From positions 99,464-163,463 of the forward strand of contig JBAYJK010000001.1 of assembly GCA_041665145.1 (NCBI GenBank): 64,000 nucleotides of DNA. The letters are read 5' to 3'. Below, piece after piece: positions 1 through 64,000 of this stretch; positions within the stretch are counted from its first letter, which is position 1; each line of letters opens with the position of its first letter. The notes beneath the pieces were generated by a model. The model searched no databases and was not told where the DNA came from. It saw only the letters and a program-made list of their open reading frames with translations. The translations under genes and the position numbers were made by a program. Source of the stretch: Patescibacteria group bacterium (GTDB taxonomy: Bacteria > Patescibacteriota > Microgenomatia > UBA1406).

Positions 1-1
1 G

Positions 2-1465
2 GAGAAATTAATATTTACGCGCCCGAAGAACACTATTTTAGCGCCACATTTTGTTTTTTACGTTAAAAGTCTTTTGGAACAGGAATATGGGATAAAACGT
101 GTGCAGGAAGACGGCCTTAATGTGTACACGACGCTTGATTACCCAATTCAGAAAGACGCAGAAACAATTCTCAAAAAAGAGTTGGATGAAGTAGAAACAT
201 ATGATATCGGTAATGGCGCATTGTTGGTAACACGGCCGTCAACGGGAGAAATCTTGACCATGATCGGTTCAAAGGATTTTTTTGACGGACAATACGGGGC
301 ATACAATGTCACTACAGCTCTCAGACAGCCCGGAAGTTCCATAAAACCGCTGAATTTTGCGGTCGGTTTGGAACGCCGGTTAGTAACTCCTGCCACAATG
401 TTCCTGGACATTCCGACATGTTTTGCAGTACCTGACCAGAAAGGTTATTGCCCTCATAATTATGATGGTCAATTTCGCGGACCGGTTCAACTCCGTTTCG
501 CCCTTGCTAACTCATTGAATATTCCTGCAGTAAAAATGTTGGCAATAAACGGTGTGACCGATTTCATTGCTTCTTCTTCAGCAATGGGGATCAGTACCTT
601 TAAAGACCCTTCACAATACGGTTTATCGCTTACATTGGGGGGCGGGGAAATACACATGACTGATATGGCTGTTGCTTTCTCGTCATTTCCCAATCAGGGA
701 GTAGCTAAATCATTAATTGCCATACTGAAGGTAACCGACCGTTTTGGGAATGTTCTATATCAATACAAAGATCCGAATCTGGTGAAGGACGTCAGCAAGC
801 CTCTCGATTATCCAAATTTTCTCCTGATTAACGGTAAACGTGTGTTCAGTAAAGACACTTCATATTTAATCTCTCATATTTTGCTTGATAACGGGGCCCG
901 TTCGGCAGCATTTGGTACTTCCTCATATCTGGTGGTTAACGGGCATCAGGCTGTTTCGGTAAAAACCGGGACAACAGACGATCTTCGTGATAATTGGACC
1001 ATCGGGTACACACCCAATTTTATGACCTTGGTATGGGTAGGAAATAACGACAACAAACCGATGAATCCTTACTTAGTTTCCGGAGTTACGGGTGCTGCGC
1101 CGATTTGGAATAAGGTGATGCAACGGGTATTAAAAAATCAGAAAGATATGTGGCCTCAAAAACCGGACACCATTATTGGCTTAGAGGTTTGTGATGTTAC
1201 CGGACTTAAACCGACCATTAATCCTGACGGCACCAAATCCTGCAGCACGCGCTTTGAGTACTTTGCCAAAGGGACAGAGCCAAGCACCCAAGGAGCTATT
1301 AAGCAGCATGTCTTGATTGACAAATCGACAGGGGACCTCGCAAAACCCGGACAGACCGATAATGTGGAAGACCAGGAGAAAACAGTCGTGAAAGATAATT
1401 TCTCCACTTACTGTGTTGACTGCACTCATGACAGCAAAAACTTCACGACGGTACCGATCAGATAA
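2..1465 (+). CDS. Class A penicillin-binding protein, C-terminal transpeptidase portion (5'-truncated at window edge)
   Basis: The reading frame is open from position 2 with no stop, so the gene begins upstream of the window. SxxK (SSIK), KTG (KTGTTDD) and the surrounding PBP transpeptidase fold sequence are present. Confidence 0.8.
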   Translation, partial: EKLIFTRPKNTILAPHFVFYVKSLLEQEYGIKRVQEDGLNVYTTLDYPIQKDAETILKKELDEVETYDIGNGALLVTRPSTGEILTMIGSKDFFDGQYGAYNVTTALRQPGSSIKPLNFAVGLERRLVTPATMFLDIPTCFAVPDQKGYCPHNYDGQFRGPVQLRFALANSLNIPAVKMLAINGVTDFIASSSAMGISTFKDPSQYGLSLTLGGGEIHMTDMAVAFSSFPNQGVAKSLIAILKVTDRFGNVLYQYKDPNLVKDVSKPLDYPNFLLINGKRVFSKDTSYLISHILLDNGARSAAFGTSSYLVVNGHQAVSVKTGTTDDLRDNWTIGYTPNFMTLVWVGNNDNKPMNPYLVSGVTGAAPIWNKVMQRVLKNQKDMWPQKPDTIIGLEVCDVTGLKPTINPDGTKSCSTRFEYFAKGTEPSTQGAIKQHVLIDKSTGDLAKPGQTDNVEDQEKTVVKDNFSTYCVDCTHDSKNFTTVPIR

Positions 1466-1478
1466 TTAAACAAACCGA

Positions 1479-2708
1479 ATGCTCAATACAACAAACATCC
1501 GTAAAGATTTTCCCATCTTTACTTCATCAAAAAACCTTGTGTATCTCGATTCTGCTGCTACAGCGCTAAAACCGAGAGCAGTTATTGATGCAATGCATGA
1601 TTACTATGAAATGTATTCGGCAAATATCCACCGGGGAATTTATGGGATCTCTGAAAAAGCAACTCAGAATTACGAAGCAGCACGCGATACGGCGGCTCGG
1701 TTTATTCATGCCGCTTCCCGCGACGAAATTGTATTTACTCATGGGACTACGGAAGGGTTAAATTTACTTGCATATACGTTAGGGAGACTCACAGTGGACA
1801 AGAACTCGGAAATAGTTGTTTCTATGGCAGAGCATCATTCTAATTTCGTCCCCTGGCAACAGCTTGTTGCAGAAAACGGCGCTCAATTGAAAGTGATAGA
1901 CACGGATGAAGAGGGAATTGTCCCGCTTGATACGGTGGAGAAGGCAGAGAGGATAATTACCGAAAAAACCAAACTCGTTTGTCTGTATTTTGTTTCCAAT
2001 GTGTTGGGAACGATGAACCCGATACGAAACATCTGTGCGGCGGTTAAAAAAGTGAATCCGAAGACAATAGTAATTATTGATGCGGCACAAGCTGCTCCTT
2101 CACAACCCATTGACGTTCAGGAGTTGGGGTGTGATTTCATGGTATTTTCTTCGCACAAGATGTGCGGTCCGACGGGATTTGGCGTGTTATGGGGAAGAAA
2201 AGCGCTTCTCGAAGAGTTGCCGCCATTTCAATTCGGGGGTGACATGATAGAGCGTGTCACTCTTTCAGAGACTGCTTTTAAAACGGCCCCCGGGAAATTC
2301 GAAGCGGGCACTCCCCATATTGCCGGAGCGATTGGACTTGACGCTGCACTGAAATATTTAGAAACAGTCTCTTTAGCGGAAGTTTTTCAGCATGAATTAC
2401 GTTTGGGAGATGTGCTTCGAAACGAGCTTAAAAAAAATAAATATATTGAACTTATCAGTCCTGCTGAAAGTAAGTATCGTACCGGCATCGTGACATTTAA
2501 TCACAAGAAGGTGCATCCGCACGATCTTGCGTCTGTGCTCGCAAAGAATAACGTTTGCATACGTGCAGGCCACCATTGTGCAATGCCATTGCACGAGAAG
2601 CTCGGTCTTGCTGCCAGCGCGCGGGTTTCGCTATACTTGTATAACAACGAATTTGATATTGAGATGCTGCTTTCGGGAATCTCCCGGGCAGAAAAGATAT
2701 TCCTTTGA
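1479..2708 (+). CDS. sufS: Cysteine desulfurase, SufS/CsdA-type class V aminotransferase
   Basis: PLP-Lys motif SSHKMCGPTGFG and the RAGHHCA persulfide-loop motif are present. The N-terminal FPI...LVYLDSAAT segment is typical of SufS. Confidence 0.85.
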   Translation: MLNTTNIRKDFPIFTSSKNLVYLDSAATALKPRAVIDAMHDYYEMYSANIHRGIYGISEKATQNYEAARDTAARFIHAASRDEIVFTHGTTEGLNLLAYTLGRLTVDKNSEIVVSMAEHHSNFVPWQQLVAENGAQLKVIDTDEEGIVPLDTVEKAERIITEKTKLVCLYFVSNVLGTMNPIRNICAAVKKVNPKTIVIIDAAQAAPSQPIDVQELGCDFMVFSSHKMCGPTGFGVLWGRKALLEELPPFQFGGDMIERVTLSETAFKTAPGKFEAGTPHIAGAIGLDAALKYLETVSLAEVFQHELRLGDVLRNELKKNKYIELISPAESKYRTGIVTFNHKKVHPHDLASVLAKNNVCIRAGHHCAMPLHEKLGLAASARVSLYLYNNEFDIEMLLSGISRAEKIFL

Positions 2709-2720
2709 TACAATAGCCAA

Positions 2721-2987
2721 ATGCCGACACCAAAGAAAACAAACCCCTCAGGACCGACGATGGTGGGTGACTGGAAAGTTACCGTAGACCGTAAGCTTTG
2801 TATTGGTGCTGCAACCTGTGTGGCAATTGCAGAGAAAACATTTGCCCTCGACAGCGAAGCAAAAGCCGTCATTTTGGACACTGCGATTAACGATGCAAAA
2901 GAGGTCATACTTGATGCGGCAATGGCTTGTCCTGTTGCTGCAATAATCATCGAAGACAGTAAAGGTAAAAGAATTTTTCCGAAATAA
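2721..2987 (+). CDS. Single-cluster [4Fe-4S]/[3Fe-4S] ferredoxin-like protein
   Basis: CIGAATCVAIAE ... ACPVAAI cysteine pattern of mono-cluster ferredoxins; 88 aa; lies directly downstream of sufS. Confidence 0.6.
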   Translation: MPTPKKTNPSGPTMVGDWKVTVDRKLCIGAATCVAIAEKTFALDSEAKAVILDTAINDAKEVILDAAMACPVAAIIIEDSKGKRIFPK

Positions 2988-2990
2988 ATA

Positions 2991-3018
2991 TTGACTTTAG
3001 CAAATAGTCTGGTATACT
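2991..3018 (+). promoter_or_regulatory. Sigma70-type promoter upstream of lon (TTGACT -16- TATACT with TGn extended -10)
   Basis: TTGACT at 2991-2996, 16-nt spacer, TG at 3010-3011 and TATACT at 3013-3018, 7 nt before the lon ATG region. Confidence 0.55.
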
Positions 3019-3024
3019 GCTAAC

Positions 3025-5415
3025 ATGGCTACAGAAGCAAAAAAAATAGAAAATTTACTTCCGGTTATTCCCATTCGTGACGGTCTTGTTTTTCCAAAAA
3101 CAGAGTCTCCACTTATTTTTGGGCGACAGAAGACTATCAGCGCATTTGAAGTTGCAACTCAAAAAGATAAGAAGCTTATTCTTGCTTTGCAGAAAGATTC
3201 TCGGTTGAACGACCCTGATTCCGATGACCTGTATACTACGGGTGTGGTTATCTATATTGAGAGATATGCTTCACTTGAGCATGGCGAGCTTCAGGTGCTT
3301 GTTCGCGGAATGTCTAAAGTACGCATCAAAAACTATGTGTCTACGGAGCCATACTTTGTGGCCTCTTATGAGGAGATTGAGGAAATAGAAGATTCCGATG
3401 ATGAAACTAAAGCGATGGTATTACATTTGTCAAATGAGCTTAAAAAGGCCATAAACCTCGGGAAGAATATAGATTTTATGGCGTTGATGAATGTATTTTC
3501 CGAATTGCCGCCCCTTGATTTCTCATATCAAATCGCGGCAGTCTTGGACCTTAAGCCGCAAGAACGCCAAAACCTGTTGGAAGAAACTGTTGTTAAAGAG
3601 AGGTTGCAGAAAAGCGTTGATTATTTGAGTAAGGAAATTAAAGTTCTCGAAATAGAACGTAATATAAGTGCCAAAACCCAAAAGCAATTCGAAAAAGGTG
3701 TTAAAGAAACAGTGTTGCGCGAAAAGATGCGGGCAATTGAAAAGGAGTTGGGCGGAGACAAAGAGGACAAGGATATAACCGAGTACCGAAAGAAAATAAA
3801 GGATGCAAAGATGACGGAGGAAGTCGAAAAGAAGGCTCTGAAAGAACTTGAGCGATTGGCAAAAATGTCGCAATATAATCCGGAGACATCGTATTTACGA
3901 ACGTATATTGATTGGCTGACCGATCTTCCCTGGAATGTTTATTCGCCGAGCGATATCGACATAAAAGAAGCCGAAAAAGTTCTGAACACCGACCACTACG
4001 GTTTAAAGAAAATCAAAGAAAGAATTCTTGAATACCTCGCGGTAATGAAATTAAGAAAGTCTGATGAAAAGAAGGGTATGAAGTCGGTTAACCCTCCCAC
4101 AATTCTCTGTTTTGTCGGACCTCCGGGTGTCGGTAAAACATCTTTAGGCAAATCCATTGCGCGCTCACTGAAGAGAAAATTCATTAAAATTTCCCTGGGA
4201 GGAATTCGGGATGAAGCGGAGATTCGCGGTCACAGGAGAACATATGTTGGAGCACTTCCCGGACGTTTCATACAAGGTATAAAGCAGGCAGGTACGAACA
4301 ATCCGGTATTCATGCTTGATGAAATAGATAAACTGGGGAGAGATTTCCGCGGAGATCCATCAGCCGCCCTTCTTGAGGCGCTTGACCCTGAACAAAATCA
4401 CGCGTTTTCAGATCACTACCTTGAGGTGGATTTTGACTTATCTCAAGTAATGTTTATTACTACCGCAAACGTGCTTGATACTATTCCACCGGCCCTCTTG
4501 GATCGCTTGGAAGTAATACATTTTGCCGGTTATACCGAGGATGAGAAATTTGCAATAGCCAAGGAATATCTCGTTCCGAAGCAAAATGAGGCGCACGGTC
4601 TTTCTGCATATAACTATAAAATGCTGGATAACGCAGTCAGTTTGATAATTAAGCGCTATACAAGAGAAGCAGGTGTTCGCGAACTGGAACGTCAAGTCGC
4701 AACCATCTTCAGAAAGATTGCCCGTAAAGTTGCGGATGGCTCCGAAGCACAAGGTCAATCGGAAGCAAAATCGGCAACAAAAACAATTACAACCGCACAG
4801 GTAACGGAGCTTTTGGGACCATATAAATACAGTTCGCTCTTGGCTGAAAAAGAGGATGAGGTGGGTATGTCAACGGGACTCGCCTGGACTCAGGTGGGAG
4901 GAGAGATACTTTTTATTGAAGTTTCAATAATGCCGGGTAAAGGAAGATTAACGCTGACCGGTCAATTGGGAGACGTCATGAAAGAATCGTGTCAGGCAGC
5001 AGTTTCTTACACGCGCAGTCGTTGGGAGCAATTGGGATTAGATAAGAGTTTCTATGAAAAAATAGATATACATATTCATGTTCCGGAAGGAGCAGTTCCG
5101 AAAGACGGTCCGTCAGCCGGTCTGGCAATAACTACAGCTTTAATATCTGCTCTGACCAAGAATCCGGTAAAGAGGGATGTCGCTATGACTGGCGAGGTTA
5201 CGTTAAGAGGCCGCGCGCTTGAAATAGGCGGTTTGAAGGAAAAAGTTATTGCGGCACACAGTGCGGGTATCAAAACCGTAGTTGTACCTAAAGACAACAA
5301 AAAAGACTTGGTGGAATTTCCCAAAAAGATATTGGATGATTTGAAATTTGTTTTTGTAAGTCATATGGATGACGTTCTCGAAGTTGCATTTAAAAATAAA
5401 ATCAAAAGGAAATAA
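3025..5415 (+). CDS. lon: ATP-dependent Lon protease (LonA)
   Basis: N-terminal LON substrate domain, Walker A GPPGVGKTS, and the catalytic serine motif PKDGPSAGLAITTAL. Confidence 0.95.
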   Translation: MATEAKKIENLLPVIPIRDGLVFPKTESPLIFGRQKTISAFEVATQKDKKLILALQKDSRLNDPDSDDLYTTGVVIYIERYASLEHGELQVLVRGMSKVRIKNYVSTEPYFVASYEEIEEIEDSDDETKAMVLHLSNELKKAINLGKNIDFMALMNVFSELPPLDFSYQIAAVLDLKPQERQNLLEETVVKERLQKSVDYLSKEIKVLEIERNISAKTQKQFEKGVKETVLREKMRAIEKELGGDKEDKDITEYRKKIKDAKMTEEVEKKALKELERLAKMSQYNPETSYLRTYIDWLTDLPWNVYSPSDIDIKEAEKVLNTDHYGLKKIKERILEYLAVMKLRKSDEKKGMKSVNPPTILCFVGPPGVGKTSLGKSIARSLKRKFIKISLGGIRDEAEIRGHRRTYVGALPGRFIQGIKQAGTNNPVFMLDEIDKLGRDFRGDPSAALLEALDPEQNHAFSDHYLEVDFDLSQVMFITTANVLDTIPPALLDRLEVIHFAGYTEDEKFAIAKEYLVPKQNEAHGLSAYNYKMLDNAVSLIIKRYTREAGVRELERQVATIFRKIARKVADGSEAQGQSEAKSATKTITTAQVTELLGPYKYSSLLAEKEDEVGMSTGLAWTQVGGEILFIEVSIMPGKGRLTLTGQLGDVMKESCQAAVSYTRSRWEQLGLDKSFYEKIDIHIHVPEGAVPKDGPSAGLAITTALISALTKNPVKRDVAMTGEVTLRGRALEIGGLKEKVIAAHSAGIKTVVVPKDNKKDLVEFPKKILDDLKFVFVSHMDDVLEVAFKNKIKRK

Positions 5416-5443
5416 AGTTGCTTCCTTGCTATAATCTCCAGAT

Positions 5444-6097
5444 ATGCATATAGACACAATGCTCATTTCACTGATCCAGTATGGGCTGATCTTCGCCTAT
5501 ATAGTTTTATTCTTTATTATCTTTGCAGAATCAGGATTGTTAATCGGTTTTTTCTTGCCGGGAGACAGCTTGTTATTCACTGCAGGATTCCTTGCTTCGC
5601 AAGGATACATGAATATTTATGTTCTGGTCATTGGATTTTTCCTGGCAGCAGTTATTGGGGACAGTGTCGGATATTTATTCGGGCATAAAGTCGGCAAACG
5701 GTTGTTCCAGAGAGAGAACTCGTTACTGTTTCATAAAGACAATTTATTGAAGGCGAAAGCGTTCTACGAAAAACACGGCGGCAAGACGATTATTCTTGCG
5801 CGATTTATTCCCATGGTCAGAACTTTTGCACCGATTATTGCCGGTATCGGCGATATGCATTACCGGACGTTTCTCGCGTATAACGTTATCGGAGGTGTCT
5901 TTTGGGCGATTGGAATTACTCTGGCCGGTTATTTTCTGGGCAGGCTTATTCCGAATGTCGACCGATATTTATTGCCGATAGTTCTTGTCATTATCGTGCT
6001 TTCAGTAGCCCCGACAGCATATCATATTCTCAAGGATCCCGACAGTCGAAAGCAAATTCTGCAACTTATCAAGAAGACTCTTCGAATCACAAAATAG
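5444..6097 (+). CDS. DedA/SNARE-associated (VTT domain) family membrane protein
   Basis: Signature ESGLLIGFFLPGDSLLFTAGFLA and the multi-TM DedA architecture. Confidence 0.8.
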   Translation: MHIDTMLISLIQYGLIFAYIVLFFIIFAESGLLIGFFLPGDSLLFTAGFLASQGYMNIYVLVIGFFLAAVIGDSVGYLFGHKVGKRLFQRENSLLFHKDNLLKAKAFYEKHGGKTIILARFIPMVRTFAPIIAGIGDMHYRTFLAYNVIGGVFWAIGITLAGYFLGRLIPNVDRYLLPIVLVIIVLSVAPTAYHILKDPDSRKQILQLIKKTLRITK

Positions 6098-6165
6098 TCA
6101 TTTTCTTTCGTCAATTACCATTGAAGTTGTTTTGACAATATATTTTGATGTTGTAACATATAGGT

Positions 6166-7812
6166 ATGTTCGGACCACTGCGCCTATTTAAGAGAAACCA
6201 CGTTCTGCTGCTTATTCTGATTTTTGGAATCGGGTTGTTGGTTCGGTTTATCCATTTCAATCATATTACATTCGGGTATGACCAAGCACGGGACGCATTC
6301 ATGGCAATTGATATTATTAAAGGGGACCATTTGAAAATCGTCGGCCCGAATACTGACATTTTCGGATTGAATCACGGTGTTTTATATTGGTACCTCATGG
6401 CGCCGGTTTATTTTCTTTTCGGGGGCAGTGTCTCTGCCGCAAAACTATTCTTGGTATTAGTAAATTTAGGAGGAATTTTTACTACGTATTATGTCGGTTC
6501 AAAAGTCTTTAATAACACGAGAATCGGTCTGCTGTCAGCTTTTTTGTATGCAGTATCATTTGAGGCGGTGCAATACGCGAGGTGGTTGTCTAATCCGTCG
6601 CCGGCCTTAGTGACAACCCTACTTTCATTTTACGGCCTGTGGCTTTTATTGAAATCAAATCAGAAAGGTTTATTGCTTTTCTTTATATTCTGGCCGCTAT
6701 CGGTTCAATTTGAATTTTTTTTGGTTTCTCACATTGTTCTTTTTATGTTTGTATACGGATACATGATAGTGCATGAGAATCTTAAAATAGACTTCAGAAG
6801 ATTGGTTAGCTCAGCAGCGGTTGGTCTGTTGCTGCTTTCGCCGCTTATAATCGAACAGGTCAAATACGGATTTCGGGGAATTGTATCTCTCCTTGCCTTT
6901 CTGGGTACCGATAAATCCATTGTGAGAAGCGCTATGGCGAATTATATTTCTTTTTTGGACAAGATAATTAATACGTTCTATTGGAATATCTCCGGTTTGA
7001 ATTTATTTGTTGCGGGTATTCTGGCTGTATGCTTACTGGTCTATTCGGTAGAAAAAATCAGGAGCAAATCTCAATTGAGCAAACCCCTGATATTTTCCGT
7101 ATTTATTTTGCTCTCGCCAATGATACTGTTCCCGTTTGAGAAACTGACCGCTAATTTTGTGACTTTGGGTAATTTATACGGAGCGATTTTCTTAGTTGCC
7201 TTTGCACTTGATGGATTGCTGGCGAGCAAGAAACTTGTTTATAAATATGCGTTCGTACTGATTATGCTCGTGATTTTCGCAGGTAATTTGTCACTTATTT
7301 CGAGCCAAGGGAAGAAGGGTGAAATCTTGTTTTCTGTTCAAAAAAGTATGACATATAACGATGAAACGGCGCTTATTGATTGGGTTTACAAAGATGCTGC
7401 CGGAAAGGAATTTAGCATAAACACCATTACCAATCCGTTGTTCATAAACACAACATGGGCGTATCTCTTTGACCACTATGGCAGGAACACATATGGATAT
7501 ATGCCGGGGTGGGCGGGCACGACTCAAGTTGATGTGTTTGGAGGAAATATAACCATGGGTTTAACAGATATCTCTGTCGCATATGCTCCGTTGCAGTCAC
7601 CACGCATAGGCAAGCTGCTGTACCTTATTGCCGAGCCGGAGACCGGAATTCCGCTTGAATATTTTGGCGCGTATGAAGCGTTTGAAAATAAGCGTTCGAA
7701 GCTTTTGGAAAGTCATAAATTCGGCACATTTGTAGTAGAAAAGAGAATATATACATCCGATGAGGATGTCACTGCCGAGAAACTCTTCAATATCGCACGA
7801 GGAAAAAAGTAA
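6166..7812 (+). CDS. Polytopic membrane protein, putative GT-C-fold lipid-carrier-dependent glycosyltransferase ('YDQxRD' paralog family)
   Basis: Eleven or more predicted TM helices. A conserved first-loop motif GYDQARDAF...GPNT..G..HGVLYWY is shared with the genes at 19300 and 32964. Confidence 0.5.
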   Translation: MFGPLRLFKRNHVLLLILIFGIGLLVRFIHFNHITFGYDQARDAFMAIDIIKGDHLKIVGPNTDIFGLNHGVLYWYLMAPVYFLFGGSVSAAKLFLVLVNLGGIFTTYYVGSKVFNNTRIGLLSAFLYAVSFEAVQYARWLSNPSPALVTTLLSFYGLWLLLKSNQKGLLLFFIFWPLSVQFEFFLVSHIVLFMFVYGYMIVHENLKIDFRRLVSSAAVGLLLLSPLIIEQVKYGFRGIVSLLAFLGTDKSIVRSAMANYISFLDKIINTFYWNISGLNLFVAGILAVCLLVYSVEKIRSKSQLSKPLIFSVFILLSPMILFPFEKLTANFVTLGNLYGAIFLVAFALDGLLASKKLVYKYAFVLIMLVIFAGNLSLISSQGKKGEILFSVQKSMTYNDETALIDWVYKDAAGKEFSINTITNPLFINTTWAYLFDHYGRNTYGYMPGWAGTTQVDVFGGNITMGLTDISVAYAPLQSPRIGKLLYLIAEPETGIPLEYFGAYEAFENKRSKLLESHKFGTFVVEKRIYTSDEDVTAEKLFNIARGKK

Positions 7813-7830
7813 TCTAAATTATCCGAATGG

Positions 7831-7847
7831 GGTCAGCTGAGCTGACC
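7831..7847. terminator. Perfect 7-bp stem / 3-nt loop hairpin (GGTCAGC-TGA-GCTGACC) between convergent gene and tRNA
   Basis: The inverted repeat is seen directly in the sequence. There is no T-tract, so the terminator role is tentative. Confidence 0.3.
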
Positions 7848-7865
7848 AGTCACCTCGCTGAGCGT

Positions 7866-7929
7866 GGTGGGTCCAGTCCCGATTATATTGGGACAACCAA
7901 TCCGCGACGCAGTCGGGACTGCTCTACTA
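7866..7929 (-). pseudogene. Degenerate partial copy of the 3' two-thirds of tRNA-Lys (integration/duplication scar)
   Basis: It shares GTGGGTCCAG, CAACCAA and CTGCTCTAC blocks with the adjacent tRNA-Lys in the same order and orientation. The anticodon and T arms are replaced by unrelated hairpins, and there is no 5' acceptor strand. Confidence 0.5.
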
Positions 7930-7936
7930 ATCTAAG

Positions 7937-8008
7937 TGGGTCCAGCGGGACTCGAACCCGCAACCAACGGCTTAAAAGGCCGCTGCTCTACCATTGAGCT
8001 ATAGACCC
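7937..8008 (-). tRNA. tRNA-Lys (anticodon UUU)
   Basis: Manual cloverleaf: 7-bp acceptor GGGTCTA/TGGACCC, D-arm GCTC/GAGC with GG, anticodon loop CTTTTAA, T-arm GCGGG-TTCGAGT-CCCGC, discriminator A; 72 nt. Confidence 0.85.
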
Positions 8009-8033
8009 AAATCACTACTCCAAGACAGTACAA

Positions 8034-8042
8034 ATTATAGCA
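8034..8042 (-). promoter_or_regulatory. Extended -10 promoter (TGcTATAAT) for tRNA-Lys
   Basis: The reverse complement reads TGCTATAAT about 25 nt upstream of the mature tRNA 5' end. Confidence 0.45.
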
Positions 8043-8078
8043 CACAGAAGGCGCTTACTCATCTCAACCGTTTTCTGC

Positions 8079-9323
8079 TTATTTCTCAATAACATCTGCC
8101 GCTCCAACAGCGCCGTCCTGAGTGGGGCCCAGTGCGTTGAATCTTCGGATTGCCTGAACGTATTCGGGATAGCGTGCAAAGATGTGTTTGACTGCTGAAA
8201 GAACTTTTTTGGGATCCAGTTTTTTGCCGATATTTTCAATTGTGCCGAAATCCATCGACAGCAAGTCTATGACATTATCGATTCCCAGACGAAGAATGCA
8301 TTGACCCATGCCAAGTTCCTGTGAACGCCATCCATGAATTACCTGATCCGGATTGAACGGAATGGAAACTGCAGGTTTTTCTGCGCAAACAGCCTGCATC
8401 AACGTTCCATAACCCGCATGACATACCACAAGGTCTACTAGTTGAGAGACTTCTTCGCCGTTGAGAAACTTTGCCACAAACAGATTGGGATGTTTCGGGA
8501 AAACACTTGGTTCACAGATCGTTCCTGTTGAAATCACAACACGGTAATTGTTTTTAATCAGGAGGTTTGCGATCTGCACCAATTTTACCGAATCAAAACC
8601 CGTTCCACCAAAGGTTAGATAAATCGTTTTCCCGTCCGGCTTTATCTTTGATAACCATGACGGGGAATATTTTCTGAATCCTGACCAACCCCATGGACCC
8701 ACATAGTAAGCCGTAATCTTTTTGTTCTTTGAAGGCAAATAGAATGAAGATTCGGGAAGAATATATGTGACACTTTTATACCATGCATCCAAGTCCATCG
8801 TGTTACCGAACTTTCGGGAAACTTCAAGAAGCGGTTTAAGAAATGAGTTTTTCAGTCTATTGAATAATAAAAGCGCTATTTTACTCATCGGAGAAAACAT
8901 TATTTTCGGGAAACCCGGATTGGGTATAAATCCGCCATACGGCAGAGCACTGCCTTCGAAGATAGTGTATGTTTTAATGTTTCTTGCAGCGGCAGCACCG
9001 AGTGCGGATATTCGGAAGTCAACGATTATTTTGTGGGGTTTTATTTCATCAATAACCCGCAGTTCATCTTTCATGCGGGAATAGACGAACTCAGATTTCT
9101 TGAAGTCGTCTAAAAAAAGGATTGATTCACCGGTTAAGGTTGTCATCACATCTACGAATGAAACACTGCTTTGTTGAAACAGTTTTTGTTTTTCCTTCGG
9201 AAGGGCGAAAAATACATGGTGACCGCGTCTTTTTAACTCTTCTCCGATGGCCAATGAACGGGTTACGTGTGCTAAACCCACTTCGATCGGGAAAAAAAGA
9301 AACGTCTGTTTGTCGGTTTTCAT
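8079..9323 (-). CDS. GT1-family UDP-glycosyltransferase (MGT/UDP-glucuronosyltransferase-like)
   Basis: N-terminal FFPIEVGLAHVTRSLAIGEEL and a C-terminal donor-binding region CHAGYGTLMQA...PFNPDQ, as in the macrolide-GT/UGT fold. Confidence 0.7.
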   Translation of the reverse strand: MKTDKQTFLFFPIEVGLAHVTRSLAIGEELKRRGHHVFFALPKEKQKLFQQSSVSFVDVMTTLTGESILFLDDFKKSEFVYSRMKDELRVIDEIKPHKIIVDFRISALGAAAARNIKTYTIFEGSALPYGGFIPNPGFPKIMFSPMSKIALLLFNRLKNSFLKPLLEVSRKFGNTMDLDAWYKSVTYILPESSFYLPSKNKKITAYYVGPWGWSGFRKYSPSWLSKIKPDGKTIYLTFGGTGFDSVKLVQIANLLIKNNYRVVISTGTICEPSVFPKHPNLFVAKFLNGEEVSQLVDLVVCHAGYGTLMQAVCAEKPAVSIPFNPDQVIHGWRSQELGMGQCILRLGIDNVIDLLSMDFGTIENIGKKLDPKKVLSAVKHIFARYPEYVQAIRRFNALGPTQDGAVGAADVIEK

Positions 9324-9373
9324 GTTGCTTTTATACCGTAGTAATTAGTTTACTCTTATTATAGAATATCCCT

Positions 9374-10339
9374 ATGAATTTAGAGGCGCCTGTCGTCGGG
9401 CTTTTGGTTGTGTTCATCGGGGGAATATTCGTCTTTTTGCTAGTTCAATATCTCAAACAGATCAGCAAGAATGTCGAAGAAGGAAATCGTCGTCAGGATG
9501 ACTTATACAAAACGTTCATCACAACACTTCAGAAAAACTCTTCAGATCTCAACGCCCGTCTTGATAATGCCGCTCATGTTATTCAAGGTGTTCAGAAAGA
9601 AATCGGTACGATGTCTGAAATAGGAAGGTCCATGAAGGATTTGCAAGAGTACCTGGCCAGTCCCAAACTGCGCGGCAATCTCGGTGAACAAGTACTCTCT
9701 CAAGCTTTGCAACAACTCTTGCCTCACGACTTGTACGAATTGCAATATGCGTTTAAGGGTGGCGAGAAGGTGGATGCAATTGTGCGTTTGAATGACTATA
9801 TCATTCCCATCGATTCCAAGTTTCCGGTAGAAAACTATCGTGCAATGAACAAAGCAGAGCGGGAAGCAGACAAAGAAGAGTATAAAAAACTTTTCACCAA
9901 AGACGTAAAAAAGCATATTGATGACATCGCCAGAAAGTATATTCTTACGGAAGAGAAAACCGTCGATTATGCAATTATGTATATTCCTTCAGAAGGAATA
10001 TATTACGAGATAATCACCAACCAAAAGCTTTTCGATTACAGTAACGCGCAACGGGTTCTTTTGGTTTCTCCGACAAGTTTTTATGCCTATCTGAAAGCGA
10101 TTCTTATGTCGTTTCAAGGGCAAACCATTCAACAAAAAGCCCGTGAAATACTCAATATTCTTACGGCAACGCGGAAAGACTATGAAAAGGTGGAAGAATC
10201 TTTATCTATTCTTGAAAAACACCTCACGAATGCCTATAACCAGATGCAAAATGTCGGAAAATTCTTTGTACGTCTAGGTCAAAAGCTTGAGGGTACAAAA
10301 TTGCTTGAATCTAAAAAAGAAGATACTCATGAAGGGTAA
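9374..10339 (+). CDS. rmuC: DNA recombination protein RmuC
   Basis: N-terminal TM helix, coiled coil, and the conserved RmuC core KLRGNLGEQVL...PIDSKFPVENY...YAIMYIPSEGIYYE. Confidence 0.7.
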   Translation: MNLEAPVVGLLVVFIGGIFVFLLVQYLKQISKNVEEGNRRQDDLYKTFITTLQKNSSDLNARLDNAAHVIQGVQKEIGTMSEIGRSMKDLQEYLASPKLRGNLGEQVLSQALQQLLPHDLYELQYAFKGGEKVDAIVRLNDYIIPIDSKFPVENYRAMNKAEREADKEEYKKLFTKDVKKHIDDIARKYILTEEKTVDYAIMYIPSEGIYYEIITNQKLFDYSNAQRVLLVSPTSFYAYLKAILMSFQGQTIQQKAREILNILTATRKDYEKVEESLSILEKHLTNAYNQMQNVGKFFVRLGQKLEGTKLLESKKEDTHEG

Positions 10340-13277
10340 TGAAGAACAACTCCAAGCAATCAATTATCTGAATGGGCCGGCAATTATTGTGGCCGGCGCA
10401 GGTACGGGGAAGACGTATGTTCTGACCGAAAAGATCAAAAAAATAATCCTTGAAAAGCGTGCAGAACCGCAAGAAGTTCTCGCACTCACATTTACCGAGA
10501 AGTCTGCGCGTGAGATGGAGGAGCGAGTGGATAAGGCGCTGCCGTATGGGTACTTTCAGACCTGGATTATGACGTTTCATTCTTTTGCCGACACGATTTT
10601 AAGGGAGCATGGTGTACATATCGGTATCAGCCCTACATTTAAAATACTTACCCAAGTTGATGCAACTATGTTTTTTCGGAACAATCTGCATTTTTTCAAA
10701 CTTAAGTATTTTTACTCTACCGGCAACCCGACAGGTTTTGTACAGTCTGCACTTACTCATTTTTCCCGATTGAGGGACGAAAATGTAACGTCGGAAATGT
10801 ATTTGAAACTGGCAACACGTAAGAAGGCACAAGCAGAAACGAATGAAGAGGTACAGGAGGCGGAGAAGACTTTGGAGTTAGCGGGTCTTTACCGGGACTA
10901 TGAGCTGCACAAACTGAAACACAATTATTTGGATTTTTCCGACCTTATTTTTTACCTCGTACAGCTTCTTACTAAAAGAAAGAATGTCCTGAAAGTGCTT
11001 CGAAAACAGTTTGCCTACTGTTTAGTTGATGAATTTCAAGATACCAATACTGTTCAATACGATTTGCTGAAATTACTGTTTCCTCCTTCAAAAAAAACTC
11101 ACTTATTTGTTATTGGCGACGATAATCAATCGATTTACAAGTTTCGTGGTGCTTCAGTCTCGAATATTTTGAATTTCAAAAAGGACTACAAAGACGCGAA
11201 AATGTTTGTATTGACCGAAAATTATCGTTCTTATCAAGAGATTCTTGATACTTCGTACCGGTTGATTACCAACAATAACCCTGACACTCTCGAATCTACA
11301 CTTGGAATAAATAAGAAATTGTCCGCGTCGAGAGGTTCGAGTACGATTCAACCCGAATTTATGGCTAGTATCGACGGTGATGAAGAAGGGGAAAAGACTG
11401 CGCTCGAAATACAGAAATTGTGCACGGAAGGAAAGTTTTCTTACAAAGATGTGGCAATTCTGGTGAGGGCAAATGATCATGCTAAGCCGTTTATTCAGGC
11501 ACTTGAACGGTATGAAATTCCTTTTCAATTTTTAGGTCCGGCATTGTTGTATTACAAGAATGAAGTGAGGGATTTGATAGCGTATCTTAAATTTCTGTTC
11601 AACCCGAGTGACTCAACAAGCTTGTATAGGGTTCTTGCAATGCCTATATTTTCACTGGACAGGAAAGACCTTGTATACCTCATAACTTTTGCAAAACGAA
11701 TCAGCAGATCTTTGTTTGAAAGTTTGGACGCACTTTCGCAGATAGCCGCCGGGAGTATTGAAGAAGAATTGAATGGAATGAAAGCCCATATGCCTTTTTT
11801 GAAAGAGGAATCAAAGTCAAAGATTCTTCAGGTATTTACACTACTCGAGTCGCTTCTTACGCGTTCGCAGACAGCAAACGCACTTCAGCTCGTGTATGAT
11901 TTTTTGGAGGGGAGCGGCTATCTTAAGGAATTGTCCCACATCAAAAACCAAAACGAAGAGGAAGGATTGGCGAATATCACCAAGTTTTTTAACCGTTTAA
12001 AAAAAATAGAAGGGGAATATGGAGAACCGACAGTTACAGAGGCAGTTACCGCGATTAATTTGTCCCTTGAACTAGGCGATTCCCCAATGGCTGAAGAGAT
12101 AGATGGTTCAGGCGAAAATGCGGTGAACATACTTACTGTTCACGGTGCAAAAGGCTTAGAATTTCCCGTTGTGTTTTTGGTGAGTCTTTCGGCAGACAGG
12201 TTTCCAACACGAAACAGACAAGATCAACTTTCCATTCCAGATGAGTTGATTAAAGAGATACTTCCTTCCGGCGATGCGCATGTTCAGGAAGAGCGCCGAT
12301 TGTTTTATGTCGGGATGACGCGTGCACGAGACCGCTTGTTTTTAACTTTTGCAAATTATTACGGTAACGCAAAAAGAAAAAAGAAGGTATCTCCGTTTAT
12401 TGTAGAATCTTTGGGCGATAAAGTTATTGCTGTTGCTGTTCAGAAAGAAGATTCCCGCTCTCGACAACTCTCAATTTTTGAATTTGGAAACAGAAGGAAA
12501 CAAAAAAAGCTTCCCGAGAAAAATCAAGAAGCTGTGCCGGGAAAATTTTCCTATTCACAGCTTGAAACGTATGAAACCTGTTCGCTCCAATATAAGTATC
12601 GTTATATGTTAAAGATTCCCGAGCCGGATTCCCCTGCTTTATCCTTCGGATCCAGCATTCATAAGGCTCTCGAATTGTTTTATAAAGACATAAAAGAAGG
12701 GATAGATCAGAACGAAACAGATCTTCTGCAGAAGTTCAGAAGGCACTTTATTCCTCTCGGCTACATGGGAAAGGAACAACGTGAAAATGCGATTTCACAC
12801 GGAAACGAGATTTTGACTAATTTCTTTGAAAAATTCCATAAGGAACATGGGGAGGTGGTTGCTGTGGAACAATTTTTTACCTTGAAACTTCCTCATAATG
12901 ATCAGAATCTTATAATCAGCGGAAAAATAGACAGAATTGACAAAAAGGGATCACTATATGAAATAATCGACTACAAGACGGGAAAAATGCCCAAAGAGTC
13001 GGAACTTAAGAAGTCGTTACAGCTTGGTATATATTCTTTGGCGGCAATGAGTAAGGAGTTGTTGGGAATTTCCCAGGACAAAATACGACTCACTTATTAT
13101 TACCTTGATAAACAGGAAAAATTCAGCGTCTTGGCTGCTGAAAGGAATCTGAACGAAACTAAAGAGCATATAGCTGAAACGATAGGAAATCTGGAAAATG
13201 GTACATTTGAACCAACGGTTGGTAGACACTGTGACTGGTGCCCGTTTAAAATAATCTGCCCCGCGTGGGAAACGTGA
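10329..13277 (+). CDS. UvrD/PcrA-like SF1 helicase fused to C-terminal Fe-S PD-(D/E)XK nuclease (AddB/Cas4-like)
   Basis: Walker A GAGTGKT, UvrD motifs (VDEFQDTN, TVHGAKGLEF, GMTRARD), the C-terminal nuclease motif GKIDRIDK...IIDYKTGK, and Cys cluster C..CDWCPFKIIC. The ATG at 10329 overlaps the rmuC stop (ATGA-type overlap), so 10329 is used instead of the ORF-track start 10287. Confidence 0.8.
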   Translation: MKGNEEQLQAINYLNGPAIIVAGAGTGKTYVLTEKIKKIILEKRAEPQEVLALTFTEKSAREMEERVDKALPYGYFQTWIMTFHSFADTILREHGVHIGISPTFKILTQVDATMFFRNNLHFFKLKYFYSTGNPTGFVQSALTHFSRLRDENVTSEMYLKLATRKKAQAETNEEVQEAEKTLELAGLYRDYELHKLKHNYLDFSDLIFYLVQLLTKRKNVLKVLRKQFAYCLVDEFQDTNTVQYDLLKLLFPPSKKTHLFVIGDDNQSIYKFRGASVSNILNFKKDYKDAKMFVLTENYRSYQEILDTSYRLITNNNPDTLESTLGINKKLSASRGSSTIQPEFMASIDGDEEGEKTALEIQKLCTEGKFSYKDVAILVRANDHAKPFIQALERYEIPFQFLGPALLYYKNEVRDLIAYLKFLFNPSDSTSLYRVLAMPIFSLDRKDLVYLITFAKRISRSLFESLDALSQIAAGSIEEELNGMKAHMPFLKEESKSKILQVFTLLESLLTRSQTANALQLVYDFLEGSGYLKELSHIKNQNEEEGLANITKFFNRLKKIEGEYGEPTVTEAVTAINLSLELGDSPMAEEIDGSGENAVNILTVHGAKGLEFPVVFLVSLSADRFPTRNRQDQLSIPDELIKEILPSGDAHVQEERRLFYVGMTRARDRLFLTFANYYGNAKRKKKVSPFIVESLGDKVIAVAVQKEDSRSRQLSIFEFGNRRKQKKLPEKNQEAVPGKFSYSQLETYETCSLQYKYRYMLKIPEPDSPALSFGSSIHKALELFYKDIKEGIDQNETDLLQKFRRHFIPLGYMGKEQRENAISHGNEILTNFFEKFHKEHGEVVAVEQFFTLKLPHNDQNLIISGKIDRIDKKGSLYEIIDYKTGKMPKESELKKSLQLGIYSLAAMSKELLGISQDKIRLTYYYLDKQEKFSVLAAERNLNETKEHIAETIGNLENGTFEPTVGRHCDWCPFKIICPAWET

Positions 13278-13328
13278 AATAAGTTGTAAGCTGAAAGTTG
13301 TAACTCTAAATAAAGTTTAAAGCAAAAA

Positions 13329-14270
13329 ATGGACATAAAGAAGAAGCTATTAGTCATCGATGGGAGTGCGGTTTTGCACAGGGCGTATCATGCGTTGCCG
13401 CCGTTTACTTCACCCGACGGAACTCCGACAAATGCCTTATACGGGTTTATTAAAATGTTGCTTTCCCTGATTGACCAAGTACAGCCTATGTATTTAGTTG
13501 TGTGTTTCGACAGTCCTATTCCGACGTTCAGAAAAAAGCTTCTTCCGTCCTACCAAGCACAAAGACCAAAAACTCCTGACGAATACAAAGTACAGATACC
13601 TTTAACCCAAAAATATTTGGAAAAGGCTGGTATCGCACAGTATTTTTTACCCGGTTTTGAGGCAGACGATGTTATAGGTACGATTACTGCACTTTCGAAA
13701 CGCGAAGATCCGGATTTGCACGTGTACATAGTGACCGGGGATAAAGACATACTCCAATTGGTAGATGAAAGAACTACTGTGCTTATGCCAAAATCCGGTG
13801 TGGGAAACATTAACTACATGAGGGAGCAACAGGTGAAAGAGCGGTTGGGAGTGATGCCAAAACAGATTATTGATTATAAAGCACTTGTCGGAGACCCATC
13901 TGACAACTATGGTGGAATTCGCGGAATCGGCCCGAAAAAAGCCACCGATTTACTTATGAAGTACGGCAACCTGAAGAATATTTACGAGCATATAGAGGAA
14001 TTGGATCACAAGGTAAAATCCCTACTTGTAGAATGCAAAAAAGATGCAGAGCTATCTCAAACACTGGCAACCATTAAGACAGATTTAGACTTACCGATAC
14101 ATAATAGTGACCTTGATTTCAAAACCCGGACACCATCTCCCGAACTTATCGAGTACCTCGACAGCCTTTCGCTCCAAAGCATCAAACGTCAGTTGCAACA
14201 GATTAAAGCGCGTGAGGAAAAGATGCCGGTGAGTGTCAAAAAAAAAGATAACCAGCTCACTTTTTTTTGA
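13329..14270 (+). CDS. Standalone 5'-3' exonuclease / flap endonuclease (Pol I N-terminal nuclease homolog)
   Basis: LLVIDGSAVLHRAYHALPP, an acidic metal-binding cluster, and the H3TH motif GDPSDNYGGIRGIGPKKA. There is no polymerase domain. Confidence 0.85.
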   Translation: MDIKKKLLVIDGSAVLHRAYHALPPFTSPDGTPTNALYGFIKMLLSLIDQVQPMYLVVCFDSPIPTFRKKLLPSYQAQRPKTPDEYKVQIPLTQKYLEKAGIAQYFLPGFEADDVIGTITALSKREDPDLHVYIVTGDKDILQLVDERTTVLMPKSGVGNINYMREQQVKERLGVMPKQIIDYKALVGDPSDNYGGIRGIGPKKATDLLMKYGNLKNIYEHIEELDHKVKSLLVECKKDAELSQTLATIKTDLDLPIHNSDLDFKTRTPSPELIEYLDSLSLQSIKRQLQQIKAREEKMPVSVKKKDNQLTFF

Positions 14271-14320
14271 TACGAATCCACTATTTGACAAGCAGCGAAA
14301 AACTCCGTATTATAAGTCTA

Positions 14321-15001
14321 ATGTCAGTAAAAGAGAAAGAAGTCCAGAAAGGGAGTCAGATAGAGAGGGTTTTAACTGTTTGGGGTCTAATAGTTGTATT
14401 GTGGAGCATATTCCGTGCTAATTTCGGCGCCCCCTTATGGCTCAGTGAGTTTCTCATAAAACCACTAATTTTTCTCGTTCCGGTTATATTCTTCGTACAG
14501 AAATATATACAGGGAGGGTCGTTACTCAAGAAACTTGGGTTTCCTGAAAAGCGGATAGCAGAAGAACTTTTTCTGTCAGTCAGCTTGTTGTTTGTGGTTT
14601 TTGGAGCAGGAATGGTAATGTTGCTTATGAATAAACAGCCGTTTCTGTTGTTTCTCAACTCAATAAGTTTCGCAAAGGCATCGTATGTCTTCGGATTATC
14701 CATTGCCACCGCTACTGTCGAAGAGGTTGTCGGCCGGGGATTTATGTTCAATTATCTCAATAAATTCTCAAAGAATTTTGTAATGTCCATGTTTGTTTCG
14801 TCAACGCTGTTTTTTGTGTTGTATCTTCCGGGGGCGCTCACGATGCATGTCAGCGGACCGGCGTTATTCGTCAACCTTTTGATGAATTTTCTGCTCAGTT
14901 TTATGGCAGCAACCCTGTTTTACGTGAGACGAAACGTACTCGTTGCCATCGGATTTCATGCGGGTGTTCTCTTATGGTTTGATTTGTTACTCGGAGTATA
15001 A
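14321..15001 (+). CDS. CPBP (CAAX protease/Abi) family intramembrane metalloprotease
   Basis: EEVVGRGF (EExxxR) and FHAGV (FxxxH) motifs in a multi-TM protein. The start is ambiguous: the ORF-track start 14267 overlaps the preceding gene, and M at 14321 is used here. Confidence 0.6.
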   Translation: MSVKEKEVQKGSQIERVLTVWGLIVVLWSIFRANFGAPLWLSEFLIKPLIFLVPVIFFVQKYIQGGSLLKKLGFPEKRIAEELFLSVSLLFVVFGAGMVMLLMNKQPFLLFLNSISFAKASYVFGLSIATATVEEVVGRGFMFNYLNKFSKNFVMSMFVSSTLFFVLYLPGALTMHVSGPALFVNLLMNFLLSFMAATLFYVRRNVLVAIGFHAGVLLWFDLLLGV

Positions 15002-15003
15002 TA

Positions 15004-16617
15004 CTACGGGTTTTCGAATATCCAGAACATTTCCTCGGTCTCGATCTTGATTTTCTTCACGCGATCTTCTGGAACTTTCAGTATTTTACCTCCCTCACCA
15101 GAGAAAACATACACACTTTTTTTAGGGCGCATCTCGCTGTTGTAGGGATCGGTGCTGAAAGTGAACTTGTCAAACCCCGTAACTTGGCCGAACCCAAATT
15201 CATCAGGGAGTGTTAATTGTGCTGTCTTCTGATAGTTTTTGGGTGAATAACGGAGGTAAAAGAGTAGATAAATATAGGGTTGTCCGTTGTCTTTGGTAAT
15301 GTAAAAGTGATCAAACTTTGAGTAATTTTCCTTAATATAATCGGCAAGTTCGCGATAGCCCGCTTGAAGCGAACGTACTGCCACGGCTTTTTTAGGATAA
15401 TGTACGAAGAAATAAAAAGACGAAAGCATGGAACCAAGTATAACGAGCACAACAAGAACGTGTGTCATGTAGTGCAACCGCCGCGATTGTAAGAAACTGG
15501 TAATTCCGTAAGCGGAAAGCGGGATCAGGAGAGCAATAAGCGGATAGACTCTGGTGAGCGCATATTCCTGCCATGTAAGAGCCCCATTAAGTGGGGCAAC
15601 GAGAAGCACCACCCCCAGAACGAGAAACTCTTTTTTCCACTTAAAAACCACAAGAGCAATTCCGATGAGAAAACCCACGTACTCCATCAACGGAACGGGG
15701 GAAATATTTGGGTAACCAAACCTGTTATTTACGTCGCCGTGTTGGGTGAGAAACTCCGGGGAAAAGTAGGAGACATAGCGGCGCGAAATCTCCTGAATAC
15801 CAACGAGCAGTTTACTGCTAAATGGGGAAAATCGTTCTTCAATTTTGGCGCTTTCGGTCTTTATGGAAATGTCGGGGTTATTCAGGATAAAAAGGTTTTT
15901 AACCCGTTCAGCTGGCGTCAGTTTCTCTCCGACCACAAATAATCCAATTCCAGCAACAAATACTACCGCACAGATTATCGCCACTGTTTTTGTTTGAAAG
16001 AGTTTGGTTAGAACCTTCTTTTGCCAGGCGAAATAGAGTGCAATCATAAATACAGTGGGAGCGATGATTTTCCCGGTATGATAGGAAAATAAAATAAACG
16101 GAAGAAGACATATCGTTAGCCAGAAGAATTTTAATTTTGCTGTTTTAGCAAAAAGTGTCAGTGTATAGAGCGAAATTACCATAAATGCTGACGCAAGAAC
16201 TGTTTCATGAGCCTGTCGCGCTATTGTGTGTATCCATGGCGAAAATGCAGCGAAGAGTAGCGCAACCGTGGCTGTATATTCACTCTCAAATAATGCTTTC
16301 GTGAACAAATATATTCCCAACACCAAAACCAGCGCCGCTATACCGGCGACAAGGCGGGTGGAGAACTCGTTCAGACCGAAAACTCCCACCGCAGGTACCG
16401 TGAGATATGAATAAAGAGGAAGCTTGTAATCACCAAAGGATTTGAGGCGAAGAGGGAAAATTGAACCGTATTCATCCCGACCGGTTTTCAGAATGGAATA
16501 TGCGTTGTATCCGAAGGCGGCCTCATCCGCTGTAAAACCCGGCGGCGACTTAACTGGTAAGAAATGCCAGATCAGCGTAATGCTAATTGCAAGAGCGATC
16601 AGCAGTTTTTTTATCAT
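15004..16617 (-). CDS. ArnT/PMT-like GT-C glycosyltransferase (GT39/GT83-like)
   Basis: First-loop motif FTADEAAFGYNAYSIL...DYKLPLYSYL (DE catalytic pair, KPPL-like) and a multi-TM topology. Confidence 0.65.
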   Translation of the reverse strand: MIKKLLIALAISITLIWHFLPVKSPPGFTADEAAFGYNAYSILKTGRDEYGSIFPLRLKSFGDYKLPLYSYLTVPAVGVFGLNEFSTRLVAGIAALVLVLGIYLFTKALFESEYTATVALLFAAFSPWIHTIARQAHETVLASAFMVISLYTLTLFAKTAKLKFFWLTICLLPFILFSYHTGKIIAPTVFMIALYFAWQKKVLTKLFQTKTVAIICAVVFVAGIGLFVVGEKLTPAERVKNLFILNNPDISIKTESAKIEERFSPFSSKLLVGIQEISRRYVSYFSPEFLTQHGDVNNRFGYPNISPVPLMEYVGFLIGIALVVFKWKKEFLVLGVVLLVAPLNGALTWQEYALTRVYPLIALLIPLSAYGITSFLQSRRLHYMTHVLVVLVILGSMLSSFYFFVHYPKKAVAVRSLQAGYRELADYIKENYSKFDHFYITKDNGQPYIYLLFYLRYSPKNYQKTAQLTLPDEFGFGQVTGFDKFTFSTDPYNSEMRPKKSVYVFSGEGGKILKVPEDRVKKIKIETEEMFWIFENP

Positions 16618-17441
16618 AAGTTAGTCAAATACCTTGATAATGCCTGCTTAAATCCGACAATAAATTGCCGGTTTTTCCTCTGCGACCATAACAAAACGGG
16701 TAGTTTGACGATGTGTTCAATCAGATTCTTCCCCCTGATATTTTTCCAGATAAAAATAAACTGATTGCGGTTGGCTATGATACCAATCTCTTGCCTTGAG
16801 AAATAAGAAGATATTGTTGTCTCGTGGTGGTGTTCGACGAGAATCGCGGGATAATAGATGTTGTGGAACCCGGCTTTGCGGGCACGAAAGCCCAAATCCA
16901 CATCTTCCCAGTAAAATGGAGAATAGATTTTATCAAAGCCGTCTAGCCTGTTGAACATCTCCCTGCGGACAATACATGAACCACCCTCCGGCCACAAAAC
17001 TTCACAGGTGACTTCGGATTGTATACCCCGGTGGTGAAACAAACCGTTTTCGAAATAACCTTCATTGGCTCCGACAATTTTTCCGTCCCGTTCCTTCTGA
17101 GCGAAGGAAACAGCAAAGAGCAACGTATCATTATCAAATAATGTGAAAGCCTTCTCAAAAGACGAGTCATTAAGCAGGACATCGCTGTTCAGGAGCATTA
17201 CAAACTCTGTTTTACTTTCAGAAACCCCGCGATTGACTGATTGACCAAACCCGCAATTCTTTTTATTAACAATTACCGTTATATTTCGTGACACCTTTTC
17301 AGCCTCGTCAAGTGATACTTCTGGCGAGTCGTTTACTATAATAATTTTGAAATCCGAAAGAAATTTCTTGTTGTGTTTCAGGGTATTCAAGAGTCCGGAA
17401 AGGTCTTTGTAAAAGGGAATAATTACAGTAAGTCGACGCAT
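16614..17441 (-). CDS. GT2-family glycosyltransferase (GT-A fold)
   Basis: IIPFYKD...VNDS...NSDVLL DxD-like motifs and GT2 layout. Confidence 0.7.
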   Translation of the reverse strand: MRRLTVIIPFYKDLSGLLNTLKHNKKFLSDFKIIIVNDSPEVSLDEAEKVSRNITVIVNKKNCGFGQSVNRGVSESKTEFVMLLNSDVLLNDSSFEKAFTLFDNDTLLFAVSFAQKERDGKIVGANEGYFENGLFHHRGIQSEVTCEVLWPEGGSCIVRREMFNRLDGFDKIYSPFYWEDVDLGFRARKAGFHNIYYPAILVEHHHETTISSYFSRQEIGIIANRNQFIFIWKNIRGKNLIEHIVKLPVLLWSQRKNRQFIVGFKQALSRYLTNL

Positions 17442-17446
17442 ATACT

Positions 17447-18520
17447 CTATTTTACCATTCGCATTACATTCTGCGAAAAAACCTTAAAACTGTATTTCTC
17501 ACGTGCTCGAAGTACGGATTTTTCAGCAAACATTGTACGGAGCTTTGGGTCAGATATAAGTTTCTTTGTGTATGTTACTAATTCTGTTTTTTTGTCATAC
17601 AAATAACCACTATTTCCATGAAGAATTATTTCTTTCGGCCCGCCGCCATTGTAGGCAAGTGGTACACAGCCCGCCGCCATGGATTCGATAATCGAAATGC
17701 CGAAATGTTCCATTTTCTCCGGCTCTAGTAGTTCATTTTCTCCGTATCCGGCAGCATGCCAATAAAACGTGGATTTTGCGTAAAGTTCTTTCAATTCAGC
17801 AAATGATATGTTTTCGAATATCTGAATTTTTGAATTGTCCTGACTTAACTTTTTCAAGCTTTCCAAATATTTGTGGTCCTCCGGCCTGCAGCTTCCGGCA
17901 AGAATCAGTGAGTATTCGCGAAATTCTTTGTGATTCCTCTGAGCTTGACTGAACGCCTTTATGAGAATCTCCTGTTTTTTTGAGTGCAGATGTCCGAAGA
18001 ATCGCCCCACGGAAAGAATCATTTTTTCTTTGTTGTTTTTCGGTAGTGAAAAATATTCATCGCTTACGGCCGGGTTCAGAATATATTGTTTATCAGTCAA
18101 TTTTTTCTTTTCAAAGAAATGTTTGACGAAATTGTCATAGTATACCGGTTTGAATTTTTGTGACTTAAGTTTATTAAACAGTGAGACAGGTAATAAACGG
18201 GCGGTTGGTGCTTGCAGTATCACAAAATTCTTTTTAGCCAAACTGAAAAAGTAACTTCCGTCAGAGTGAAAAAATACTACATCGTACTTTCTGGTTCTTG
18301 CAATTTTTGACAGTAAACTACTCGACTGCCATTCTGTATCGATTCCAATAAAGTCGTATTCTTGACCGAATCGGTCAAGCACGTGTTTTTTTATTTCCAC
18401 ATCATGCCATAGAAATACACAATCGTATTTATTTTCATGAAGCACCCGAGCTATGTCAAAAAGGTATTTTTCACCTCCTCCCAGCGTTTCCAAATAGGGA
18501 GTGTAAAACGCTGCTTTCAT
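17447..18520 (-). CDS. GT4-family glycosyltransferase (GT-B fold)
   Basis: C-terminal EX7E-type motif GISIIESMAAGCVPLAYNGGGPKEII. Confidence 0.75.
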   Translation of the reverse strand: MKAAFYTPYLETLGGGEKYLFDIARVLHENKYDCVFLWHDVEIKKHVLDRFGQEYDFIGIDTEWQSSSLLSKIARTRKYDVVFFHSDGSYFFSLAKKNFVILQAPTARLLPVSLFNKLKSQKFKPVYYDNFVKHFFEKKKLTDKQYILNPAVSDEYFSLPKNNKEKMILSVGRFFGHLHSKKQEILIKAFSQAQRNHKEFREYSLILAGSCRPEDHKYLESLKKLSQDNSKIQIFENISFAELKELYAKSTFYWHAAGYGENELLEPEKMEHFGISIIESMAAGCVPLAYNGGGPKEIILHGNSGYLYDKKTELVTYTKKLISDPKLRTMFAEKSVLRAREKYSFKVFSQNVMRMVK

Positions 18521-19290
18521 GATTGTTTTGTATACTTTTTCTCGAATAGAAGCATCCAGGTAATAGTCTTGCTGTACGCCTGGTACATCGACTCGATAAC
18601 TCCGTATGTTCCGTCGAGGTGTCCCGATTTTTTTATGAGCCTTCGGAACAATTCCCCTAAGAATTTTCTGAAAAACGTGAACGTTCTAACATTTCTTCCT
18701 GCTTCCAGAAGTTGTTGAGCCTCAATTGTTTCGTAAACTATTGTCGACGCAACCATGTTTTCGAGACTGGAGTGAAAGTAATGTAAGAATGGCTCATTAA
18801 GCGTTCCTTCTTTCCCTGAAACGACAGGTTGGGAATGAATATGTTTCGGCCACGATATAAAAGACGGTTTGAACAGCAGCCTGCCGCCCACATAGTCGGG
18901 CCACCAGCCACCATGTTTGAGCCACTGTGTGTTGGCAAAAATATTTTTGCGTGGAATCCGGTAATGAGTGAAGGGGGGATTTTCCTCAGCCGCTATACTC
19001 TTAACCGTTCGGGCAAGTTCTCCGGTCAATTCTTCATCGGCATCAAGAATGAAAACCCATGGACCGGGGGACTTCTGCACATCAAATTCCCGCCCTGGTT
19101 CAACATAGGTTGTTATAGGGTGGGTTAGTACCGTTGCGCCTAATTTGTGAGAGAGAGATGCTGTTTTGTCCGTGCTTCCGGCATCCACAACCACAACATC
19201 GTCAGTAACCAAAAAAGCAGATGTAATACACCGGGAAATAATTTTTTCCGCGTTTCTGGTGTGAATAACTACGGTAATGTGTTTTGACAT
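18517..19290 (-). CDS. GT2-family glycosyltransferase
   Basis: VVIHTRNAEK...VVDAGSTDKT...ILDADEEL, a GT-A DXD-containing fold. Confidence 0.7.
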   Translation of the reverse strand: MSKHITVVIHTRNAEKIISRCITSAFLVTDDVVVVDAGSTDKTASLSHKLGATVLTHPITTYVEPGREFDVQKSPGPWVFILDADEELTGELARTVKSIAAEENPPFTHYRIPRKNIFANTQWLKHGGWWPDYVGGRLLFKPSFISWPKHIHSQPVVSGKEGTLNEPFLHYFHSSLENMVASTIVYETIEAQQLLEAGRNVRTFTFFRKFLGELFRRLIKKSGHLDGTYGVIESMYQAYSKTITWMLLFEKKYTKQS

Positions 19291-19299
19291 TTTTGCTGA

Positions 19300-20832
19300 T
19301 TAACGTATTTCATAGTAGCCGATGTCCGTATCCACAATGGTAATTCCCCGAAGTTTTACGCTTCTGTCAAGACCCTGGTCATTCATCCACTTAGTTCTTC
19401 GCTCTTCGAAGTCGTCGCGCTCAAGAACAAACCAGCATCTGTTATTCACCCACTGTGTTTGTGGTTGGGGCAGACCTTCGGTTAACTTACGGTGCAGGAA
19501 AAGATAATCATATGTGTAAGGAATTACCGGTGGGGTATAAACTTTGACACAATACTCTTTGTTTGAAGATTTTACTTGGCTGCTTATATAATCAACGACT
19601 TTCTCCATTTTTATTAAACCCTCGGTTTCAGGGACACTTTTGAAACTTTTGACAGTACCGGTAAATCCGGTCAACGTCATTACTACAATAAGCGTGGCCG
19701 TCAAAAACTTTTTCACAACACTGTCCGTAGCACGGTACAGCAATATGGACAAAACAACAAGAAACAGAAGATGTATTCCTTCATAGTAATTTGCCCAAAA
19801 ATTATCTTTATAGAAAGTCGATAAGAAAAAAAGCCCTCCGAGTATAAATACGTAGAACTTCAAAGGTGAATTACCGGAATGTTTTTTGAAGGCAGCTACG
19901 ATAAGGTAGATAAGTAAGACCGATAATAGTGCCAAAATCCACGGGTTTGCCGATAAGCCTTCATAGTAGCCCTTGAATAAAACAATTCTGTCCTGTATTA
20001 CATCCCAATAGGGTTTTGGGTTGTAAAGGTGGGGTTTGATAAAAAATCCGATCAGCGTTTTTGTTTGAAGGAATTCATGCCTTATTTCAAAAAAAATTCT
20101 CATGGAAAATGCGATGAAAAGTCCTAATCCGAATAAAATCCCCGGCCGGAATTTCAATAGTGCAGAACGCAGATCTTTAAACAAGAGTGTGCCCATGAAG
20201 AACAAAGGAATCAAGAACATTCCAAAAGACAACTCAAATTCTGCGACAAGTCCCAAAGAGATGCCGAGTGGAAAAAATACCCACAAAGCGGTATTTTTAC
20301 TTTTTTGCTGGTTGTGGAGAATAACGTAGCTCAGCAAAGCAAAAGCGAGCAAAGCAGGCAGCACCATTATGTTATTTCCTATAAAAACAGAAGTCATTTG
20401 AAAATACGGCGATGTGGCTATCAATAGAGCGACCAATGCAGTAGTTGTTTTGTTAAAATACCGCAACAGGAAATAGGCAAGTACAAGAAATACGCCGAAT
20501 TGCAGTGCGAAGTTAAAGAAATAGAATCCAATCGGCGATCCTTTAAAAAGGAGGAATGGCACGACCAGAACATAGTACCACCATGCTCCATGAAACATTC
20601 CCGTAACACCGGTAGTGGGACCAAGAAACGTTGGTTTTTTGTCCAAGATGATTTTTGCTGCCTGTAGCATATCTCTTCCCTGATCATAGGTGTAGGGGAC
20701 CATATGGTTTAACAGCGGTTGGATACGAAGGGCAATAAAGAAAACGACAGACAGTGAAAATACTACCGGAAACCACCATTTACTAAAAACGGCCCGAAAA
20801 TCGGTTTTGTTATTTTTTTTTGCCATGTACAT
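19300..20832 (-). CDS. Polytopic membrane protein, putative GT-C glycosyltransferase ('YDQGRD' paralog family)
   Basis: Motif YTYDQGRDMLQAAKII...GPTTGVTGMFHGAWWYY and more than 10 TM helices. The ORF-track start 21042 overlaps the upstream gene by 233 nt; M at 20832/20826 (MYMAKK...) is the likely start. Confidence 0.5.
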   Translation of the reverse strand: MYMAKKNNKTDFRAVFSKWWFPVVFSLSVVFFIALRIQPLLNHMVPYTYDQGRDMLQAAKIILDKKPTFLGPTTGVTGMFHGAWWYYVLVVPFLLFKGSPIGFYFFNFALQFGVFLVLAYFLLRYFNKTTTALVALLIATSPYFQMTSVFIGNNIMVLPALLAFALLSYVILHNQQKSKNTALWVFFPLGISLGLVAEFELSFGMFLIPLFFMGTLLFKDLRSALLKFRPGILFGLGLFIAFSMRIFFEIRHEFLQTKTLIGFFIKPHLYNPKPYWDVIQDRIVLFKGYYEGLSANPWILALLSVLLIYLIVAAFKKHSGNSPLKFYVFILGGLFFLSTFYKDNFWANYYEGIHLLFLVVLSILLYRATDSVVKKFLTATLIVVMTLTGFTGTVKSFKSVPETEGLIKMEKVVDYISSQVKSSNKEYCVKVYTPPVIPYTYDYLFLHRKLTEGLPQPQTQWVNNRCWFVLERDDFEERRTKWMNDQGLDRSVKLRGITIVDTDIGYYEIR

Positions 20833-21634
20833 ATGATAACAAGTAATTAACGACAAGATGAAGCTTGGTGCGGAAAGGTGCATAAAGAAGCCCGAAGTAT
20901 AATTGGGACCACTTCTGTGTCTTTTGGTGAAATAACGAGCCTGAACCTCCGGTAATTCCCGCGTTCTTATGATAGATAACAACGTCCGGATTATAGTACA
21001 ACCTGAAACCTTTTTTTCTGGCACGTATCGAAAAGTCGGCATCCTCGTAATACAAGAAAAAGTGCTCGTTCCATGGCCCTACTTTTTCCAGGACATCTTT
21101 GTTGAAACATACCATGCACCCGGTTATAAATTCGGTTTCTTCAAAACGGTCATATTGGCCGCTGTCGACTTCGTCCACTCCCCGATGAGTAGCATACATA
21201 TTAGCCCAATCAAACAATCCGCCCGCATACCAAATTACACGCCCAAGTTCGGTTTTTGAATAATTCTTTTTATGAAACTCAAAACCTTTGGCATAGTATA
21301 TTTTCCCGCCAAAAAAATCCGCTGATAAGAACCCTTTACTGACATTCTCAATAAAATTGGGGGACGTGGTTACATCGTAATTAAGTACGCAAAATTGATC
21401 AAAACCGCTTTTCAGTGCCTGTTTAATACATACGTTTATTCCATGACTATAACCTTTATTCGAGCTTTTTACGATTTGTATGGGAAATGGAAACTTGTCT
21501 GTCGGTATATTCAGATTATTCGAGAAGTCGGCAACAAACAACGTGAAATCTTTACCGGTGTTTTTCACGAGCGAAGCAAGAAACTCATCGAGCACATCAG
21601 GCTCGTGTAAATACACAATTATTAATGCCAGCAT
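20810..21634 (-). CDS. GT2-family glycosyltransferase (rhamnosyltransferase-like)
   Basis: LALIIVYLHEP...LFVADFS...YYEDADFSIRARKKGF layout. Confidence 0.7.
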   Translation of the reverse strand: MLALIIVYLHEPDVLDEFLASLVKNTGKDFTLFVADFSNNLNIPTDKFPFPIQIVKSSNKGYSHGINVCIKQALKSGFDQFCVLNYDVTTSPNFIENVSKGFLSADFFGGKIYYAKGFEFHKKNYSKTELGRVIWYAGGLFDWANMYATHRGVDEVDSGQYDRFEETEFITGCMVCFNKDVLEKVGPWNEHFFLYYEDADFSIRARKKGFRLYYNPDVVIYHKNAGITGGSGSLFHQKTQKWSQLYFGLLYAPFRTKLHLVVNYLLSYVHGKKK

Positions 21635-21676
21635 TGCAATAATTTTAGCATAAACTGTGCTACAATAACCCTTGAT

Positions 21677-22609
21677 ATGGACTATTCACTGGTTATCCCG
21701 GTATATAATGAACAAGATAACGTTGAGCAGTTATATGAGCGTACCCGGAAAGTAATGGTTACCCTGAAGAAGAAATTTGAGCTTATTTTCATTAATGACG
21801 GATCGCACGATTCAACACAGGAATTATTAACCAAACTACATGCGGCGGATGACAAGGTTAAGGTAATAAATTTCTCCCGAAACTTCGGTCACCAGGTCGC
21901 AGTAACCGCGGGTTTAAAATTTGCCACTGGAAAGAAAATCGCGATTCTTGATGCTGACCTGCAGGATCCTCCGGAAGTGTTACCAACGTTTTTTGCCAAA
22001 CTGGATGAAGGTTTTGATGTTGTTTACGCTATCAGAAAACATCGGAAAGAAAATTTCGTGAAACGTTTTTCATATTTTGTTTTTTATCGTTTGTTGAAAA
22101 CAATTGCAAGTATCTCCATACCGCTTGACAGCGGTGACTTCTGTGTTATGTCGAGTCGGGTTGTATCACTGCTCAACACGTTACCGGAGCGTAACAGATT
22201 TATCCGCGGATTACGCAGTTGGGTTGGTTTTAAACAGGTCGGTGTTGCATACGACCGGGATAACAGGCATGCAGGAAACAGCAAATATACACTCCATAAA
22301 ATGTTTAAGCTTGCCTTTGACGGAATATTTTCATTTTCATATGTTCCTCTGCAACTCTTAACTTTTGCCGGATTTTTGTTTTTTGTGCTTTCAATAGTCG
22401 GGAGCATTATTACCGTGTACGCTAAATTTTTTACCTCTGTCTATATTCCGCGCGGTTTTCCAACAACCATTATCACGATTCTATTCATAGGGGGAATAAA
22501 TATGCTGGCGCTCGGGATTATGGGTGAGTATATCGGCCGGATCTATGATGAAGTGAAGCATCGGTCTCCTTTTATTATTGAATCAACATTAGGTTTAGGT
22601 GAAAAATAA
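21677..22609 (+). CDS. Polyprenyl-phosphate glycosyltransferase, GtrB/ArnC/Dpm1-like GT2 with C-terminal TM pair
   Basis: SLVIPVYNEQDN, FINDGSHDST, ILDADLQDPPE, and two C-terminal TM helices, as in bactoprenol glucosyltransferase GtrB. Confidence 0.8.
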   Translation: MDYSLVIPVYNEQDNVEQLYERTRKVMVTLKKKFELIFINDGSHDSTQELLTKLHAADDKVKVINFSRNFGHQVAVTAGLKFATGKKIAILDADLQDPPEVLPTFFAKLDEGFDVVYAIRKHRKENFVKRFSYFVFYRLLKTIASISIPLDSGDFCVMSSRVVSLLNTLPERNRFIRGLRSWVGFKQVGVAYDRDNRHAGNSKYTLHKMFKLAFDGIFSFSYVPLQLLTFAGFLFFVLSIVGSIITVYAKFFTSVYIPRGFPTTIITILFIGGINMLALGIMGEYIGRIYDEVKHRSPFIIESTLGLGEK

Positions 22610-23702
22610 ATTAATTCTGGTTCTCTATTTTGTATTGCTCGGTTTGTTTTCTGTTTATTCGTATGCGTTAGTCGATCCCAATTACACTCCGATTACTTCT
22701 CAAATATGGGAGTGGTTTCGCAACATTATGGTGCAGCTCGGGTATTATCAGAGAACATGGTCATTTGTCATCTACGTATTACTGACAAGTGGACTTTTTG
22801 TATTCCAATGGTTAGTGCTGAAGCAACACAAGGTATCCGTTATTAAACTGGCAATCGGAGTCAGTCTTCTCACCCTCGTGGCTTATCCGTTTTTGTCGCA
22901 CGATTTTTTTAATTATTTGTTTGATGCGAAGATAATCACTCACTATCATCAGAGCCCGTATAAGTTTGCGGCGTGGGACTTTACGGGAGATCCTGATTTG
23001 CGGTTTATGCATTGGGTACAGAGAACGTATCCGTACGGTCCGGTGTTTTTGGCTTTGACTGTTATCCCATCCTTTTTATCGTTTGGAAAGTTTCTGCTCA
23101 GTTTTCTATTTTTTAAGATACTGTGGTCGATTTTATTTGTTCTGTCGGGTGCCATATTGGAAAAGGTGAATAAAAAGGCTGCTCTTTTTTATATTACTTC
23201 GCCGCTGATTATAGTTGAGGGTTTAATAAACAGCCATAATGACCTTATCGGCGTGTCTCTTGCTATGTTTGCTTTATATTATGTCGTAAAGAAAAAAAGC
23301 ATTATCAGTCAAGGACTATTTTTTCTTTTGTCTATCGGAATCAAGTACACAACTGCACCGTTTGCGTTTCTTATGGTAAAGCATAAATACACAACACCAC
23401 TTATTATTGCAGGGTTCATTGCAACACTATGTTACAGTTACACAAAGGTGGGAATTCAACAATGGTATTTTTTGAACCTGTTTATTTTATTACCTTTTCT
23501 CATGCCGTATCTTTTAGAGCTGTCCGTACTTAGTGGCTTTCTTTTGGCATCATACTACCCGTATATAGTGTTAGGCGGTTGGGATACGTCCGAAAAAGTA
23601 ATACTTAAGGAACAGATTATTTTCTTAGGAATTGCTGTCACGGTTGCGATTTTTATCTTCAGAAAAATCAAATCTCACTTCAGCGGTCGTAACTCACGGT
23701 AG
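22599..23702 (+). CDS. Polytopic membrane protein (GtrC-like position; putative GT-C transferase)
   Basis: About 10 TM helices with no cytoplasmic domain. It overlaps the stop of the GtrB-like gene, suggesting translational coupling. Confidence 0.4.
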   Translation: MKNKLILVLYFVLLGLFSVYSYALVDPNYTPITSQIWEWFRNIMVQLGYYQRTWSFVIYVLLTSGLFVFQWLVLKQHKVSVIKLAIGVSLLTLVAYPFLSHDFFNYLFDAKIITHYHQSPYKFAAWDFTGDPDLRFMHWVQRTYPYGPVFLALTVIPSFLSFGKFLLSFLFFKILWSILFVLSGAILEKVNKKAALFYITSPLIIVEGLINSHNDLIGVSLAMFALYYVVKKKSIISQGLFFLLSIGIKYTTAPFAFLMVKHKYTTPLIIAGFIATLCYSYTKVGIQQWYFLNLFILLPFLMPYLLELSVLSGFLLASYYPYIVLGGWDTSEKVILKEQIIFLGIAVTVAIFIFRKIKSHFSGRNSR

Positions 23703-26068
23703 ATTACCCTTGCTGATATAAGGAGAGAACACATGAAAAGCAAAATCCCGATTTTAAACACCTTGTCGTCATAGGACATAATTACAGAGTGTGTTCCGGG
23801 AGACAACTGTATTCCCTGAAATGCATAATCGGCCTTCAAAATCTGAGACGTACGTCCGTCTACCGTTGCTCTCCAAGTGGGATAATAGGTACTATTCACG
23901 AAAAAGACACCGTCGTTGTACGTAGTTATTCGAAACTTCTTTGTTTGAGAAGTTAATTCTATTACTTGAACATTCGCCTTCTTCGTCGTGCGTGTTCTTT
24001 CTGTGGTGTGTTTCTGTATTTTATCTGTCGTTATTGTTATTTCATTTTTCGGATCAAATGTATCTGAAAGCAATACTGCCAGCGCTTTGGAATTGTCTCT
24101 TGCAAGTCGGACGTTATTGCTGGGTACGAAATAAAATTGGGAGTTAGCGTCTGTATTATGACGGATTGAGTATATGCCGTCTGACCATATAGGAGGGAAA
24201 ACGGTATCGAATTTCCTGTTCGGATTTCTGTTTTCCCACGGGGATTGGAAGGTTCTGTTCTTATCTACAACATACTTCACACTTAAAATATTCATTATTC
24301 TATCGGAAAAAAGACCTTCGTTTAAGTTGACTGCCGCCCGGTCTTGCACGTCCGGTTTACCTGTTCTGGCTGAGTATAGGAGTTCGCCATATTCCCGTAT
24401 ATAAAGCGGATCGCTTCCGTTGACTGCGGTTCCACCGAGCATCATCGCAAAATTTCCGTCCACATAATTGTAATATTTCTGCCCAAAAAGATTGCTGTGC
24501 ATATATTGAGCAATTGGGGTAGGAGGATAAAAAAACTCCCGCGGAGAAAAAGGTGTGTATTTTTGTGAGAATCGAACTATATCAACAATCTGGACTGAAA
24601 AAAGCAGAACGGTAATTATAAGGACCGCTGTACGGTTCGTGTTTTTCGCTAACAGCACCAACAATGTTATATCGATTGCAATAAAAAGCGTAGGCAGTAT
24701 TAAGTTGCGAATGGCAACGGGAAACCATTGTTGCAAATCGGGAAAGCGCATGACTACAAGAGTGGTGGTCCAGATGAAAACGGTAATCCCGAATAGCACA
24801 CCACATGCTATTATCATTCTTTGAACCCGCAATTTTTGAACGGGAAGATGTTGTAAAAAAAGGCATCCGGCCACGATGGAAGAAAACATGGTGATGCTTA
24901 AATTCCGGGAGAAAGTCGAAGTAGAAAATATCGGTATATTAAGCTTCCACAGTATGAACAGAAGAGGATTCTCAACAGAAAGAATAATGCCGATTAACGA
25001 CAAGCAGACAAAAAATAATAGGTTTTTATCAAGCCTCTCCTTTTTATAAAGTTTGATAATAGTGAAGACAAGTTCGGTGATGAATAAAACAAAGAATAGC
25101 GTCCCGACAAAAGAAACAGTTTCTGCATAATTGTTTTTTCCCCACCAATTACGGGTTACCAGATTTCCAAAAAAATCCGGAGCAAACATGGAAACCAGAT
25201 GGGGGACTTGAATGGATTGATCGCGGTAGAAGCTTTCTCCGGAAACCATATTTCGAGCTGACAAACCGTTCAACTGAAGTGTCGGAAGCAGCTGAGGAGC
25301 GCCCAGACAAAAAAGAAGCATGCCATGGAGCAGAAGCATTTTGATGGATATTTTTTTAAACACAGCGTAAGCATAGAACAACATTATTACGATACATGCC
25401 GTTTGAATGTGCCCGGAAAAAATAGAAACAGAAAGAGGAAGTAGCGAAAGAAAAAAGTATTTCTCGACAAGTAGCAGTGCCCATGGCAACATGGCATATG
25501 CGTATCCGATGGTACCCCACGGCAGCCATACGGTCATATACCCCGAGAACGCAAAGCTTAACCCACCCATAACAGCCACGGTCTTTGTGCAGGATACTTT
25601 ACGGAGAAACAAATACATTCCGATGCATGCGATAATCAGCTGTGTGATTATAAACAGATTATATGCTGAAGCGTACCCGGCTATGAAAAAGAAGATGTTG
25701 AACGGATTGAATACAGACGATTGTGTATTTGCAAGATGAGGTGCTCCGCTCAAAATATGCGGATCCCACAAGGGGATAATCCCTTTTTTCAATGATTCAA
25801 TCGTGTAGTATTTCATGGGGAAAACTACCGAGACAACATCGGACATGAGTATATTTTTCGGTTTTGTATATTGAGCATATAGATCAGGAGTTTTCTCCCA
25901 CGGCAAGTCTTTGTACGGGTGATAGTAATTAACAAGGAAATCAAACGGACCGATAACCAATTTTTTGGTGACGATTGGCCGTGCAAAGTATCCAATGACG
26001 GAAATACAAATTACAAAAGGAATCAGTAAACGGAATATCGCGACTACTTTTTTTTGATTAGTGCCCAT
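23675..26068 (-). CDS. Large (797 aa) polytopic membrane protein, YfhO/GT-C-like
   Basis: An N-terminal block of about 14 TM helices plus a C-terminal extracytoplasmic domain of about 200 aa, an architecture like YfhO-type membrane glycosyltransferases. Confidence 0.4.
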   Translation of the reverse strand: MGTNQKKVVAIFRLLIPFVICISVIGYFARPIVTKKLVIGPFDFLVNYYHPYKDLPWEKTPDLYAQYTKPKNILMSDVVSVVFPMKYYTIESLKKGIIPLWDPHILSGAPHLANTQSSVFNPFNIFFFIAGYASAYNLFIITQLIIACIGMYLFLRKVSCTKTVAVMGGLSFAFSGYMTVWLPWGTIGYAYAMLPWALLLVEKYFFLSLLPLSVSIFSGHIQTACIVIMLFYAYAVFKKISIKMLLLHGMLLFCLGAPQLLPTLQLNGLSARNMVSGESFYRDQSIQVPHLVSMFAPDFFGNLVTRNWWGKNNYAETVSFVGTLFFVLFITELVFTIIKLYKKERLDKNLLFFVCLSLIGIILSVENPLLFILWKLNIPIFSTSTFSRNLSITMFSSIVAGCLFLQHLPVQKLRVQRMIIACGVLFGITVFIWTTTLVVMRFPDLQQWFPVAIRNLILPTLFIAIDITLLVLLAKNTNRTAVLIITVLLFSVQIVDIVRFSQKYTPFSPREFFYPPTPIAQYMHSNLFGQKYYNYVDGNFAMMLGGTAVNGSDPLYIREYGELLYSARTGKPDVQDRAAVNLNEGLFSDRIMNILSVKYVVDKNRTFQSPWENRNPNRKFDTVFPPIWSDGIYSIRHNTDANSQFYFVPSNNVRLARDNSKALAVLLSDTFDPKNEITITTDKIQKHTTERTRTTKKANVQVIELTSQTKKFRITTYNDGVFFVNSTYYPTWRATVDGRTSQILKADYAFQGIQLSPGTHSVIMSYDDKVFKIGILLFMCSLLISARVIYRELRPLK

Positions 26069-27486
26069 ATTTCGTTGATGAATGATCCTTTTGTCATGAA
26101 CATAATAGCTGCCGAGTAACTGATTGCTCCTGCACCGAAAAGAACAACAGACTTCATGTAGTACGAAAAATCAAATCTCTGTATGATAGTCAAAATGACG
26201 GCCATAATTACTGTTGCGACTGCCGGTTTAAAAACGGATTTAATAAATTGAAACGGAATATTCCGTTTTAATTGCCATATAACCAGAACGAATGACGTTG
26301 CGTTAAGTGCAAAAGCAATAGATACACCGACCAAACCGAAGAAATGTATCGACAGGGGAACCATGGTCCAATTCAGGATAATCCATAGAATCATGAATTT
26401 CACGGATATCCTAACTTTTCCTATCGCATTGAACATGTTTATCGCCGGAGTCGTGAAGCTGACCAATAATGATGAGATAAGAAAGAAACTAAACGAGGGA
26501 AGTGCCGTGGTCCATTTTTGATACTTCGGAATAATAGCTACAAAAAGGGGCATCATAAAATATGCTCCGACAAGCACGGGAAAAAGCAATAAGCAATTAT
26601 AAAAAATAATCTTTTCCAAGCTGTGTGCAAGTTTTTCTTTGTCATCCTGCATTTTGGAAAAAACCGGGAAAAGGACCTTGTTTAAGTTATCGATAATAAT
26701 CCGCAGAGGTGCCTCTGCCCATTTTTTTGCCCACCCGACATAACCGATTCCCGATAATCCGAGCACATTTGCCATATACAAATTCAAAAGGTCATCTTTT
26801 ACGAAAGCAAGTAGCACATTTGATTGAAACGGGATGCCGAAACTCAGAATGGCTTTCGCGTGCACTTTATCGAAATACAACCGCGGCCTCCATTTGGTAA
26901 GTCCGTAAATGAGGGTCATTCCGGCAATCGAGCGGATAATGACAGCTATTGCAAGTGCGTAGATTTTGAACCCCGCCAACAGAAAAACAATACTTACAAC
27001 GTAGAACAAAGTGCTTTCAATTGCCTGTGTTGCGACTATCTTTGAATATTCCAACTCGCGTTCCAATCGTGCAGACGGAATAGACTTTAATGAAAGCAAA
27101 AACAAAGAAATCAACATTGCGATGTACAGTGTTATTCCCGACACGGAAAAATGATAAAACGTGCCGATAACCGGAGTAAGCGCGGCACCTATGGCGACGA
27201 TAGTTGTTACGAGTCCTATCTGTATGGTGAAGGCAGTATGATACTCGTTATCGCCCGGATTTTTGTGCTGAATAAGAGAGGCGGCGAGTCCTACGTCGGT
27301 GAAATAGTTGAAGATGGTCATGATCGACAAAACTATGAAATATAAACCGTATTCAGATGGCTGAAGAAAAATAGTGAATACCAGATTGGCAACGAGCCCG
27401 AGAATTGCCGAATATGTACTGTTTCCCAGAAAATACGCTATGCCAAGCAGCCCTTTTCGTTTGATGTCTGGTATTTTGGTGTTCAT
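26044..27486 (-). CDS. Wzx-like oligosaccharide flippase (MOP/polysaccharide biosynthesis protein family)
   Basis: About 12-14 TM helices; the N-terminal GLLGIAYFLGNSTYSAILGLV...LQPSEYGLY is typical of PF01943 flippases. Confidence 0.65.
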   Translation of the reverse strand: MNTKIPDIKRKGLLGIAYFLGNSTYSAILGLVANLVFTIFLQPSEYGLYFIVLSIMTIFNYFTDVGLAASLIQHKNPGDNEYHTAFTIQIGLVTTIVAIGAALTPVIGTFYHFSVSGITLYIAMLISLFLLSLKSIPSARLERELEYSKIVATQAIESTLFYVVSIVFLLAGFKIYALAIAVIIRSIAGMTLIYGLTKWRPRLYFDKVHAKAILSFGIPFQSNVLLAFVKDDLLNLYMANVLGLSGIGYVGWAKKWAEAPLRIIIDNLNKVLFPVFSKMQDDKEKLAHSLEKIIFYNCLLLFPVLVGAYFMMPLFVAIIPKYQKWTTALPSFSFFLISSLLVSFTTPAINMFNAIGKVRISVKFMILWIILNWTMVPLSIHFFGLVGVSIAFALNATSFVLVIWQLKRNIPFQFIKSVFKPAVATVIMAVILTIIQRFDFSYYMKSVVLFGAGAISYSAAIMFMTKGSFINEIWALIKKK

Positions 27487-27504
27487 CTTACTATAATAGC
27501 TTCA

Positions 27505-29235
27505 ATGAAGAGATTATTTCTTTCGGTATTCTTTATAGTAATCGCTTTCTCGATTCTCGTTACCATTTTACCACTTTTGAATTCCCAATATTTCAGCATG
27601 CATGACCGTCAGCACATCGTGAGACTTTTTTTACTTGATACGGCGGTAAAACAGGGGGAATGGTATCCGCGATGGGTGGATGGATTGGGTTTTGGTTTCG
27701 GCTATGCACTGTTCAACTTTTACCCCCCATTAATTTACTATGTTGCCGAAGCATTTCGCCTTGTGGGGTTCGGGTATATCTGGTCAGTGAAATTGATGAT
27801 TATTACCGGATTTCTTGCTTCTTTCGTCGGCATGTATATGTTGCTGAATAAGTTGGTGAAAGACAAACCGATTGCCTTATTAGGAGCCGAGCTTTATCTA
27901 CTGTCACAATATCACGCAGCACTTGTATATGTACGCGGCGCATTTGCGGAGTTTTTTGGTTACAATCTGGTTCCGTGGGTATTCTATGGCTTTTATCTTC
28001 TGGTTACAACAGGAAATATCTATTGGTTTGCAGTATCGTTTGCACTTCTTATACTTGCTCACCCGTTTGTAGCATTTCCATTCGTATTACTTTTTATTGT
28101 TTTTTATGTTGTTTACTCGATTTTCAATACAAAAGAGTTTATTGCAACAACCGCAAAGTTGATTGCGAGCAGTTTACTCGGGTTGGGATTGTCAGCATTT
28201 TTTTGGTTGCCGTCCATGGTTGAGCGTTCATTTACTTTGGTGAACACGGTTCTTACGAAACAGCTTGCGGACTATCGCGTACATTTCGTGTTTATTCGCC
28301 AATTATTTAACTCGGCCTGGGGGTATGGTGGGTCAATACCCGGTCCCGATGACGGTATGTCGTTTGAGATTGGGAAGTTACACATATTGTTGATTGGAAT
28401 GACCTTGATGAGCGTGACCTGGATACTCGTTAGAAAGAAACATGCGGTAAACAGAACCCACCACATTATCATGCCATTTATTTTTCTGATCGTTTTTTCC
28501 GCTTTTATGGTCACCGGAAAGTCTCAATTTATTTGGGATAGCATATCCTTTTTGTGGTATTTGCAGTTTCCGTGGCGTTTCCTGGTGTTCGTATCGTTCT
28601 TCAGTAGTGTAGTCGGTGTCATGTGGTTGTTGTTCATAAGAAAAAACCACCAACCGCTGTTACTACTTATAATATCGCTGTCTGCGTTACTCTTTTACGG
28701 CAGGTTGTTTAAGCCTGAGAAATTGATCAGCGGAAATGACGATGTATATGTGACTCCCCATGAAATTTCCTGGGAACAAAGTCATAGTTCGTATGAATTC
28801 ATGTATAAAGATGTCCAAACAGTTGTTAAAGGTAATTCCAGAAGTTTTGTTTTGACGGAGAAAGAATTGCCGAAGGCGCTGTTTGCTACCGGGAGTATCG
28901 ACGCGCGAGGTAAAACTCTCGGAGATTTATATGAACGTAAATCATTTTCAGTAAGTTCCCGGCAAGGTACGTCATTTACTTTGAACCGTTCTTACTTTCC
29001 CGGATGGAAGGCGTTTATTGATGGGAAACAAACAGAAATTACTCCGATGGGACCGACTCAGGTAATGAATATCCAAGTGCCGCAAGGAATGCATACCGTG
29101 GTATTCAAATTTACGGATACCCCAATACGTAGTGTGGGGTGGGTTGTCACAGCTTTTTCTGTATTACTGCTATTTCAACCCAAAAAGATATACAACATTG
29201 CCACTCGGTCGGGGAAACCGCTGAAGCAGTCGTAG
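27505..29235 (+). CDS. Polytopic membrane protein, YfhO/PTPS-related-like GT-C
   Basis: N-terminal motif MHDRQHIVRL...GEWYPRWVDGLGFGFGYALFNFYPPL followed by many TM helices and a C-terminal beta-rich domain. Confidence 0.45.
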   Translation: MKRLFLSVFFIVIAFSILVTILPLLNSQYFSMHDRQHIVRLFLLDTAVKQGEWYPRWVDGLGFGFGYALFNFYPPLIYYVAEAFRLVGFGYIWSVKLMIITGFLASFVGMYMLLNKLVKDKPIALLGAELYLLSQYHAALVYVRGAFAEFFGYNLVPWVFYGFYLLVTTGNIYWFAVSFALLILAHPFVAFPFVLLFIVFYVVYSIFNTKEFIATTAKLIASSLLGLGLSAFFWLPSMVERSFTLVNTVLTKQLADYRVHFVFIRQLFNSAWGYGGSIPGPDDGMSFEIGKLHILLIGMTLMSVTWILVRKKHAVNRTHHIIMPFIFLIVFSAFMVTGKSQFIWDSISFLWYLQFPWRFLVFVSFFSSVVGVMWLLFIRKNHQPLLLLIISLSALLFYGRLFKPEKLISGNDDVYVTPHEISWEQSHSSYEFMYKDVQTVVKGNSRSFVLTEKELPKALFATGSIDARGKTLGDLYERKSFSVSSRQGTSFTLNRSYFPGWKAFIDGKQTEITPMGPTQVMNIQVPQGMHTVVFKFTDTPIRSVGWVVTAFSVLLLFQPKKIYNIATRSGKPLKQS

Positions 29236-30777
29236 TGGCCATGTACTTGGAAACGCCGTCCGTTCACTGAACACCAGATATACTGTTTTGGTTTTCGATA
29301 GGTTCACCGCATATGTCAGATCTTCATCCTTCATCGGCCATCGTGGTTCATAACGGATGGGCAATCCCGTGTAGTCCGTATAAATATCCAATGAATAAGG
29401 GAGTAAACCAAACGTTCCTTCGGTGAAAACAACAATTTCTTCCCCGGTTTTTGCTTTGTTTACTAGAAAGTTTTTAATGTCACTCATTCCGTGACCGACC
29501 GAATTTCCTTCAATATATTGTCCCCGATCGACCGGTGGGAACGGAATGTTATTTGGGGAAAACAAAATAGAGTAATCAAAATATGCAACGGACAGGAAAT
29601 AAAGAACAATAAGAATTTTGCTGCCGGTTGATTTCAAGAGGTACACAAATCCGATAAGCAGCGGAACGGTAAGAAAGATGAGGTACCTTGGAAATACCAC
29701 GTTTCCGAAAAGCGAGATTGCGGCAAGCGGGACCAAAATTGCGATATATAAGTAAATAGCAAGATAAACAGGATTGAACACATTAATTTCTTTCTGTTCT
29801 TCGGTTTTGATTCTGAACAACCCCAGTATCTTTTTGAAATACAAAGTAATTCTTCCTCTTTGTGTCAACGCAATTTCCTCGTCCCTGACAAGCATGATAA
29901 TAAGTCCCGCAAGCCCCATGATCGGCAGAATGAATGCACTTTCAACGAAAGTGTATACGGGAATAGTGCGCAAATTGTGGAATAGTGGATCAAACGGGTT
30001 TTTAAGAAAATCTGCAAATGACTTAGTAAAAGCCAAATTCTTCTGTTCAATAAAGTGCATGAACGGAGAAAGTCGCTGAATGTTGTAAACAACGAAGGCA
30101 AGGGCTGCGCTTATGCCGAAAAGGAAGTAATAGTTGCAACATTTTTTGACATAGTCCTTTTCTTTCAGATAAAAGAGGAGTGGGGCAAATAACGGGAATA
30201 TAAAGAAAATACGCATTGTCGACTTACTTAATGTGCCGAGTCCCGCCACCAATCCGAATATAATTGCCACATCAAGGCGTCTGTATTTAATAAGTAATAA
30301 AGAGAACAGTAGTGTCCAGATAAAAAACCCGTTGACCGCAGCGTCCACCAGCGCCATGCGTTCATAAAACAGATAATATGGGTTCAGGATATAAATCAAA
30401 GTTCCGAGGTAGGCGTATTTTTTTCCGAAGAGGTAATACAGAAGAATGAAGACTCCGATTATTGCAAACAAACCACTCACCACTCCGAACAGTCTGCCGG
30501 CAAACAGCGGGTCCGAAAACATTTTAAGCAGCGGGATCGTGGCCCAAGTTTGCAGAGGCTGGCGTCCGTCAGTGAGTGAAACGAATCTCCATGTTGCATC
30601 TTTCCAGGCGAGTCGAGCCCAATGTATATAAATGGCTTCATCAGTAAATATCGTTAGTTTGGTTAGGTTCACGATTCGGGTAGACAGGAATGTCAACAGT
30701 AAAGATGCGATGACCAAAAGGTCTTTCTTGTTCCAGGCAGACTTAAGCTTTTTAATTATTTCAAAAATATCAATCAT
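29170..30777 (-). CDS. ArnT/PMT-like GT-C glycosyltransferase
   Basis: IFTDEAIYIHWA...SLTDGRQPLQTW, i.e. the DE motif and a KPPL-like loop. Confidence 0.6.
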   Translation of the reverse strand: MIDIFEIIKKLKSAWNKKDLLVIASLLLTFLSTRIVNLTKLTIFTDEAIYIHWARLAWKDATWRFVSLTDGRQPLQTWATIPLLKMFSDPLFAGRLFGVVSGLFAIIGVFILLYYLFGKKYAYLGTLIYILNPYYLFYERMALVDAAVNGFFIWTLLFSLLLIKYRRLDVAIIFGLVAGLGTLSKSTMRIFFIFPLFAPLLFYLKEKDYVKKCCNYYFLFGISAALAFVVYNIQRLSPFMHFIEQKNLAFTKSFADFLKNPFDPLFHNLRTIPVYTFVESAFILPIMGLAGLIIMLVRDEEIALTQRGRITLYFKKILGLFRIKTEEQKEINVFNPVYLAIYLYIAILVPLAAISLFGNVVFPRYLIFLTVPLLIGFVYLLKSTGSKILIVLYFLSVAYFDYSILFSPNNIPFPPVDRGQYIEGNSVGHGMSDIKNFLVNKAKTGEEIVVFTEGTFGLLPYSLDIYTDYTGLPIRYEPRWPMKDEDLTYAVNLSKTKTVYLVFSERTAFPSTWPLRLLQRFPRPSGNVVYLFGLK

Positions 30778-32251
30778 GTTTAAGTAAACTCATGTCTGAA
30801 TAATGACCGATTCTTGTGAACTTCTTTCCTTTCAGTAATTGTACATCATTATCGTAGATACTTGCACATTCAAATTTCGAAAAAGCTTGGAGAAATTCAC
30901 CGGTATAATAAAAGAACTCAAGCCTCCCTTGAAAATAGAATACCATACTCGGGTGGTCGCCCCACCAATCCGTAGTGGTAATGGTTAAACCAAGTTTTTT
31001 CAGCGTGTTGTACGTATTTCTCGTCGATGGAGAAACAAGTACGGCTAAACTTGAGCACTTATTGTGTGCATCTTTTGAAATAAGTATATGCGGATCATAA
31101 CCGGAATAGTATGTTGTGAAAAAAGCACTTTTCACGAAAGCGACGTAAATAATCGAAGCTGAAAGTATTAGAAAAAATGCTCCAAAAAGAATCCGTTTTT
31201 TTGCAAACACAAATAACGGGTACGCGGCAAAGAAAAAGAATTGAGGAACAACGGGATACAGATACCACGAAATTTTTGTTTTCGTCAGATTCAAGAAAAT
31301 GAACCATGGAACGAATGCCATGCCCAGAAAGTAAGTCTCATCGGATACCTTTTTTTTGAACCACTGAACGGTAAATAAAACAAATCCGATTATTGAAGGG
31401 AAAATAAATACACCTAGTTGCTCTCTGAGTAAGTCGATATAAAAGGTCTTTTGACCGAAATGAGATTCGATGGAGGCGGTAACCCGACGAAAGTGGCTTT
31501 CAATGATATGTGCGTGCCAAAATTTTTGTTTGTACAGAATGAGCATTACTACGTACCACAGAGTAAGCAATGCACCTTGCACGATGAGAATTTTTATTCT
31601 TCTCCTAAATTCCGGTAGGGCTATTTCTTTCTTGAATAACAAAAAGAATAAAAAAAGAGCGTAAATGCCCAGAGGATAGAATCCTAGTAACGATTTGCTT
31701 TGAACACTGAGAAACAGAAACAGTACTGAAACAACGGGGTTATGTATGAACACTAGGTATCCAACCCAACCGAGTAACAAGAATATATCGAGACTAACTA
31801 CCTGGGATCGTTGGAGGAAAATGGGCGAGTAGGCAGTTGCGATGAGGGTAAGCGTTGCTATAAAACTTTTTCTAGTCACTCGGTAATACAGTATGTACAG
31901 CAGAATGAAAATCACTGTAGTTGTCGCTAACACGAGTAATCGGGCGCTGATTTCGGGTTGAACAGGCAGACCAAGTGTGACGATCCCGTAGAAAAGTGAG
32001 GATAGAGGAGGTTTGTCGAACCAGATTTTTCCTTGCCACACAGGGGCGAGAAAAAAATTGTTTTGAACCATTTCTCTACCGACTTGGACATACAACGACT
32101 CATCCCAATCGAAAAAAGGCCTGACAGAGCTGATTAACTTGAATGCTGTTGTTACAAAGAAAAAAGTCAAAAACAGAATGATACTCCAATGCTCAAGAAA
32201 GTATTTTTTTATACGGTTCGTCAGTCGTATTTTTTGGTTATGTCGTTCCAT
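30770..32251 (-). CDS. ArnT/PMT-like GT-C glycosyltransferase (GT39/GT83)
   Basis: FDWDESLYVQVGREM...IWFDKPPL, a textbook DE...KPPL signature. Confidence 0.75.
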   Translation of the reverse strand: MERHNQKIRLTNRIKKYFLEHWSIILFLTFFFVTTAFKLISSVRPFFDWDESLYVQVGREMVQNNFFLAPVWQGKIWFDKPPLSSLFYGIVTLGLPVQPEISARLLVLATTTVIFILLYILYYRVTRKSFIATLTLIATAYSPIFLQRSQVVSLDIFLLLGWVGYLVFIHNPVVSVLFLFLSVQSKSLLGFYPLGIYALFLFFLLFKKEIALPEFRRRIKILIVQGALLTLWYVVMLILYKQKFWHAHIIESHFRRVTASIESHFGQKTFYIDLLREQLGVFIFPSIIGFVLFTVQWFKKKVSDETYFLGMAFVPWFIFLNLTKTKISWYLYPVVPQFFFFAAYPLFVFAKKRILFGAFFLILSASIIYVAFVKSAFFTTYYSGYDPHILISKDAHNKCSSLAVLVSPSTRNTYNTLKKLGLTITTTDWWGDHPSMVFYFQGRLEFFYYTGEFLQAFSKFECASIYDNDVQLLKGKKFTRIGHYSDMSLLKHD

Positions 32252-32967
32252 TTGATCACGATAATATCCCGGAGTGTTTCAAACGTATCTTTTATGAAAT
32301 TAACGTTTTTTGTCTCCACATGCCTCCATACAACCGGGATCTCTGTAATTTTACAGCGGAGTTTTTTTGCTATAAACAAAAATTCAAGGTCGAACCCGGC
32401 GCTTACCGAAGAACCTTTAATTTCTTTTTCCGTGCCGAAAACCCGCATTTTTTTGATTATTGTCAGTGCCTTTTCGCGATTGAATATCTTAAATCCGCAC
32501 TGGGTGTCTCGTATGCCATGTAATCCGATTACAATATTCCGAATAATCATAAATCCCCGTGCCATTATTTTTCTGGTAAGCGGTGCTCCTTCTCTTGTTG
32601 AGCTTCTGGATCCGATAACGATATCCGCTCCACGTTCAGCGGAAGCAATAAGCTTGTCTGCTTCTTCAATGGGAGTTGCGAGATCGATGTCAGAAAACAA
32701 CACGTGAGTACCTTTAGCTTGCTTTATGCCTTCCATTACGGTGAAGGCTTTTCCGGAGTGGACCTTTTGAACAAGCTTCAAAAGTGGGAGCTCCTTAAGA
32801 TAATCTTTTTTAATTACATCAATACTTTGATCGGTTGACCCGTCATCGACGATAAGAATTTCACATATTTCCGGGTGGTGTTTAGCATAGTGAACAACCC
32901 GATCAACAACTCCTTTTTGCAGATTCTTTATTTCATTGTAAATCGGAAGTATCAGCGAAACTTTCAT
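32221..32967 (-). CDS. Dpm1-like polyprenyl-phosphate mannose/glucose synthase (soluble GT2)
   Basis: SLILPIYNEIKNL, LIVDDGSTDQS, FSDIDLATPIEE; no TM segments. Confidence 0.75.
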   Translation of the reverse strand: MKVSLILPIYNEIKNLQKGVVDRVVHYAKHHPEICEILIVDDGSTDQSIDVIKKDYLKELPLLKLVQKVHSGKAFTVMEGIKQAKGTHVLFSDIDLATPIEEADKLIASAERGADIVIGSRSSTREGAPLTRKIMARGFMIIRNIVIGLHGIRDTQCGFKIFNREKALTIIKKMRVFGTEKEIKGSSVSAGFDLEFLFIAKKLRCKITEIPVVWRHVETKNVNFIKDTFETLRDIIVIKWNDITKKYD

Positions 32968-34445
32968 GGTGTATGAATAAGTTTATAAACCTTGATGTCA
33001 TTAATCTGCCATATTGTATCAATTTTTGATTTGCCGAACATAGTGATGTTCCATGAGGGGGAGTTGATGATTCTGCACGGTTCTTTTGCGCAGATAACAA
33101 ACATCTGCTCTGTAATCTCAACTTTCGTTCGATCTGCCGGTCGGAGACCTGCACGTTCGAGAAAGTATACAACCGTATCCTCTTCATATTCTATCGGCCA
33201 GCTGGCGAAATTAAAGGGTTTATTTTTTATTTTTGGAGCAATAAAGTGCGCGATTTTCTCTGCCCGTTCTACCTGTCTACTTCCTTCGGAAAAATATATT
33301 TTGAACTGCCTGAAGTTTGTGTTGGCATATAACCCCGCCACAATCAGAACAGAGAACAATATGAATCTCTTTTTAGTAATCGTCGATACGAGATATCCGA
33401 TTGTTGCATAGAAGGGAATATAAATCGGCGTAAAATAATGCGGGTAGCGCGGACTTTGAATGAGCGCGAACATCAGTAAAAAGCACACAATGCTGAGAAA
33501 GTTGATAGTAAAGAAAATATTTCTGCTCTTCTTGATGTACCATAACGAGCTTCCCAGAAATATGATTAACACAAGTACAGTCAACAAGTAAGGGAGAGGA
33601 ACAACGAATATATGACTGAAAAATGCGATGAGTGTTTCGCGTAAGCGGTCAATATAACTGCTGTGATTTGCAAGCGAACCTTGTTGGAACAAGCCCATGA
33701 AAGCCTTTGAATTAATGAACCCGTGTCTTATATCGAACCAAATGAGCGGGAAAAGAGCTGCAGCAAAACCGACCGTTGCAACTGCATAATTAAGAATTAT
33801 TTCACGTCGTTTTTTTACAAATACTAATTTTGTGAGTAAGACTGTGGCCAGTAATGGAGAAATCATCAGGCTAAGGTAGTGGAGTTGAACCGAAAAACCG
33901 TAGAGGAAAAAAATCGTGAAGACAATTATTTTAGAAGGTTTTTTCCACCATAATGCGGTGAGCCAAACAATCAAAAAGGAAAAAATAGGCAGAGGATTTG
34001 GATTCCATGAAAACCGTGAGAATTCGATATTGACTGCTGAAAATCCGACCATAAACAACATTACCAAGGCTGCTGTTCTATTTTCTTTTACAACAAATAC
34101 ATACGCAAGCAAATATCCGACGATAGAGTAGAACAAGACGCCGTAAGCAAGTCCGACCGGATTAAAATTCCATAATAATAGAAATGGTGCCACCAGATAG
34201 TAATAGAACGGGCCAAGAAATACTGTACCAATGGATGTGGTCGGTCCGATCGCCGGAAAATGTCGAAAAGTGACAATGTCTGCTATTACCCGTGCGTCCC
34301 GCCCTTGATCACCGAGAAACGTGACGTGTTGATCAAAGTTAATGATGCGAAAAAGCAGGGCAATTAACAGTAGTGCCATAGCAAGACGATTCTTTTTTAT
34401 AAAAAGAAGGAGCTTTGCTACAATAGTATTGATGGTTAAGCGCAT
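32964..34445 (-). CDS. Polytopic membrane protein, putative GT-C ('GDQGRD' paralog family)
   Basis: FLGDQGRDARVIADI...GPTTSIGTVFLGPFYYY aligns with the 6166 and 19300 proteins. The start is uncertain (M at 34445, 34379 or 34550) because of a divergent overlap with the next gene. Confidence 0.5.
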   Translation of the reverse strand: MRLTINTIVAKLLLFIKKNRLAMALLLIALLFRIINFDQHVTFLGDQGRDARVIADIVTFRHFPAIGPTTSIGTVFLGPFYYYLVAPFLLLWNFNPVGLAYGVLFYSIVGYLLAYVFVVKENRTAALVMLFMVGFSAVNIEFSRFSWNPNPLPIFSFLIVWLTALWWKKPSKIIVFTIFFLYGFSVQLHYLSLMISPLLATVLLTKLVFVKKRREIILNYAVATVGFAAALFPLIWFDIRHGFINSKAFMGLFQQGSLANHSSYIDRLRETLIAFFSHIFVVPLPYLLTVLVLIIFLGSSLWYIKKSRNIFFTINFLSIVCFLLMFALIQSPRYPHYFTPIYIPFYATIGYLVSTITKKRFILFSVLIVAGLYANTNFRQFKIYFSEGSRQVERAEKIAHFIAPKIKNKPFNFASWPIEYEEDTVVYFLERAGLRPADRTKVEITEQMFVICAKEPCRIINSPSWNITMFGKSKIDTIWQINDIKVYKLIHTP

Positions 34446-35571
34446 ACTTCCATATTGTATTATATCTGCAGTCGTTTTGCTGAGTACCTTTATACTATGG
34501 TTGCCGTTTCTTTTACGCGTCAGCGCGATAGGTTCCATACCTACACCCAATCTTTCGTTTCTTGATGTGTATAAACACTGGGACGGTGTGCTTTACGTAG
34601 TTGTTGCCAAGACATTCTATAATATTCAGAGTCCCTTATTGCAAGACAGTCTATTAGCAATTCCCCTCTCACCGCAATATTTTGCCGCACATTTACCCCT
34701 GTATCCGTTTCTGATATGGTTAGGTAGTGTTGTGATCGGCTACTTGAAAAGTATGGTTCTGTGGCCGGTTATATTTGCCTGTCTGTATGGCGGAGCTGTC
34801 TACAATTTCAGTAAAAAATTGAAGCTTACCGATCATCCGCTTATCTTGGCGATTGTGGCTTTGTTTGTTACTCCCAGATTCTTCATCGTCAGATCTGTCG
34901 GCGCACCGGAAACAATATTCTTATTTTTTGTTGTCATGTCACTGTATTTTTTTCTACAGGAAAAGTATTGGTATGCGGGCTTCATGGGAGCTTTGGCATT
35001 CTTAACGAAAAGCCCGGGGATTTTGCTTTTCATCGGATACTCAATGTACTTTGCTGAAGAGCTCATTAAAACAAGAAAAATAAAGCTATCTTGGCTGGGG
35101 ATTTCGCTCATTCCGTTGGCATTCGTTGGTTTATGTACGTTGTATGCGGTACAAATGAATGATTTTCTTGCCTATTTTCATTCCGGAGATAATATCCACC
35201 TGCTGTTTCCACCTTTTCAGGTTTTTAACAGCAAGGCCAATTGGGTGGGTTCAGCCCGATTGGAAGAAATTCTTTTCATTTTTGTCTTCTATATTCTGGC
35301 TCTCATTACCGTGTGGGGAAACAGAAGACTGCGACCGGTTTTCTATACAATGCTGGTTTTTTTCCTCGCAATCATCAGCGTACAGCATATAGATATTGCT
35401 CGGTACAGTTTGCCGCTCTTGCCTTTTGCTCTGGTTATTTTTGAGAAGTTTTTTACTTCAAGAAAATTTTTGATTGCGCTCGTGGTGTTGCTTCCGGCGG
35501 TGTATATGTATGCCTGGAATTTTATGCTGTACAACCAAGCACCGATCACTCTATGGGGTCCGCTTATGTAA
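34432..35571 (+). CDS. Polytopic membrane protein, PIG-V/GT-C-like mannosyltransferase candidate
   Basis: First-loop motif YKHWDGVLYVVVAKTFY and 9-10 TM helices. The start is taken at MVKR (34432) rather than the ORF-track 34342. Confidence 0.4.
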   Translation: MVKRILPYCIISAVVLLSTFILWLPFLLRVSAIGSIPTPNLSFLDVYKHWDGVLYVVVAKTFYNIQSPLLQDSLLAIPLSPQYFAAHLPLYPFLIWLGSVVIGYLKSMVLWPVIFACLYGGAVYNFSKKLKLTDHPLILAIVALFVTPRFFIVRSVGAPETIFLFFVVMSLYFFLQEKYWYAGFMGALAFLTKSPGILLFIGYSMYFAEELIKTRKIKLSWLGISLIPLAFVGLCTLYAVQMNDFLAYFHSGDNIHLLFPPFQVFNSKANWVGSARLEEILFIFVFYILALITVWGNRRLRPVFYTMLVFFLAIISVQHIDIARYSLPLLPFALVIFEKFFTSRKFLIALVVLLPAVYMYAWNFMLYNQAPITLWGPLM

Positions 35572-36696
35572 CTATTTCTTCTTCCAAATGATCTTGTTGT
35601 ACATGAAGTACGAATAGGGAATGATCAAAAAAGCGATGATACCGATTTTGTAGATAATCCATGTAGGAACTCCCAGAAGCACCGTATCGCCAAGAAGAAG
35701 CAAAGCAACATACATTCCGACCGCCTGAATCAGAATATTGCCGGATGATACGATGTTGAAAAGCAGAAGCTTCGGTACGAATGCCGTCAATCCACCGGTA
35801 ATCTGTTTATGTCTGAAGCTCCAAAAATTATTAAGGAAGAAGTTACAGATAATTGCAAATTCCGAACTTATACCGTTTGCCAGGGGCTTGTTGTCAGTTA
35901 TAAATTTGATGAGTACATATGCAATGCTAAAATCTATGCCGAAGCCGATGAAACCAACAATAACAAATTTAACAAAACCGGAGTTCTGTAAAAGATAACC
36001 GAAGATGTTTGTTATAAACTCGCGGGCATTGATTTTTGAAACTCCTTTTTCTCTGTCAACGAACTTCAGAGGAACTTCCTCGATGATGGCGTTTTTCTTG
36101 ATTGCTTTGTCGAGAAGTGCGATCTGGAAAATATATCCGTTATATTTCTCAAGATCGGTCAACATGTCTTTCACGACCCACGCCCGAATCGCGCGGTAAC
36201 CCGAACTCCAATCATGAACCTTGAGATTCATGAATCCGAACCGAATAAACAGATTGGCAGTTATCGAATAAATTTTTCGGTTCAAACCCCAGTTTGCCGG
36301 TATTCCGCCGCCTTTCATGTACCGTGATCCGATAACAAAATCTGCCCCTTCCTCAATTTTTTTTAGCATTACCGGAATGAGCAGCGGATCGTGTGAAAGA
36401 TCAGCATCCATTTCAAACAGGACAAACGGGTTGAGTTTTTCAAGCGCATTTCGGAAACCGTTTACATATGCTTTTCCGAGTCCTTGTTTCTTGCCGATGA
36501 TAAGATGAAGGTTCTTGGTTCCCCCCATAAGTTTCTTTACTATTTTTCCCGTCCCGTCAGGGGAGGAATCATCGACCACCATAATCTGTATATCCCAGTT
36601 ATGCACCGTTCGAATAATTTTATTGAGAGACTCCAGCATTTTTTCTATATTGCCGGCTTCGTTATAGGTCGGTAATACTACAACAGCTTTTTTCAT
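35572..36696 (-). CDS. Dpm1-like polyprenyl-phosphate glycosyltransferase fused to GtrA-like membrane domain
   Basis: VVLPTYNEAGNIEKM, MVVDDSSPDGT, EMDADLSHDP, then a C-terminal 4-TM GtrA-like region. Confidence 0.8.
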   Translation of the reverse strand: MKKAVVVLPTYNEAGNIEKMLESLNKIIRTVHNWDIQIMVVDDSSPDGTGKIVKKLMGGTKNLHLIIGKKQGLGKAYVNGFRNALEKLNPFVLFEMDADLSHDPLLIPVMLKKIEEGADFVIGSRYMKGGGIPANWGLNRKIYSITANLFIRFGFMNLKVHDWSSGYRAIRAWVVKDMLTDLEKYNGYIFQIALLDKAIKKNAIIEEVPLKFVDREKGVSKINAREFITNIFGYLLQNSGFVKFVIVGFIGFGIDFSIAYVLIKFITDNKPLANGISSEFAIICNFFLNNFWSFRHKQITGGLTAFVPKLLLFNIVSSGNILIQAVGMYVALLLLGDTVLLGVPTWIIYKIGIIAFLIIPYSYFMYNKIIWKKK

Positions 36697-37643
36697 AGTG
36701 AGAATCTGTTTTTGAAATAAGTAATAGTATACTGCAATCCCTGTTCAAGTGAAATAACAGGCTGCCATCCGAGAAGTTTATGAACTTTTTCCATATGTGG
36801 GTTTCTCTTCTTCGGGTCGTCCTGAGGAAGTTTTTTGAAAACTATTTCCGAATCCGATGCGGTAAGCTTTTTTATAAGCAGTGCAATTTCATGTATAGTA
36901 TGTTCCATAGGATTACCGAGGTTCACAACCTCTCCGGGAATGGGTTCTTGTCCTGCTGCGACAAGACCCAAAACGAGATCCTCAACATAACAGAAAGATC
37001 TGGTTTGGGAGCCGTCACCATAAATAGTTATCGGTCTGTCGGTGAGTGACTGGACAATAAAATTTGAAATAACACGACCATCCTCTTTTTCCATGTTCGG
37101 ACCGTATGTATTGAAAATACGGACCGTCCGAGTATCCACTCCATACTTGCTGTGGTAGACATAGCATAGAGTTTCTCCCAAGCGCTTTGACTCGTCATAA
37201 CAGGAACGGGGGCCGCGTGTATTTACATTTCCCCAATACGTTTCCTTTTGTGGATGTTCCAAAGGGTCGCCGTATATTTCTGAAGTTGAAGCGTATACGA
37301 GTCGGGCCTTTTTTTTATGGGCAAGCTCAAGCAAGAAGGATGTTCCCATAGAATTTGCTTTCAATGTTTCAAGGGGAAACCGTGCGTACTGTATTGGGGA
37401 GGCCGGCGAGGCGAGGTGGTAAACGAGATCGATCTCAATGTTCGAGAGAGCCTCAAAACTTTTGTGTGACGTGATGTCAGCATTGATGAACAAAAAGCTC
37501 TTGTTGTCTGAAAACTGTTTGATATTTTCCACGGAACTTGTGATGAGATTATCGATGACGGTTACAGAGTGTCCGGTATTCAGCAAGTGCTTGGTAAGGT
37601 TTGATCCTATAAATCCACAGCCACCCGCTATGAGAATATTCAT
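36693..37643 (-). CDS. uxs: UDP-glucuronate decarboxylase (UDP-xylose synthase)
   Basis: GGCGFIGSNL, YASTSEIYGDP, and the near-diagnostic QKETYWGNVNTRGPRSCYDESKR plus GDGSQTRSFCYV, which is a very close match to the UXS signature. Confidence 0.85.
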   Translation of the reverse strand: MNILIAGGCGFIGSNLTKHLLNTGHSVTVIDNLITSSVENIKQFSDNKSFLFINADITSHKSFEALSNIEIDLVYHLASPASPIQYARFPLETLKANSMGTSFLLELAHKKKARLVYASTSEIYGDPLEHPQKETYWGNVNTRGPRSCYDESKRLGETLCYVYHSKYGVDTRTVRIFNTYGPNMEKEDGRVISNFIVQSLTDRPITIYGDGSQTRSFCYVEDLVLGLVAAGQEPIPGEVVNLGNPMEHTIHEIALLIKKLTASDSEIVFKKLPQDDPKKRNPHMEKVHKLLGWQPVISLEQGLQYTITYFKNRFSL

Positions 37644-38965
37644 ATCTCTGAAATAACCGGCTTTCTGCCGATAGAATAATACATAAATCCCGCTTTGGCC
37701 ATTATCGCGGGCTCATAAATATTTCTTCCGTCAAACACGAGAGGAGTTTTCATGAGTTCTTTGACTTTTTTCAGATCCGCCTGCTTAAATTCGTTCCACT
37801 CGGTGAGAATGCACAATGCGTCTGCATTTTGCAATGCTTCATACGGATCTTCTGCGTAATTCAGAGAGTCGCCGAACGTTCTTCGGATATGTTTTGTAGC
37901 TTCAGGATCATATACTGACAATTGGTAGCCATGGTGTAGAAGTGCTTTTATAATCGATACGGAAGGGGCTTCGCGGATGTCATCGGTATTCGGTTTAAAA
38001 CTTAATCCCCAGATAGCAATGTTCTTTCCGGCGATATGTTCATGCACTTTATCTACAAACTGTTCACGTGCCTGTTTATTGATTTTTTCGACCGACTCCA
38101 AGAGCTCCACATCAAGCTTCAACCCTTTGCCGGAATGAGTAAGAGCCTTAACATCTTTCGGGAAACACGCCCCTCCGTAACCAATTCCAGCATACAAAAA
38201 CATGCGCCCTATTCGTTTGTCAAAACCCACCGCATCCAATACGGTTTCAACGTCAGCTCCGGTTTTTTCACAATAGAAAGATATGAGATTTGCAAACGAA
38301 ATCTTAGTAGCCAACATCGAATTTGAGGTATATTTAATTAACTCTGCGCTCGCAAGGTCGGTAACTACCCGCTTTCCGGGTAATGGCTTGTGGAGCTCGA
38401 GAATAAGGTTGATGGCTTTTTGTGAATGCGACCCGATAACTACGCGATCCGGGTTTAAAGTATCATACAGGCCTGTCCCTTCACGGAGAAATTCGGGACA
38501 TGAAGCAACTGCAAATTGCGCATCCTTCGGTTTGATGTCCGTAATAATTTCTTCAACCCGCTTGTTTGTTCCGACAGGAACGGTGCTTTTACAGGAAACG
38601 ACGGTAAAACCATTCTTGAGATTTTGTCCTATTTTCTGAGCAACATCAAAAACTGTGGAAAGATCAGCATCTCCGTTTGTTTTTGAAGGTGTTCCTACGG
38701 TTATAAACACAATTTCAGATTCCTGAATAGCGGGGTCGTAATCCGTCGTGAAAAACAAACGTTCTGCAGCAATATTCTTTTTCAGCATTTCCTGCAACCC
38801 GGGCTCAAAAATGATCGGATCTCCGTTTTTTAGGCGGTTTATCTTGTCTTGTGTATGTCCGACGACCCACACCTTGTTACCGAAGTCGGCGAAGATACAC
38901 GCCGTCACTAGTCCGACGTAACCGTGTCCAACGAATGTTATTGTCATAGGAGTATATGATACCAA
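37640..38965 (-). CDS. ugd: UDP-glucose 6-dehydrogenase
   Basis: N-terminal Rossmann GHGYVGL and the catalytic GGACFPKDV motif; 441 aa. Confidence 0.85.
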   Translation of the reverse strand: MVSYTPMTITFVGHGYVGLVTACIFADFGNKVWVVGHTQDKINRLKNGDPIIFEPGLQEMLKKNIAAERLFFTTDYDPAIQESEIVFITVGTPSKTNGDADLSTVFDVAQKIGQNLKNGFTVVSCKSTVPVGTNKRVEEIITDIKPKDAQFAVASCPEFLREGTGLYDTLNPDRVVIGSHSQKAINLILELHKPLPGKRVVTDLASAELIKYTSNSMLATKISFANLISFYCEKTGADVETVLDAVGFDKRIGRMFLYAGIGYGGACFPKDVKALTHSGKGLKLDVELLESVEKINKQAREQFVDKVHEHIAGKNIAIWGLSFKPNTDDIREAPSVSIIKALLHHGYQLSVYDPEATKHIRRTFGDSLNYAEDPYEALQNADALCILTEWNEFKQADLKKVKELMKTPLVFDGRNIYEPAIMAKAGFMYYSIGRKPVISEI

Positions 38966-38982
38966 ATATGACCGTGTTTTGC

Positions 38983-39804
38983 TTAAATGGCTTTCAGGCC
39001 ATCTTCAAACGAATGCATCGGAATAAAGGCAATTTTATTGCTTACTATTTTACTCATTTTCGGGCGTAACGCTTTACCTGTAAAATACTCGTCATATGTT
39101 GTCTGAGTTATTGGTGAAGCATCCAACCCGTATTTCTGAGCTATCAGTTTTCCCGCTTCATACGGGGAAAGCGAACTGCTTCCGACGAGGTGGAAAAGGG
39201 AAGGTGAATAATGGTTACATAAGTATGCCAAACCATGCGCGATATCATCGATATACGTGGGGGTAAAAATGCTGTCGGTCACCATAGCGAGTGGAACTTT
39301 TTTGGTGAGCAACGCACGAATACGCTGCACAAAATCGGGTTTTCCGCCATATGGGGCGCGATACGGGTAGCTTATCCGTACTATCATTCCCTTGTTTTTC
39401 ACGATTAACTCTCCTTCATGTTTGGTTTGGCCGTAATAGCCGAGGGGATGCGGCGCGCTGTCTTCGTTATAAAACTGCTCTTTTCCGTCGAAAACAAAAT
39501 CGGTTGAGATGTAGATAAACGGTTTTGATTTTCTTTGTGTTTCAGTAAACAAGTTTCTAGTTCCCGTGACATTTATACCGTAGGCAAGTTCTTTATTGTT
39601 TTCCGCTTGATCAACGTTGGTGTAAGCAGCCAAATGAAGAAGGAGATCATATTCTGTATGTTCAAGTGCCTCGTGAACGGAATCGGGCTTTGTTATATCA
39701 CATAAAGCTTGTGTGAGTGGGATAAGCTCAAATTGTTTTCCAAGTATCTCGACAATACGCGAGCCAACAAGACCAGTAGAGCCGGTTATGACAACTCTCT
39801 TCAT
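38983..39804 (-). CDS. rmlD: dTDP-4-dehydrorhamnose reductase-like (RmlD family) 4-ketoreductase
   Basis: ITGSTGLVGS Rossmann motif and ISTDFVFDGK (RmlD STDYVFDG motif). The protein is short at 273 aa. Confidence 0.7.
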   Translation of the reverse strand: MKRVVITGSTGLVGSRIVEILGKQFELIPLTQALCDITKPDSVHEALEHTEYDLLLHLAAYTNVDQAENNKELAYGINVTGTRNLFTETQRKSKPFIYISTDFVFDGKEQFYNEDSAPHPLGYYGQTKHEGELIVKNKGMIVRISYPYRAPYGGKPDFVQRIRALLTKKVPLAMVTDSIFTPTYIDDIAHGLAYLCNHYSPSLFHLVGSSSLSPYEAGKLIAQKYGLDASPITQTTYDEYFTGKALRPKMSKIVSNKIAFIPMHSFEDGLKAI

Positions 39805-40818
39805 TTATGAATGATACTGCTTTTGGTAATATTGCTGATATTCACCGGATTTTATTTCCTTCCACCAATCAGTATTTTTCCCATACCACGCAATGGTTTT
39901 CTGTAGTGCTGTGTCAAAATCAAACTGAGGTTTCCATCCCAATTCACGGTTGATTTTTGACCAATCCATCGCATATCTCCGATCATGGCCGGGGCGGTCT
40001 TTTACGTAATCAATTATGTCTTCGGTTTTTTGCATGAATTTCAAAATTCGTTTGCTCACTTCAATATTCGGAATGTCTTCGGTCAATCCACCTATGAGAT
40101 ATGTTTCACCGAGGGCACCTTTTTTCAGAATCGCATCAATCGCACTGCAGTGATCCTCTACATATAACCAGTCTCGCACATATTGACCATCTCCGTAAAT
40201 GGGTATCCGTTTCCCCTCCAAAATATTTGTAATGGCAAGAGGTATCAGTTTCTCGGGAAACTGATACGGCCCGAAATTATTTGAGCAATTGGAGATTGTT
40301 ATCGGTAAACCGTACGTGGTAGCGTATGCTCGTACCAGATGATCCGATCCTGCTTTTGATGCGGAATAAGGGCTGTGGGGGTTATAGTTAGTTGTCTCGG
40401 AAAATTTATCTTTGGTTCCAAGTTCCAGTGCCCCGAAAACCTCATCTGTTGATATGTGATGAAAGCGTGCGACTTTATGCTCGAGTGCGGACTGTAAAAG
40501 CACAAATGTTCCTTCTACATTAGTTTTAATAAACGGAGAAGGATCCGAAATAGACCGGTCGACATGCGATTCTGCTGCAAAGTGGACGACAATATCAATT
40601 CCCTGCATAACCCGGTTAACAACTTGGGAATCACAAATATCTCCTTTAACAAACGAGTAACGAGGATCATTTTCGACCGAAGCCAAATTTTTCAAATTGC
40701 CTGCATAAGTTAGTGCGTCGAGATTAACAATTTCGTCTTGAGGATATTTTTGTAGCCAATACTGGATGAAATTGCTTCCGATAAATCCCGCACCGCCGGT
40801 AACAAGCAGCTTGCTCAT
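39805..40818 (-). CDS. rmlB: dTDP-glucose 4,6-dehydratase
   Basis: TGGAGFIGSN, HISTDEVFG, YSASKAGSDHLVRAY (catalytic YxxxK). Confidence 0.9.
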   Translation of the reverse strand: MSKLLVTGGAGFIGSNFIQYWLQKYPQDEIVNLDALTYAGNLKNLASVENDPRYSFVKGDICDSQVVNRVMQGIDIVVHFAAESHVDRSISDPSPFIKTNVEGTFVLLQSALEHKVARFHHISTDEVFGALELGTKDKFSETTNYNPHSPYSASKAGSDHLVRAYATTYGLPITISNCSNNFGPYQFPEKLIPLAITNILEGKRIPIYGDGQYVRDWLYVEDHCSAIDAILKKGALGETYLIGGLTEDIPNIEVSKRILKFMQKTEDIIDYVKDRPGHDRRYAMDWSKINRELGWKPQFDFDTALQKTIAWYGKNTDWWKEIKSGEYQQYYQKQYHS

Positions 40819-41576
40819 GAAAATTTGACGTATTCGAGGAACTTAGTTAACCCCGGCGCATTGGCTTTTTTTGCCCAGTACAGGTTTGCGGTTATGAGTG
40901 TCTCGAACGTTCCTGCATCCAACCAATATCCGTCCAACTCAGCAAAATGCAGTTGTTTCTTTTCTATATACAGATTATTGACGTCGGTTATTTCCATTTC
41001 CCCCCGACCTGACGGTTTACAATCCCTAATGACATCAAAAATATGGTTGTCGTACAGGTAAAGACCGGTGACGGCGAAGTCCGAAGGAGGGTCTTGCGGT
41101 TTCTCTATAATTTCAACAATTGTTTTCCCATCGTCGGAAAAACGGGGAACACCGAAGCGTTTCGGATCCGGTACCTTCTTAAGAAAAATGGTTGCCCCGC
41201 CCGTGAAATCCTTCACCGCCTTACTGATGTTCGCATCAGTCGTATTGTCCCCAAGAATAACCGCTATTGAGTCACCGTCAGCAAACTTCTCAGCAAGCGC
41301 TACCGCGTCTGCAATTCCGCCTTTGGGATTCTCCTGAAAAGCATATTCGACGTGTTTCAATCCGAATTCCTCGCCGTTTTTCAAAACATTCAAAAAATGC
41401 CCGGTGTGCGGTCCTGAAGTAACGATAAGTATTTCGTCGACACCTGCCTGAACCAGCGTCTGTATCGGATAATACACCATCGGTTTGTCATATACCGGCA
41501 ACAAATGTTTATTAGTAGCATACGTCAATGGGTATAGCCGGGTGGCAAGACCTCCTGCGCAAATTACACCTTTCAT
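40815..41576 (-). CDS. rmlA: Glucose-1-phosphate thymidylyltransferase
   Basis: MKGVICAGGLATRLYPLTYATNKHLLPV nucleotidyltransferase signature. The internal M at 41576 is used because the ORF-track N-terminal extension (to 41693) overlaps the upstream gene. Confidence 0.85.
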   Translation of the reverse strand: MKGVICAGGLATRLYPLTYATNKHLLPVYDKPMVYYPIQTLVQAGVDEILIVTSGPHTGHFLNVLKNGEEFGLKHVEYAFQENPKGGIADAVALAEKFADGDSIAVILGDNTTDANISKAVKDFTGGATIFLKKVPDPKRFGVPRFSDDGKTIVEIIEKPQDPPSDFAVTGLYLYDNHIFDVIRDCKPSGRGEMEITDVNNLYIEKKQLHFAELDGYWLDAGTFETLITANLYWAKKANAPGLTKFLEYVKFS

Positions 41577-41836
41577 AATAAAGGAAAGAAAATAACTTGT
41601 AATGTTACGAAACCGAGAATTGTTATCAATAGGTATTCTAGCACAACGCTGAAGGTTATTCTCTTGATTCGAACGTGGTGAAGAACCGCCCATATAAAAT
41701 AATATAGTGCAAACAAAGTCCCGACAATCAATCGCTGTTGTGGATCGTGGCGTACAGAAAGTAGTGCAACGCTCACTAATGCGTATACCAATAAAACAAG
41801 GTAGTCGACAGGATACTTTTTAATATCATTCATCAT
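41573..41836 (-). CDS. Small 2-3 TM membrane protein of unknown function
   Basis: 87 aa and hydrophobic; the stop abuts the rmlA start and the start overlaps the upstream stop, so it is operon-embedded. Confidence 0.4.
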   Translation of the reverse strand: MMNDIKKYPVDYLVLLVYALVSVALLSVRHDPQQRLIVGTLFALYYFIWAVLHHVRIKRITFSVVLEYLLITILGFVTLQVIFFPLL

Positions 41837-42720
41837 AGGATAAGTCCTGAACTCATAGTCAAGATGCCCAAAAGAAAGAAAGCGATGAATATGAAATGCG
41901 CAACGTGTTTTCCAGACAATCTGAATGCCCCCTGTTTTTCCATATAGTACAGGTCGATCGCGAGAACGAAGATAAATCCCATAAGAACTATAAACATAAT
42001 CTGTTTCTGTAATATCCCGATGTCAATGAGCGGTTTTTTGTAAACGGAGCCTGCAACTTGTTGTGTGGTAACAGATTTATTCTTGACAGTTTGTTTCGCG
42101 AGTACCGGTTTAGTCTCAGCGGATGGGTTTGTAGTATCCGATGTCATGAACGAAGGATCTTGTTTTCCGAATAACTGGACCACAAGGACGGTCGGTTGTC
42201 CGAGGAGAGTCCCTTCCTGAATAGAGAAACCTATTTCGGTATACTCAGGTTTAAGGATGTTCTCTCGGTGCTTCGGGGAATTCATCCAGGCGGTGACGAC
42301 CGCTTGACTGTCTGTAAAATCTTTAGCAAGGTTTTCTCCTGCATATAAATAATGATAATTTTCCTTTTCGAAAAAAAACCATGGGGAGGTGCCTGTCGGT
42401 GAAAAATGAGCCCAATAGTTTTCCTGAAACATATCAATGGCTTTGTCATTTGCAGCAAGGTTCAATTTTTGGTTCAAAGTCAATGGTTCCAAGCCATTTT
42501 TTGCCCGTTCTGCATTCGTATCGTTTAATAAAACATCAACAGAAATATTTGTGCTGACTCCTAAAATGTTATTGTTAAAGTTTTTGAAGGCAATCTTGAA
42601 TGTGAGATTCAGAAGTATAAGAACAGCAATCAAACCTGTCAGAAAATCATGGTGCAGATATTTTGCTTTGAAATCATTGCTTTCGTGGGGAACAAATAGA
42701 TGTTGTAAGAACCGGAACAT
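41833..42720 (-). CDS. CAP/SCP (PR-1-like, YkwD-like) domain protein with TM anchors
   Basis: CAP motifs in ANDKAIDMF...NYWAHFSP...HYLYAGENLA...VTAWMNSPKHRENIL...TEIGFSI, with N- and C-terminal hydrophobic segments. Confidence 0.65.
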   Translation of the reverse strand: MFRFLQHLFVPHESNDFKAKYLHHDFLTGLIAVLILLNLTFKIAFKNFNNNILGVSTNISVDVLLNDTNAERAKNGLEPLTLNQKLNLAANDKAIDMFQENYWAHFSPTGTSPWFFFEKENYHYLYAGENLAKDFTDSQAVVTAWMNSPKHRENILKPEYTEIGFSIQEGTLLGQPTVLVVQLFGKQDPSFMTSDTTNPSAETKPVLAKQTVKNKSVTTQQVAGSVYKKPLIDIGILQKQIMFIVLMGFIFVLAIDLYYMEKQGAFRLSGKHVAHFIFIAFFLLGILTMSSGLIL

Positions 42721-42740
42721 AGTAAAAAGTATAGCAGATT

Positions 42741-43952
42741 TTACAGCGACTGTTTAGTGTGCAGGTAGTGCTTCATGGTGAGCAGAGGCAGGGTGAGTGA
42801 CTGCAGCAATATCAGAAGATATATTATTAAAAAATACGAAAGTATATTTTTCAAATCACGGGTTTTGCCGAGGTTGCGATTTGTTGAAACACCGAGAATC
42901 TCTGATCGATCAATAGACAGGTAGTAAGTCTGTTCGTTTATAGTGGGAAATATCTGTAGGGTAGGGTGCGGACTGGGAAGTGTGGTAATTGATGAAACAG
43001 CAAGTGCCGATTCGCTTGTTGTCGCTTGATTAATACACATAGTGTTTACTAAACCATAACTCGGTTCAGTTATACACCAATTACTGTCATCATTGATATC
43101 CTGGTTACTGAAACTCTTTCCCTGCATGCTTGAGTTGTATTCAATAGTGGCAATAACGTTCTTGTTTTGATCTAAAATTCGAATACTGTCATAATCATTG
43201 TTAAACATACTGCTTACAAATTCGATAGTTTGAAATCCGCGAGAAGAGACGGTCAAGGAGAAGGATTTTGGTGCGCTTCCGCTGTCTTCCTGGTCGTCAG
43301 CATACCATGTAGATAAAACTGCTTCTATGGGACAAGAATTGTACAACTCAATCCACTCATGGTTGTCGGGTAGCGGATTAATCATGACTTCAGAGAGATG
43401 AATGCATCCGGTCAGATCGGGGACGGGAGTCGTAGTTGGAGTTTGAGTTGGAATACGTGTAGGCGTTGTTGTCGGTGTAGGTGTCGGAGTTACGACGCAT
43501 GATATGCCCAACGCATTTTGAAAACCAAAACTTGCCGATCCCGTGGCCCATAAACTTCCTCCGTCAGGTAACCTTAGCCAGGAAATATTTATACCCGGAC
43601 TTTTCAGATACGAATAGTTGTCTATCAGTCGGGAGCTTGATGTCGTTGGAAGATCGGTATTATCAAACAGACGGATAGTGTCTCCCGATGATTTATTTAA
43701 GTTAAGGTTTTCGTTGAAAACAACGCAAGAATTAGGATGGAGAAGCGTACCGTGTGGAACAGTGAAAAACGTTGTTCCTCCGGCGTCATCGATAAACCAA
43801 TTTGAAATATCAACTATGCTTGTTGAGTTATTCCACAGTTCTATTCTTTGCTCAGGTTCGACGGAAAACTCGTTAATAACAATTGAACTTTCACCCTGAG
43901 TTATATGAGGATTTAATGCTGCTAAGACGATCAAGATTATGATAAGCCACAC
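42741..43952 (-). CDS. Secreted cell-surface protein with two lamin-tail (LTD) domains, Thr/Pro linker and C-terminal TM anchor
   Basis: VINEFSVEPEQRIELWNNS...DISNW and HLSEVMINPLPDNHEWIELYNSC (LTD INE..P....E[WF]IEL[YW]N motif) appear twice. TPTPTPTTTPTRIPTQTPTTTP linker; C-terminal hydrophobic tail. Confidence 0.6.
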   Translation of the reverse strand: MWLIIILIVLAALNPHITQGESSIVINEFSVEPEQRIELWNNSTSIVDISNWFIDDAGGTTFFTVPHGTLLHPNSCVVFNENLNLNKSSGDTIRLFDNTDLPTTSSSRLIDNYSYLKSPGINISWLRLPDGGSLWATGSASFGFQNALGISCVVTPTPTPTTTPTRIPTQTPTTTPVPDLTGCIHLSEVMINPLPDNHEWIELYNSCPIEAVLSTWYADDQEDSGSAPKSFSLTVSSRGFQTIEFVSSMFNNDYDSIRILDQNKNVIATIEYNSSMQGKSFSNQDINDDSNWCITEPSYGLVNTMCINQATTSESALAVSSITTLPSPHPTLQIFPTINEQTYYLSIDRSEILGVSTNRNLGKTRDLKNILSYFLIIYLLILLQSLTLPLLTMKHYLHTKQSL

Positions 43953-44016
43953 TGAAAATAGTATAACGGCGTAAGGAAGTGATCAACGGTTTATATACAT
44001 CAAATTGAAACAAACA

Positions 44017-45204
44017 TTACTGAACATGGAGGTAATACGACATTATTCCGTTACCATGGTCGATAAACTTGATATTTATTGTTGCACTACCACAGGCTTG
44101 TGAAGAAGAGTACAATACCCCGTCTGCAACGGCTCGAATAACCTGACTCCCTGTGCTATCAAGATCGATTCCTGTATGGACATGCCCGCTATAGGCATAT
44201 CGATATGACCAAGGCGTATTTCCATATCTCTGGTTAACTTGCATTGGATCAGATAATGGCCAATCCCAAGAACCTGATCCTATTACCATATCCTGATAAT
44301 TAGAATCGTCAACGGCAACAGCTAATGTTTTAGGACTTAAATAATTCTCCGCATTGACCCACTGGCCGTTTTGGTGAACCTCAAAATGCAAGTGGGCTCC
44401 TGTTGAGCAATAGGGATAACCACTGTTTCCTACAATTGCAATAGGATCACCTTTTTTGACATCTCCCACCCTGGATCCAGTTGCTGTTGCCTGGTCTATA
44501 GCTTTTCTTTCTGCTAAAGCTTGACTAAGTATGGTTTGATATCTTGCTTCATCATTTCTTGTTGCATCTAGCAGACGTTTCTTTTCTTGTTGTTGTTGTG
44601 CAAGAGTAACTTTGTATTGTTCCAACTTTGCGGTAAGCCGCTTCAGTTCGATTTCTTTTTCTTCACGAAGCTCCTTCTGTTCCTGAAAATTTACCTTGGT
44701 GTCCTGAACCTTAAGTAAAAGATTGCGGTCATTTTTTTGCGATTGCTGCAGGTATTGCATCGAGCGCAAAAGGGCAGGCAAATTGCCCGCATTAAAAAGT
44801 GTGTGAAAGGTGCTGGTATTTTGTTGTTGTTTGTACGTTTCGACGATTTTTTTGTTCACCGCGACCGAAACATTGGTTAGTGTCGTATCAAGCTCTGAAA
44901 TTCTGCTTCCCAGATTTGCAATTTCATCGGTTAACATGCTAACTTCCTTTGTATTTTTACTGATCTCAAGCTCGGTAATATACGCTTGAGTGTCCATATA
45001 TTTAATCTGAGAAGCGAGTGTATCGATCTTTTTGCGCGAGTCGGAAACCTGTCTGTTACAGGCATCTATGACTTGTTGAATTTTTTCCGGTCCGGCAGAG
45101 GAATCAACCTGTACGCAGTCGGAACTCTGGGCAAATGTTGCAGTGTGAAAAAATAGAAATGCGAGAAGGAGGAAGAAAGTAGAAAATCCCAATCGTCTTA
45201 ACAT
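44017..45204 (-). CDS. EnvC-like coiled-coil M23 (LytM) peptidase / murein hydrolase activator
   Basis: Signal peptide, a long coiled coil, M23 motifs HTGIDL and GNSGYPYCSTGAHLHFEV; it sits directly downstream of ftsEX. The start is taken at MLRRLG (45204); ORF-track 45237 is the alternative. Confidence 0.75.
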   Translation of the reverse strand: MLRRLGFSTFFLLLAFLFFHTATFAQSSDCVQVDSSAGPEKIQQVIDACNRQVSDSRKKIDTLASQIKYMDTQAYITELEISKNTKEVSMLTDEIANLGSRISELDTTLTNVSVAVNKKIVETYKQQQNTSTFHTLFNAGNLPALLRSMQYLQQSQKNDRNLLLKVQDTKVNFQEQKELREEKEIELKRLTAKLEQYKVTLAQQQQEKKRLLDATRNDEARYQTILSQALAERKAIDQATATGSRVGDVKKGDPIAIVGNSGYPYCSTGAHLHFEVHQNGQWVNAENYLSPKTLAVAVDDSNYQDMVIGSGSWDWPLSDPMQVNQRYGNTPWSYRYAYSGHVHTGIDLDSTGSQVIRAVADGVLYSSSQACGSATINIKFIDHGNGIMSYYLHVQ

Positions 45205-45237
45205 ATGCTTATTATAAATGATTCTCGGATAATCCAT

Positions 45238-46131
45238 TTACTTGACGTATTTGGAGGCAGCGACAAATGTAGTAAGCCAAATGATGATATAGCCGACAAT
45301 AAACGATATGCTTGCGAGCAATATGAATACATATGCATTCGGCGGCCAGATAGTGATGGCAAATGTACCCTGATTGTAGAGCGATAATGCGGGTATGCCG
45401 ACAAGAAAAGCGGAAAGCTGAGATTGAAAACCGAAGAAAAGTGACATAAAAACAGTAGAGCTTGTAATAGAAGCGGCAAAATTGATAAGCAAATTTTCTG
45501 CAAGAAACGGGCGGATAACAAAATATCTTGATGCTCCCAGAAGCCGCAATATTTCGATCTCTTCTTTGCGGGACATAATTTTGAACGTAATAGTCGCAAA
45601 TATTACAAAAAACACAATCAGAAACTGGGCGGTCAAAAAGGCGATTGCTGACCATTTAATAGTGTTGGTAACTCGTATAAGACTATCGATAATATCCTGC
45701 TGAAAAGATACATCTTCAACTCCCGGTACTTTTTTAGCCTCCTGTGCTACTTCACTCAAAAATTCCGGCTGTTTGGTAAATACCTCGAGGGATGCGGGAA
45801 GCGCGTCCTTGGTTACCATTTCAAGGAGTAGTGGTTCATTTTTATTCAGATCTTTGTAGATTTTGAGCGCTTCTTCTTTCGAGATGTATCGTGCTTCTTT
45901 AACCTTTCCCTGTGTAAGCAGCTCTTCACGGAACTTGAATATTTGTGATTCCGGTGTTGTTTTGAGGAAATAGACAGTTACTTGCGGTTGAGTTTCAATG
46001 TATGAAACAAGCTTTGTTAAAAGAAGTATGGTAAATGAAAACAAAAGAAGCATGAAGAAACTGAATGTCAGTGCAAAAAAAATACTGAGGGATTGATACG
46101 GGTTCCTTCTTAAAGATAAAAGAGCTTTCAT
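45238..46131 (-). CDS. ftsX: Cell division ABC-transporter permease FtsX
   Basis: Four-TM FtsX topology with a large first extracytoplasmic loop; overlaps the ftsE stop. Confidence 0.8.
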   Translation of the reverse strand: MKALLSLRRNPYQSLSIFFALTFSFFMLLLFSFTILLLTKLVSYIETQPQVTVYFLKTTPESQIFKFREELLTQGKVKEARYISKEEALKIYKDLNKNEPLLLEMVTKDALPASLEVFTKQPEFLSEVAQEAKKVPGVEDVSFQQDIIDSLIRVTNTIKWSAIAFLTAQFLIVFFVIFATITFKIMSRKEEIEILRLLGASRYFVIRPFLAENLLINFAASITSSTVFMSLFFGFQSQLSAFLVGIPALSLYNQGTFAITIWPPNAYVFILLASISFIVGYIIIWLTTFVAASKYVK

Positions 46132-46811
46132 GTTTTATCTAAACTATATACCCCCTCATGGGAATCTTTAATTATTTTTCCTTGTTTCAAAACAATCACG
46201 CGTTTACGCAATGTATTTACAATATCATGATTGTGGGTTGCAAAGAGTATCGTTGTATCTTTTGTCTGAATTTTCCTGAATAAACGGATAATTTCCCAAG
46301 TAGTGACCGGATCAAGGTTTCCTGTCGGTTCATCGGCAAGAATTATGTTGCGGCCTCCGGCGACAGCACGCGCAATTGCGAGTCGCTGTAATTCACCTGC
46401 AGAAAGCTGCAGAGGGAAAAACAAACTCTTTTTTTCGAGACCGACCTGTCGCAAATGTGACAAAGCCTCTTCTTTTGCATTCTTTATTTTTAATATTGAG
46501 AGTGCAATCATTACATTTTCCAGAATATTCTTGTCGGAAACAATCTTAAAATCCTGGAAAATCACTCCCATCTTCTTCCTCAATACGTCCGTATGTCTGA
46601 ACCGCCGTTCCGAGATTATTTCATTGTCAACATACACATTTCCTTCAGACGGCAATAATTCTCTCATCAGAAGCTTGAGAAGTGTGGTTTTACCAGAACC
46701 GGACGGCCCAATCAGAAAGACAAACTCGCCTTTTTCGATTTCAAGATTTATATCCTCCAGTGCGAAATTTCCTGCTTGGTAGTTTTTGTAGACGTGCTCA
46801 AACCGAATCAT
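46128..46811 (-). CDS. ftsE: Cell division ATP-binding protein FtsE
   Basis: Walker A GPSGSGKTT, ABC signature LSAGELQRLAIARA, Walker B ILADEPTGNLD. Confidence 0.85.
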   Translation of the reverse strand: MIRFEHVYKNYQAGNFALEDINLEIEKGEFVFLIGPSGSGKTTLLKLLMRELLPSEGNVYVDNEIISERRFRHTDVLRKKMGVIFQDFKIVSDKNILENVMIALSILKIKNAKEEALSHLRQVGLEKKSLFFPLQLSAGELQRLAIARAVAGGRNIILADEPTGNLDPVTTWEIIRLFRKIQTKDTTILFATHNHDIVNTLRKRVIVLKQGKIIKDSHEGVYSLDKT

Positions 46812-46812
46812 A

Positions 46813-47277
46813 TTATTCTACTTCCAGATAACCAATATCCATGAGCCAACCGGCAGTTTGGGCAGCGTACGTCTTTCCCCAGACCTTGACTTTCTTTCCG
46901 ACAACTGCAGTCAGATCGATAGATGATGAAGTGAGATATACGTATTGTGATTTTCCGCCTGGTCGTTCGAGGTGATGTGTTCCTTCACCGTCAATGCCGC
47001 CTGACTTCAGAATTCCTTCCGCAGAATCAGGAAACAGTTTGGTATTTTTGGTGCCGAACGAGTTTCCTCCGGATGTACCGCCAGAGGAGCCGCCTGCGGA
47101 CATTGTCGACGAGCCGGTCCCTTTAGGTCCTACGACTTTTGCCAACACATATCCGGATCCGATACCAAAAATAACAACAAGCGCAATAATCGAAGCTATT
47201 ATAACGGCTTGAGATGGCTGTTTCGCAGCAGTGTTCACGGGCTTTTGTTCAAGTGGGTGAATTAAATTTTCTGTCAT
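46813..47277 (-). CDS. Small single-pass membrane protein with Gly/Ser-rich linker and C-terminal beta domain (unknown function)
   Basis: N-terminal TM VIIASIIALVVIFGIGSGYVLA, a GGSSGGTSGG linker, and a conserved-looking C-terminus. It is wedged between prfB and ftsE on the same strand. Confidence 0.45.
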   Translation of the reverse strand: MTENLIHPLEQKPVNTAAKQPSQAVIIASIIALVVIFGIGSGYVLAKVVGPKGTGSSTMSAGGSSGGTSGGNSFGTKNTKLFPDSAEGILKSGGIDGEGTHHLERPGGKSQYVYLTSSSIDLTAVVGKKVKVWGKTYAAQTAGWLMDIGYLEVE

Positions 47278-47295
47278 AATTACATTCTACTAAAT

Positions 47296-48303
47296 TTATG
47301 AAAATTTTAGCAAATAAGCTTTAATAAACTCGTCAAGCTTTCCGCCGAGCACTTCATCGGGATTATTACTCTCGAAATCAGTCCGCAGATCCTTGATTAG
47401 TTTGTAGGGGTGAAGGACATAGGACCGTATTTGCAGTCCCCAGCTTGCCATTTTACTTGTTCTGAACTGGGCAGTTTCCTGTTTTCTTTTCTCTTCTTCA
47501 ATCTGCCATAGTTTTCCCCGTAGCATTTGTAATGCAAAGGTTCTGTTTTGTTGCTGATATCGCTCTTCCTGGCACGTGACAATTATACCCGTCGGTTTGT
47601 GGGTCAAGCGAACTGCGGTTGCAACCTTATTGACGTTTTGGCCGCCGTGCCCTCCGCTTCTGAAAAATTGCCATTCCAATTCGTCGTCCTTCACCACGAA
47701 TTCCTGTTCGGCAAGAATAGGAAAAACTTCCACGAGAGCAAACGAAGTCTGACGAAGCGCATTGGCGTTGAATGGCGATTGTCTCACTAACCGGTGCACT
47801 CCTGCCTCTGCTTTCATGTTGCCAAATGCAAAGTCCCCATAAACATTCATTACGACGGTTTTCAATCCTGCCTCTTCACCTTCTATCTGATCAACCATTT
47901 CAACTTTCCAGCCTTTATTTTCGAAATATTTGGTGTACATTCTGAAAAGCATGGCTGTCCAATCCATCGCCTCGGTTCCGCCTTGGCCGGCATGAATGGA
48001 GAAGATTACATTAGCATTATCGAATTTGCCGCTGAAAAGCAGCAATGTCTCATATTTTGCCAATTCTTTCTGTAGATTCTCGTAATCCTTATCCTCATAC
48101 AGAAGTTCCATGAGTTCGAAATCGTCAATCTGCTTTTGTAGATTGCTTTGCTCCTTCAACAGGTCTTTTGCGGCGTTAGGGTCTTTCCAGAGGTTTGGTT
48201 TGTTTACTTCGCTTTCGAGAATAAGCAACCGTTGCCGCTTGTTATCAATATCGAATTTATGTCTAAGCTCAAGATATTTTGTGGCTGGGTCTTGTTGGGT
48301 CAT
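47296..48303 (-). CDS. prfB: Peptide chain release factor 2 (no programmed frameshift evident)
   Basis: GGQ motif [11 protein letters not shown] and the RF2-specific SPF motif (RQSPFNAN). There is a single continuous ORF. Confidence 0.85.
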
Positions 48304-48320
48304 GCAAAAAATACTAAGAC

Positions 48321-49790
48321 TTACGGAATCTGTAAGTCGGTGCCGATAATGATGGTCGTTTTCTTGGTATCACTGGTCTTTTCAAACTGGGCATTTTTTC
48401 CTCCTATGGGCGTAAGATCAGCTTTAATAAGCTTGTATGCCTCCTGGCTGCTTGAAATAATGAGCGTCTTCTCATAATCATAATTGTCTGCATTTGTCGC
48501 CGACTCGACTGTGTATTTCTGTTTTTCCAGATAGGACCGGAAGCGTCCCGCAAGTCCGGGTGTTCCGACTCCGTTTTGGATTTCGATAACAAGTTCATCT
48601 TTACTTACTGCCGGCGTCGGTTCTGTGGTCGGTATTGGTTCAGCTGTTGGAGCGGGAGTAGCCGTCGGTTTGAAGAGAGTGATTGAAGGAATCGACGGAA
48701 ATGACTTTACGGAGGCAAGTACACCCCGTAGCAGGAAATAACTTGCAGCAAATGACACGACAACAAGAGCGACTGTTTTTAAGTGATTTGTATACGAGAC
48801 CCCTCTTTTATGCACGGACGGTGTTCCAGGCACCGGAACGGTGTATTGTTTGGTGTTTGTTATCGCGATTTGTCGCGCAGATTTATCTTCCAGTCGTTTG
48901 AGTAATACGAGTTCCCGGCTGTATTCCAGTATTACATCCTGGAAACCATACAATTGCGCAACTTCCGAAATGGAAGAGGTGGGAAGAATCTTTTGCAGGG
49001 GATTTGTCCATACTCCGACATCTTTGGTGAAATTATCCTGACGGACTGCTGTAGATTCAGTGCCGCTCAGAATTAATCGTGCCAACTTGTTCTTTTCTTG
49101 GCTGTTAACTTTTTTTATCTCATCCTTCATGTCTTTTGAGGCAAAAAAGACCGTGCTGTTTGAGCAAAGTCCAATCGCATCAAACAAAAGACCATAACTC
49201 ATAGTGGCGTCGTATTCCAAAAATAATGACGGCTCCTCCTTTGTTTTATTCAAAGTGTGTGAAAACAGATCAAAAATCAGGAGCGACTCGGGGTAAATAT
49301 CCGATATCGTTAACTCGTAGAAAGACAGCAAAGTCTTTATCCGGTCATATATCTCCGGAGTAAGGATATAGGCTTGAGCAAACTTCTTTCCCCTGTTTTC
49401 CATCAAAAAATATTGTATCGTTGCCGATTCCAGATTTTGCGGAAACGTTTCGACAATTTTTGATTTGACATATTGATCAATGGCGCTGTCCTGAATGTCC
49501 GTTGGTATTTCAACCCGGGCAAACTGAAAGAATCTTTGGCCAAGAATAAGCGAAACTTTCTGTGCGGTGAACTTTGTTACCGCAGTTTCGGTAAGGGCTT
49601 TTTTCAGGTACAAAGCCCACGCGTCGATATTGAAGTGTTCAACTTCTCCCGCCGGAATTACTACTTCGGAGTGACTGATCTTCTTTTGACCCATCAAAGG
49701 AGTGTCTATTCGAAGATAGTGGATTGTATCGTGGAGAATACTTAAAATATTCATTACCCTTATTCTGTCACAAATCGTCGTATGCTGCAA
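48321..49790 (-). CDS. Membrane-anchored protein with C-terminal LytR_C domain and uncharacterised ~340-aa N-terminal cytoplasmic domain
   Basis: Single TM ([16 protein letters not shown]). The C-terminal [29 protein letters not shown]...TTIIIGTDL matches the LytR C-terminal domain pattern. Confidence 0.5.
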
Positions 49791-49791
49791 G

Positions 49792-50229
49792 TCAATTATT
49801 GTGGTCTGAAGTGAGAATGTGTGTCGTGGAAAAAGGTTTAATTAGTGGCGTGACAACCGCCAGCTCCGCACCGATGTCCGCAGCCATCTGTCGTTTATTG
49901 TCCTCCTGAGGGTCCTGCTCGGTAATTGCAATAACCGTCGGATGAACGGTTTGAACGAGCTTTTTATACTCCTCCGTTGTGGCAAAAAAGGGAAGAGGTA
50001 TTACTTTATCAACGTATCGCAGAGCCTCGAGAATTATTTTGCGTTCGGCTTGCGTATGAACAGGAATTCGGTGTTTGTGTGTTTTAATAAATTCGTCGCT
50101 TTCGAGTGCTACGATCAGGAAGTTTCCGCGTGCTTTTGCAGCTTTGAGAAACTGAATGTGGCCATAATGCAAGACGTCGAAGCAACCCCCGACAAGTACT
50201 ACTTGTTGTGCCGAATTTTCGTCAGACAT
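49792..50229 (-). CDS. Cytidylyltransferase-like nucleotidyltransferase (TagD / RfaE-domain-II family)
   Basis: GGCFDVLHYGHIQFLKAAK (HxGH motif); 145 aa. Confidence 0.7.
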   Translation of the reverse strand: MSDENSAQQVVLVGGCFDVLHYGHIQFLKAAKARGNFLIVALESDEFIKTHKHRIPVHTQAERKIILEALRYVDKVIPLPFFATTEEYKKLVQTVHPTVIAITEQDPQEDNKRQMAADIGAELAVVTPLIKPFSTTHILTSDHNN

Positions 50230-51154
50230 TTATTTTGTCTTTTAACAGATACTGTGGACGATTCTGAACCTCCCTATAAATTTTTCCGGTGTACTCACCG
50301 ATAATACCTATTGTGACGAGCTGTGCCCCTCCGATAAACAGAACGGCAACAAATAATGCGGTCCAACCGGTCACCCAGTATTGGTGCGGCATGAAAAAAC
50401 GGATGAATAATGCATACAGAATACCGGTAAAACCCAGCAGCGAAGCAAGAAACCCGGTGTAGGTGGCAAGTCTCAGAGGTTTGACGGAAAACGATACAAT
50501 CCCGTCCAATGCGAAATTGATCATTTTAGAGAGCGTGTAATGGGTAGTTCCCGCGAATCTTTTATCTCTATTAAATTCCACAACTTCCTCACGAAAACCG
50601 CCCCACGCGGCGAGGCCTCTATAAAATTTATTGTGTTCCGGCAAATTCTTCAGAAAATCATTCACTTTTTTATCCTGTAATCGATAATCACCCACATCCG
50701 TGGGGATGGGAATGTCCGACAGAAAATTAAGACAACGGTAAAAAATAAATGCTGTGACGCGCTTGAAAATAGAGTCGTCACGTTTCTTCCGTTTGGCATA
50801 GACTAAATCAGCACCTTCCTGCCATTTCTTTATCAGTTCCGGTATTATCTCAGGCGGATCTTGCAGGTCTGCATCTATTGTTACGGTACAATCACCGGTT
50901 GCGTGCGAATATCCGCATGACAAAGCCACCTGATGGCCGAAATTGCGCGTAAACGAAAGGACTTTAATCTGTTTATTTTTGCCTGCCTCCTTTTTGAGGA
51001 GAGCGTAAGTGTTGTCGGTTGATCCGTCATCAATGGTAATTATCTCGTATTGATAGCGGGACAATAGGGGAATGAGTCGTTTGAAAAGCGCTTCAATATT
51101 GTGTTCTTCATTGTGAATCGGTATGACAACTGAAAGAAGGAAGTTGGTTTTCAT
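50222..51154 (-). CDS. Polyprenyl-phosphate glycosyltransferase, GtrB/ArnC-like GT2 with C-terminal TM pair
   Basis: LSVVIPIHNEEHNIE, ITIDDGSTDNT, TIDADLQDPPE, and two C-terminal TM helices; a paralog of the 21677 gene. Confidence 0.8.
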   Translation of the reverse strand: MKTNFLLSVVIPIHNEEHNIEALFKRLIPLLSRYQYEIITIDDGSTDNTYALLKKEAGKNKQIKVLSFTRNFGHQVALSCGYSHATGDCTVTIDADLQDPPEIIPELIKKWQEGADLVYAKRKKRDDSIFKRVTAFIFYRCLNFLSDIPIPTDVGDYRLQDKKVNDFLKNLPEHNKFYRGLAAWGGFREEVVEFNRDKRFAGTTHYTLSKMINFALDGIVSFSVKPLRLATYTGFLASLLGFTGILYALFIRFFMPHQYWVTGWTALFVAVLFIGGAQLVTIGIIGEYTGKIYREVQNRPQYLLKDKINV

Positions 51155-51160
51155 GCTTGT

Positions 51161-51229
51161 GTTGCGGGGCTGGGAGTCGGACCCAGCCTAAAAGGTTATG
51201 AGCCTTTTGTGCACCGTACACTACCCCGC
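51161..51229 (-). tRNA. Atypical initiator-like tRNA-Met (anticodon CAU), 69 nt
   Basis: Manual fold: acceptor TGCGGGG/CCCCGCA plus A (matching the E. coli tRNA-fMet acceptor strand apart from a U1-A72 pair in place of the C1xA72 mismatch; a 3' A also follows CCCCGCA in both), U8, anticodon stem AAAGG/CCTTT with loop CTCATAA (U33, CAU, A37), T-arm CTGGG-TCCGACT-CCCAG. Oddities are a 5-nt D-loop and C55 instead of U55. An extended -10 lies upstream. Confidence 0.5.
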
Positions 51230-51244
51230 ACTAATTTACGAGAT

Positions 51245-51253
51245 AGTATAACA
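51245..51253 (-). promoter_or_regulatory. Extended -10 (TGtTATACT) promoter for the tRNA-Met-like gene
   Basis: The reverse complement reads TGTTATACT, ending 15 nt upstream of the tRNA 5' end. Confidence 0.4.
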
Positions 51254-51284
51254 CATACAGAGCTAATATCGAAGATCAGAAGGA

Positions 51285-51995
51285 TTATTCTTCTACAATA
51301 GTTAGATTCAGAATCTTGTCAGGCTTTACCGGTTGCGAGTCTTCTCCCGACGGACTGGTGGTAACCGGTGCTGTTGCGATTTTATCGACCACATCAAGAC
51401 CGGTAACGACATGCCCGAAAATAACGTAATTTTTTGGCAGTCCGGCGTCTGCATGCATGATAAAAAATTGACTCCCGTTTGTGTTCGGTCCTGCGTTTGC
51501 CATGGCCACCGTTCCTCTCGTGTATTCACCGGTAAATGGTTCGTCATCAAATCGGTATCCTGGTCCGCCGGTACCGTCACCTTTCGGGTCACCGCTCTGA
51601 ATCATAAAGCCGTCAATTATCCGATGAAAAATAACATTATCATAGAACTTCTGACGGGCAAGAAACACAAAATTATTTACGGTCTGTGGTACAGTGTCAG
51701 CAGCAAGTTCTATAACAATCTCTCCCTGCGAAGTTTTCAATGTTGCAGTGTACTTTTTTGCAGAGTCTATGGTTAACTCGGGGGGAGTGTTCCACTGTTT
51801 CTTCGCCGTACTGTTTTTGGTATTTTTTTTCATAGTATCTTCTGTTGGTTCCTCTGTAACTTGTATTAATTGACTGTCCGGCGTTGGGGTGGGTGTTGCT
51901 GAAATTGTCGGTGTGCCACCGTTTGTCACAATAAAATAAACTACGACTACGAGAGTTGCAGCTACGGCGATGAGGTAATAGATTTCTTTTTTCAT
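51285..51995 (-). CDS. ppiB: Secreted cyclophilin-type peptidyl-prolyl cis-trans isomerase
   Basis: FHRIIDGFMIQSGDP, GGPGYRFDDE, AMANAGPNTNGSQFFI; N-terminal TM/signal plus a TPTPTP linker. The start is at MKKE (51995); 52010 is the alternative. Confidence 0.85.
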   Translation of the reverse strand: MKKEIYYLIAVAATLVVVVYFIVTNGGTPTISATPTPTPDSQLIQVTEEPTEDTMKKNTKNSTAKKQWNTPPELTIDSAKKYTATLKTSQGEIVIELAADTVPQTVNNFVFLARQKFYDNVIFHRIIDGFMIQSGDPKGDGTGGPGYRFDDEPFTGEYTRGTVAMANAGPNTNGSQFFIMHADAGLPKNYVIFGHVVTGLDVVDKIATAPVTTSPSGEDSQPVKPDKILNLTIVEE

Positions 51996-52017
51996 GTTGT
52001 GAGCATACAAAAAAATA

Positions 52018-52827
52018 TTAATTTTGTCTAATTGTATATTGTTTATCCGATAGAATAATAAGACCGTCTTCGATGAGCTTGTCTAAAATTGCATTTCCCC
52101 GTAGCATGTCCGTGGACTGTAAGAGTTCCTTTTTCGTCCGGTGACCATGCTTCAAAAGTTCTCTAATTATCTGTCCGCGAAGTTGACGTGCTGATCCGGA
52201 AAATACGGACTGTTTTGAATAATGAGCGCTTTCGCGACCGGGATTTTTGTATGTCTTTTTGATAAAAGTTCCATAGTCCATTAACGCCCAGTACCACTCG
52301 CGGGGATTCTTGAGATCGATTGTTTTTTTAATTAATGGGATTATTTCACGATCGTGAATCCCGGGTTTATTGGGGAAAAAGTGATGTAAATATACGGATC
52401 TGATATTTGTTTCAATAAATAGTGCCGGTATATTGAACGCGTATGCAAGAATTGCTCCGGCAGTATTCGGACCGATGCCGGGAAGACTTTGTAAAATCTT
52501 TTTATCGGTGGGAAAAACTCCCTGCAATTTGCCCGAAACAATTACTGCTGTTTGTTTCAGGTATAGCGCACGACGGTTGTATCCCAATCCCTGCCATTTC
52601 GCAAGAATGGCGTTCAATGGCGCTCGGGCAAGCGCATAAATATTGGGAAAAGCCGCTATAAAAGACAGGTATTTATCAATTACCCGATTTACCTGCGTCT
52701 GTTGCAACATTATTTCGGAAACGAAAATACGATAGGGGTCGTCTGTTTCTCTCCAAGGAAACTTACGGTTATTTGTTACGTAATAGGACCGGACAGTTTC
52801 TCTGAATAACGAGAATCGCATGTGCAA
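52018..52827 (-). CDS. HhH-GPD superfamily DNA glycosylase (Nth/MutY-like) lacking the C-terminal 4Cys Fe-S loop
   Basis: Helix-hairpin-helix LPGIGPNTAGAIL followed by a conserved Asp region, and no CX6CX2CX5C cluster. Confidence 0.6.
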   Translation of the reverse strand: MHMRFSLFRETVRSYYVTNNRKFPWRETDDPYRIFVSEIMLQQTQVNRVIDKYLSFIAAFPNIYALARAPLNAILAKWQGLGYNRRALYLKQTAVIVSGKLQGVFPTDKKILQSLPGIGPNTAGAILAYAFNIPALFIETNIRSVYLHHFFPNKPGIHDREIIPLIKKTIDLKNPREWYWALMDYGTFIKKTYKNPGRESAHYSKQSVFSGSARQLRGQIIRELLKHGHRTKKELLQSTDMLRGNAILDKLIEDGLIILSDKQYTIRQN

Positions 52828-52835
52828 AAGTTTAT

Positions 52836-53834
52836 CTACTTGCTGTTACTGCTAATTGTTTCGTAAACAATGCGTGAAATTCCGGAGATTACTTCGGGAA
52901 GGATTCCTTTTGTGTCGGATCGTGTCATGATGCAGATAAGGTAGGGCATTGAAGGATAATAGACAATTCCACAGTCGTGTAATTGGGAAATGTTCTCATC
53001 GCCCACCTGACGTTCACCGAATTTGTGTGCTACAACGGTTCCTTTTTTAACGCCTGCAATTAAACCGTCTTTAAAAACAGATCTTGTCAATAAATCCAAA
53101 GCTTGCTCAGAAGACTGTTTGTTTAAGTAGGAGCTGTTGTAAAGTATTCGGAAAAAAGAAGCATATTCACGGACGCTGATAACAGCATCTTCATGCCCAG
53201 TAGGAGTGGGCATCTGCAAACCGAGCTCGTGGTAAGTTTGTTCAATCTTGCCGCTGGGCAAATAGCTGAATAACGATGCGGTAGCATCGTTATCGGAATA
53301 TGTGATCATGCGGTACAGTAATTCATCGATAGAGTAATTTTTGGTTGGATCAAGTTGTCGATCGGGCTTAATTGTCTGTTGAATCATTGTCGGCGCTGCG
53401 GTAACCGGAAGCAGCGTTTTCAGTAACGTGGGGTTTGTCTCCGATTCTTTGAGATATGAAATAAGCAACGGTACTTTGAGCAAACTTGCCGGAGAAAATT
53501 TTTCAGTAGCGTTAATGCCGATCCATGGCCCGTTATTTAAGTCTCTGAAGTAAACAGAGACATTCAAAACATCTGACTTGGCAGTTTCTTCTTCGATAAA
53601 ATCGTTAATTCTACTCCGCAATGAGTTGTATTTGATGACCCCTATCTCTTGAGAATCGTCACACTCTAATAACGGACTAATGTATTTGTAGCCGCTCTGA
53701 TGCTTCTCCTGAAAAGTGCTTTCAGCAGTAATTGCGTCGTTCTGAATGAATAGAAGCGAAAAAACGACACCCAAAAAAAAGGTAAGCAATAATGCAAATA
53801 GACCGGAGTATTTACGATACGGTAGGGTTATCAT
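52836..53834 (-). CDS. Class A beta-lactamase-like / PBP-fold serine hydrolase, membrane-anchored
   Basis: SxxK (PASLLK), SDN (YSDNDA), and a KFG element in place of KTG; N-terminal TM. Confidence 0.55.
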   Translation of the reverse strand: MITLPYRKYSGLFALLLTFFLGVVFSLLFIQNDAITAESTFQEKHQSGYKYISPLLECDDSQEIGVIKYNSLRSRINDFIEEETAKSDVLNVSVYFRDLNNGPWIGINATEKFSPASLLKVPLLISYLKESETNPTLLKTLLPVTAAPTMIQQTIKPDRQLDPTKNYSIDELLYRMITYSDNDATASLFSYLPSGKIEQTYHELGLQMPTPTGHEDAVISVREYASFFRILYNSSYLNKQSSEQALDLLTRSVFKDGLIAGVKKGTVVAHKFGERQVGDENISQLHDCGIVYYPSMPYLICIMTRSDTKGILPEVISGISRIVYETISSNSK

Positions 53835-53853
53835 GTATTAGAATAGGATTATA

Positions 53854-54510
53854 TCATGCTTCCAGAATATTCTTTACGGTCTTAAACGTTTCTTCTGCGG
53901 TTAAGATTCTGGTGTGCCCGACAACATTGATTTTGATGTTAGTTGCCTGTGGTAGCTGAAGGTTTCTGTTAGGTAATACGTGATTATCAAACTCAGGGTA
54001 GAGGGCAAAGATCTTGCCGTTATTCTCCGTACACTGCATACATTTCCGTATTGCCGCGCTGTTGGGGATAAGTTCAGATAATGAATTAATATAAAGATAC
54101 CCGAACACAGATCCTTGGTAGGGAGTGGAGAGCGATACGGACAGTTTTATCCGCTGGTTAATCTCCGGGAAATTATCCATAAGATATTTGGCGACAACTC
54201 CGCCCTTGCTGTGCGAAATGCACACGATGTTGTCCAACTTATTTTCCATGATGAAGTTTGCATAAGTGTCCGCGAGATCCTTGATTTTATTGAACGTATT
54301 TAATAATGAAGGGACATAAATAGGATGTCCGAGTTTGTGTATGAAGTTTGCGAGTTGTAGCAAGGAAACAAAGGTTTCCGACAACCCGGGAAAAAGTAAA
54401 ACCGGATTCTTTTTTCCTTCTTTCCACGCAAGTGGAGGGGTTTTGATTTTGAGAGCACGGGCGTGCAGTTGAGCGATTAATACATACTCTTTTAGTAAAT
54501 CGATGAACAT
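53854..54510 (-). CDS. Alpha/beta-hydrolase fold esterase/lipase-like protein
   Basis: Nucleophile-elbow-like ISHSKGG and the typical VLLFPGL...H order. The start is at MFIDLL (54510) to avoid a divergent overlap with the nudix gene; ORF-track 54561 is the alternative. Confidence 0.45.
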   Translation of the reverse strand: MFIDLLKEYVLIAQLHARALKIKTPPLAWKEGKKNPVLLFPGLSETFVSLLQLANFIHKLGHPIYVPSLLNTFNKIKDLADTYANFIMENKLDNIVCISHSKGGVVAKYLMDNFPEINQRIKLSVSLSTPYQGSVFGYLYINSLSELIPNSAAIRKCMQCTENNGKIFALYPEFDNHVLPNRNLQLPQATNIKINVVGHTRILTAEETFKTVKNILEA

Positions 54511-54546
54511 CAAGAAGATTATACCAATGTTTGTTACACTGCTCAG

Positions 54547-54972
54547 ATGGAGAGGGAACACTTAGGTGTATGTGTGATTGTTCTTGACGCTACTAAAACA
54601 AAAGTATTACTGGGGAAGCGGAAAAATAGTTACCGTTCTGGAACATTCGGTTTGCCAGGAGGCAGGTTAGAACTTAAAGAATCATTACAAGATTGTGGTA
54701 CAAGAGAGCTTATTGAAGAAACAGGTTTGCGCTCAAAAACATTACGTTATGTGGGTGTGGTTCGAGAACTGCAGGAGAAATTCAATTTTATTCATTTTGT
54801 CTTTCTGTGCGACTCATATGAGGGAAGTCCTTCGTTGACGGAACCTGAAAAGTGTGAGGGCTGGGAGTGGTTCTTGCTAGAAAACTTGCCGGAAAATATT
54901 TTACCAGGGCACAAAGCTGCTCTTGATTTTTTAATCAACAAGAATAAAAAGACGATTCGAGATTTAATCTAA
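54547..54972 (+). CDS. NUDIX hydrolase
   Basis: Nudix box GGRLELKESLQDCGTRELIEETGL (GX5EX7REUXEEXGU). Confidence 0.85.
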   Translation: MEREHLGVCVIVLDATKTKVLLGKRKNSYRSGTFGLPGGRLELKESLQDCGTRELIEETGLRSKTLRYVGVVRELQEKFNFIHFVFLCDSYEGSPSLTEPEKCEGWEWFLLENLPENILPGHKAALDFLINKNKKTIRDLI

Positions 54973-55508
54973 ACAAGTAATTGGAGTGCTTCCAAAGCTC
55001 TGTCCTCAAATATGTGAACTATCTCAAGTTTCTCCTCAAGCGAGTCAGTATCATTATACCGAGTACCTGTGAGCAGCTCTTTGGTAATCCTTCCTCTCTG
55101 ATGAAGCGCATTAGCTAATTCTTGATAGGTGTCTGCTCTTACACAGCCGGCCAAGTCGTTTATCCCCGCATTAACTAACCCCAATCTTCCACGCCTAAGC
55201 TGATTCGTTCTATAATAAATGTCCAAAAATGCATCTCCAAATTTTCTGTACATTTCTGCTCGCCAAACCCTTCTTGCAGAGTGATTTTTCCCAAAGTTAT
55301 CGCCGACAGCTTGGGCACGTAAAAATCTTTGGAGATCATCAACACTGCTTAAAACCAAATCTGCGTCTTCAGGTTTGAATCTTGTTAAATATTTCTCTGC
55401 TTCGAGCTGAGGCAGTACTAGCAATCTTCTGGGGAAAAAAATCACTCCATATTCACTGGTAAGAATATCTCGCAGAGGTGTCTCATGGTCCTGATCAGTT
55501 TGTTTCAT
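54969..55508 (-). CDS. Hypothetical protein (179 aa, Arg-rich, no recognised domain)
   Basis: A clean ORF whose stop overlaps the nudix stop region, located upstream of the tRNA-Pro promoter. No motif was recognised. Confidence 0.4.
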   Translation of the reverse strand: MKQTDQDHETPLRDILTSEYGVIFFPRRLLVLPQLEAEKYLTRFKPEDADLVLSSVDDLQRFLRAQAVGDNFGKNHSARRVWRAEMYRKFGDAFLDIYYRTNQLRRGRLGLVNAGINDLAGCVRADTYQELANALHQRGRITKELLTGTRYNDTDSLEEKLEIVHIFEDRALEALQLLV

Positions 55509-55563
55509 ACATATAGTATATCAATTTGCCTTGCCTCCACAACATATTAACGTTTTGTAACTA

Positions 55564-55596
55564 TTGACTAGTATCGTAGTGTATTTGTTATATAAT
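55564..55596 (+). promoter_or_regulatory. Promoter for tRNA-Pro (TATAAT -10 at 55591-55596; possible TTGACT -35 at 55564-55569 with long 21-nt spacer)
   Basis: Consensus hexamers are seen directly; the -10 lies 10 nt upstream of the tRNA 5' end. Confidence 0.45.
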
Positions 55597-55606
55597 GGTG
55601 CACAAT

Positions 55607-55680
55607 CGGGGTGTAGTTCAGATGGCTAGAACGTACGCATGGGGTGCGTAAGGTCGCCGGTTCAAGTCCGGCCACCCCGA
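55607..55680 (+). tRNA. tRNA-Pro (anticodon GGG)
   Basis: Manual fold: C1-G72 acceptor CGGGGTG/CACCCCG (C1:G72 is typical of bacterial tRNA-Pro), U8, D-arm GTTC/GAAC with GG, anticodon loop ATGGGGT, T-arm GCCGG-TTCAAGT-CCGGC, discriminator A; 74 nt. Confidence 0.8.
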
Positions 55681-55684
55681 CAGC

Positions 55685-55713
55685 GGCCTTCCGAAGCTTT
55701 AGCGAAGGAGGCC
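55685..55713. terminator. GC-rich hairpin (GGCCTTCCG ... CGAAGGaGGCC) shared by tRNA-Pro and the convergent small gene
   Basis: A stem of about 9 bp with a one-nucleotide bulge and a 9-nt loop; a T-run (CTTTTT) lies about 20 nt downstream. Confidence 0.4.
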
Positions 55714-55756
55714 ATTAGAACTCTTGCAACAACTTTTTAGCAGAGCGAAGGGGGAC

Positions 55757-55984
55757 TCAGTTTTCCGTATGTTCAACCTTCAGAATTATGTTGGGTTTAA
55801 CCTGCGCAATAGCCGGCAATAAGTGATTTAAAACTTGTTCGGCAGTCATTCTGAATTTTTTACCCTTGGCTGAAATTTTTAGCCACCCATCTTTGTCCTT
55901 GTAATACTTTTCAGTAAAATTCTTTGTCCCGAGGTATATTACATAACTGCTATTTTTAAGATCCATTATTAATGATAATAACAC
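55757..55984 (-). CDS. Small hypothetical protein (75 aa)
   Basis: A compact ORF with good coding character, convergent on the tRNA-Pro terminator hairpin; no domain was recognised. Confidence 0.35.
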   Translation of the reverse strand: MLLSLIMDLKNSSYVIYLGTKNFTEKYYKDKDGWLKISAKGKKFRMTAEQVLNHLLPAIAQVKPNIILKVEHTEN

Positions 55985-56024
55985 GTCTTCATAAGCTAGT
56001 GTGTGTATTTGTTATACTATTTTC

Positions 56025-56357
56025 ATGACAGATATACTCTTGGTTTATATCACGTGCGAAAGTGTCGAGCAGGCGAAGTCGATCGGAAAGCATTTAATGA
56101 ATAAAAGACTATGTGCTTGCGTAAATATTTTTCCGGATATGCACCCTATGTTTTTCTGGCCGCCGAAAGAAAACAAAATTGATGAAAGTAAAGAAGTGGT
56201 GTTAATTGCCAAAACAACCGAAAGCAAATATCAAGCATTGGAAGACGAGGTTCATAAAGTACACACATATGATGTTCCGTGTGTTATTGCTATCCCCACT
56301 GCACATGTCTCCAAAAAATATTATGACTGGTTAGTCGGGGAGATAAACGAACCGTAG
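56025..56357 (+). CDS. cutA: Divalent-cation tolerance protein CutA
   Basis: Conserved CutA1 blocks LCACVNIFP..MHPMFFWP, KTTESKYQAL, HTYDVPCVIAIP, YYDWL. The start may instead be 56001. Confidence 0.75.
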   Translation: MTDILLVYITCESVEQAKSIGKHLMNKRLCACVNIFPDMHPMFFWPPKENKIDESKEVVLIAKTTESKYQALEDEVHKVHTYDVPCVIAIPTAHVSKKYYDWLVGEINEP

Positions 56358-56367
56358 AGTTGAACTT

Positions 56368-57396
56368 ATGGATAAGCTATATATTCAACATGAAGGTCGA
56401 GTAATTACCACAGACAGTCAACATACTCATGTAATGGCTCTTGCCCTTGACCAGAAAAACAATTACCAACAAGGAATTGTGCGATGTATTACTGACAGAA
56501 TTGGGGATGTAAGGGTTAAGGGTTATGTTGATCGAAGTGAATTGTATAGGGTCGACGGTAATTCTCTAGAGTACTTTAAAATCGGTAAGAAACTTCAAAT
56601 GAAAAACGAGTCGAAAATATTGAATAGATTGGTTGCTAAAGATGAAGATTTTATTGGTTTTGAAGATCCGGATATCTGGCACGATGAAAAATTGAACCAG
56701 ATGCATGTTTATTTTACCGTACCGATTATACCTAAGGATAAAACTAAAAAGATTAAAATCCACCTTGGTCATGCGGTTGGCGAGAATCTTGACTCTCTTG
56801 AAATGACGATGCCAGTTCTTAATGGCTTTGCGGATAAAAGCGCGAAAGAGTTAGCTATAGCACCCGTAAACAAGAAAGGTTTCCGGTTTAACTTAATCGA
56901 ATCCCGTGATCGCTCGAACGGAACAACGTATTCGGTAGTGATGACGGCAATAGCTAAAGATATGAATGGCCCATGGCAGTATGGCAAAATAGTTTGTCAC
57001 CCAGGGATGCTCAATATCCCATGGATCGGTGGCCACGCCTCCCCGGGACCTCTCTTCTCTCAGAACTTTATTAATGTCGGGGAAGGTAAAGTAATAGGGT
57101 TGATGAATGGACGTGAAGCAGATAAGGTTGTTGGAGAAACTACAACGTATGGTATGTTTTCTATAGGACTATTTCTCTACGACTATGAAAACGGGATTAT
57201 TGATTGGATATCCCCCGAGCCATTTATAAGGGACGACGAAGCGCAGACGATCACCTTTGCCAGTCAATTCATCGAAACAGGTAGGGGTGAAGGAATTTTG
57301 TATGCACATGTGGACGACTCATTTGTCAGGGCCTACACATTGAAAGCGAATCTAATAAAAAGATTACTTCCTAGTACGAAAGTAGTACAATATTGA
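56368..57396 (+). CDS. Beta-propeller glycosidase-like protein (GH130/DUF377-like)
   Basis: An FEDPDIW element resembling the GH130 EDPR motif and predicted all-beta repeats; the assignment is tentative. Confidence 0.35.
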   Translation: MDKLYIQHEGRVITTDSQHTHVMALALDQKNNYQQGIVRCITDRIGDVRVKGYVDRSELYRVDGNSLEYFKIGKKLQMKNESKILNRLVAKDEDFIGFEDPDIWHDEKLNQMHVYFTVPIIPKDKTKKIKIHLGHAVGENLDSLEMTMPVLNGFADKSAKELAIAPVNKKGFRFNLIESRDRSNGTTYSVVMTAIAKDMNGPWQYGKIVCHPGMLNIPWIGGHASPGPLFSQNFINVGEGKVIGLMNGREADKVVGETTTYGMFSIGLFLYDYENGIIDWISPEPFIRDDEAQTITFASQFIETGRGEGILYAHVDDSFVRAYTLKANLIKRLLPSTKVVQY

Positions 57397-57399
57397 GCA

Positions 57400-58578
57400 A
57401 TGTCAACCTCCACTATTGTTTGCCCCCATTGTCACGAACCCATTGAATTAACAGATGCGCTGTCGCACCAAATACGAGAGGGTGTGGTTAAGGAATTTGA
57501 AGACAAACTGAAAGCAAAAGACGTAGAGGTTGAAAAACAGAAGCGTGCCATGTGGGAAAAAGCACAGGTAGAGGCAAAAAAGAAAATAGAAGCAGCACAA
57601 AAAGAACAGATGAAGGAATTGGAAGAAGAATTGGTTGAGAAAACTAAGAAATTGGACGAAGCGCGGAAAGTGGAACTCGAGATCCGTAAACAGCAGCGCC
57701 AACTCGAAGAAGACAGAAAAGATCTTGAATTGCAGGTTGCCCGAAAACTGGATGAAGAACGGAAAAAGGTTACCGAAGATGTTTTGAAAAAATCCCAGGA
57801 GGAACATGCTCTCAAAGACCGGGAAAAAGAAAAAGTAATTCAGGATCTTCAGAAATCTCTTGAAGATGCGCAACGTAAAGCGGCACAAGGTTCGCAGCAA
57901 ACACAAGGCGAAGTTCAGGAACTTGCGCTTGAAGAACTGTTAAAATCCGAGTTTCCATATGACGAAATTTTGGAAGTTGCCAAAGGTGTCCGCGGAGCGG
58001 ACGCAATACAAAAAGTGCGGGACCAGCGGGGCAGGGAATGCGGAACAATCGTATGGGAATCGAAACGGACAAAAGCCTGGACTGATGGGTGGATTCCTAA
58101 ATTAAAAGAAGACCAGCGCGCGTCGCATGCAGATGTCGCGGTTTTAGTGACGGAAGCGTTGCCGAAAGATATTACGAATTTCGGATACAAGAGCAATGTG
58201 TGGATAACCAACTACCCGTCTTTAATCGGTGTGGTTACTGTTTTGCGAACAATGCTCATACAACTCTCGAGCATCAAACAATCACAAACGGGTAAGGATG
58301 AAAAAATGGAAGCGTTGTATAACTACTTAATCGGTACGGAGTTCCGTCAGAAAATAGAAGCCATCGTCGACGGATTCACCACGATGAGAGATGACTTGCA
58401 ACGTGAAAAAGATGCATTCAGAAAGTTGTGGGCAAAACGCGAAAAACAGATCCAACAGGTTCTTGAAAATACCATCGACATGCATGGAAGTCTGCAGGGA
58501 CTGATCGGGAAGTCTTTGCCGGAGATAGGTAGTCTCGAGTTGCCCGCAGCTGAAGATACGCAAGATACTCTGCTTTGA
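57400..58578 (+). CDS. DUF2130-like protein: N-terminal CxxC zinc-ribbon, ~200-aa K/E-rich coiled coil, conserved C-terminal domain
   Basis: CPHCHEPIEL at the N-terminus, a long EEKLK-type heptad region, and the C-terminal block VRGADAIQKV...GTIVWESKRTKAWTDGWIPKLKED...VAVLVTEALP. Confidence 0.45.
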   Translation: MSTSTIVCPHCHEPIELTDALSHQIREGVVKEFEDKLKAKDVEVEKQKRAMWEKAQVEAKKKIEAAQKEQMKELEEELVEKTKKLDEARKVELEIRKQQRQLEEDRKDLELQVARKLDEERKKVTEDVLKKSQEEHALKDREKEKVIQDLQKSLEDAQRKAAQGSQQTQGEVQELALEELLKSEFPYDEILEVAKGVRGADAIQKVRDQRGRECGTIVWESKRTKAWTDGWIPKLKEDQRASHADVAVLVTEALPKDITNFGYKSNVWITNYPSLIGVVTVLRTMLIQLSSIKQSQTGKDEKMEALYNYLIGTEFRQKIEAIVDGFTTMRDDLQREKDAFRKLWAKREKQIQQVLENTIDMHGSLQGLIGKSLPEIGSLELPAAEDTQDTLL

Positions 58579-58608
58579 GAATTTTACTGCTTATATTCCA
58601 AATCTTGC

Positions 58609-58636
58609 TTGACAAATTTCTGTTACCTGGTATCCT
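58609..58636 (+). promoter_or_regulatory. Sigma70-type promoter of the copper operon (TTGACA -16- TGgTATCCT)
   Basis: TTGACA at 58609-58614, TG at 58628-58629, -10 TATCCT at 58631-58636. Confidence 0.5.
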
Positions 58637-58649
58637 GGGGGGGAGGATA
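58631..58649. promoter_or_regulatory. Putative CsoR/RcnR-family operator: TATCCT-GGGGGGG-AGGATA inverted repeat flanking a G7 tract
   Basis: A perfect 6-bp inverted repeat around G7, overlapping the -10 element. It has the same architecture as known RcnR/CsoR sites (AT-rich inverted repeat flanking a G/C tract). Confidence 0.55.
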
Positions 58650-58666
58650 GGAGAGGGGGAGATAGT

Positions 58667-58719
58667 TTTCAATTTTCAATTTACAGTTTTCAATAAATTA
58701 ACAAGTTTCAATTTTCAAT
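58667..58719 (+). repeat. Five copies of TTTCAAT (two tandem pairs) in the csoR 5' leader, last copy abutting the ATG
   Basis: TTTCAAT at 58667, 58674, 58688, 58706 and 58713; there is no Shine-Dalgarno sequence. Confidence 0.6.
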
Positions 58720-58983
58720 ATGAATAACTACCAGGAAAAACTTTTGCATCGGCTCAAAATAATTCGGGGACACCTGGATAAAGTTATCAAGATGGTTGAA
58801 GCGGATGAATATTGTATGGATATTATGCAGCAAACTACGGCCGTCGGGTCCGCATTAAAGGAAGCGGAAAATATGATTTTGGAGAATCACCTGAAAACAT
58901 GCGTAACCGAATCCATCGTCAATCATCGCGGCGTCGAGAAGAAAGTAGACGAAGTAATAAAAGTTTTCAGGGCGAGGAAATAA
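58720..58983 (+). CDS. csoR: CsoR-family copper-sensing transcriptional repressor (DUF156)
   Basis: LKIIRGHLDKVIKMVEADEYCMDIMQQTTAVGSALKEAENMILENHLKTCV: a C...H...C ligand fingerprint (x-C-H-C, Cu(I)-type) in the conserved helix pattern. Confidence 0.8.
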   Translation: MNNYQEKLLHRLKIIRGHLDKVIKMVEADEYCMDIMQQTTAVGSALKEAENMILENHLKTCVTESIVNHRGVEKKVDEVIKVFRARK

Positions 58984-58986
58984 TAT

Positions 58987-59343
58987 ATGGAAAAAATTAT
59001 TGTTACTCTATTCGGGATCATAGGAATTGCTGTAACGTATTGGTTTTTCTTTAAGAAGGAAGAACGGCAAGTTGAAGCGCATGGAACTATTCATATTACG
59101 GTTGATGGTGGTTATGTTCCGCAAGTTATCTCCATAAAAAATAATTCCAAAACAAAAATCATATTTACCAGGAAAGATCCAAACCCGTGCCTTGAAGATG
59201 TTCTTATTCCTGATTTCAAAATTAAACGCGCACTGCCGTTAAAAATACCCGTTTCAGTAACTCTCGAACCTCACAAAATCGGAGAATACCAGTTGTCGTG
59301 CGGCATGCACATGTTCCACGGCAAAATAATTGTCCATGAGTAA
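58987..59343 (+). CDS. Membrane-anchored cupredoxin-like copper-binding protein
   Basis: N-terminal TM; the C-terminal [18 protein letters not shown] matches the Cupredoxin_1 C-x-M-H-M-x-x-G motif of copper-resistance operon proteins. Confidence 0.7.
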
Positions 59344-61615
59344 AACAAAACAAGTGATCAAAATCAAGGGTATGCATTGCGCGTCTTGTGTATACACACT
59401 CGAGAAAGCGCTGAAAAATGTAAACGGTGTAGTGAATGCAAATGTTAATCTCGCAACTGAGCAGGCGCATGTTGAGTATGACTCCTCTGTTGCTCGTGAG
59501 CAAGATCTTAGTGATGCGGTGCAGGGGGCGGGGTATCAAACACAAATAGCATTAGAAGATGAAGTGCGCGAAAAGGAACAGGCAAAATCTGAAAAGAAAA
59601 AAGAGCTTAACGCGTTGCGCATTAAAGTTGTAGTCAGTTTAATTTTAGGAGGACTTATTGTATGGGGTAGCTTTCCTGGACTTGTTGCTACGTCACCACT
59701 GTTTTTACGCAACGGGATACTGCAGCTAGTTTTAGCGACTATTATCCAGTTCTGGGCGGGTCTGGATTTTTATCGTGCAACGATTCCTGCACTTAAACAC
59801 AGAACCGCAAATATGGACACCCTTGTTGCGGTGGGAACAAGTGTTGCATACATCTATTCCGTTGTTGTTACTTTTTTCCCGGGAATTGTTGCACAAACAG
59901 GGATAGAAGTAATGTCTTACTTTGACGTCTCGACGGTTGTTATTGCACTTATTCTGCTCGGGCGGTATTTTGAAGCGAAAGCGAAATCGGGAACATCGGA
60001 GGCAATAACTAAGTTGATAGGTCTTCAAGCAAAAACTGCACGTGTTTTGAGAAACGGAAAAGAAATTGATATTCCGCTTTCAGAAGTTGTGGTTGGTGAC
60101 ATTATTCGGGTACGACCGGGGGAAAAAATACCCGTTGATGGAGTTATTACCGAAGGAAGTTCATCTGTTGATGAATCTATGGTTACGGGAGAAAGTATGC
60201 CCACAGATAAAATAAAAGGAAGTCCTGTTATCGGAGCTACCATAAACAAAAATGGATCATTTCTCTATAAAGCAACCAAAATAGGATCTGAAACCGTGCT
60301 ATCTCAAATAATCAAACTTGTGCAGGAAGCACAAGGCAGTAAGGCGCCCATACAACGTTTAGCTGACGTGGTGTCGTCATATTTTGTTCCCATTGTGATT
60401 ATGCTCGCGTTGGCAACATTTGTTGTATGGTTTGACTTTGGCGGACAATCAGCGTTTATTTTTGCCATGCTTAATATGGTCGCGGTTCTGGTGATTGCGT
60501 GTCCGTGTGCAATGGGTCTTGCGACCCCAACGGCAATCATGGTCGGAACCGGAATAGGTGCTGAACATGGCATTCTCATTAAAGATGCGCAGGCACTGGA
60601 AACTGCACATAAAATCAATACGATTGTTTTTGATAAAACAGGAACGCTAACGAACGGAAAGCCGGTAATAACTGATATTATTGAAATTCAAAATCCTGCC
60701 TCGCCGGCAGGCGGGTCAAATGACAAACATCAAATGAAACCCAAAATTCAAAAGGAAGAAATTTTGAGGATAGCTGCGTCGTTGGAGAAGAATTCGGAAC
60801 ATCCGTTGGCAGAAGCTATTGTCAAAGAGTCGGAACATAGAAAAATTACGTTGGAAAAAGTCACCTCTTTCAAAGCTATTCCCGGTCACGGCGTTCAAGG
60901 TGCAATTGGTAAAAAGAACTATGTATTGGGCAAACCGTCTTTCATTAAAAATGCGCACAAAGTATCGGAAATTGAAGAATTGGAACGTGCCGGAAAAACG
61001 GTTATGGTTTTGGCACAGAACGAAACAGTAATTGGTGCGATCGCGGTTGCCGACACCGTGAAAGACACGGCCAAGAATGCAGTTTTAACGCTGCAGAGAA
61101 TGGGAATCGAGGTTCTCATGATTACCGGTGATAATGAAAGAACTGCACAAACGATCGGTAAGGAGATCGGGGTAGACAGGGTGCTTGCGGAAGTGCTTCC
61201 CGGCGAGAAGGAAACCGAAATCCGTAAATTGCAAAAAGACAACAAAGTTGTTGCGATGGTCGGTGACGGAATAAATGATGCTCCGGCACTCGCTGCGGCT
61301 GACGTTGGAATAGCTGTCGGAACTGGAACAGATGTAGCGATCGAAACCGCGGATATTATTCTGGTTAACAAAAACTTATTTACAGTTGTCTCGGCAATTC
61401 AACTTTCCAAGTCTACCATGAGGACCATTAAAACAAATCTCTTTTGGGCTTTCGGCTACAATATTGTTCTTATTCCTGTCGCAATGGGAGTGTTGTATCC
61501 GTTGTTTAACATCTTATTGAGTCCGATTTTTGCTTCAGCTGCTATGGCACTGTCAAGCATTTCAGTGGTTACGAATTCCTTATTATTAAAAAAAATTAAA
61601 CTTCAGAATGCTTAA
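59330..61615 (+). CDS. copA: Copper-translocating P1B-type ATPase
   Basis: N-terminal [18 protein letters not shown], the TM CPC motif ([12 protein letters not shown]), [15 protein letters not shown], and SEHPLA. Confidence 0.95.
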
Positions 61616-62966
61616 AAAAACAACGCTACATGTTCAGGGCATGCACTGTCCGTCATGCGAAATTCTTGTTACGGACAAATTTAAAGAAGTCGGTGGGGTG
61701 AAAAACGTGAAAGCAAATTTCAGAAATTGTGAAGCAGAAGTTACGTATTCGGGAGACCTTAATCTTAATAAACTGAACAGAAAAATCGAGAACTTCGGAT
61801 ACAAGGTCGTTCACGGGCCGATTCAAGAAGAGATTCAGGAACCGTTATTAAGTAGATTAATGGATGTATCGATAATTTCATTGGTTTTACTTTTCGTATA
61901 TTTTATCGCTCAGAAGTTAGATCTCATTCCGACAATAGGGGGATCGGCTGGTTTGACAGTAATAACGGCGGTTCTTTTGGGTTTGGTTGCTTCTGTTTCC
62001 ACCTGTATGGCTACTTCAGGAGCGCTGTTTTTGTCTACAATAGGGACGTTAACAACCAACAGTAAAGAGTTGATAGTTGATAGTCGATGGTCAACACACA
62101 AACTCATTCCGGCGATCAGTTTCAGTTTAGGAAGAATTATTTCATACGCGGTTGTCGGCTTTATAGCAGGGTATGTAGGAAACACGCTTACAAACAACCT
62201 GCAACTGGGGGCGCTGTTAACATTAGTCGTCTCGATTTTTATGATTCTGGTCGGTCTTGATATGGCTAAAATAATTTCCCTACAAAAGTATATGGCACAA
62301 ACTTTCTCAAAAGGGATATTCGAGAAATTGTCCGGTAAATTACGAGAAAACCCCCGAAGAACCGCCTTGTTTTTGGGTATGGTGACGGTATTACTGCCGT
62401 GCGGATTTACACAAACAGTTCTGGTTTACAGCATCGGTTTAGCAGACCCCGTACAAAGCATGTTGATGATGGCAGCGTTTGCTGTTGGCACAGTGCCGAC
62501 GCTTATAGTTATCGGGTTTGTGAATTCGTTTACCACATCGAGCTGGTACCCGATTTTGCAAAAAATTATGGGAGTGGTGGTTTTGTTTATCGGTGTCACC
62601 TATGTCATGAATTTCCTCTCATTGGCGGGTGTTTCTTTCCCGAATCTAGCCGTGCCATCTGCCAGACAACAGGAAGTGACAAATGAACCCGTGGTGAAAA
62701 ACGGCGTTCAGGAAATTGTCATGACGGTAGACGGACGCGGTTACTCACCGAGTTTTTTCAAAGTCAAGAAGGGAGTTCCTGTCCGATGGATAATTAAGGG
62801 AGAAAATGTTTACGGTTGTCAGGGATATTTAGTTGCTCCGAGAATGAATGTGCAGCAGGCGCTGAAACCGGGAGATAATGTTATCGAATTTACTCCAACG
62901 GAAAATGGAACATTACCTTTTTCGTGCGGTATGGGAATGTATCGCGGACAATTTCAGGTCGAGTAA
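61608..62966 (+). CDS. Tri-domain protein: N-terminal HMA (CxxC) domain + polytopic Cys-containing membrane domain (DsbD/CcdA- or TauE-like) + C-terminal cupredoxin-like domain
   Basis: [14 protein letters not shown] (HMA); 8-10 TM helices with intramembrane Cys ([18 protein letters not shown]); C-terminal [13 protein letters not shown] (Cupredoxin_1-like). The start overlaps the copA stop. Confidence 0.6.
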
Positions 62967-62982
62967 GCACGTGTCGTAAATT

Positions 62983-63831
62983 GTGCTATTATTTTTGATA
63001 ATGGATATTTCGGTTACCAAAGCAAACGGGCTCACTGAAGCATACAAAACGGAAAAGGTGCGAGCATCAATGACCCGCGCCGGTGTTCCCGAAGAATTTC
63101 AACCCCGATTGTTGTCAAAAATAGAAGGAGAACTGTACGACAAAATTTCCACGGCAAAAATTCTGGATATCATTATCGGCAGTCTGAAACAGATATACCC
63201 CCAAGGTCAGACGCGGTACCAACTGAAACGCGCAATTATGGAAATGGGACCAAGCGGGTTTCCGTTCGAGAAATTTGTCGCCCGTCTTCTGCACGAGTAT
63301 GGTTATTCGGTTACCACAGACGTTGTTTTGTGGGGAGAATGTGTCAGTCATGAAGTAGATGTGCTGGCAACAAAAGACATTCGGGAGTATTTTGTCGAAT
63401 GTAAATATCACAATCAACCGGGAAGCAGATCAGATGTTAAAACAGCCCTTTATGTGAAATCTCGCGGTGATGACTTGGCAGCGAAGATGAGACAGGACCC
63501 GAAAAATGCTGGGACACAATACGGTCCGTGGGTATTCACGAACACCAAATTTTCTTCTGATGCCATCACGTACGCCGAATGCAAGAACATCCGTCTGACG
63601 GGATGGAGTTATCCGCAGAAGGGTAATCTGCAGGAGATGGTTGAAACTAAACATTTGTATCCGATAACCTGCCTTACCTCTCTGACGCATGACGAAAAAA
63701 TGAAACTTTTGGACAGAAATATCGTTCTCATTAGCGAGTTGTACAAAGACACGGCACTTATCGACAGTTTTAATTTAACAGAAGAGCAACGCGATGCTTT
63801 GGAATACGAACACAAGTATTTATCCGACTAG
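62983..63831 (+). CDS. ATP-cone domain fused to Mrr-cat-like PD-(D/E)XK restriction-endonuclease-fold domain
   Basis: An N-terminal ATP-cone-like segment of about 90 aa (VTKANGLTEAYKTEKVRASM...KILDIIIGSL), followed by FEKFVARLLHEYGY...HEVDVLAT...YFVECKYH (D ... E-C-K nuclease motif). Confidence 0.55.
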   Translation: MLLFLIMDISVTKANGLTEAYKTEKVRASMTRAGVPEEFQPRLLSKIEGELYDKISTAKILDIIIGSLKQIYPQGQTRYQLKRAIMEMGPSGFPFEKFVARLLHEYGYSVTTDVVLWGECVSHEVDVLATKDIREYFVECKYHNQPGSRSDVKTALYVKSRGDDLAAKMRQDPKNAGTQYGPWVFTNTKFSSDAITYAECKNIRLTGWSYPQKGNLQEMVETKHLYPITCLTSLTHDEKMKLLDRNIVLISELYKDTALIDSFNLTEEQRDALEYEHKYLSD

Positions 63832-64000
63832 AATAAGCTAATTAACCCCCGCTTTTTTGCTACCTCGAACGACCGTTTCATGTAGATAATGACGAGAAAA
63901 AGATAAAAAAAGTTCAATCCGAAACTGATCAACAGGTCGGATATCTGAACCTGACCGGTACGAACAAACTGTCGTGTACTTTCAAAAATGTAGCTTGGCG
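63830..64000 (-). CDS. Partial CDS (C-terminal ~56 aa of a hydrophobic protein; 5' end outside window)
   Basis: The minus-strand frame is open from the window edge down to a stop at 63830-63832, which overlaps the convergent stop of the upstream gene; it carries no start codon within the window. Confidence 0.3.

Follow-up and report, generated by a model that had tools for sequence, protein, structure and literature searches.

Initiator tRNAs carry A11:U24 in the D-stem and elongator tRNAs Y11:R24, and the D-loops of tRNAs are normally 7-11 nt long. In animal mitochondria the tRNAs have shrunken D- and T-loops with weakened or lost contacts between G18 and pseudouridine 55, and they act as punctuation: the tRNAs abut coding sequences, and their excision creates leaderless mRNA ends. 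E. coli Fmt accepts weak 1:72 pairs. Initiators need a mismatch or a weak pair at 1:72, together with G2-C71 and C3-G70, for the formyltransferase (introduction of PMC5389676). A29-U41 in the anticodon stem, the arrangement written 'au/GC/GC', is a natural initiator variant in alpha-proteobacteria and in some mycoplasmas (PMC5389676). Pseudouridine 55 is called 'nearly universally conserved' (PMC1616971).

In this work we analysed a tRNA-Met(CAU) gene in a 64-kb stretch of DNA, the whole of which is called here the window. The gene is likely to be a functional initiator (tRNAfMet-type) of Roizmanbacteria-like Patescibacteria, in a lineage-specific miniature form; its function is predicted from sequence. 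If so, a bacterial initiator tRNA is maintained by selection despite a 5-nt D-loop, a closed U1-A72 pair, Y11:R24, an anticodon stem with only two G-C pairs and a position 55 that may be U or C. In the searchable literature on initiator tRNAs of CPR/Patescibacteria we did not find this form of the tRNA described. The source genome, a MAG, belongs to the Patescibacteria (CPR) and is related to Roizmanbacteria; the NCBI label of the protein encoded next to the tRNA, a GT2-family glycosyltransferase, is 'Patescibacteria group bacterium', and its relatives at 63-64% identity are labelled Candidatus Roizmanbacteria. A 918,908-bp contig of JGI metagenome 3300037810, an accession cited in a landfill virome study, contains the locus as well, and so does a Logan assembly. 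The DNA has a G+C content of about 42%, and all three stop codons are in use.

The tRNA gene and its departures from the canonical structure

The sequence UGCGGGGUAGUGUACGGUGCACAAAAGGCUCAUAACCUUUUAGGCUGGGUCCGACUCCCAGCCCCGCAA is a 69-nt tRNA-Met(CAU) gene on the minus strand, positions 51162-51230. It spans tRNA positions 1-73, with U1 at 51230, the anticodon CAU at 51200-51198, C55 at 51180 and A73 at 51162; CCA is not encoded, and CAC follows instead. The original prediction had placed the element at 51161-51229 and named no strand: the element is there, its range was shifted by 1 nt, and the strand is the minus strand. The features of the locus are the following.

51162..51230, minus strand: predicted reduced initiator-type tRNA-Met(CAU) (ARAGORN, Infernal RF00005, covariation, syntenic orthologues)
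51209..51221, minus strand: D-arm, 4-bp stem GUGU/GCAC with 5-nt loop ACGGU (Infernal alignment)
51191..51207, minus strand: anticodon arm AAAGG-CUCAUAA-CCUUU (Infernal alignment)
51175..51181, minus strand: T-loop UCCGACU, with C55 at 51180 in place of the near-universal U/pseudouridine (sequence, Infernal)
51253-51245, minus strand: TG-extended -10 box TGT-TATACT, ending 14 nt upstream of U1 (promoter scan)
51155..51161, minus strand: spacer CACAAGC, 7 nt between A73 and the GT2 start codon (sequence, promoter scan)
50222..51154, minus strand: GT2-family (GtrB/DPM1-like) polyprenyl-phosphate glycosyltransferase (Pfam PF00535, E=2e-34)

Two of the programs that had been named beforehand as checks on the cloverleaf were applied. 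ARAGORN calls a tRNA-Met(cat) at 51161-51230 on the minus strand. Infernal with the RF00005 covariance model, run on a 401-nt stretch, gives 49.2 bits (E=1e-9) with 71/71 model positions aligned; the Rfam gathering threshold is 29 bits, so the full model does not return the sub-threshold score that would have spoken against a tRNA. In the Rfam search at the gathering threshold over 64 kb or 20 kb the tRNA gene was not reported. This is not evidence against a tRNA, because the gene is lost in the fast filters and scores 49.2 bits in the 401-nt search. When both forms were included in one filtered Rfam run, orthologues with U55 were found (50-55 bits) and a C55 form (L150) was missed. C55 versions thus pass the full covariance model and are lost by the fast filters of Rfam, and annotation based on such filters can list CPR genomes of this kind as initiator-less. 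A tRNA pattern with 31 specified bases had no match in 100 shuffles of the window; the tRNA signal is far beyond chance. Folded on its own, the sequence forms a cloverleaf, but its thermodynamic signal is modest (z = -1.79). The extra D-stem pair A14-U21 of this minimum free energy fold was rejected: it is not conserved, and relatives carry C there.

The acceptor stem consists of the pairs GCGGGG/CCCCGC at 2-7/66-71 and of U1-A72, and it is followed by A73. The D-stem includes the pairs U11-A24 and U13-G22, and the loop ACGGU is composed of A14, one nucleotide, G18, G19 and one further nucleotide; compared with a canonical D-loop of 7-11 nt containing A14, G18, G19 and A21, it has only 5 nt and retains A14, G18 and G19. 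The anticodon stem has A29-U41, G30-C40 and G31-C39, which is the 'au/GC/GC' variant with two G-C pairs instead of three, the variable loop is 4 nt long, and the T-arm is CUGGG-UCCGACU-CCCAG. In the canonical elbow U55 contacts G18. Here position 55 is a C, which takes away a near-universal tertiary contact and a modification site. The structural description given in the original prediction, a cloverleaf of 69 nt with a CTCATAA loop, an fMet-like GCGGGG acceptor strand, U1-A72, a 5-nt D-loop, two G-C pairs and a T-loop with C55, was correct in all these points.

Relatives carrying the reduced tRNA

In the loci L130, L144, L145, L146-148, L149, L150/151, L152 and L155 the GT2 orthologue is immediately preceded by the same tRNA, and the reduced tRNA is found at the syntenic site in at least eight other lineages. 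The GT2 gene heads a conserved block, which encodes a cytidylyltransferase, a LytR_C protein, a release factor, FtsE/FtsX and others, and its synteny is preserved in L130 and in L144-L155. The N-terminus of the GT2 protein at the ATG is likewise conserved in the orthologues. The following relatives were compared.

L145 (ENA ERZ28564302): GT2 protein 87% identical; tRNA identical to that of the window, including C55
L144 (Logan): GT2 protein 85% identical; U55, A53:U61
L146-148 (GCA_002305675.1): GT2 protein 70% identical; U55, encoded CCA
L149 (GCA_900174595.1): GT2 protein 71% identical; U55, A6:U67
L150/151 (protein labelled Roizmanbacteria CG10_..._45_7): GT2 protein 63% identical; C1xA72 mismatch, A6:U67, C55
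L152 (GCA_024654535.1, Roizmanbacteria): GT2 protein 63% identical; U55
L155 (JGI): GT2 protein 67% identical; U55

L130, which came from a metagenome pattern scan, has a D-arm of the 5-nt type and the same anticodon stem as the window, with U55. The 5-nt D-loop is kept in 8/8 orthologues located upstream of GT2. A sister clade detected in the metagenome scan (L124, L125, L127, L131, L135 and L138) has the same GUGU/GCAC D-stem with a 6-nt loop; the D-loop length is 5 nt in the GT2-linked orthologues, 6 nt in the sister clade and 7 nt in other Patescibacteria. A scan of GTDB genomes with a degenerate pattern yielded at least 120 loci, the majority of them initiators of the ordinary kind, in which the D-loop has 7 nt; the pattern fixed only 31:39 in the anticodon stem, and the scan gives no frequency of the 5-nt form. 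Among the matches listed, the ordinary initiators, from Firmicutes, Chloroflexota and others, combine a D-loop of 7 nt with a variable loop of 5 nt, and their G-C pairs number three.

Position 55 varies within this group. C55 is present in the window, in L145 and in L150/L151 (Roizmanbacteria CG10), and U55 in L144, L146-149, L152, L155 and L130. The C55 is not an assembly error, because it occurs in independent assemblies, and in organisms in which the GT2 protein shares 87% (L145) or 63% (L150/151) identity with that of the window. Since U55 is found in L144 (85%) and in all intermediate lineages, there must have been at least two substitution events at this position. A pair between G18 and C55 had been suggested as compensation for the loss of U55, and this suggestion finds no support: the D-loop is the same (ACGGU or ACGGC) in C55 and U55 versions, and no D-loop position covaries with position 55. 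ARAGORN over all retrieved loci counted 10 tRNAs with C55 vs 392 with U55, and all C55 cases were in loci that are from Patescibacteria or labelled as such. Besides an elongator-like tRNA-Met (L094), the C55 cases include the tRNA-Thr(GGU) of three loci with Paceibacterota or Nomurabacteria labels, so the rule that position 55 is U/pseudouridine seems to be relaxed across the phylum. As U or C is tolerated at 55, the elbow contact between G18 and pseudouridine 55 is evidently dispensable here. Pairs of U55 and C55 tRNAs that are 1-3 nt apart are natural test cases for the needs of MetRS, formyltransferase, IF3, RNase P and the ribosome.

Functional assignment of the tRNA

The acceptor pairs 2-7/66-71 together with A72 and A73 are common to classical initiators of Firmicutes, Chloroflexota and others among the pattern matches listed, and GCGGGG/CCCCGC are the acceptor pairs of E. 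coli tRNAfMet as well. The MetRS identity features, the CAU anticodon and A73, are both present, and so are the formyltransferase determinants G2-C71 and C3-G70. The 1:72 position is a Watson-Crick U-A pair in the window and mostly U-A across the clade, with C.A in L150 and A.A in L124 and L131; it is thus mismatched or, as U-A, weak, and such an end may suit an initiator. Two other features depart from the initiator standard. Position 11:24 is U11:A24 in the whole clade of the window, while the 71-nt forms of other Patescibacteria have A11:U24, and in place of three G-C pairs at 29:41, 30:40 and 31:39 the stem starts with A29-U41. The arrangement A29-U41/G30-C40/G31-C39 is invariant in 23/23 reduced Patescibacteria initiator-type tRNAs that were aligned.

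The other tRNA genes of the related loci are informative about the role of this one. In L124, L125, L127, L131, L135 and L138 an elongator tRNA-Met of ordinary shape accompanies the reduced tRNA; in this sister clade it is located 5-380 nt after the reduced tRNA, which is often followed by tRNA-Trp as well, and in L155 an elongator tRNA-Met is about 8 kb away. Three sister-clade loci contain a tRNA-Ile(UAU). The presence of two CAU tRNAs, one with the initiator stem and one elongator-like, and of a tRNA-Ile(UAU) in sister-clade loci argues for an initiator role of the reduced tRNA. ARAGORN did not detect a second (elongator) tRNA-Met within the 64-kb window, and Pfam annotation of most window ORFs did not reveal fmt, def, truB, infC, rnpA, rnz or cca. 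The tRNAs Lys, Pro, Trp, elongator Met and Ile of these genomes have ordinary D-loops and T-loops, and among the tRNAs seen the reduction is confined to the initiator type.

It is unlikely that the molecule serves as an elongator tRNA-Met, or as a dual initiator/elongator of the kind known from animal mitochondria, with U1-A72 permitting EF-Tu binding. The Watson-Crick U1-A72 pair, the elongator-type U11:A24 and an anticodon stem with no more than two G-C pairs would fit such a role, but the acceptor pairs 2-7/66-71 are those of classical initiators, and C1.A72 (L150) or A1.A72 (L124, L131) occurs on an otherwise same molecule. Moreover, relatives encode a distinct, ordinary elongator tRNA-Met alongside or nearby, so no dual role is required.

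Among the possibilities raised in the original prediction was also that of a pseudogene, i.e. a decaying or redundant copy with a canonical initiator at work elsewhere in the genome. The non-canonical C55, the 5-nt D-loop, the two G-C pairs and the failure of the filtered Rfam search to return the gene could be read in this way, but the comparison with the relatives contradicts it. The tRNAs have 61-69 of 69 nt (88-100%) identical to that of the window, vs 68-75% identity of the adjacent GT2 DNA, and in L145 the tRNA is identical even though the GT2 DNA is only 75% identical. (Identity values of the upstream region were set aside, as they are inflated by the end-gap-free global alignment.) In the narrow clade (12 distinct sequences) 98.8% of the pair cells are standard pairs, and 7/21 pairs have changed on both sides, such as G6-C67 to A6-U67 and G53-C61 to A53-U61. 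Apart from the expected 1:72, the stem pairs are all intact. The covariation score of this alignment was reached by 0/500 shuffles, pairing falls to 31-55% when the partners are slid, and RNAalifold recovers the cloverleaf without being given a structure. In the wider set of 23 reduced Patescibacteria initiator-type tRNAs 96.3% of the cells are paired, with a covariation of 0.445 vs 0.108 in shuffles. The fold is therefore conserved at the syntenic site in relatives, and the 5-nt D-loop with it, as a comparative alignment had been expected to decide, and these sequences indicate that purifying selection acts on the tRNA gene, changes in the stems being compensated. The relatives have kept the -10 box too, and about 150 kb of related loci contain elongator tRNA-Met genes and no canonical initiator. 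With the same locus kept in at least eight lineages, we regard a pseudogene as very improbable. It was the option of a reduced, lineage-specific initiator that gained from these data, through the syntenic conservation, the compensatory changes, the initiator acceptor stem and the separate elongators of the relatives.

The original prediction had also considered a tRNA-like regulatory element of the GtrB-like gene. The prediction further named an extended -10 promoter upstream of the tRNA; this box (TGT-TATACT) was located, and each orthologue is preceded by a -10 box at an equal distance; in the window a weak -35-like TCGATA lies at 51272-51267 on the minus strand. The GT2 ATG comes 7 nt after the tRNA, and the regional scan found no promoter or terminator in the 7-nt spacer, which leaves no room for an SD site either. 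Similar distances from A73 to GT2, 6-12 nt, are seen in L144, L149, L150, L152 and L155. As the ATG follows so closely and lacks a separate promoter, this spacing suggests that one transcript probably covers the tRNA and the GT2 operon. The same tight arrangement could be taken to mean that the element is primarily a cis element, which controls or processes the GT2 operon mRNA and is not a translational tRNA. We find this highly improbable: the tRNA identity features are all kept (CAU loop, A73, G18G19/C56, stems of 7/4/5/5 bp) and the score is that of a full tRNA, in the sister clade the tRNA belongs to tRNA clusters (Met, Trp) instead of preceding GT2, and spacers are longer in L146 (38 nt, with an own -10 box 7 nt before the GT2 ATG), L130 (35 nt) and L145 (230 nt). 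For the same reasons a processing role would at most be an add-on, thus regulation of the GtrB-like gene does not hold as the main role and may be a secondary one by co-transcription. Hardly credible at all is a tRNA-Ile2 whose CAU is modified to lysidine and reads AUA: the anticodon is CAU and ARAGORN cannot separate Met from Ile2, but sister-clade loci carry tRNA-Ile(UAU) for AUA, and G4-C69 and G5-C68 in the acceptor stem are of the initiator type and not of the Ile2 type of E. coli ileX.

The surroundings of the tRNA gene are made up of genes on the same strand, upstream those of a cyclophilin, an HhH-GPD glycosylase and a beta-lactamase-family protein, and downstream, beyond FtsE/FtsX, an M23 peptidase and a rhamnose/glycosylation cluster. 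A mobile element or phage attachment site was considered for the locus, in which a tRNA adjoins a GtrB-like gene, and rejected, as the syntenic genes are housekeeping and envelope genes, and Pfam annotation, which covered most window ORFs, showed no integrase.

Proposed mechanism and comparison with known systems

For a functional initiator the following course of events can be proposed. Transcription would start from the TG-extended -10 promoter of the tRNA with a leader of approximately 7 nt, RNase P would trim the 5' end, a cut would be made at the 3' side after A73, and CCA would be added enzymatically. MetRS would charge the tRNA through the CAU anticodon and A73, and the molecule would be used in the P-site in initiation, the classical acceptor pairs and the weak or mismatched 1:72 suiting the formyltransferase. 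The clade has trimmed its D-loop down to 5 nt and its variable loop down to 4 nt, with 11:24 flipped to U:A. The sequences show the gene and its fold, conservation, covariation, synteny and promoter motif; aminoacylation and formylation, the role as initiator, co-transcription with GT2 and the processing steps are predictions.

The 3' processing of the tRNA would also yield a nearly leaderless 5' end of the GT2 mRNA. Such an mRNA fits a genome without SD sites and with many promoters of the leaderless type: an SD-like motif precedes 1/54 long window ORFs, and a -10-like hexamer ending 6-7 nt before the start codon was found for 11/54 window ORFs vs about 0.4 expected. The scarcity of SD motifs and the start-proximal -10 hexamers indicate widespread leaderless mRNAs. 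The tight tRNA-ORF junction in a genome lacking SD sites suggests that tRNA processing may be linked to the formation of leaderless mRNA in bacteria. We put forward, tentatively and with more doubt than confidence, that three things come together here: an elbow that was rebuilt in the initiator alone, translation without SD sites and largely from leaderless mRNAs, and a tRNA serving as the punctuation mark of a conserved envelope/cell-division operon. If true, the 5-nt D-loop would make the contact between G18 and pseudouridine 55 unnecessary and U and C interchangeable at 55, the locus would be a bacterial parallel to the reduction and punctuation of mitochondrial tRNAs, and the minimal bacterial initiator would have to be redefined.

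The likeness to animal mitochondria is an analogy only, since the gene is on a bacterial chromosome of a free-living or episymbiotic organism and only the initiator is reduced. Unlike in mitochondrial punctuation, processing of the tRNA-mRNA co-transcript is deduced here from sequence.

It is instructive to compare the tRNA with the classical tRNAfMet (E. coli metZWV/metY). The two have in common the CUCAUAA loop, G2-C71, C3-G70, G4-C69 to G7-C66, A72, A73, G30-C40, G31-C39, G18G19, C56 and A58. They differ in length (69 vs 74 nt before CCA), in the D-loop (5 vs 9 nt) and the variable loop (4 vs 5 nt), and the tRNA of the window has U1-A72 instead of C1xA72, U11:A24 instead of A11:U24, A29-U41 instead of G29-C41 and C55 instead of U/pseudouridine 55.

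The anticodon stem places the molecule next to the 'au/GC/GC' initiators (Shetty et al., NAR 2017, PMC5389676): the first G-C pair is replaced by A-U, and there are three purine:pyrimidine pairs in a row. These initiators of alpha-proteobacteria and mycoplasmas are otherwise normal in size, D-loop and T-loop, whereas the tRNA of the window adds to the variant stem a D-loop and a variable loop of miniature size and a position 55 that varies.

A further counterpart is the 71-nt form seen, among the matches listed, in loci labelled Paceibacterota, Nomurabacteria and some Saccharibacteria. Common to it and the tRNA of the window are the acceptor stem, A29-U41/G30-C40/G31-C39 and the 4-nt variable loop; its A72 is mismatched to A1 or C1, and it is often found near a release-factor gene, as is the tRNA described here. 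In contrast to the clade of the window, which has a GUGU/GCAC D-stem with a 5-nt loop and U or C at position 55, the 71-nt form keeps the 7-nt D-loop, A11:U24 and U55 (T-loop UUCGAUU).

D-loop length and T-arm departures

Among the matches listed, the initiator-type tRNAs of Patescibacteria form a gradient in which the D-loop shortens from 7 to 6 to 5 nt. The 7-nt group, with A11:U24, is Paceibacteria-type (e.g. the pattern-scan loci L055, L018, L110 and L014), the 6-nt form belongs to the sister clade (L124/L125), and the 5-nt D-loop is combined with U11:A24 in the clade of the window. An A29-U41 pair and a 4-nt variable loop are common to all three groups, and in several of these lineages the initiator lies near a release-factor gene, again among the matches listed.

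Cytosine at T-loop position 55 was found in 10 of the 411 tRNAs of the compared loci, and all ten came from loci of, or labelled, Patescibacteria. It also occurs in Patescibacteria tRNAs other than the initiator: the tRNA-Thr(GGU) of three genomes and an elongator-like tRNA-Met. In the closest relative with U55 (L144 31-99) the near-invariant G53:C61 pair is replaced by A53:U61 and the T-loop reads UUCAACU, a further sign that T-arm constraints are relaxed in the window clade. In three sister-clade loci a tRNA-Ile with a UAU anticodon stands near the initiator/elongator Met pair, suggesting that AUA is decoded there without a lysidine-modified CAU tRNA.

Other tRNAs in the compared loci
L019 4052-4124, tRNA-Thr(GGU) with C55
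L043 3342-3414, tRNA-Thr(GGU) with C55
L106 4401-4473, tRNA-Thr(GGU) with C55
L094 1760-1831, elongator-like tRNA-Met with C55
L124 4373-4446, tRNA-Ile(UAU), sister clade
L127 2000-2072, tRNA-Ile(UAU), sister clade
L131 1968-2040, tRNA-Ile(UAU), sister clade
L150 1-64, minus strand, truncated tRNA with its 3' end cut (39.5 bits), at the edge of a Roizmanbacteria CG10-type contig

Rfam cmscan, run with fast filters and the gathering threshold, missed the C55 tRNAs of the window (51162-51230) and of Roizmanbacteria CG10 (L150 4651-4720), and the same filtered scan recovered the U55 orthologues at 50-55 bits. Under the full Rfam tRNA model the window tRNA scores 49.2 bits. Since the C55 forms were missed by the fast filters, annotation of RNAs that depends on such filters can lose this initiator tRNA.

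The junction with the glycosyltransferase gene

In six lineages (window 51155-51161, minus strand; L144, L149, L150, L152 and L155) only 6-12 nt separate the discriminator base from the start codon of the GtrB/DPM1-like glycosyltransferase (GT2) gene. The ACAAGC(T) spacer is nearly identical between the window and Roizmanbacteria CG10, though their GT2 proteins share only 63% identity. The tight spacing and the near-identical spacer suggest a conserved junction within a putative tRNA-mRNA co-transcript. At L145, where the tRNA is identical to that of the window, about 230 nt (211-440) lie between it and the GT2 gene, which was called as a shorter product of 259 aa; this may reflect an insertion or rearrangement of the 5' end.

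Translation starts and envelope genes of the window

Over the whole window a Shine-Dalgarno motif precedes only one of 54 long ORFs, and a -10-like hexamer ends 6-7 nt upstream of the start codon in 11 of the 54 vs. about 0.4 expected, both counts being rough because the first in-frame start was taken as the start codon. Example ORF starts are 3025, 5444, 27505, and, on the minus strand, 41833, 42741, 52836 and 54969. The organism appears, from these sequence features, to make wide use of leaderless mRNAs.

The window also contains a large cell-envelope glycosylation region at about 15000-42000, which encodes:
several GT2 and GT1 glycosyltransferases
YfhO-like and PMT_2-like membrane proteins and a Wzx/MurJ-like flippase
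a GT2 fused to a GtrA/DPMS-type transmembrane domain
UDP-glucose dehydrogenase and rhamnose-pathway-like (Rml-type) products
This gene content looks ordinary for a region of that kind.

Follow-up and report, generated by a model that had tools for sequence, protein, structure and literature searches.

Copper-dependent regulation by CsoR has been described for the cso and copZA promoters of M. tuberculosis, B. subtilis, and S. lividans. These systems combine a small PF02583 repressor carrying an x-C-H-C Cu(I) site, which is autoregulated or encoded beside a CopA-type ATPase, with a pseudopalindromic operator that has a G/C-rich centre and overlaps the promoter. A type 1 site of the CsoR/RcnR family has a single G/C tract of 3–8 bases and inverted repeats 6–9 bp apart; the characterised CsoR sites are said to be of type 2, with two G/C tracts and TAC-X9-GTA dyads (PMC3902906). 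Translation initiation independent of the Shine-Dalgarno (SD) sequence is known from unstructured 5' tails of the MS2 coat system, which act via ribosome standby (PMC5934652), and from SD-less Bacteroidetes, where initiation is tuned by structure (PMC6847099). No more than 48% of Parcubacteria were found to carry the anti-SD motif, and its absence is concentrated in a subgroup (PMC9297842). Arrays of contiguous 7-bp heptads are bound cooperatively by the ribbon-helix-helix (RHH) protein omega/ParB of plasmid pSM19035 (PMC9499535). The csoR control region analyzed here, from a metagenome-assembled genome (MAG) of an uncultured Patescibacteria organism, resembles each of these systems in part. 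Its promoter with the operator is very probably an ordinary switch for CsoR autoregulation, and its heptamer-repeat leader is an unusual, partly conserved addition.

The copper-export operon and its repressor

The ORF map and Pfam matches of the window, i.e., the entire 64-kb stretch of DNA analyzed, revealed a copper-export operon with the gene order csoR-cupredoxin-copA-HMA/DsbD (Table 1). The four genes adjoin or overlap and therefore form one operon. The start of copA, which is TTG 59330 or, more likely, ATG 59336, overlaps the stop of the preceding cupredoxin gene, and the start of the last gene overlaps the copA end by 8 nt.

Table 1. Features of the csoR control region and of the copper-export operon, in window positions
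Feature	Positions	Strand	Basis and remarks
Conserved block upstream of -35; ATTCCAAA in the window, ATACCAAAAAAC in relatives	58595..58602	+	All columns unchanged across five aligned homologous control regions
-35 hexamer TTGACA	58609..58614	+	Promoter scan; TTGAC[AT] kept 16-17 nt upstream of the left operator arm across the clade
Extended -10, TG-g-TATCCT (TG 58628-29; hexamer 58631-58636 = left operator arm)	58628..58636	+	
Putative CsoR operator, 19 bp, TATCCT-G7-AGGATA, frame TATCC-N9-GGATA	58631..58649	.	Window-unique; recurs upstream of CPR csoR
G7 tract, operator centre; spans the discriminator and the predicted start	58637..58643	+	
Purine-rich segment GGAGAGGGGGAGATAG, repeating part of the right operator half in tandem (G5-AGATA vs G7-AGGATA)	58650..58665	+	
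Degenerate heptanucleotide array, 8.1 TTTTCAA units, five exact TTTCAAT, ends at ATG	58666..58719	+	Tandem Repeats Finder
Conserved 23-nt array core AATTTTCAATTTACAGTTTTCAA	58671..58693	+	1-3 mismatches in L058, L050, L052; 74% identical in L017
csoR, 87-aa Cu(I)-sensing repressor	58720..58983	+	PF02583, E 8e-26
Cupredoxin-like protein, N-terminal TM segment	58987..59343	+	PF13473, E 1e-20
CopA-type P1B ATPase	59330..61615	+	HMA, E1-E2_ATPase, and Hydrolase domains; CPC motif in translation
HMA-DsbD_2-cupredoxin membrane protein, last operon gene	61608..62966	+	PF00403, PF13386, PF13473

The product of the first gene matched the PF02583 profile with an E-value of 8.1e-26 (90.7 bits; cut-off 22.8), and its PDB matches were the CsoR structures 2hh7, 4m1p, 4adz, and 3aai, the best of them being M. 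tuberculosis (Mtb) CsoR 2hh7 (E 5e-18). The x-C-H-C fingerprint is present: Cys32, His57, and Cys61 align with the Mtb Cu(I) ligands Cys36, His61, and Cys65. In the second shell, Tyr31 and Glu78 align with Mtb Tyr35 and Glu81. Sequence and family knowledge place neither an N-terminal His nor Cys at the W position, the protein beginning 10 residues before RLK. With C-H-C ligands and these second-shell residues, the protein is therefore of the copper type of CsoR and not of the RcnR, FrmR, or CstR type. Judged by its sequence, the gene product is a Cu(I)-type CsoR. The identical protein is on record from a Patescibacteria MAG, on a 918,908-nt contig that encodes MFA6005438.1.

Promoter and putative CsoR operator

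The only promoter-like site on the + strand found by a promoter scan of 58300–59100 was TTGACA-16-TGgTATCCT, scoring 10/12 plus TG. This is the promoter named in the original prediction, and all of its parts are in place. The -35 hexamer is conserved, the spacer is 16 nt, and the -10 hexamer TATCCT is non-consensus; such a weak hexamer would be helped by the TG extension and by a GGG discriminator right behind it. The conserved block ahead of the -35 may be an UP-element-like A-tract. Placed from the -10, the transcription start is predicted at ~58643–58644, which gives a leader of ~76 nt. A divergent promoter on the minus strand, TTGAAA-17-TATCCT, was treated as chance: its geometry is not kept in L052, one of the relatives described below, and downstream of it lies only the antisense of a DUF2130 gene.

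The predicted perfect inverted repeat TATCCT-GGGGGGG-AGGATA is also present. It is unique in the window even with 3 mismatches allowed (0 expected), and its G7 tract is the only run of G or C of at least 7 nt in 64 kb. A 6-bp inverted repeat is by itself common by chance, and this one is significant because of the G7, its position, and its conservation. The two other ATCC-N9-GGAT occurrences in the window, at 5162 and 27665, are not extended palindromes and are near the chance count; they were rejected as further CsoR sites. Contrary to the original prediction, the repeat is not centred on the -10 element; its left arm is itself the -10 hexamer. The site has the form defined as type 1, i.e., a single G/C tract, with the arms here 7 bp apart.

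Upstream regions were compared among 64 loci encoding relatives of the repressor, obtained from two collection scans and eleven exact-protein look-ups. A scan of reference genome contigs found no orthologue closer than 59% identity; the close relatives that proved informative were supplied by the metagenome scan and the exact-protein look-ups. Related loci are designated L0xx and the window WIN; CsoR proteins of the window clade are 60–87% identical. The operator TATCCTGGGGGGGAGGATA is identical in L051 and differs by one base in L052. Perfect TATCCT/AGGATA arms occur in L050, L054, L061, and L064, L057 and L059 keep ATCC-N9-GGAT, and L017 has TATCCT-GTGGTGG-AGGAgA. The centre GGGGGGG is present only in WIN, L051, and L052; the other centres are GTGGTGG (L017), ATGGTGG (L050), ATGGTGT (L054 and L057), ATCCAGG (L061), and ATCCATA (L064). 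A G/C tract is thus not a conserved trait of the orthologous sites and, since relatives lack the G-tract, the class of the site is not clear-cut. All clade members have TTGAC[AT] 16–17 nt upstream of the left arm (the gap was found in WIN, L051, L054, L058, L061, and L064), and the left arm is therefore the -10 hexamer throughout the clade. Duplications of the right arm analogous to the segment 58650–58665 are found in L050 (GGATA x3) and L017 (TGGAGGA x2).

In distant CPR orthologues (~50–59% identical), the 19-bp frame appears as TATCCCC-N3-5-GGGGGATA, which is type 2-like. It is located directly after a separate -10 or overlaps it, and often ends at or overlaps the start codon. The frame TATCC-N9-GGATA was found in ~15 more distant CPR orthologues, always at or beside the -10.

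In these alignments, the conserved feature is the pair of TATCC/GGATA arms at fixed spacing, not the G-tract. Such conservation points to selection on the operator at a fixed promoter position and strongly supports the operator role. The inverted repeat is very probably the CsoR autoregulatory operator overlapping the promoter. The CsoR-type operator of the original prediction is therefore supported as an autoregulatory site, and the G-tract on which its recognition had partly been based is not the conserved part. Binding of CsoR to this operator and its response to copper would be expected from the family, in line with the sequence, conservation, and ligand set presented above. The operator indicates that CsoR copper sensing reaches uncultured, genome-reduced Patescibacteria with a recognisable but shifted operator grammar, in which the arms are conserved, the centre is variable, and the left arm doubles as the -10. 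TATCC-N9-GGATA is a ready motif for predicting CsoR regulons in Patescibacteria genomes.

The heptamer array of the leader

The region is ordered as cTTGACAaatttctgttaccTGgTATCCTGGGGGGGAGGATAggagagggggagatag, then TTTTCAA TTTTCAA TTTACAG TTTTCAA TAAATTA ACAAG TTTCAA TTTTCAA T, then ATG. The array is the top-scoring tandem repeat of the window in Tandem Repeats Finder. All five exact TTTCAAT copies claimed for it were found, starting at 58667, 58674, 58688, 58706, and 58713, and the last one adjoins ATG 58720. TTTCAAT occurs 33 times in the window as a whole, which is at chance level (31 +/- 5.5); five same-strand copies in 53 nt have a Poisson P of ~4e-12 for a single such interval or ~5e-7 for the whole sequence, and no other TTTCAAT array exists in the 64 kb. 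The segments 58671–58695 and 58696–58720 form a 25-nt higher-order duplication with 80% identity. The base composition of the array is A19 C7 G2 T26.

The original prediction had offered a leader structure as one role of the repeats, which is refuted by the folding results. For the array with the start (77 nt), the minimum free energy (MFE) is -2 kcal/mol, a value equalled or bettered by 197 of 200 shuffles. For the complete predicted leader it is -9.5 kcal/mol, compared with -14.4 on average for its shuffles, 198 of 200 of which are at least as stable; the z-score is +1.5 to +1.7, i.e., the leader is less stable than the shuffles. An Rfam search of the leader gave no match with E below 0.6, and a scan of the control region found no terminator-like site on the + strand. 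A riboswitch, attenuator, or other structured leader was therefore rejected, the MFE being weaker than that of ~99% of shuffles.

The absence of an SD sequence is a trait of the genome. No GGAG, GAGG, or AGGA was found within 20 nt upstream of ATG 58720, as predicted, but this is not special to the csoR leader, since an SD-like word lies within 20 nt of the start in only 1 of the 55 long ORFs of the window. Upstream of the window starts, GGAG and AGGA are depleted, and TATA, TATAC, and TATTA are enriched. The loci of the relatives are SD-poor too, with an SD-like word at 6 of 37 non-csoR starts. The missing csoR SD thus needs no special explanation, and the unusual point is the long csoR leader. 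A TAnnnT -10 with a partial -35, ending 4–11 nt before the start, was found at 17 of the 55 genes, compared with 4% of random start-type codons; promoters of the TTGACA/TAnnnT type are thus used by this organism. The pattern is a signature of leaderless mRNAs, and many genes look leaderless. For csoR itself, no TAnnnT ends 4–11 nt before ATG 58720, the best candidate being AATTTT with a score of 7/12. A second promoter inside the array producing a leaderless csoR mRNA was rejected: besides the lack of a TAnnnT hexamer at the proper distance, TTCAAT has no A at position 2, and the sole -35-like hexamer, TTTACA, is 21 nt upstream. Since the operator is fused to the -10 and reaches 13 nt past it, a leaderless transcript is impossible at this promoter. 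Relatives without the array have their ATG 4–8 nt behind the right arm and a leader of roughly 10–13 nt; the AGGA of the right arm is unlikely to be a working SD there because these genomes are SD-poor. The question posed by the leader is how a leadered, repressor-controlled mRNA is translated without SD amid many leaderless mRNAs, and the heptamer array found there, conserved in sequence, offers a concrete, testable candidate.

The control regions of WIN, L050, L052, L017, and L051 were aligned and form one homologous module: the ATACCAAAAAAC block, the -35, a spacer that varies, the operator, a purine-rich stretch built from incomplete copies of the right arm, 0–8 heptamers, and ATG. Most orthologues, among them L054, L057, L059, L061, and L064, have no array, and neither does L051 despite its identical operator, its ATG being only 7 nt downstream of the operator. 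Diverged forms were found in four close relatives. L052 has about 4 units (TTTTCAA/TTTATAA/TTTTCAG/TTTTCAC), L017 (L060 is the same in sequence) has 4.4 units of AATTTCT, and L050 has 4.6 units. In WIN, L052, and L017, nothing separates the array from the start codon; in L050, the gap is at most 8 nt. The gene that follows the module in L050 is a DUF1573 gene, with csoR located three genes downstream; the array therefore belongs to the promoter module and not to csoR. Array-bearing loci are found on both branches of the subclade in the CsoR tree; the array is therefore either old and was lost later in some lineages, or it was gained more than once. A lone TTTCAAT stands immediately in front of the ATG in the distant orthologues L001 and L030.

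The 23-nt core of the array is 74–96% identical across relatives, compared with 42–55% at csoR third-codon positions, 38–56% in the -35/-10 spacer, and 37% on average for core shuffles; synonymous sites are near saturation between the relatives compared. No further occurrence of the core was found in the window or in 245 kb of loci. In L058, it is placed between the DUF1573 stop and the start of a DsbD-like gene and is followed by an inverted copy, the two forming a hairpin of -18.6 kcal/mol (z = -3.9). Absence of the repeats from orthologous leaders had been named as grounds for refutation; they are indeed absent from most, including L051, and the diverged forms in close relatives stand against it. 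Taken together, these comparisons indicate that the repeats are real and lineage-restricted and that part of them is under constraint.

Proposed mechanism, rival readings, and known systems

Our model is that CsoR represses the promoter and that the structure-free leader behind it allows initiation independent of SD; we consider this model as a whole somewhat more probable than not. A sigma-70-type promoter would drive the csoR-cupredoxin-copA-HMA/DsbD copper-efflux operon, whose first product would repress the operon. Apo-CsoR would bind the 19-bp palindrome TATCCT-N7-AGGATA, with the centre and right arm covering the discriminator and the start. As the palindrome covers the region from the -10 through the start, the bound repressor would exclude RNA polymerase, and Cu(I) bound to Cys32/His57/Cys61 would release CsoR. 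Fusion of the operator to the -10 would force a leader on csoR. The first part of this ~76-nt leader would be the duplicated right operator half, and its last 54 nt the heptamer array, which probably grew by tandem duplication of TTTTCAA between the operator and the ATG.

For the array, our preferred but tentative reading is that the G-poor, structure-free stretch ending in UUUCAAU-AUG would serve as an SD-independent ribosome landing or standby region, for which the MS2 tails and SD-less bacteria provide precedents. The array runs up to the start codon and is maximally unstructured, and UUUCAAU-AUG is the start context in three lineages. However, the array is dispensable, with array-less relatives being equally SD-poor, and a purely unstructured role would not require a conserved specific 23-mer, which in L058 even forms part of a stable hairpin at another intergenic site. 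TTTTCAA is also not a general non-SD ribosome-binding motif, since TTCAA and TCAAT are not enriched before the other 54 starts. Conservation of the core, much better than that of synonymous sites or of the promoter spacer, would be explained if the array were a set of sites for a sequence-specific DNA- or RNA-binding factor, forming a second control layer on the cop promoter module. The array travels with this module whichever gene comes next (L050, DUF1573), L058 has direct and inverted copies in another intergenic region of the cop cluster, and direct/inverted heptad arrays are a known operator format (PMC9499535). On balance, we regard such a role as possible but unlikely: there is no other array in the 64-kb window, Pfam scans of the ORFs flanking the operon found no RHH or other regulator gene, so a neighbouring gene was rejected as the reader of the heptads, L051 and most orthologues lack the array, copy number and unit sequence drift (AATTTCT in L017), and the array invariably reaches the start codon, a placement that a roadblock on the DNA would not require. 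The more specific proposal that copper-resistance clusters of an SD-free Patescibacteria clade have, in the TTTTCAA array (core AATTTTCAATTTACARTTTTCAA), a dedicated cis-regulatory element read by a trans-acting protein or RNA is less likely still. If true, the element would provide gene-specific ribosome recruitment or a second layer of control, possibly post-transcriptional, and would accompany the promoter module from one first gene to another.

The array may also have no function, being a slippage minisatellite that arose from an ancestral start context (...ACAAGT/TTTCAAT-ATG) and is tolerated since SD-free initiation needs only an unstructured region; the locus would then be an ordinary CsoR control region. 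Its presence varies among orthologues 82–87% identical, unit number ranges from 3 to 8 with unit sequence also variable, the 25-nt higher-order duplication is there, and the neighbouring segment is a duplication product as well. Where L051, L002, and L021 have ACAAGT-ATG, the window has ACAAG-TTTCAAT-TTTCAAT-ATG. We rate this origin as no more than a minority possibility, because identity of the core between lineages, including the variant middle unit AATTTAC (WIN, L058), is far above neutral expectation and the array has been kept in at least four lineages over both branches of the subclade. Sites of Rho utilisation (rut) are rich in C, poor in G, and unstructured, and the leader, with 7 C versus 2 G in 54 nt, UC in each TTTTCAA unit, and no RNA structure, could be viewed as a Rho-utilisation-like or RNase-sensitive element that attenuates or destabilises cop transcripts when csoR translation is not engaged. 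This is very improbable, since the array is only ~54 nt long and is very U-rich rather than C-rich, and rut sites have no sequence conservation whereas the array core is conserved. A short upstream ORF translationally coupled to csoR has its best case in L052, where a GTG 6 nt behind the right arm GGAGGA opens a 16-codon frame that ends in TGA overlapping the csoR ATG (ATGA). The corresponding frame of the window meets no stop within the array and ends at TAA 58725–58727, but it has no ATG, GTG, or TTG downstream of the predicted start; the ORF of L017 has only 5 codons and ends 30 nt before the ATG, so the feature is not conserved, and the genome does not use SD. Upstream ORF coupling is largely refuted for the window and is scarcely credible; even jointly, it and the rut-like or RNase-sensitive leader have at best a slim chance of being right.

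Comparison with known systems places the locus as follows. The characterised CsoR sites have dyads of the TAC-X9-GTA kind, whereas the window has TATCC/GGATA arms (ATC-X11-GAT), a single G7 at the centre, which is non-G/C in relatives, and a left arm doubling as the -10. The type 1 operator of E. coli RcnR (TACT-G6-N-AGTA) is similar in its single unbroken G-tract and in short inverted repeats 7 bp apart, but the window protein is C-H-C and not RcnR H-C-H-H, there is one site and not a tandem pair, and the G-tract is not conserved. MS2 and Bacteroidetes leaders share with the window a G-poor, structure-free leader right before AUG and the lack of SD usage; the window leader differs in being a tandem heptamer array with a conserved 23-nt core and in belonging to one promoter module. 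The omega (ParB) arrays of pSM19035 also consist of contiguous 7-bp units and, like L058, combine direct and inverted copies. The window unit is different, its array is transcribed and adjoins the start codon, and there is no RHH gene among the scanned neighbours; the resemblance is one of format only.

Promoter-like elements and repeats in the csoR leader

In the 16-nt segment between the predicted CsoR operator and the heptamer array of the window, the right half of the operator (G7-AGGATA) seems to have been partly duplicated in tandem. Similar right-arm duplications occur in two loci encoding relatives, with GGATA present three times in L050 and TGGAGGA twice in L017. These duplicates could be additional half-sites or a mere trace of leader growth. 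A promoter-like site on the minus strand is made up of the first heptamer of the array and the right arm of the operator palindrome; this site is probably a chance occurrence, since its geometry is not kept in the related locus L052.

Locations of features in the window and in loci encoding relatives
Feature	Location	Strand	Remarks
Promoter-like TTGAAA-17-TATCCT	window 58644-58672	-	
Segment GGAGAGGGGGAGATAG	window 58650-58665		resembles partial duplicate of G7-AGGATA
Homologous promoter, TATCCT-ATGGTGG-AGGATA operator and heptamer array	L050:625-717		5' of DUF1573 gene
23-nt heptamer core and inverted copy	L058:5877-5939		between DUF1573 gene and DsbD-like gene
84-nt csoR leader	L028:745-844		53%-identical orthologue
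Possible 16-codon upstream ORF (GTG ... TGA)	L052:470-534		GTG 6 nt past GGAGGA
DUF2130 gene	window 57400-58578; L057:279-1391		directly 5' of csoR in both
Cyclophilin gene	window 51285-52010		5' of csoR in L054 and L061
tRNA gene	window 7937-8008	-	Rfam match at gathering threshold
tRNA gene	window 55607-55680	+	Rfam match at gathering threshold
csoR stop, next ATG	window 58981-58989		ATG 3 nt after stop
Stop/start overlap ATGAGTAA	window 59336-59343		within operon
copA and next gene	window 61608-61615		8-nt overlap

Counterparts in related loci

In L050 the homologous module precedes a DUF1573 gene, and csoR, located three genes downstream, lacks an operator of its own. The L058 locus, with a 68%-identical copper-resistance cluster, puts the heptamer core sequence to a different use than the window: the core and its inverted copy fold into a hairpin (-18.6 kcal/mol, z = -3.9). 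The csoR leader of L028 contains a T-rich stretch with a period of 7 (ATTTTTC GTTTTGC ATTTTAC ATTTTTA) and an A/T palindrome, and may represent an independent instance of a leader built from repeats. The stop codon of the candidate upstream ORF in L052 overlaps the csoR start codon (ATGA); this ORF has no conserved counterpart in the window, in L017 or in L050.

The DUF2130 and cyclophilin genes represent local synteny around the copper-resistance cluster. An Rfam scan of the window at the gathering threshold yielded no matches besides the two tRNA genes.

Translation starts and gene packing

Shine-Dalgarno use is essentially absent from the genome; across the whole window, an SD-like word was found at only one of 55 ORF starts. 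A TAnnnT -10 element ending 4-11 nt 5' of the start codon precedes about one-third of the genes (55 window ORFs) versus 4% in the background, which suggests that leaderless mRNAs are widespread in this Patescibacteria MAG. The genes of the copper operon are tightly packed at all three junctions listed in the table, an arrangement that fits translational coupling in an SD-free genome.

Follow-up and report, generated by a model that had tools for sequence, protein, structure and literature searches.

Organization of the locus

The window, that is, the whole 64,000-nucleotide stretch of Patescibacteria DNA analysed here, carries four adjacent genes on its plus strand: csoR (58720–58983; 87 aa; Pfam match PF02583), a gene for a membrane-anchored CupA-type cupredoxin (58987–59343; 118 aa; PF13473, Cupredoxin_1), copA, encoding a Cu(I) P1B-type ATPase (59336–61615; TIGR01511, with HMA, E1-E2_ATPase and Hydrolase domains), and a tri-domain gene (61608–62966) whose 452-aa product combines HMA, DsbD_2 and Cupredoxin_1 domains according to Pfam. 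The copA coordinates are those of the ATG start at 59336 that is used in public gene calls; the other candidate start is TTG at 59330. The spacing between csoR and the cupredoxin gene is 3 nt, copA begins 8 nt before the end of the cupredoxin gene (14 nt if it starts at the TTG), and it overlaps the tri-domain gene by a further 8 nt, a geometry typical of co-transcription. The original prediction had proposed this set of four overlapping or abutting genes; all the open reading frames were recovered in that arrangement, and every sequence motif quoted for the cupredoxin and the 452-aa protein (e.g. SCGMHMFHG) was found in the translations.

The best sigma-70-type match (10/12) on the plus strand of the 58300–64000 region is a promoter-like site at 58609–58636 (TTGACA, a 16-nt spacer and TATCCT, with TG ahead of the −10 element). 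Because the total number of sigma-70-type sites in this region is not above that in shuffled sequences, the promoter call was weighed on its position 5′ of csoR and its overlap with a palindrome. This candidate CsoR operator, TATCCTGGGGGGGAGGATA (58631–58649, read from the sequence), has 6-nt inverted arms flanking a G7 tract and overlaps the −10 element. It is found in identical form 5′ of csoR in two related loci (L008 and L016), its core with 5-nt arms, ATCCTGGGGGGGAGGAT, is present in a third (L017), a near-identical palindrome is seen in L010, and L069 and L070 have versions of the form ATACC...GGTAT. We infer that CsoR binds this palindrome.

CsoR matches PF02583 with an E value of 8e-26 (90.7 bits against a threshold of 22.8), and its translation contains a Cys-His-Cys triad, C32, H57 and C61, the spacing of which (25/4) we take to be that of the Cu(I) ligands C36-H61-C65 of M. 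tuberculosis CsoR. By family and ligand triad, the csoR product is assigned as a Cu(I)-sensing repressor. CopA scores 625.9 bits with TIGR01511 (copper-translocating P-type ATPase; cutoff 397), has one N-terminal HMA domain (GMHCASC, E 9e-16) and carries the CPC, YN, MxxSS, DKTGT and GDGINDAP motifs; by these family criteria it is classified as a P1B-1 Cu(I)-exporting ATPase.

Two CupA-type cupredoxins

In a phmmer comparison with PDB sequences, residues 27–116 of the 118-aa protein matched Streptococcus pneumoniae CupA (2mry/4f2e; E 9e-22) with the ligand residues aligned, and the Pfam match to Cupredoxin_1 (PF13473) had an E value of 1e-20. Its putative ligands C68, C105, M107 and M109 align with the Cu(I) ligands of CupA, which are C74+C111 and C74+M113+M115 (PMC5646241), and the CxMxM motif is present in 72/72 homologues. 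The protein starts with a hydrophobic transmembrane (TM) helix at approximately residues 4–22. As Lys and Arg residues among the 72 homologues average 0.9 before this helix and 2.6 after it, the cupredoxin domain is predicted to be cytoplasmic and probably lies on the opposite side of the membrane from the cupredoxin fused to the 452-aa protein.

The fused module, residues 362–452 (62691–62963), is likewise CupA-like. Its top Foldseek match was CupA (4f2e; target TM-score 0.88, rmsd 1.1 Å, 38% identity), followed by the metal-binding domain of pneumococcal CopA (4f2f), and phmmer aligned it with CupA at E 8e-11. Residues C404, C440, M442 and M444, which align with C68, C105, M107 and M109 of the 118-aa protein, are 100% conserved among 86 sequences. 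Thus, judging from these alignments, both cupredoxin modules of the operon are CupA homologues with the full C...CxMxM ligand set, a point that had been missed in the original prediction.

The 452-aa tri-domain protein

The proposed combination of an HMA domain, a membrane domain and a cupredoxin was borne out by Pfam, which placed HMA at residues 6–66 (E 5e-13), DsbD_2 at 120–330 (E 2e-32) and Cupredoxin_1 at 364–449 (E 1e-6). The AlphaFold2 model of the entire protein had a pLDDT of 79 and a pTM of 0.73; a membrane-only model (pLDDT 53) was too poor for use.

The HMA domain (residues 4–68, 61617–61811; PF00403, 49.8 bits against 24.8), predicted to be cytoplasmic, carries the motif GMHCPSC (G11-M-H-C14-x-x-C17) and is modelled with a β-α-β-β-α-β fold. 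It shares 30% identity and the GMHC motif with the HMA domain of CopA, and GM.C..C is retained in 83/83 of the relatives that have this domain. An additional helix, TM0 (residues 80–103, 61845–61916), is seen in the AlphaFold2 model and has a hydropathy peak of 2.14 at residues 84–102. It would join the HMA domain inside to the N-terminus of the six-helix core outside; HMA-less relatives also lack TM0, which argues that this helix serves to place HMA across the membrane from the N-terminus of the core.

The core (residues 116–340, 61953–62627) matches DsbD_2 (PF13386) with 113.3 bits against 24.9, over profile positions 1–198 of 199, and also matches DsbD_TM (E 6e-7; 29.5 bits, cutoff 27.1). 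The two intramembrane cysteines noticed originally are C133 in TM1 (STCMATSG) and C265 in TM4 (LPCGFTQ), and the AlphaFold2 model shows breaks in core helices 1 and 4 at these residues. Among the 86 sequences, C133 is conserved in 99%, P264-C265-G266 in 100%, M212 and R176 in 97% each, and M288 in 92%; T268 and Q269 also belong to the residues that are 92–100% conserved across four phyla. M134 is less conserved (72%) and is missing in the actinobacterial and Deinococcus forms. The residue preceding the TM1 cysteine is Thr in Patescibacteria (T132-C133) and Ser or His in other phyla (S-C or H-C). Of the Pro-Cys pairs that mark both helices in DsbD/CcdA carriers, the one in TM4 is present (P264-C265, 100%) and the one in TM1 is absent.

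AlphaFold2 and hydropathy give 7 TM helices (1 + 6) instead of the 8–10 suggested earlier. The TM3–TM4 loop averages 5.5 Lys and Arg residues against 0–0.4 in the predicted outward loops, so that this K/R-rich loop (220–250) is predicted to face inward. Because of the seven helices and the positive-inside pattern, the CupA-like domain is predicted to be outside and the HMA domain inside, i.e. on opposite sides of the membrane, as the original prediction had it. Of the two families to which the membrane domain had been likened, CcdA/DsbD is upheld by the DsbD_2 and DsbD_TM matches and the aligned cysteines, and TauE is not, as PF01925 was not matched.

Public databases carry a protein 100% identical to the 452-aa product, from a metagenome-assembled genome at NCBI, as 'sulfite exporter TauE/SafE family protein [Patescibacteria group bacterium]'; with no PF01925 match at E ≤ 0.01, this name is unsupported. 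Among NCBIfam models, ArsG (NF040495) matched residues 116–324 of the membrane domain (E 3e-9), with a score of 36.6 bits that is far under the family cutoff of 200, so the protein is not a member of ArsG.

Phylogenetic distribution and gene neighbourhood

In a library of 1.84 billion proteins, the tri-domain protein is represented by 1,406 cluster representatives (50% identity) at E ≤ 1e-30, the best 150 of which match the entire tri-domain profile, and the species-level genome collection contains at least 592 matching stretches. The tri-domain architecture is far beyond chance. The expected tie to CopA was seen in 59 of the 81 tri-domain genes, which have copA no more than 600 nt away and in the same orientation, and in many loci csoR is located directly 5′ of the tri-domain gene. 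Linkage to copA and csoR is maintained in hundreds of genomes that span four phyla. A secreted DsbA-like protein is encoded near 14/80 loci, and no MerA cluster was found in the 80 Patescibacteria neighbourhoods.

The same tri-domain module is found in a cultured Clostridium relative; in the clostridial homologue the TM1 motif is HCLTMCGG. A split arrangement occurs in Deinococcus, Tsukamurella and Streptomyces, where a DsbD_2-cupredoxin protein has neither HMA nor TM0 and HMA is encoded by a gene of its own that follows. The Tsukamurella relative is located between a P1B-ATPase gene and merA, and merB and a gene for a MerR-family regulator are found close to the Deinococcus relative. In longer variants (∼600 aa), the part predicted to be outside also contains a linker, GSCG...GGCGCG, and another cupredoxin. 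Our literature search found no publication on the tri-domain family, in line with the initial impression that this protein had not been characterized.

A possible Cu(I) relay

We tentatively interpret the operon, with confidence a little under even, as a CsoR-controlled copper detoxification system of a Patescibacteria bacterium in which the 452-aa protein acts as a Cu(I) relay beside CopA. The detoxification role is favoured because of the P1B-1 CopA, the Cys-His-Cys triad of CsoR, the conserved operator-like palindrome, the adjacency to csoR and copA and the lack of a MerA cluster in the neighbourhoods. On this reading, rising cytoplasmic Cu(I) would release CsoR from the G-tract palindrome at the −10 element and the four genes would be transcribed together. 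Cu(I) would be gathered by the HMA domains and by the 118-aa chaperone, anchored to the membrane on its cytoplasmic side, and exported by CopA at the expense of ATP. In parallel, Cu(I) would move through the 452-aa protein by an exchange of ligands, from the CxxC of its HMA domain to C133 (TM1) and C265 (TM4), assisted by the thioethers of M134, M212 and M288. The core would then switch access and deliver Cu(I) to the outer CupA-like domain, with C404/C440 as the high-affinity site and M442/M444 as the low-affinity one, where it would be held or released outside. We infer that the substrate is Cu(I) and that it is moved outward through the membrane domain; the relay would presumably be coupled, with protons as one possible driver by analogy with exporters in the LysE superfamily, of which DsbD is a member.

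The stronger claim, that this is a new class of copper transporters in which a CcdA-type two-cysteine core has been repurposed for Cu(I) ligand exchange from HMA to a CupA-like domain within one polypeptide, is somewhat less likely than not; hundreds of Patescibacteria species would then have such a protein alongside CopA, and Clostridia, Actinomycetota and Deinococcota would have it in fused or split form. Metal chemistry is preferred here over protein-thiol chemistry because an HMA metallochaperone is invariably the partner on the cytoplasmic side, whether fused or encoded by a neighbouring gene, M212 (97%) and M288 (92%) are conserved within the membrane, the clostridial homologue has HCLTMCGG in TM1 and the long variants a Cys-rich linker and a second cupredoxin, and ArsG, a cited efflux transporter, is the only characterized family among the NCBIfam matches.

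Several observations run counter to a Cu(I) relay. C133 and C265 coincide exactly with the redox-active cysteines in CcdA, a protein known to transfer electrons and not metal, and M134 is only 72% conserved. An unpowered exporter of Cu+ would oppose the membrane potential, and the cell already has CopA as an exit. The DsbA-like genes near some of the loci hint at an extracellular thiol-redox role.

Alternative interpretations

The strongest alternative, which we consider unlikely though worth serious attention, is a dithiol-disulfide relay of the DsbD/CcdA/ScsB type, with electrons passing from the cytoplasm via C133/C265 to keep the outer C404/C440 reduced; the outer domain would then bind Cu(I) or reduce Cu(II) to Cu(I) outside the cytoplasm. 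The DsbD_TM match above cutoff and a BLASTP alignment of C133/C265 with the SPC/TPC cysteines of a CcdA protein (PF02683) are consistent with such a relay. The three cysteine pairs in series (C14/C17, C133/C265 and C404/C440), ending in a β-sandwich outer acceptor, resemble the cysteine-pair cascade of DsbD. CupA reduces Cu(II) via C74/C111 (PMC5646241), and such a relay could be the source that re-reduces both cysteines. DsbD-class proteins have been tied to copper tolerance, as in the case of ScsB (PMC3322552), and the DsbD family has been listed with roles in copper and mercury resistance (PMC4608589). The DsbA-like genes near 14 loci would also fit. However, the cytoplasmic partner is an HMA domain instead of a thioredoxin fold, and Pfam detected no thioredoxin-like domain in the 452-aa protein or elsewhere in the operon. 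HMA CxxC sites are not known to act as electron donors. Moreover, the proline of the CcdA 'PC' in TM1 is replaced (STC), and the conserved membrane Met residues and the HCxxMCG of relatives would have no purpose in disulfide exchange.

It is rather improbable that the protein is mainly an outer copper acceptor or buffer for CopA, in which the CupA-like domain and Cys-rich linkers catch exported Cu(I) and block its re-entry while the membrane domain and HMA serve to anchor, dock to CopA or regulate. CusF of Gram-negatives and the surface lipoprotein CopL of Staphylococcus would be its analogues. The tight adjacency to copA, in any gene order, agrees with this proposal, as do the ∼600-aa variants, which enlarge precisely the outer part, and the likeness of the HMA domain to that of CopA, which suits docking. 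Yet an anchor would not keep C133, P264-C265-G266, T268, Q269, R176, M212 and M288 at 92–100% across four phyla, nor would it need a cytoplasmic metallochaperone domain.

An inward relay of the MerP-MerT-NmerA type, which would carry Cu(I), Ag(I) or Hg(II) from the outer domain via the Cys pair to HMA and on to CopA or, in some relatives, MerA, appears quite improbable. The 452-aa layout does mirror the mercury uptake relay, with its outer metal binder, membrane Cys pair and inner HMA; cation entry costs no energy, and the mer genes beside the Tsukamurella and Deinococcus relatives point the same way. In Patescibacteria, however, CsoR controls this gene along with copA and would thus allow its expression at excess copper, when import is harmful, import followed by re-export of copper would be futile, and the 80 neighbourhoods contained no MerA cluster. 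Finally, a TauE/SafE-type exporter of sulfite or organosulfonates, present here by coincidence, can hardly be credited: the NCBI and JGI name favours it, but the domain matched DsbD_2 and DsbD_TM instead of PF01925, and two fused copper-type domains in a copA/csoR neighbourhood follow no sulfite logic.

Implications

Bacterial copper export over the cytoplasmic membrane is ascribed almost wholly to P1B-type ATPases, and the Cu(I) acceptor outside single-membrane cells is poorly known. The locus introduces a large family in which a Cys-bearing core connects two predicted copper-type modules, one on either side of the membrane. Were it to transport Cu(I), it would constitute a second copper route, one that needs no ATP, and a naturally occurring conduit between two chaperones; as an electron carrier it would instead account for the reductant missing at a CupA-type site and represent an extracellular redox system for copper. 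With either outcome, CupA biology would reach far past the streptococci. The misleading TauE/SafE name of public homologues is corrected, and the cultured carriers Acetoanaerobium noterae, Streptomyces mirabilis, Deinococcus sp. QL22 and Tsukamurella make the question testable.

Comparison with known systems

CusF and CopL are, as is predicted for the 452-aa protein, copper-induced, encoded with export machinery and able to bind Cu(I) outside the cytoplasmic membrane, but they have other folds, are soluble or lipid-anchored, and none is fused to a polytopic Cys-containing membrane domain and a cytoplasmic chaperone. The MerP-MerT-NmerA system passes a soft metal among Cys pairs, as the 452-aa protein may do, from an outer binder to a membrane pair and an inner HMA; its membrane fold is unrelated, its outer binder is an HMA domain and not a cupredoxin, and it runs inward to a reductase, whereas the Patescibacteria loci contain no merA. 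ArsG, the only characterized family among the NCBIfam matches of the membrane domain, is cited as an organic-arsenical efflux transporter (PMC9144182); it lacks HMA and cupredoxin domains and differs in substrate and operon context.

The CcdA/DsbD/ScsB family (TC 5.A.1) shares with the 452-aa protein the six-helix 3+3 core with cysteines at homologous positions in helices 1 and 4, core termini predicted to face outward, attached soluble cysteine-pair domains and historical links to copper tolerance. In contrast to these carriers, the 452-aa protein has an extra N-terminal helix with a cytoplasmic HMA domain and no thioredoxin-fold domains, its outer domain has a Cu(I) chaperone fold, TM1 has STC in place of PC, and membrane Met and Arg residues are conserved.

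The closest relative of the cupredoxin modules is CupA of S. pneumoniae (4F2E, 2MRY). The 118-aa protein is in the same length class, with a predicted membrane anchor at the N-terminus followed by a cupredoxin domain that has the C...CxMxM ligands, and is encoded directly before copA. However, the pneumococcal system is under CopY and the 118-aa gene appears to be under CsoR, the cognate CopA here has a ferredoxin-like HMA domain instead of a cupredoxin-type metal-binding domain, and the fused copy in the 452-aa protein has a predicted extracellular location, in contrast to the action on the cytoplasmic side that has been described for CupA. CupA has been described in reviews as restricted to a few streptococci (PMC7558416; PMC5646241), whereas the CupA-type protein described here comes from Patescibacteria.

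Organization of the operon

Four ORFs on the same strand (+) occupy positions 58720–62966, namely csoR (58720–58983; CsoR, PF02583), an ORF for a 118-aa protein with a Cupredoxin_1 match (58987–59343), copA (from the ATG at 59336, the start in public gene calls, or the TTG at 59330, to 61615; TIGR01511) and the ORF for the 452-aa tri-domain protein (61608–62966). Their intergenic spacing of +3, −8 and −8 nt bears out the statement in the original prediction that the genes overlap or abut; therefore the four very likely form a single transcript. CopA is a copper P1B-ATPase with a single HMA domain (626 bits versus the TIGR01511 cutoff of 397; NCBIfam/Pfam). The tri-domain make-up proposed for the 452-aa protein is confirmed by Pfam matches for all three parts, HMA (residues 6–66), DsbD_2 (120–330, E = 2e-32) and Cupredoxin_1 (364–449); DsbD_TM also exceeds its cutoff. 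Each domain in the operon comes from a known family, and together the four genes make up an ordinary CsoR–CopA copper-resistance unit.

The best promoter-like site of the region, TTGACA-16-TATCCT (58609–58636), overlaps through its −10 element the palindrome TATCCTGGGGGGGAGGATA (58631–58649), which is in the style of known CsoR operators. An identical palindrome is found upstream of csoR in two related loci (L008 and L016), a near-identical version in L010 and its 5-nt-arm core in L017, while more distant loci have ATACC...GGTAT versions. Together with the C32, H57 and C61 residues of CsoR, which are spaced as in the Cu(I) ligand triad, this palindrome suggests that copper would induce the entire operon via CsoR. 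The csoR leader, from the candidate operator to the ATG (58664–58720), contains three copies of AGTTTTCAAT and a 25-nt tandem direct repeat.

Membrane core and topology of the tri-domain protein

In the AlphaFold2 model of the 452-aa protein (pLDDT 79, pTM 0.73), the HMA domain is followed by a helix at residues 80–103, then by the six helices of the core (TM1–TM6) and last by a beta-sandwich. There is no eighth helix, and hydropathy agrees with this layout, which lowers the 8–10 TM helices proposed earlier to one plus six. Core helices one and four break exactly at C133 and C265. Core helices 3 and 4 are joined by a loop with a mean of 5.5 K/R among 46 homologues, compared with 0–0.4 in the predicted outside loops. 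This pattern predicts that the HMA lies inside the cell and the CupA-like domain outside, on opposite sides of the membrane as originally proposed. Independent support comes from relatives in Deinococcus, Tsukamurella and Streptomyces, which consist of DsbD_2 and Cupredoxin_1 only, start directly at core helix 1 and have a small separate HMA gene after them. The extra N-terminal helix is present only where HMA is fused, as expected if HMA lies on the opposite side from the core N-terminus.

The membrane domain, as a single sequence or a 10-sequence profile, has no match in PDB at E ≤ 10. The 50 best PDB matches listed by Foldseek for the full model are all cupredoxin-type folds, which afford no comparison of the membrane fold, and a membrane-only AlphaFold2 model (10 sequences) was too poor for use (pLDDT 53). 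C133 and C265 coincide with the two redox-active cysteines of the CcdA family when the protein is aligned pairwise with a genuine member (PF02683).

In an alignment of 86 sequences from four phyla, the HMA motif GM.C..C is present in 83 of the 83 proteins having the domain. Within the core, conservation reaches 99% for C133 and 72% for M134 (TM1), 97% for both R176 (TM2) and M212 (TM3), 100% for P264-C265-G266 and 98, 95 and 93% for T268, Q269 and Q272 (TM4), and 92% for M288 (TM5); C404, C440, M442, G443 and M444 of the cupredoxin are conserved in 100%. The cultured clostridial species Acetoanaerobium noterae (strain DSL2, NZ_CP154629, ~808.3–809.8 kb) encodes a protein with the same three domains, followed by copA, with the motifs HCLTMCGG (TM1), MPCGPLQ (TM4) and CWMGM (cupredoxin). 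Streptomyces mirabilis pI and Deinococcus sp. QL22 also carry a homologue.

Two CupA-type domains

The 118-aa protein matches Streptococcus pneumoniae CupA (2mry/4f2e) with an E-value of 9e-22 and aligned ligand residues, and the C-terminal domain of the 452-aa protein does so with an E-value of 8e-11. In the model, the latter domain superposes on 4f2e with a target TM-score of 0.88 and an rmsd of 1.1 Å; the next match is the MBD of pneumococcal CopA, also of cupredoxin type. CupA has two Cu(I) sites, one formed by C74 and C111 and the other by C74, M113 and M115, and can reduce Cu(II) (PMC5646241). The equivalent residues are C68, C105, M107 and M109 in the 118-aa protein and C404, C440, M442 and M444 in the fused domain. 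BLASTP gives no alignment of these two modules with each other; the phmmer alignment (20 bits) pairs all four ligands. Mean K/R counts among the 72 homologues of the 118-aa protein (0.9 ahead of the helix, 2.6 behind) predict that it faces the cytoplasm. With the fused domain outside, the operon would have a CupA-type site on both membrane faces.

Distribution and gene neighbourhoods

A profile of 46 homologues retrieved 1,406 representatives of 50%-identity clusters at E ≤ 1e-30, the best 150 of which all matched over essentially full length. In a one-genome-per-species collection, relatives are encoded on at least 592 stretches, mainly from Microgenomates, Parcubacteria, Peregrinibacteria and WWE3, plus one Woesearchaeota record. 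Third-party MAG records with the operon (related loci L002–L078) are often titled 'uncultured Gammaproteobacteria', 'Pseudomonadales', 'Bdellovibrionales' or 'Methanosarcinales', titles that look unreliable as taxonomy.

The neighbourhood sample comprised 81 tri-domain genes, with 80 loci kept. A same-strand copA is found no more than 600 nt away for 59 of the 81 genes (upstream in 11 cases, downstream in 44 and on both sides in 4). Where 2.5 kb of flank was available on both sides (n = 55), copA is adjacent in 42 cases, within ~3 kb in 8 more and absent from the locus in 5. There is a csoR gene within 4 kb in 30 cases, often immediately ahead of the tri-domain gene.

About a third of the proteins (~27 of 81; L020, L022, L023, L025, L048 and others) are ~600-aa variants, in which the first CupA-like domain is followed, outside, by a Cys/Gly-rich linker (GSCG...GGCGCG; e.g. 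GSCGSSGGCGCGGG) and another cupredoxin, which has GCMG...CAMG; these variants are often accompanied by copZ and by a CopA that has two HMA domains. Recurrent neighbours include a DsbA-like protein (Thioredoxin_4/DSBA, CPFC motif; e.g. L025:5211–5990) in 14 of the 80 loci, probably secreted because of its hydrophobic N-terminus, a PAP2 phosphatase (12 of 80) and, within 4 kb in 13 of 80, a Cys-rich polytopic membrane protein (CSVCS and CCGNSTAFPDCNHG; e.g. L012:616–2040) with no Pfam match. A 266-aa DsbD_2-only relative on Halogeometricum borinquense pHBOR01 (TM1 HCLGMCGP) is encoded directly ahead of a P-type ATPase and adjoins subunits I and II of a ba3-type cytochrome oxidase; the haloarchaeal family may serve cuproenzyme assembly, not detoxification.

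In the window, a gene for CutA1 (divalent-ion tolerance; Pfam), at 56001–56357, precedes csoR by 2.4 kb. Since the E. coli cutA1 gene is next to cutA2, another name for dsbD, it is curious to find CutA1 paired with a DsbD-type protein here. A 342-aa ORF (56368–57396) with no Pfam match at E ≤ 0.01 separates CutA1 from a DUF2130 gene. The gene at 62983–63831, whose product has an Mrr_cat restriction-endonuclease domain and weakly matches ATP-cone, starts 16–28 nt past the tri-domain stop codon with no terminator-like site in between, and may be co-transcribed with the operon. All four of these neighbours, CutA1 and the Mrr-like gene included, were excluded as parts of the system because the 80 related loci contain no homologues of them.

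Possible mechanisms

Three thiolate pairs lie in series, the HMA CxxC inside, C133/C265 mid-membrane and the CupA site outside (the sides being predicted). We tentatively favour, at a little under even confidence, a ligand-exchange relay co-induced with CopA, in which Cu(I) would pass from the inner CxxC via C133/C265 to the outer CupA site and be exported or presented outside. The main rival is a DsbD-like electron relay that would keep the outer cysteines reduced or drive reduction of extracellular Cu(II). The membrane cysteines are exactly at the CcdA redox positions, DsbD relatives such as ScsB are linked to copper, DsbA-like neighbours recur, and the reductant of CupA is unknown (PMC5646241); still, we consider this reading rather unlikely. 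The Cu(I) relay is favoured because each soluble partner is a copper-chaperone fold that has kept its ligands and thioredoxin is never the cytoplasmic partner, because the conserved membrane Met residues and the HCxxMCG of relatives fit soft-metal binding, and because ArsG, the sole characterised NCBIfam match of the membrane domain, is an efflux permease and DsbD is kin to the exporters of the LysE superfamily, which includes it (PMC4608589).

It is improbable that the protein serves CopA as an acceptor of Cu(I) on the outside, its membrane part being a non-transporting anchor. A MerT-like inward relay, to which merA/merB contexts in Actinobacteria and Deinococcus point, has very little probability. 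A mercury role of the Patescibacteria form was rejected, as no MerA cluster is found in the neighbourhoods of the 80 loci, and it stays a minor rival owing to the actinobacterial contexts. The public name, 'sulfite exporter TauE/SafE family protein' (on a Patescibacteria-group MAG record), is almost certainly wrong and was rejected, as Pfam finds no TauE (PF01925) in the 452-aa protein; the TauE-type resemblance suggested in the original prediction falls with it, and the resemblance to CcdA/DsbD stands on the DsbD_2 and DsbD_TM matches.

Comparison with known systems

In the full-text literature searched, no paper on the HMA/DsbD_2/cupredoxin architecture was found, in keeping with the earlier remark that no characterisation of the protein was known. 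Not described there are a DsbD_2 core fused to or partnered with an HMA on the cytoplasmic side and a CupA-like domain on the outer side, the near-obligate pairing of such a protein with copA, and CupA-type chaperones beyond streptococci. The tri-domain protein is possibly, at somewhat less than an even chance, a new class of copper transporter. Reviews limit CupA to a few streptococci (PMC7558416), whereas its homologues here occur in Patescibacteria, apparently CsoR-controlled and beside an HMA-type CopA.
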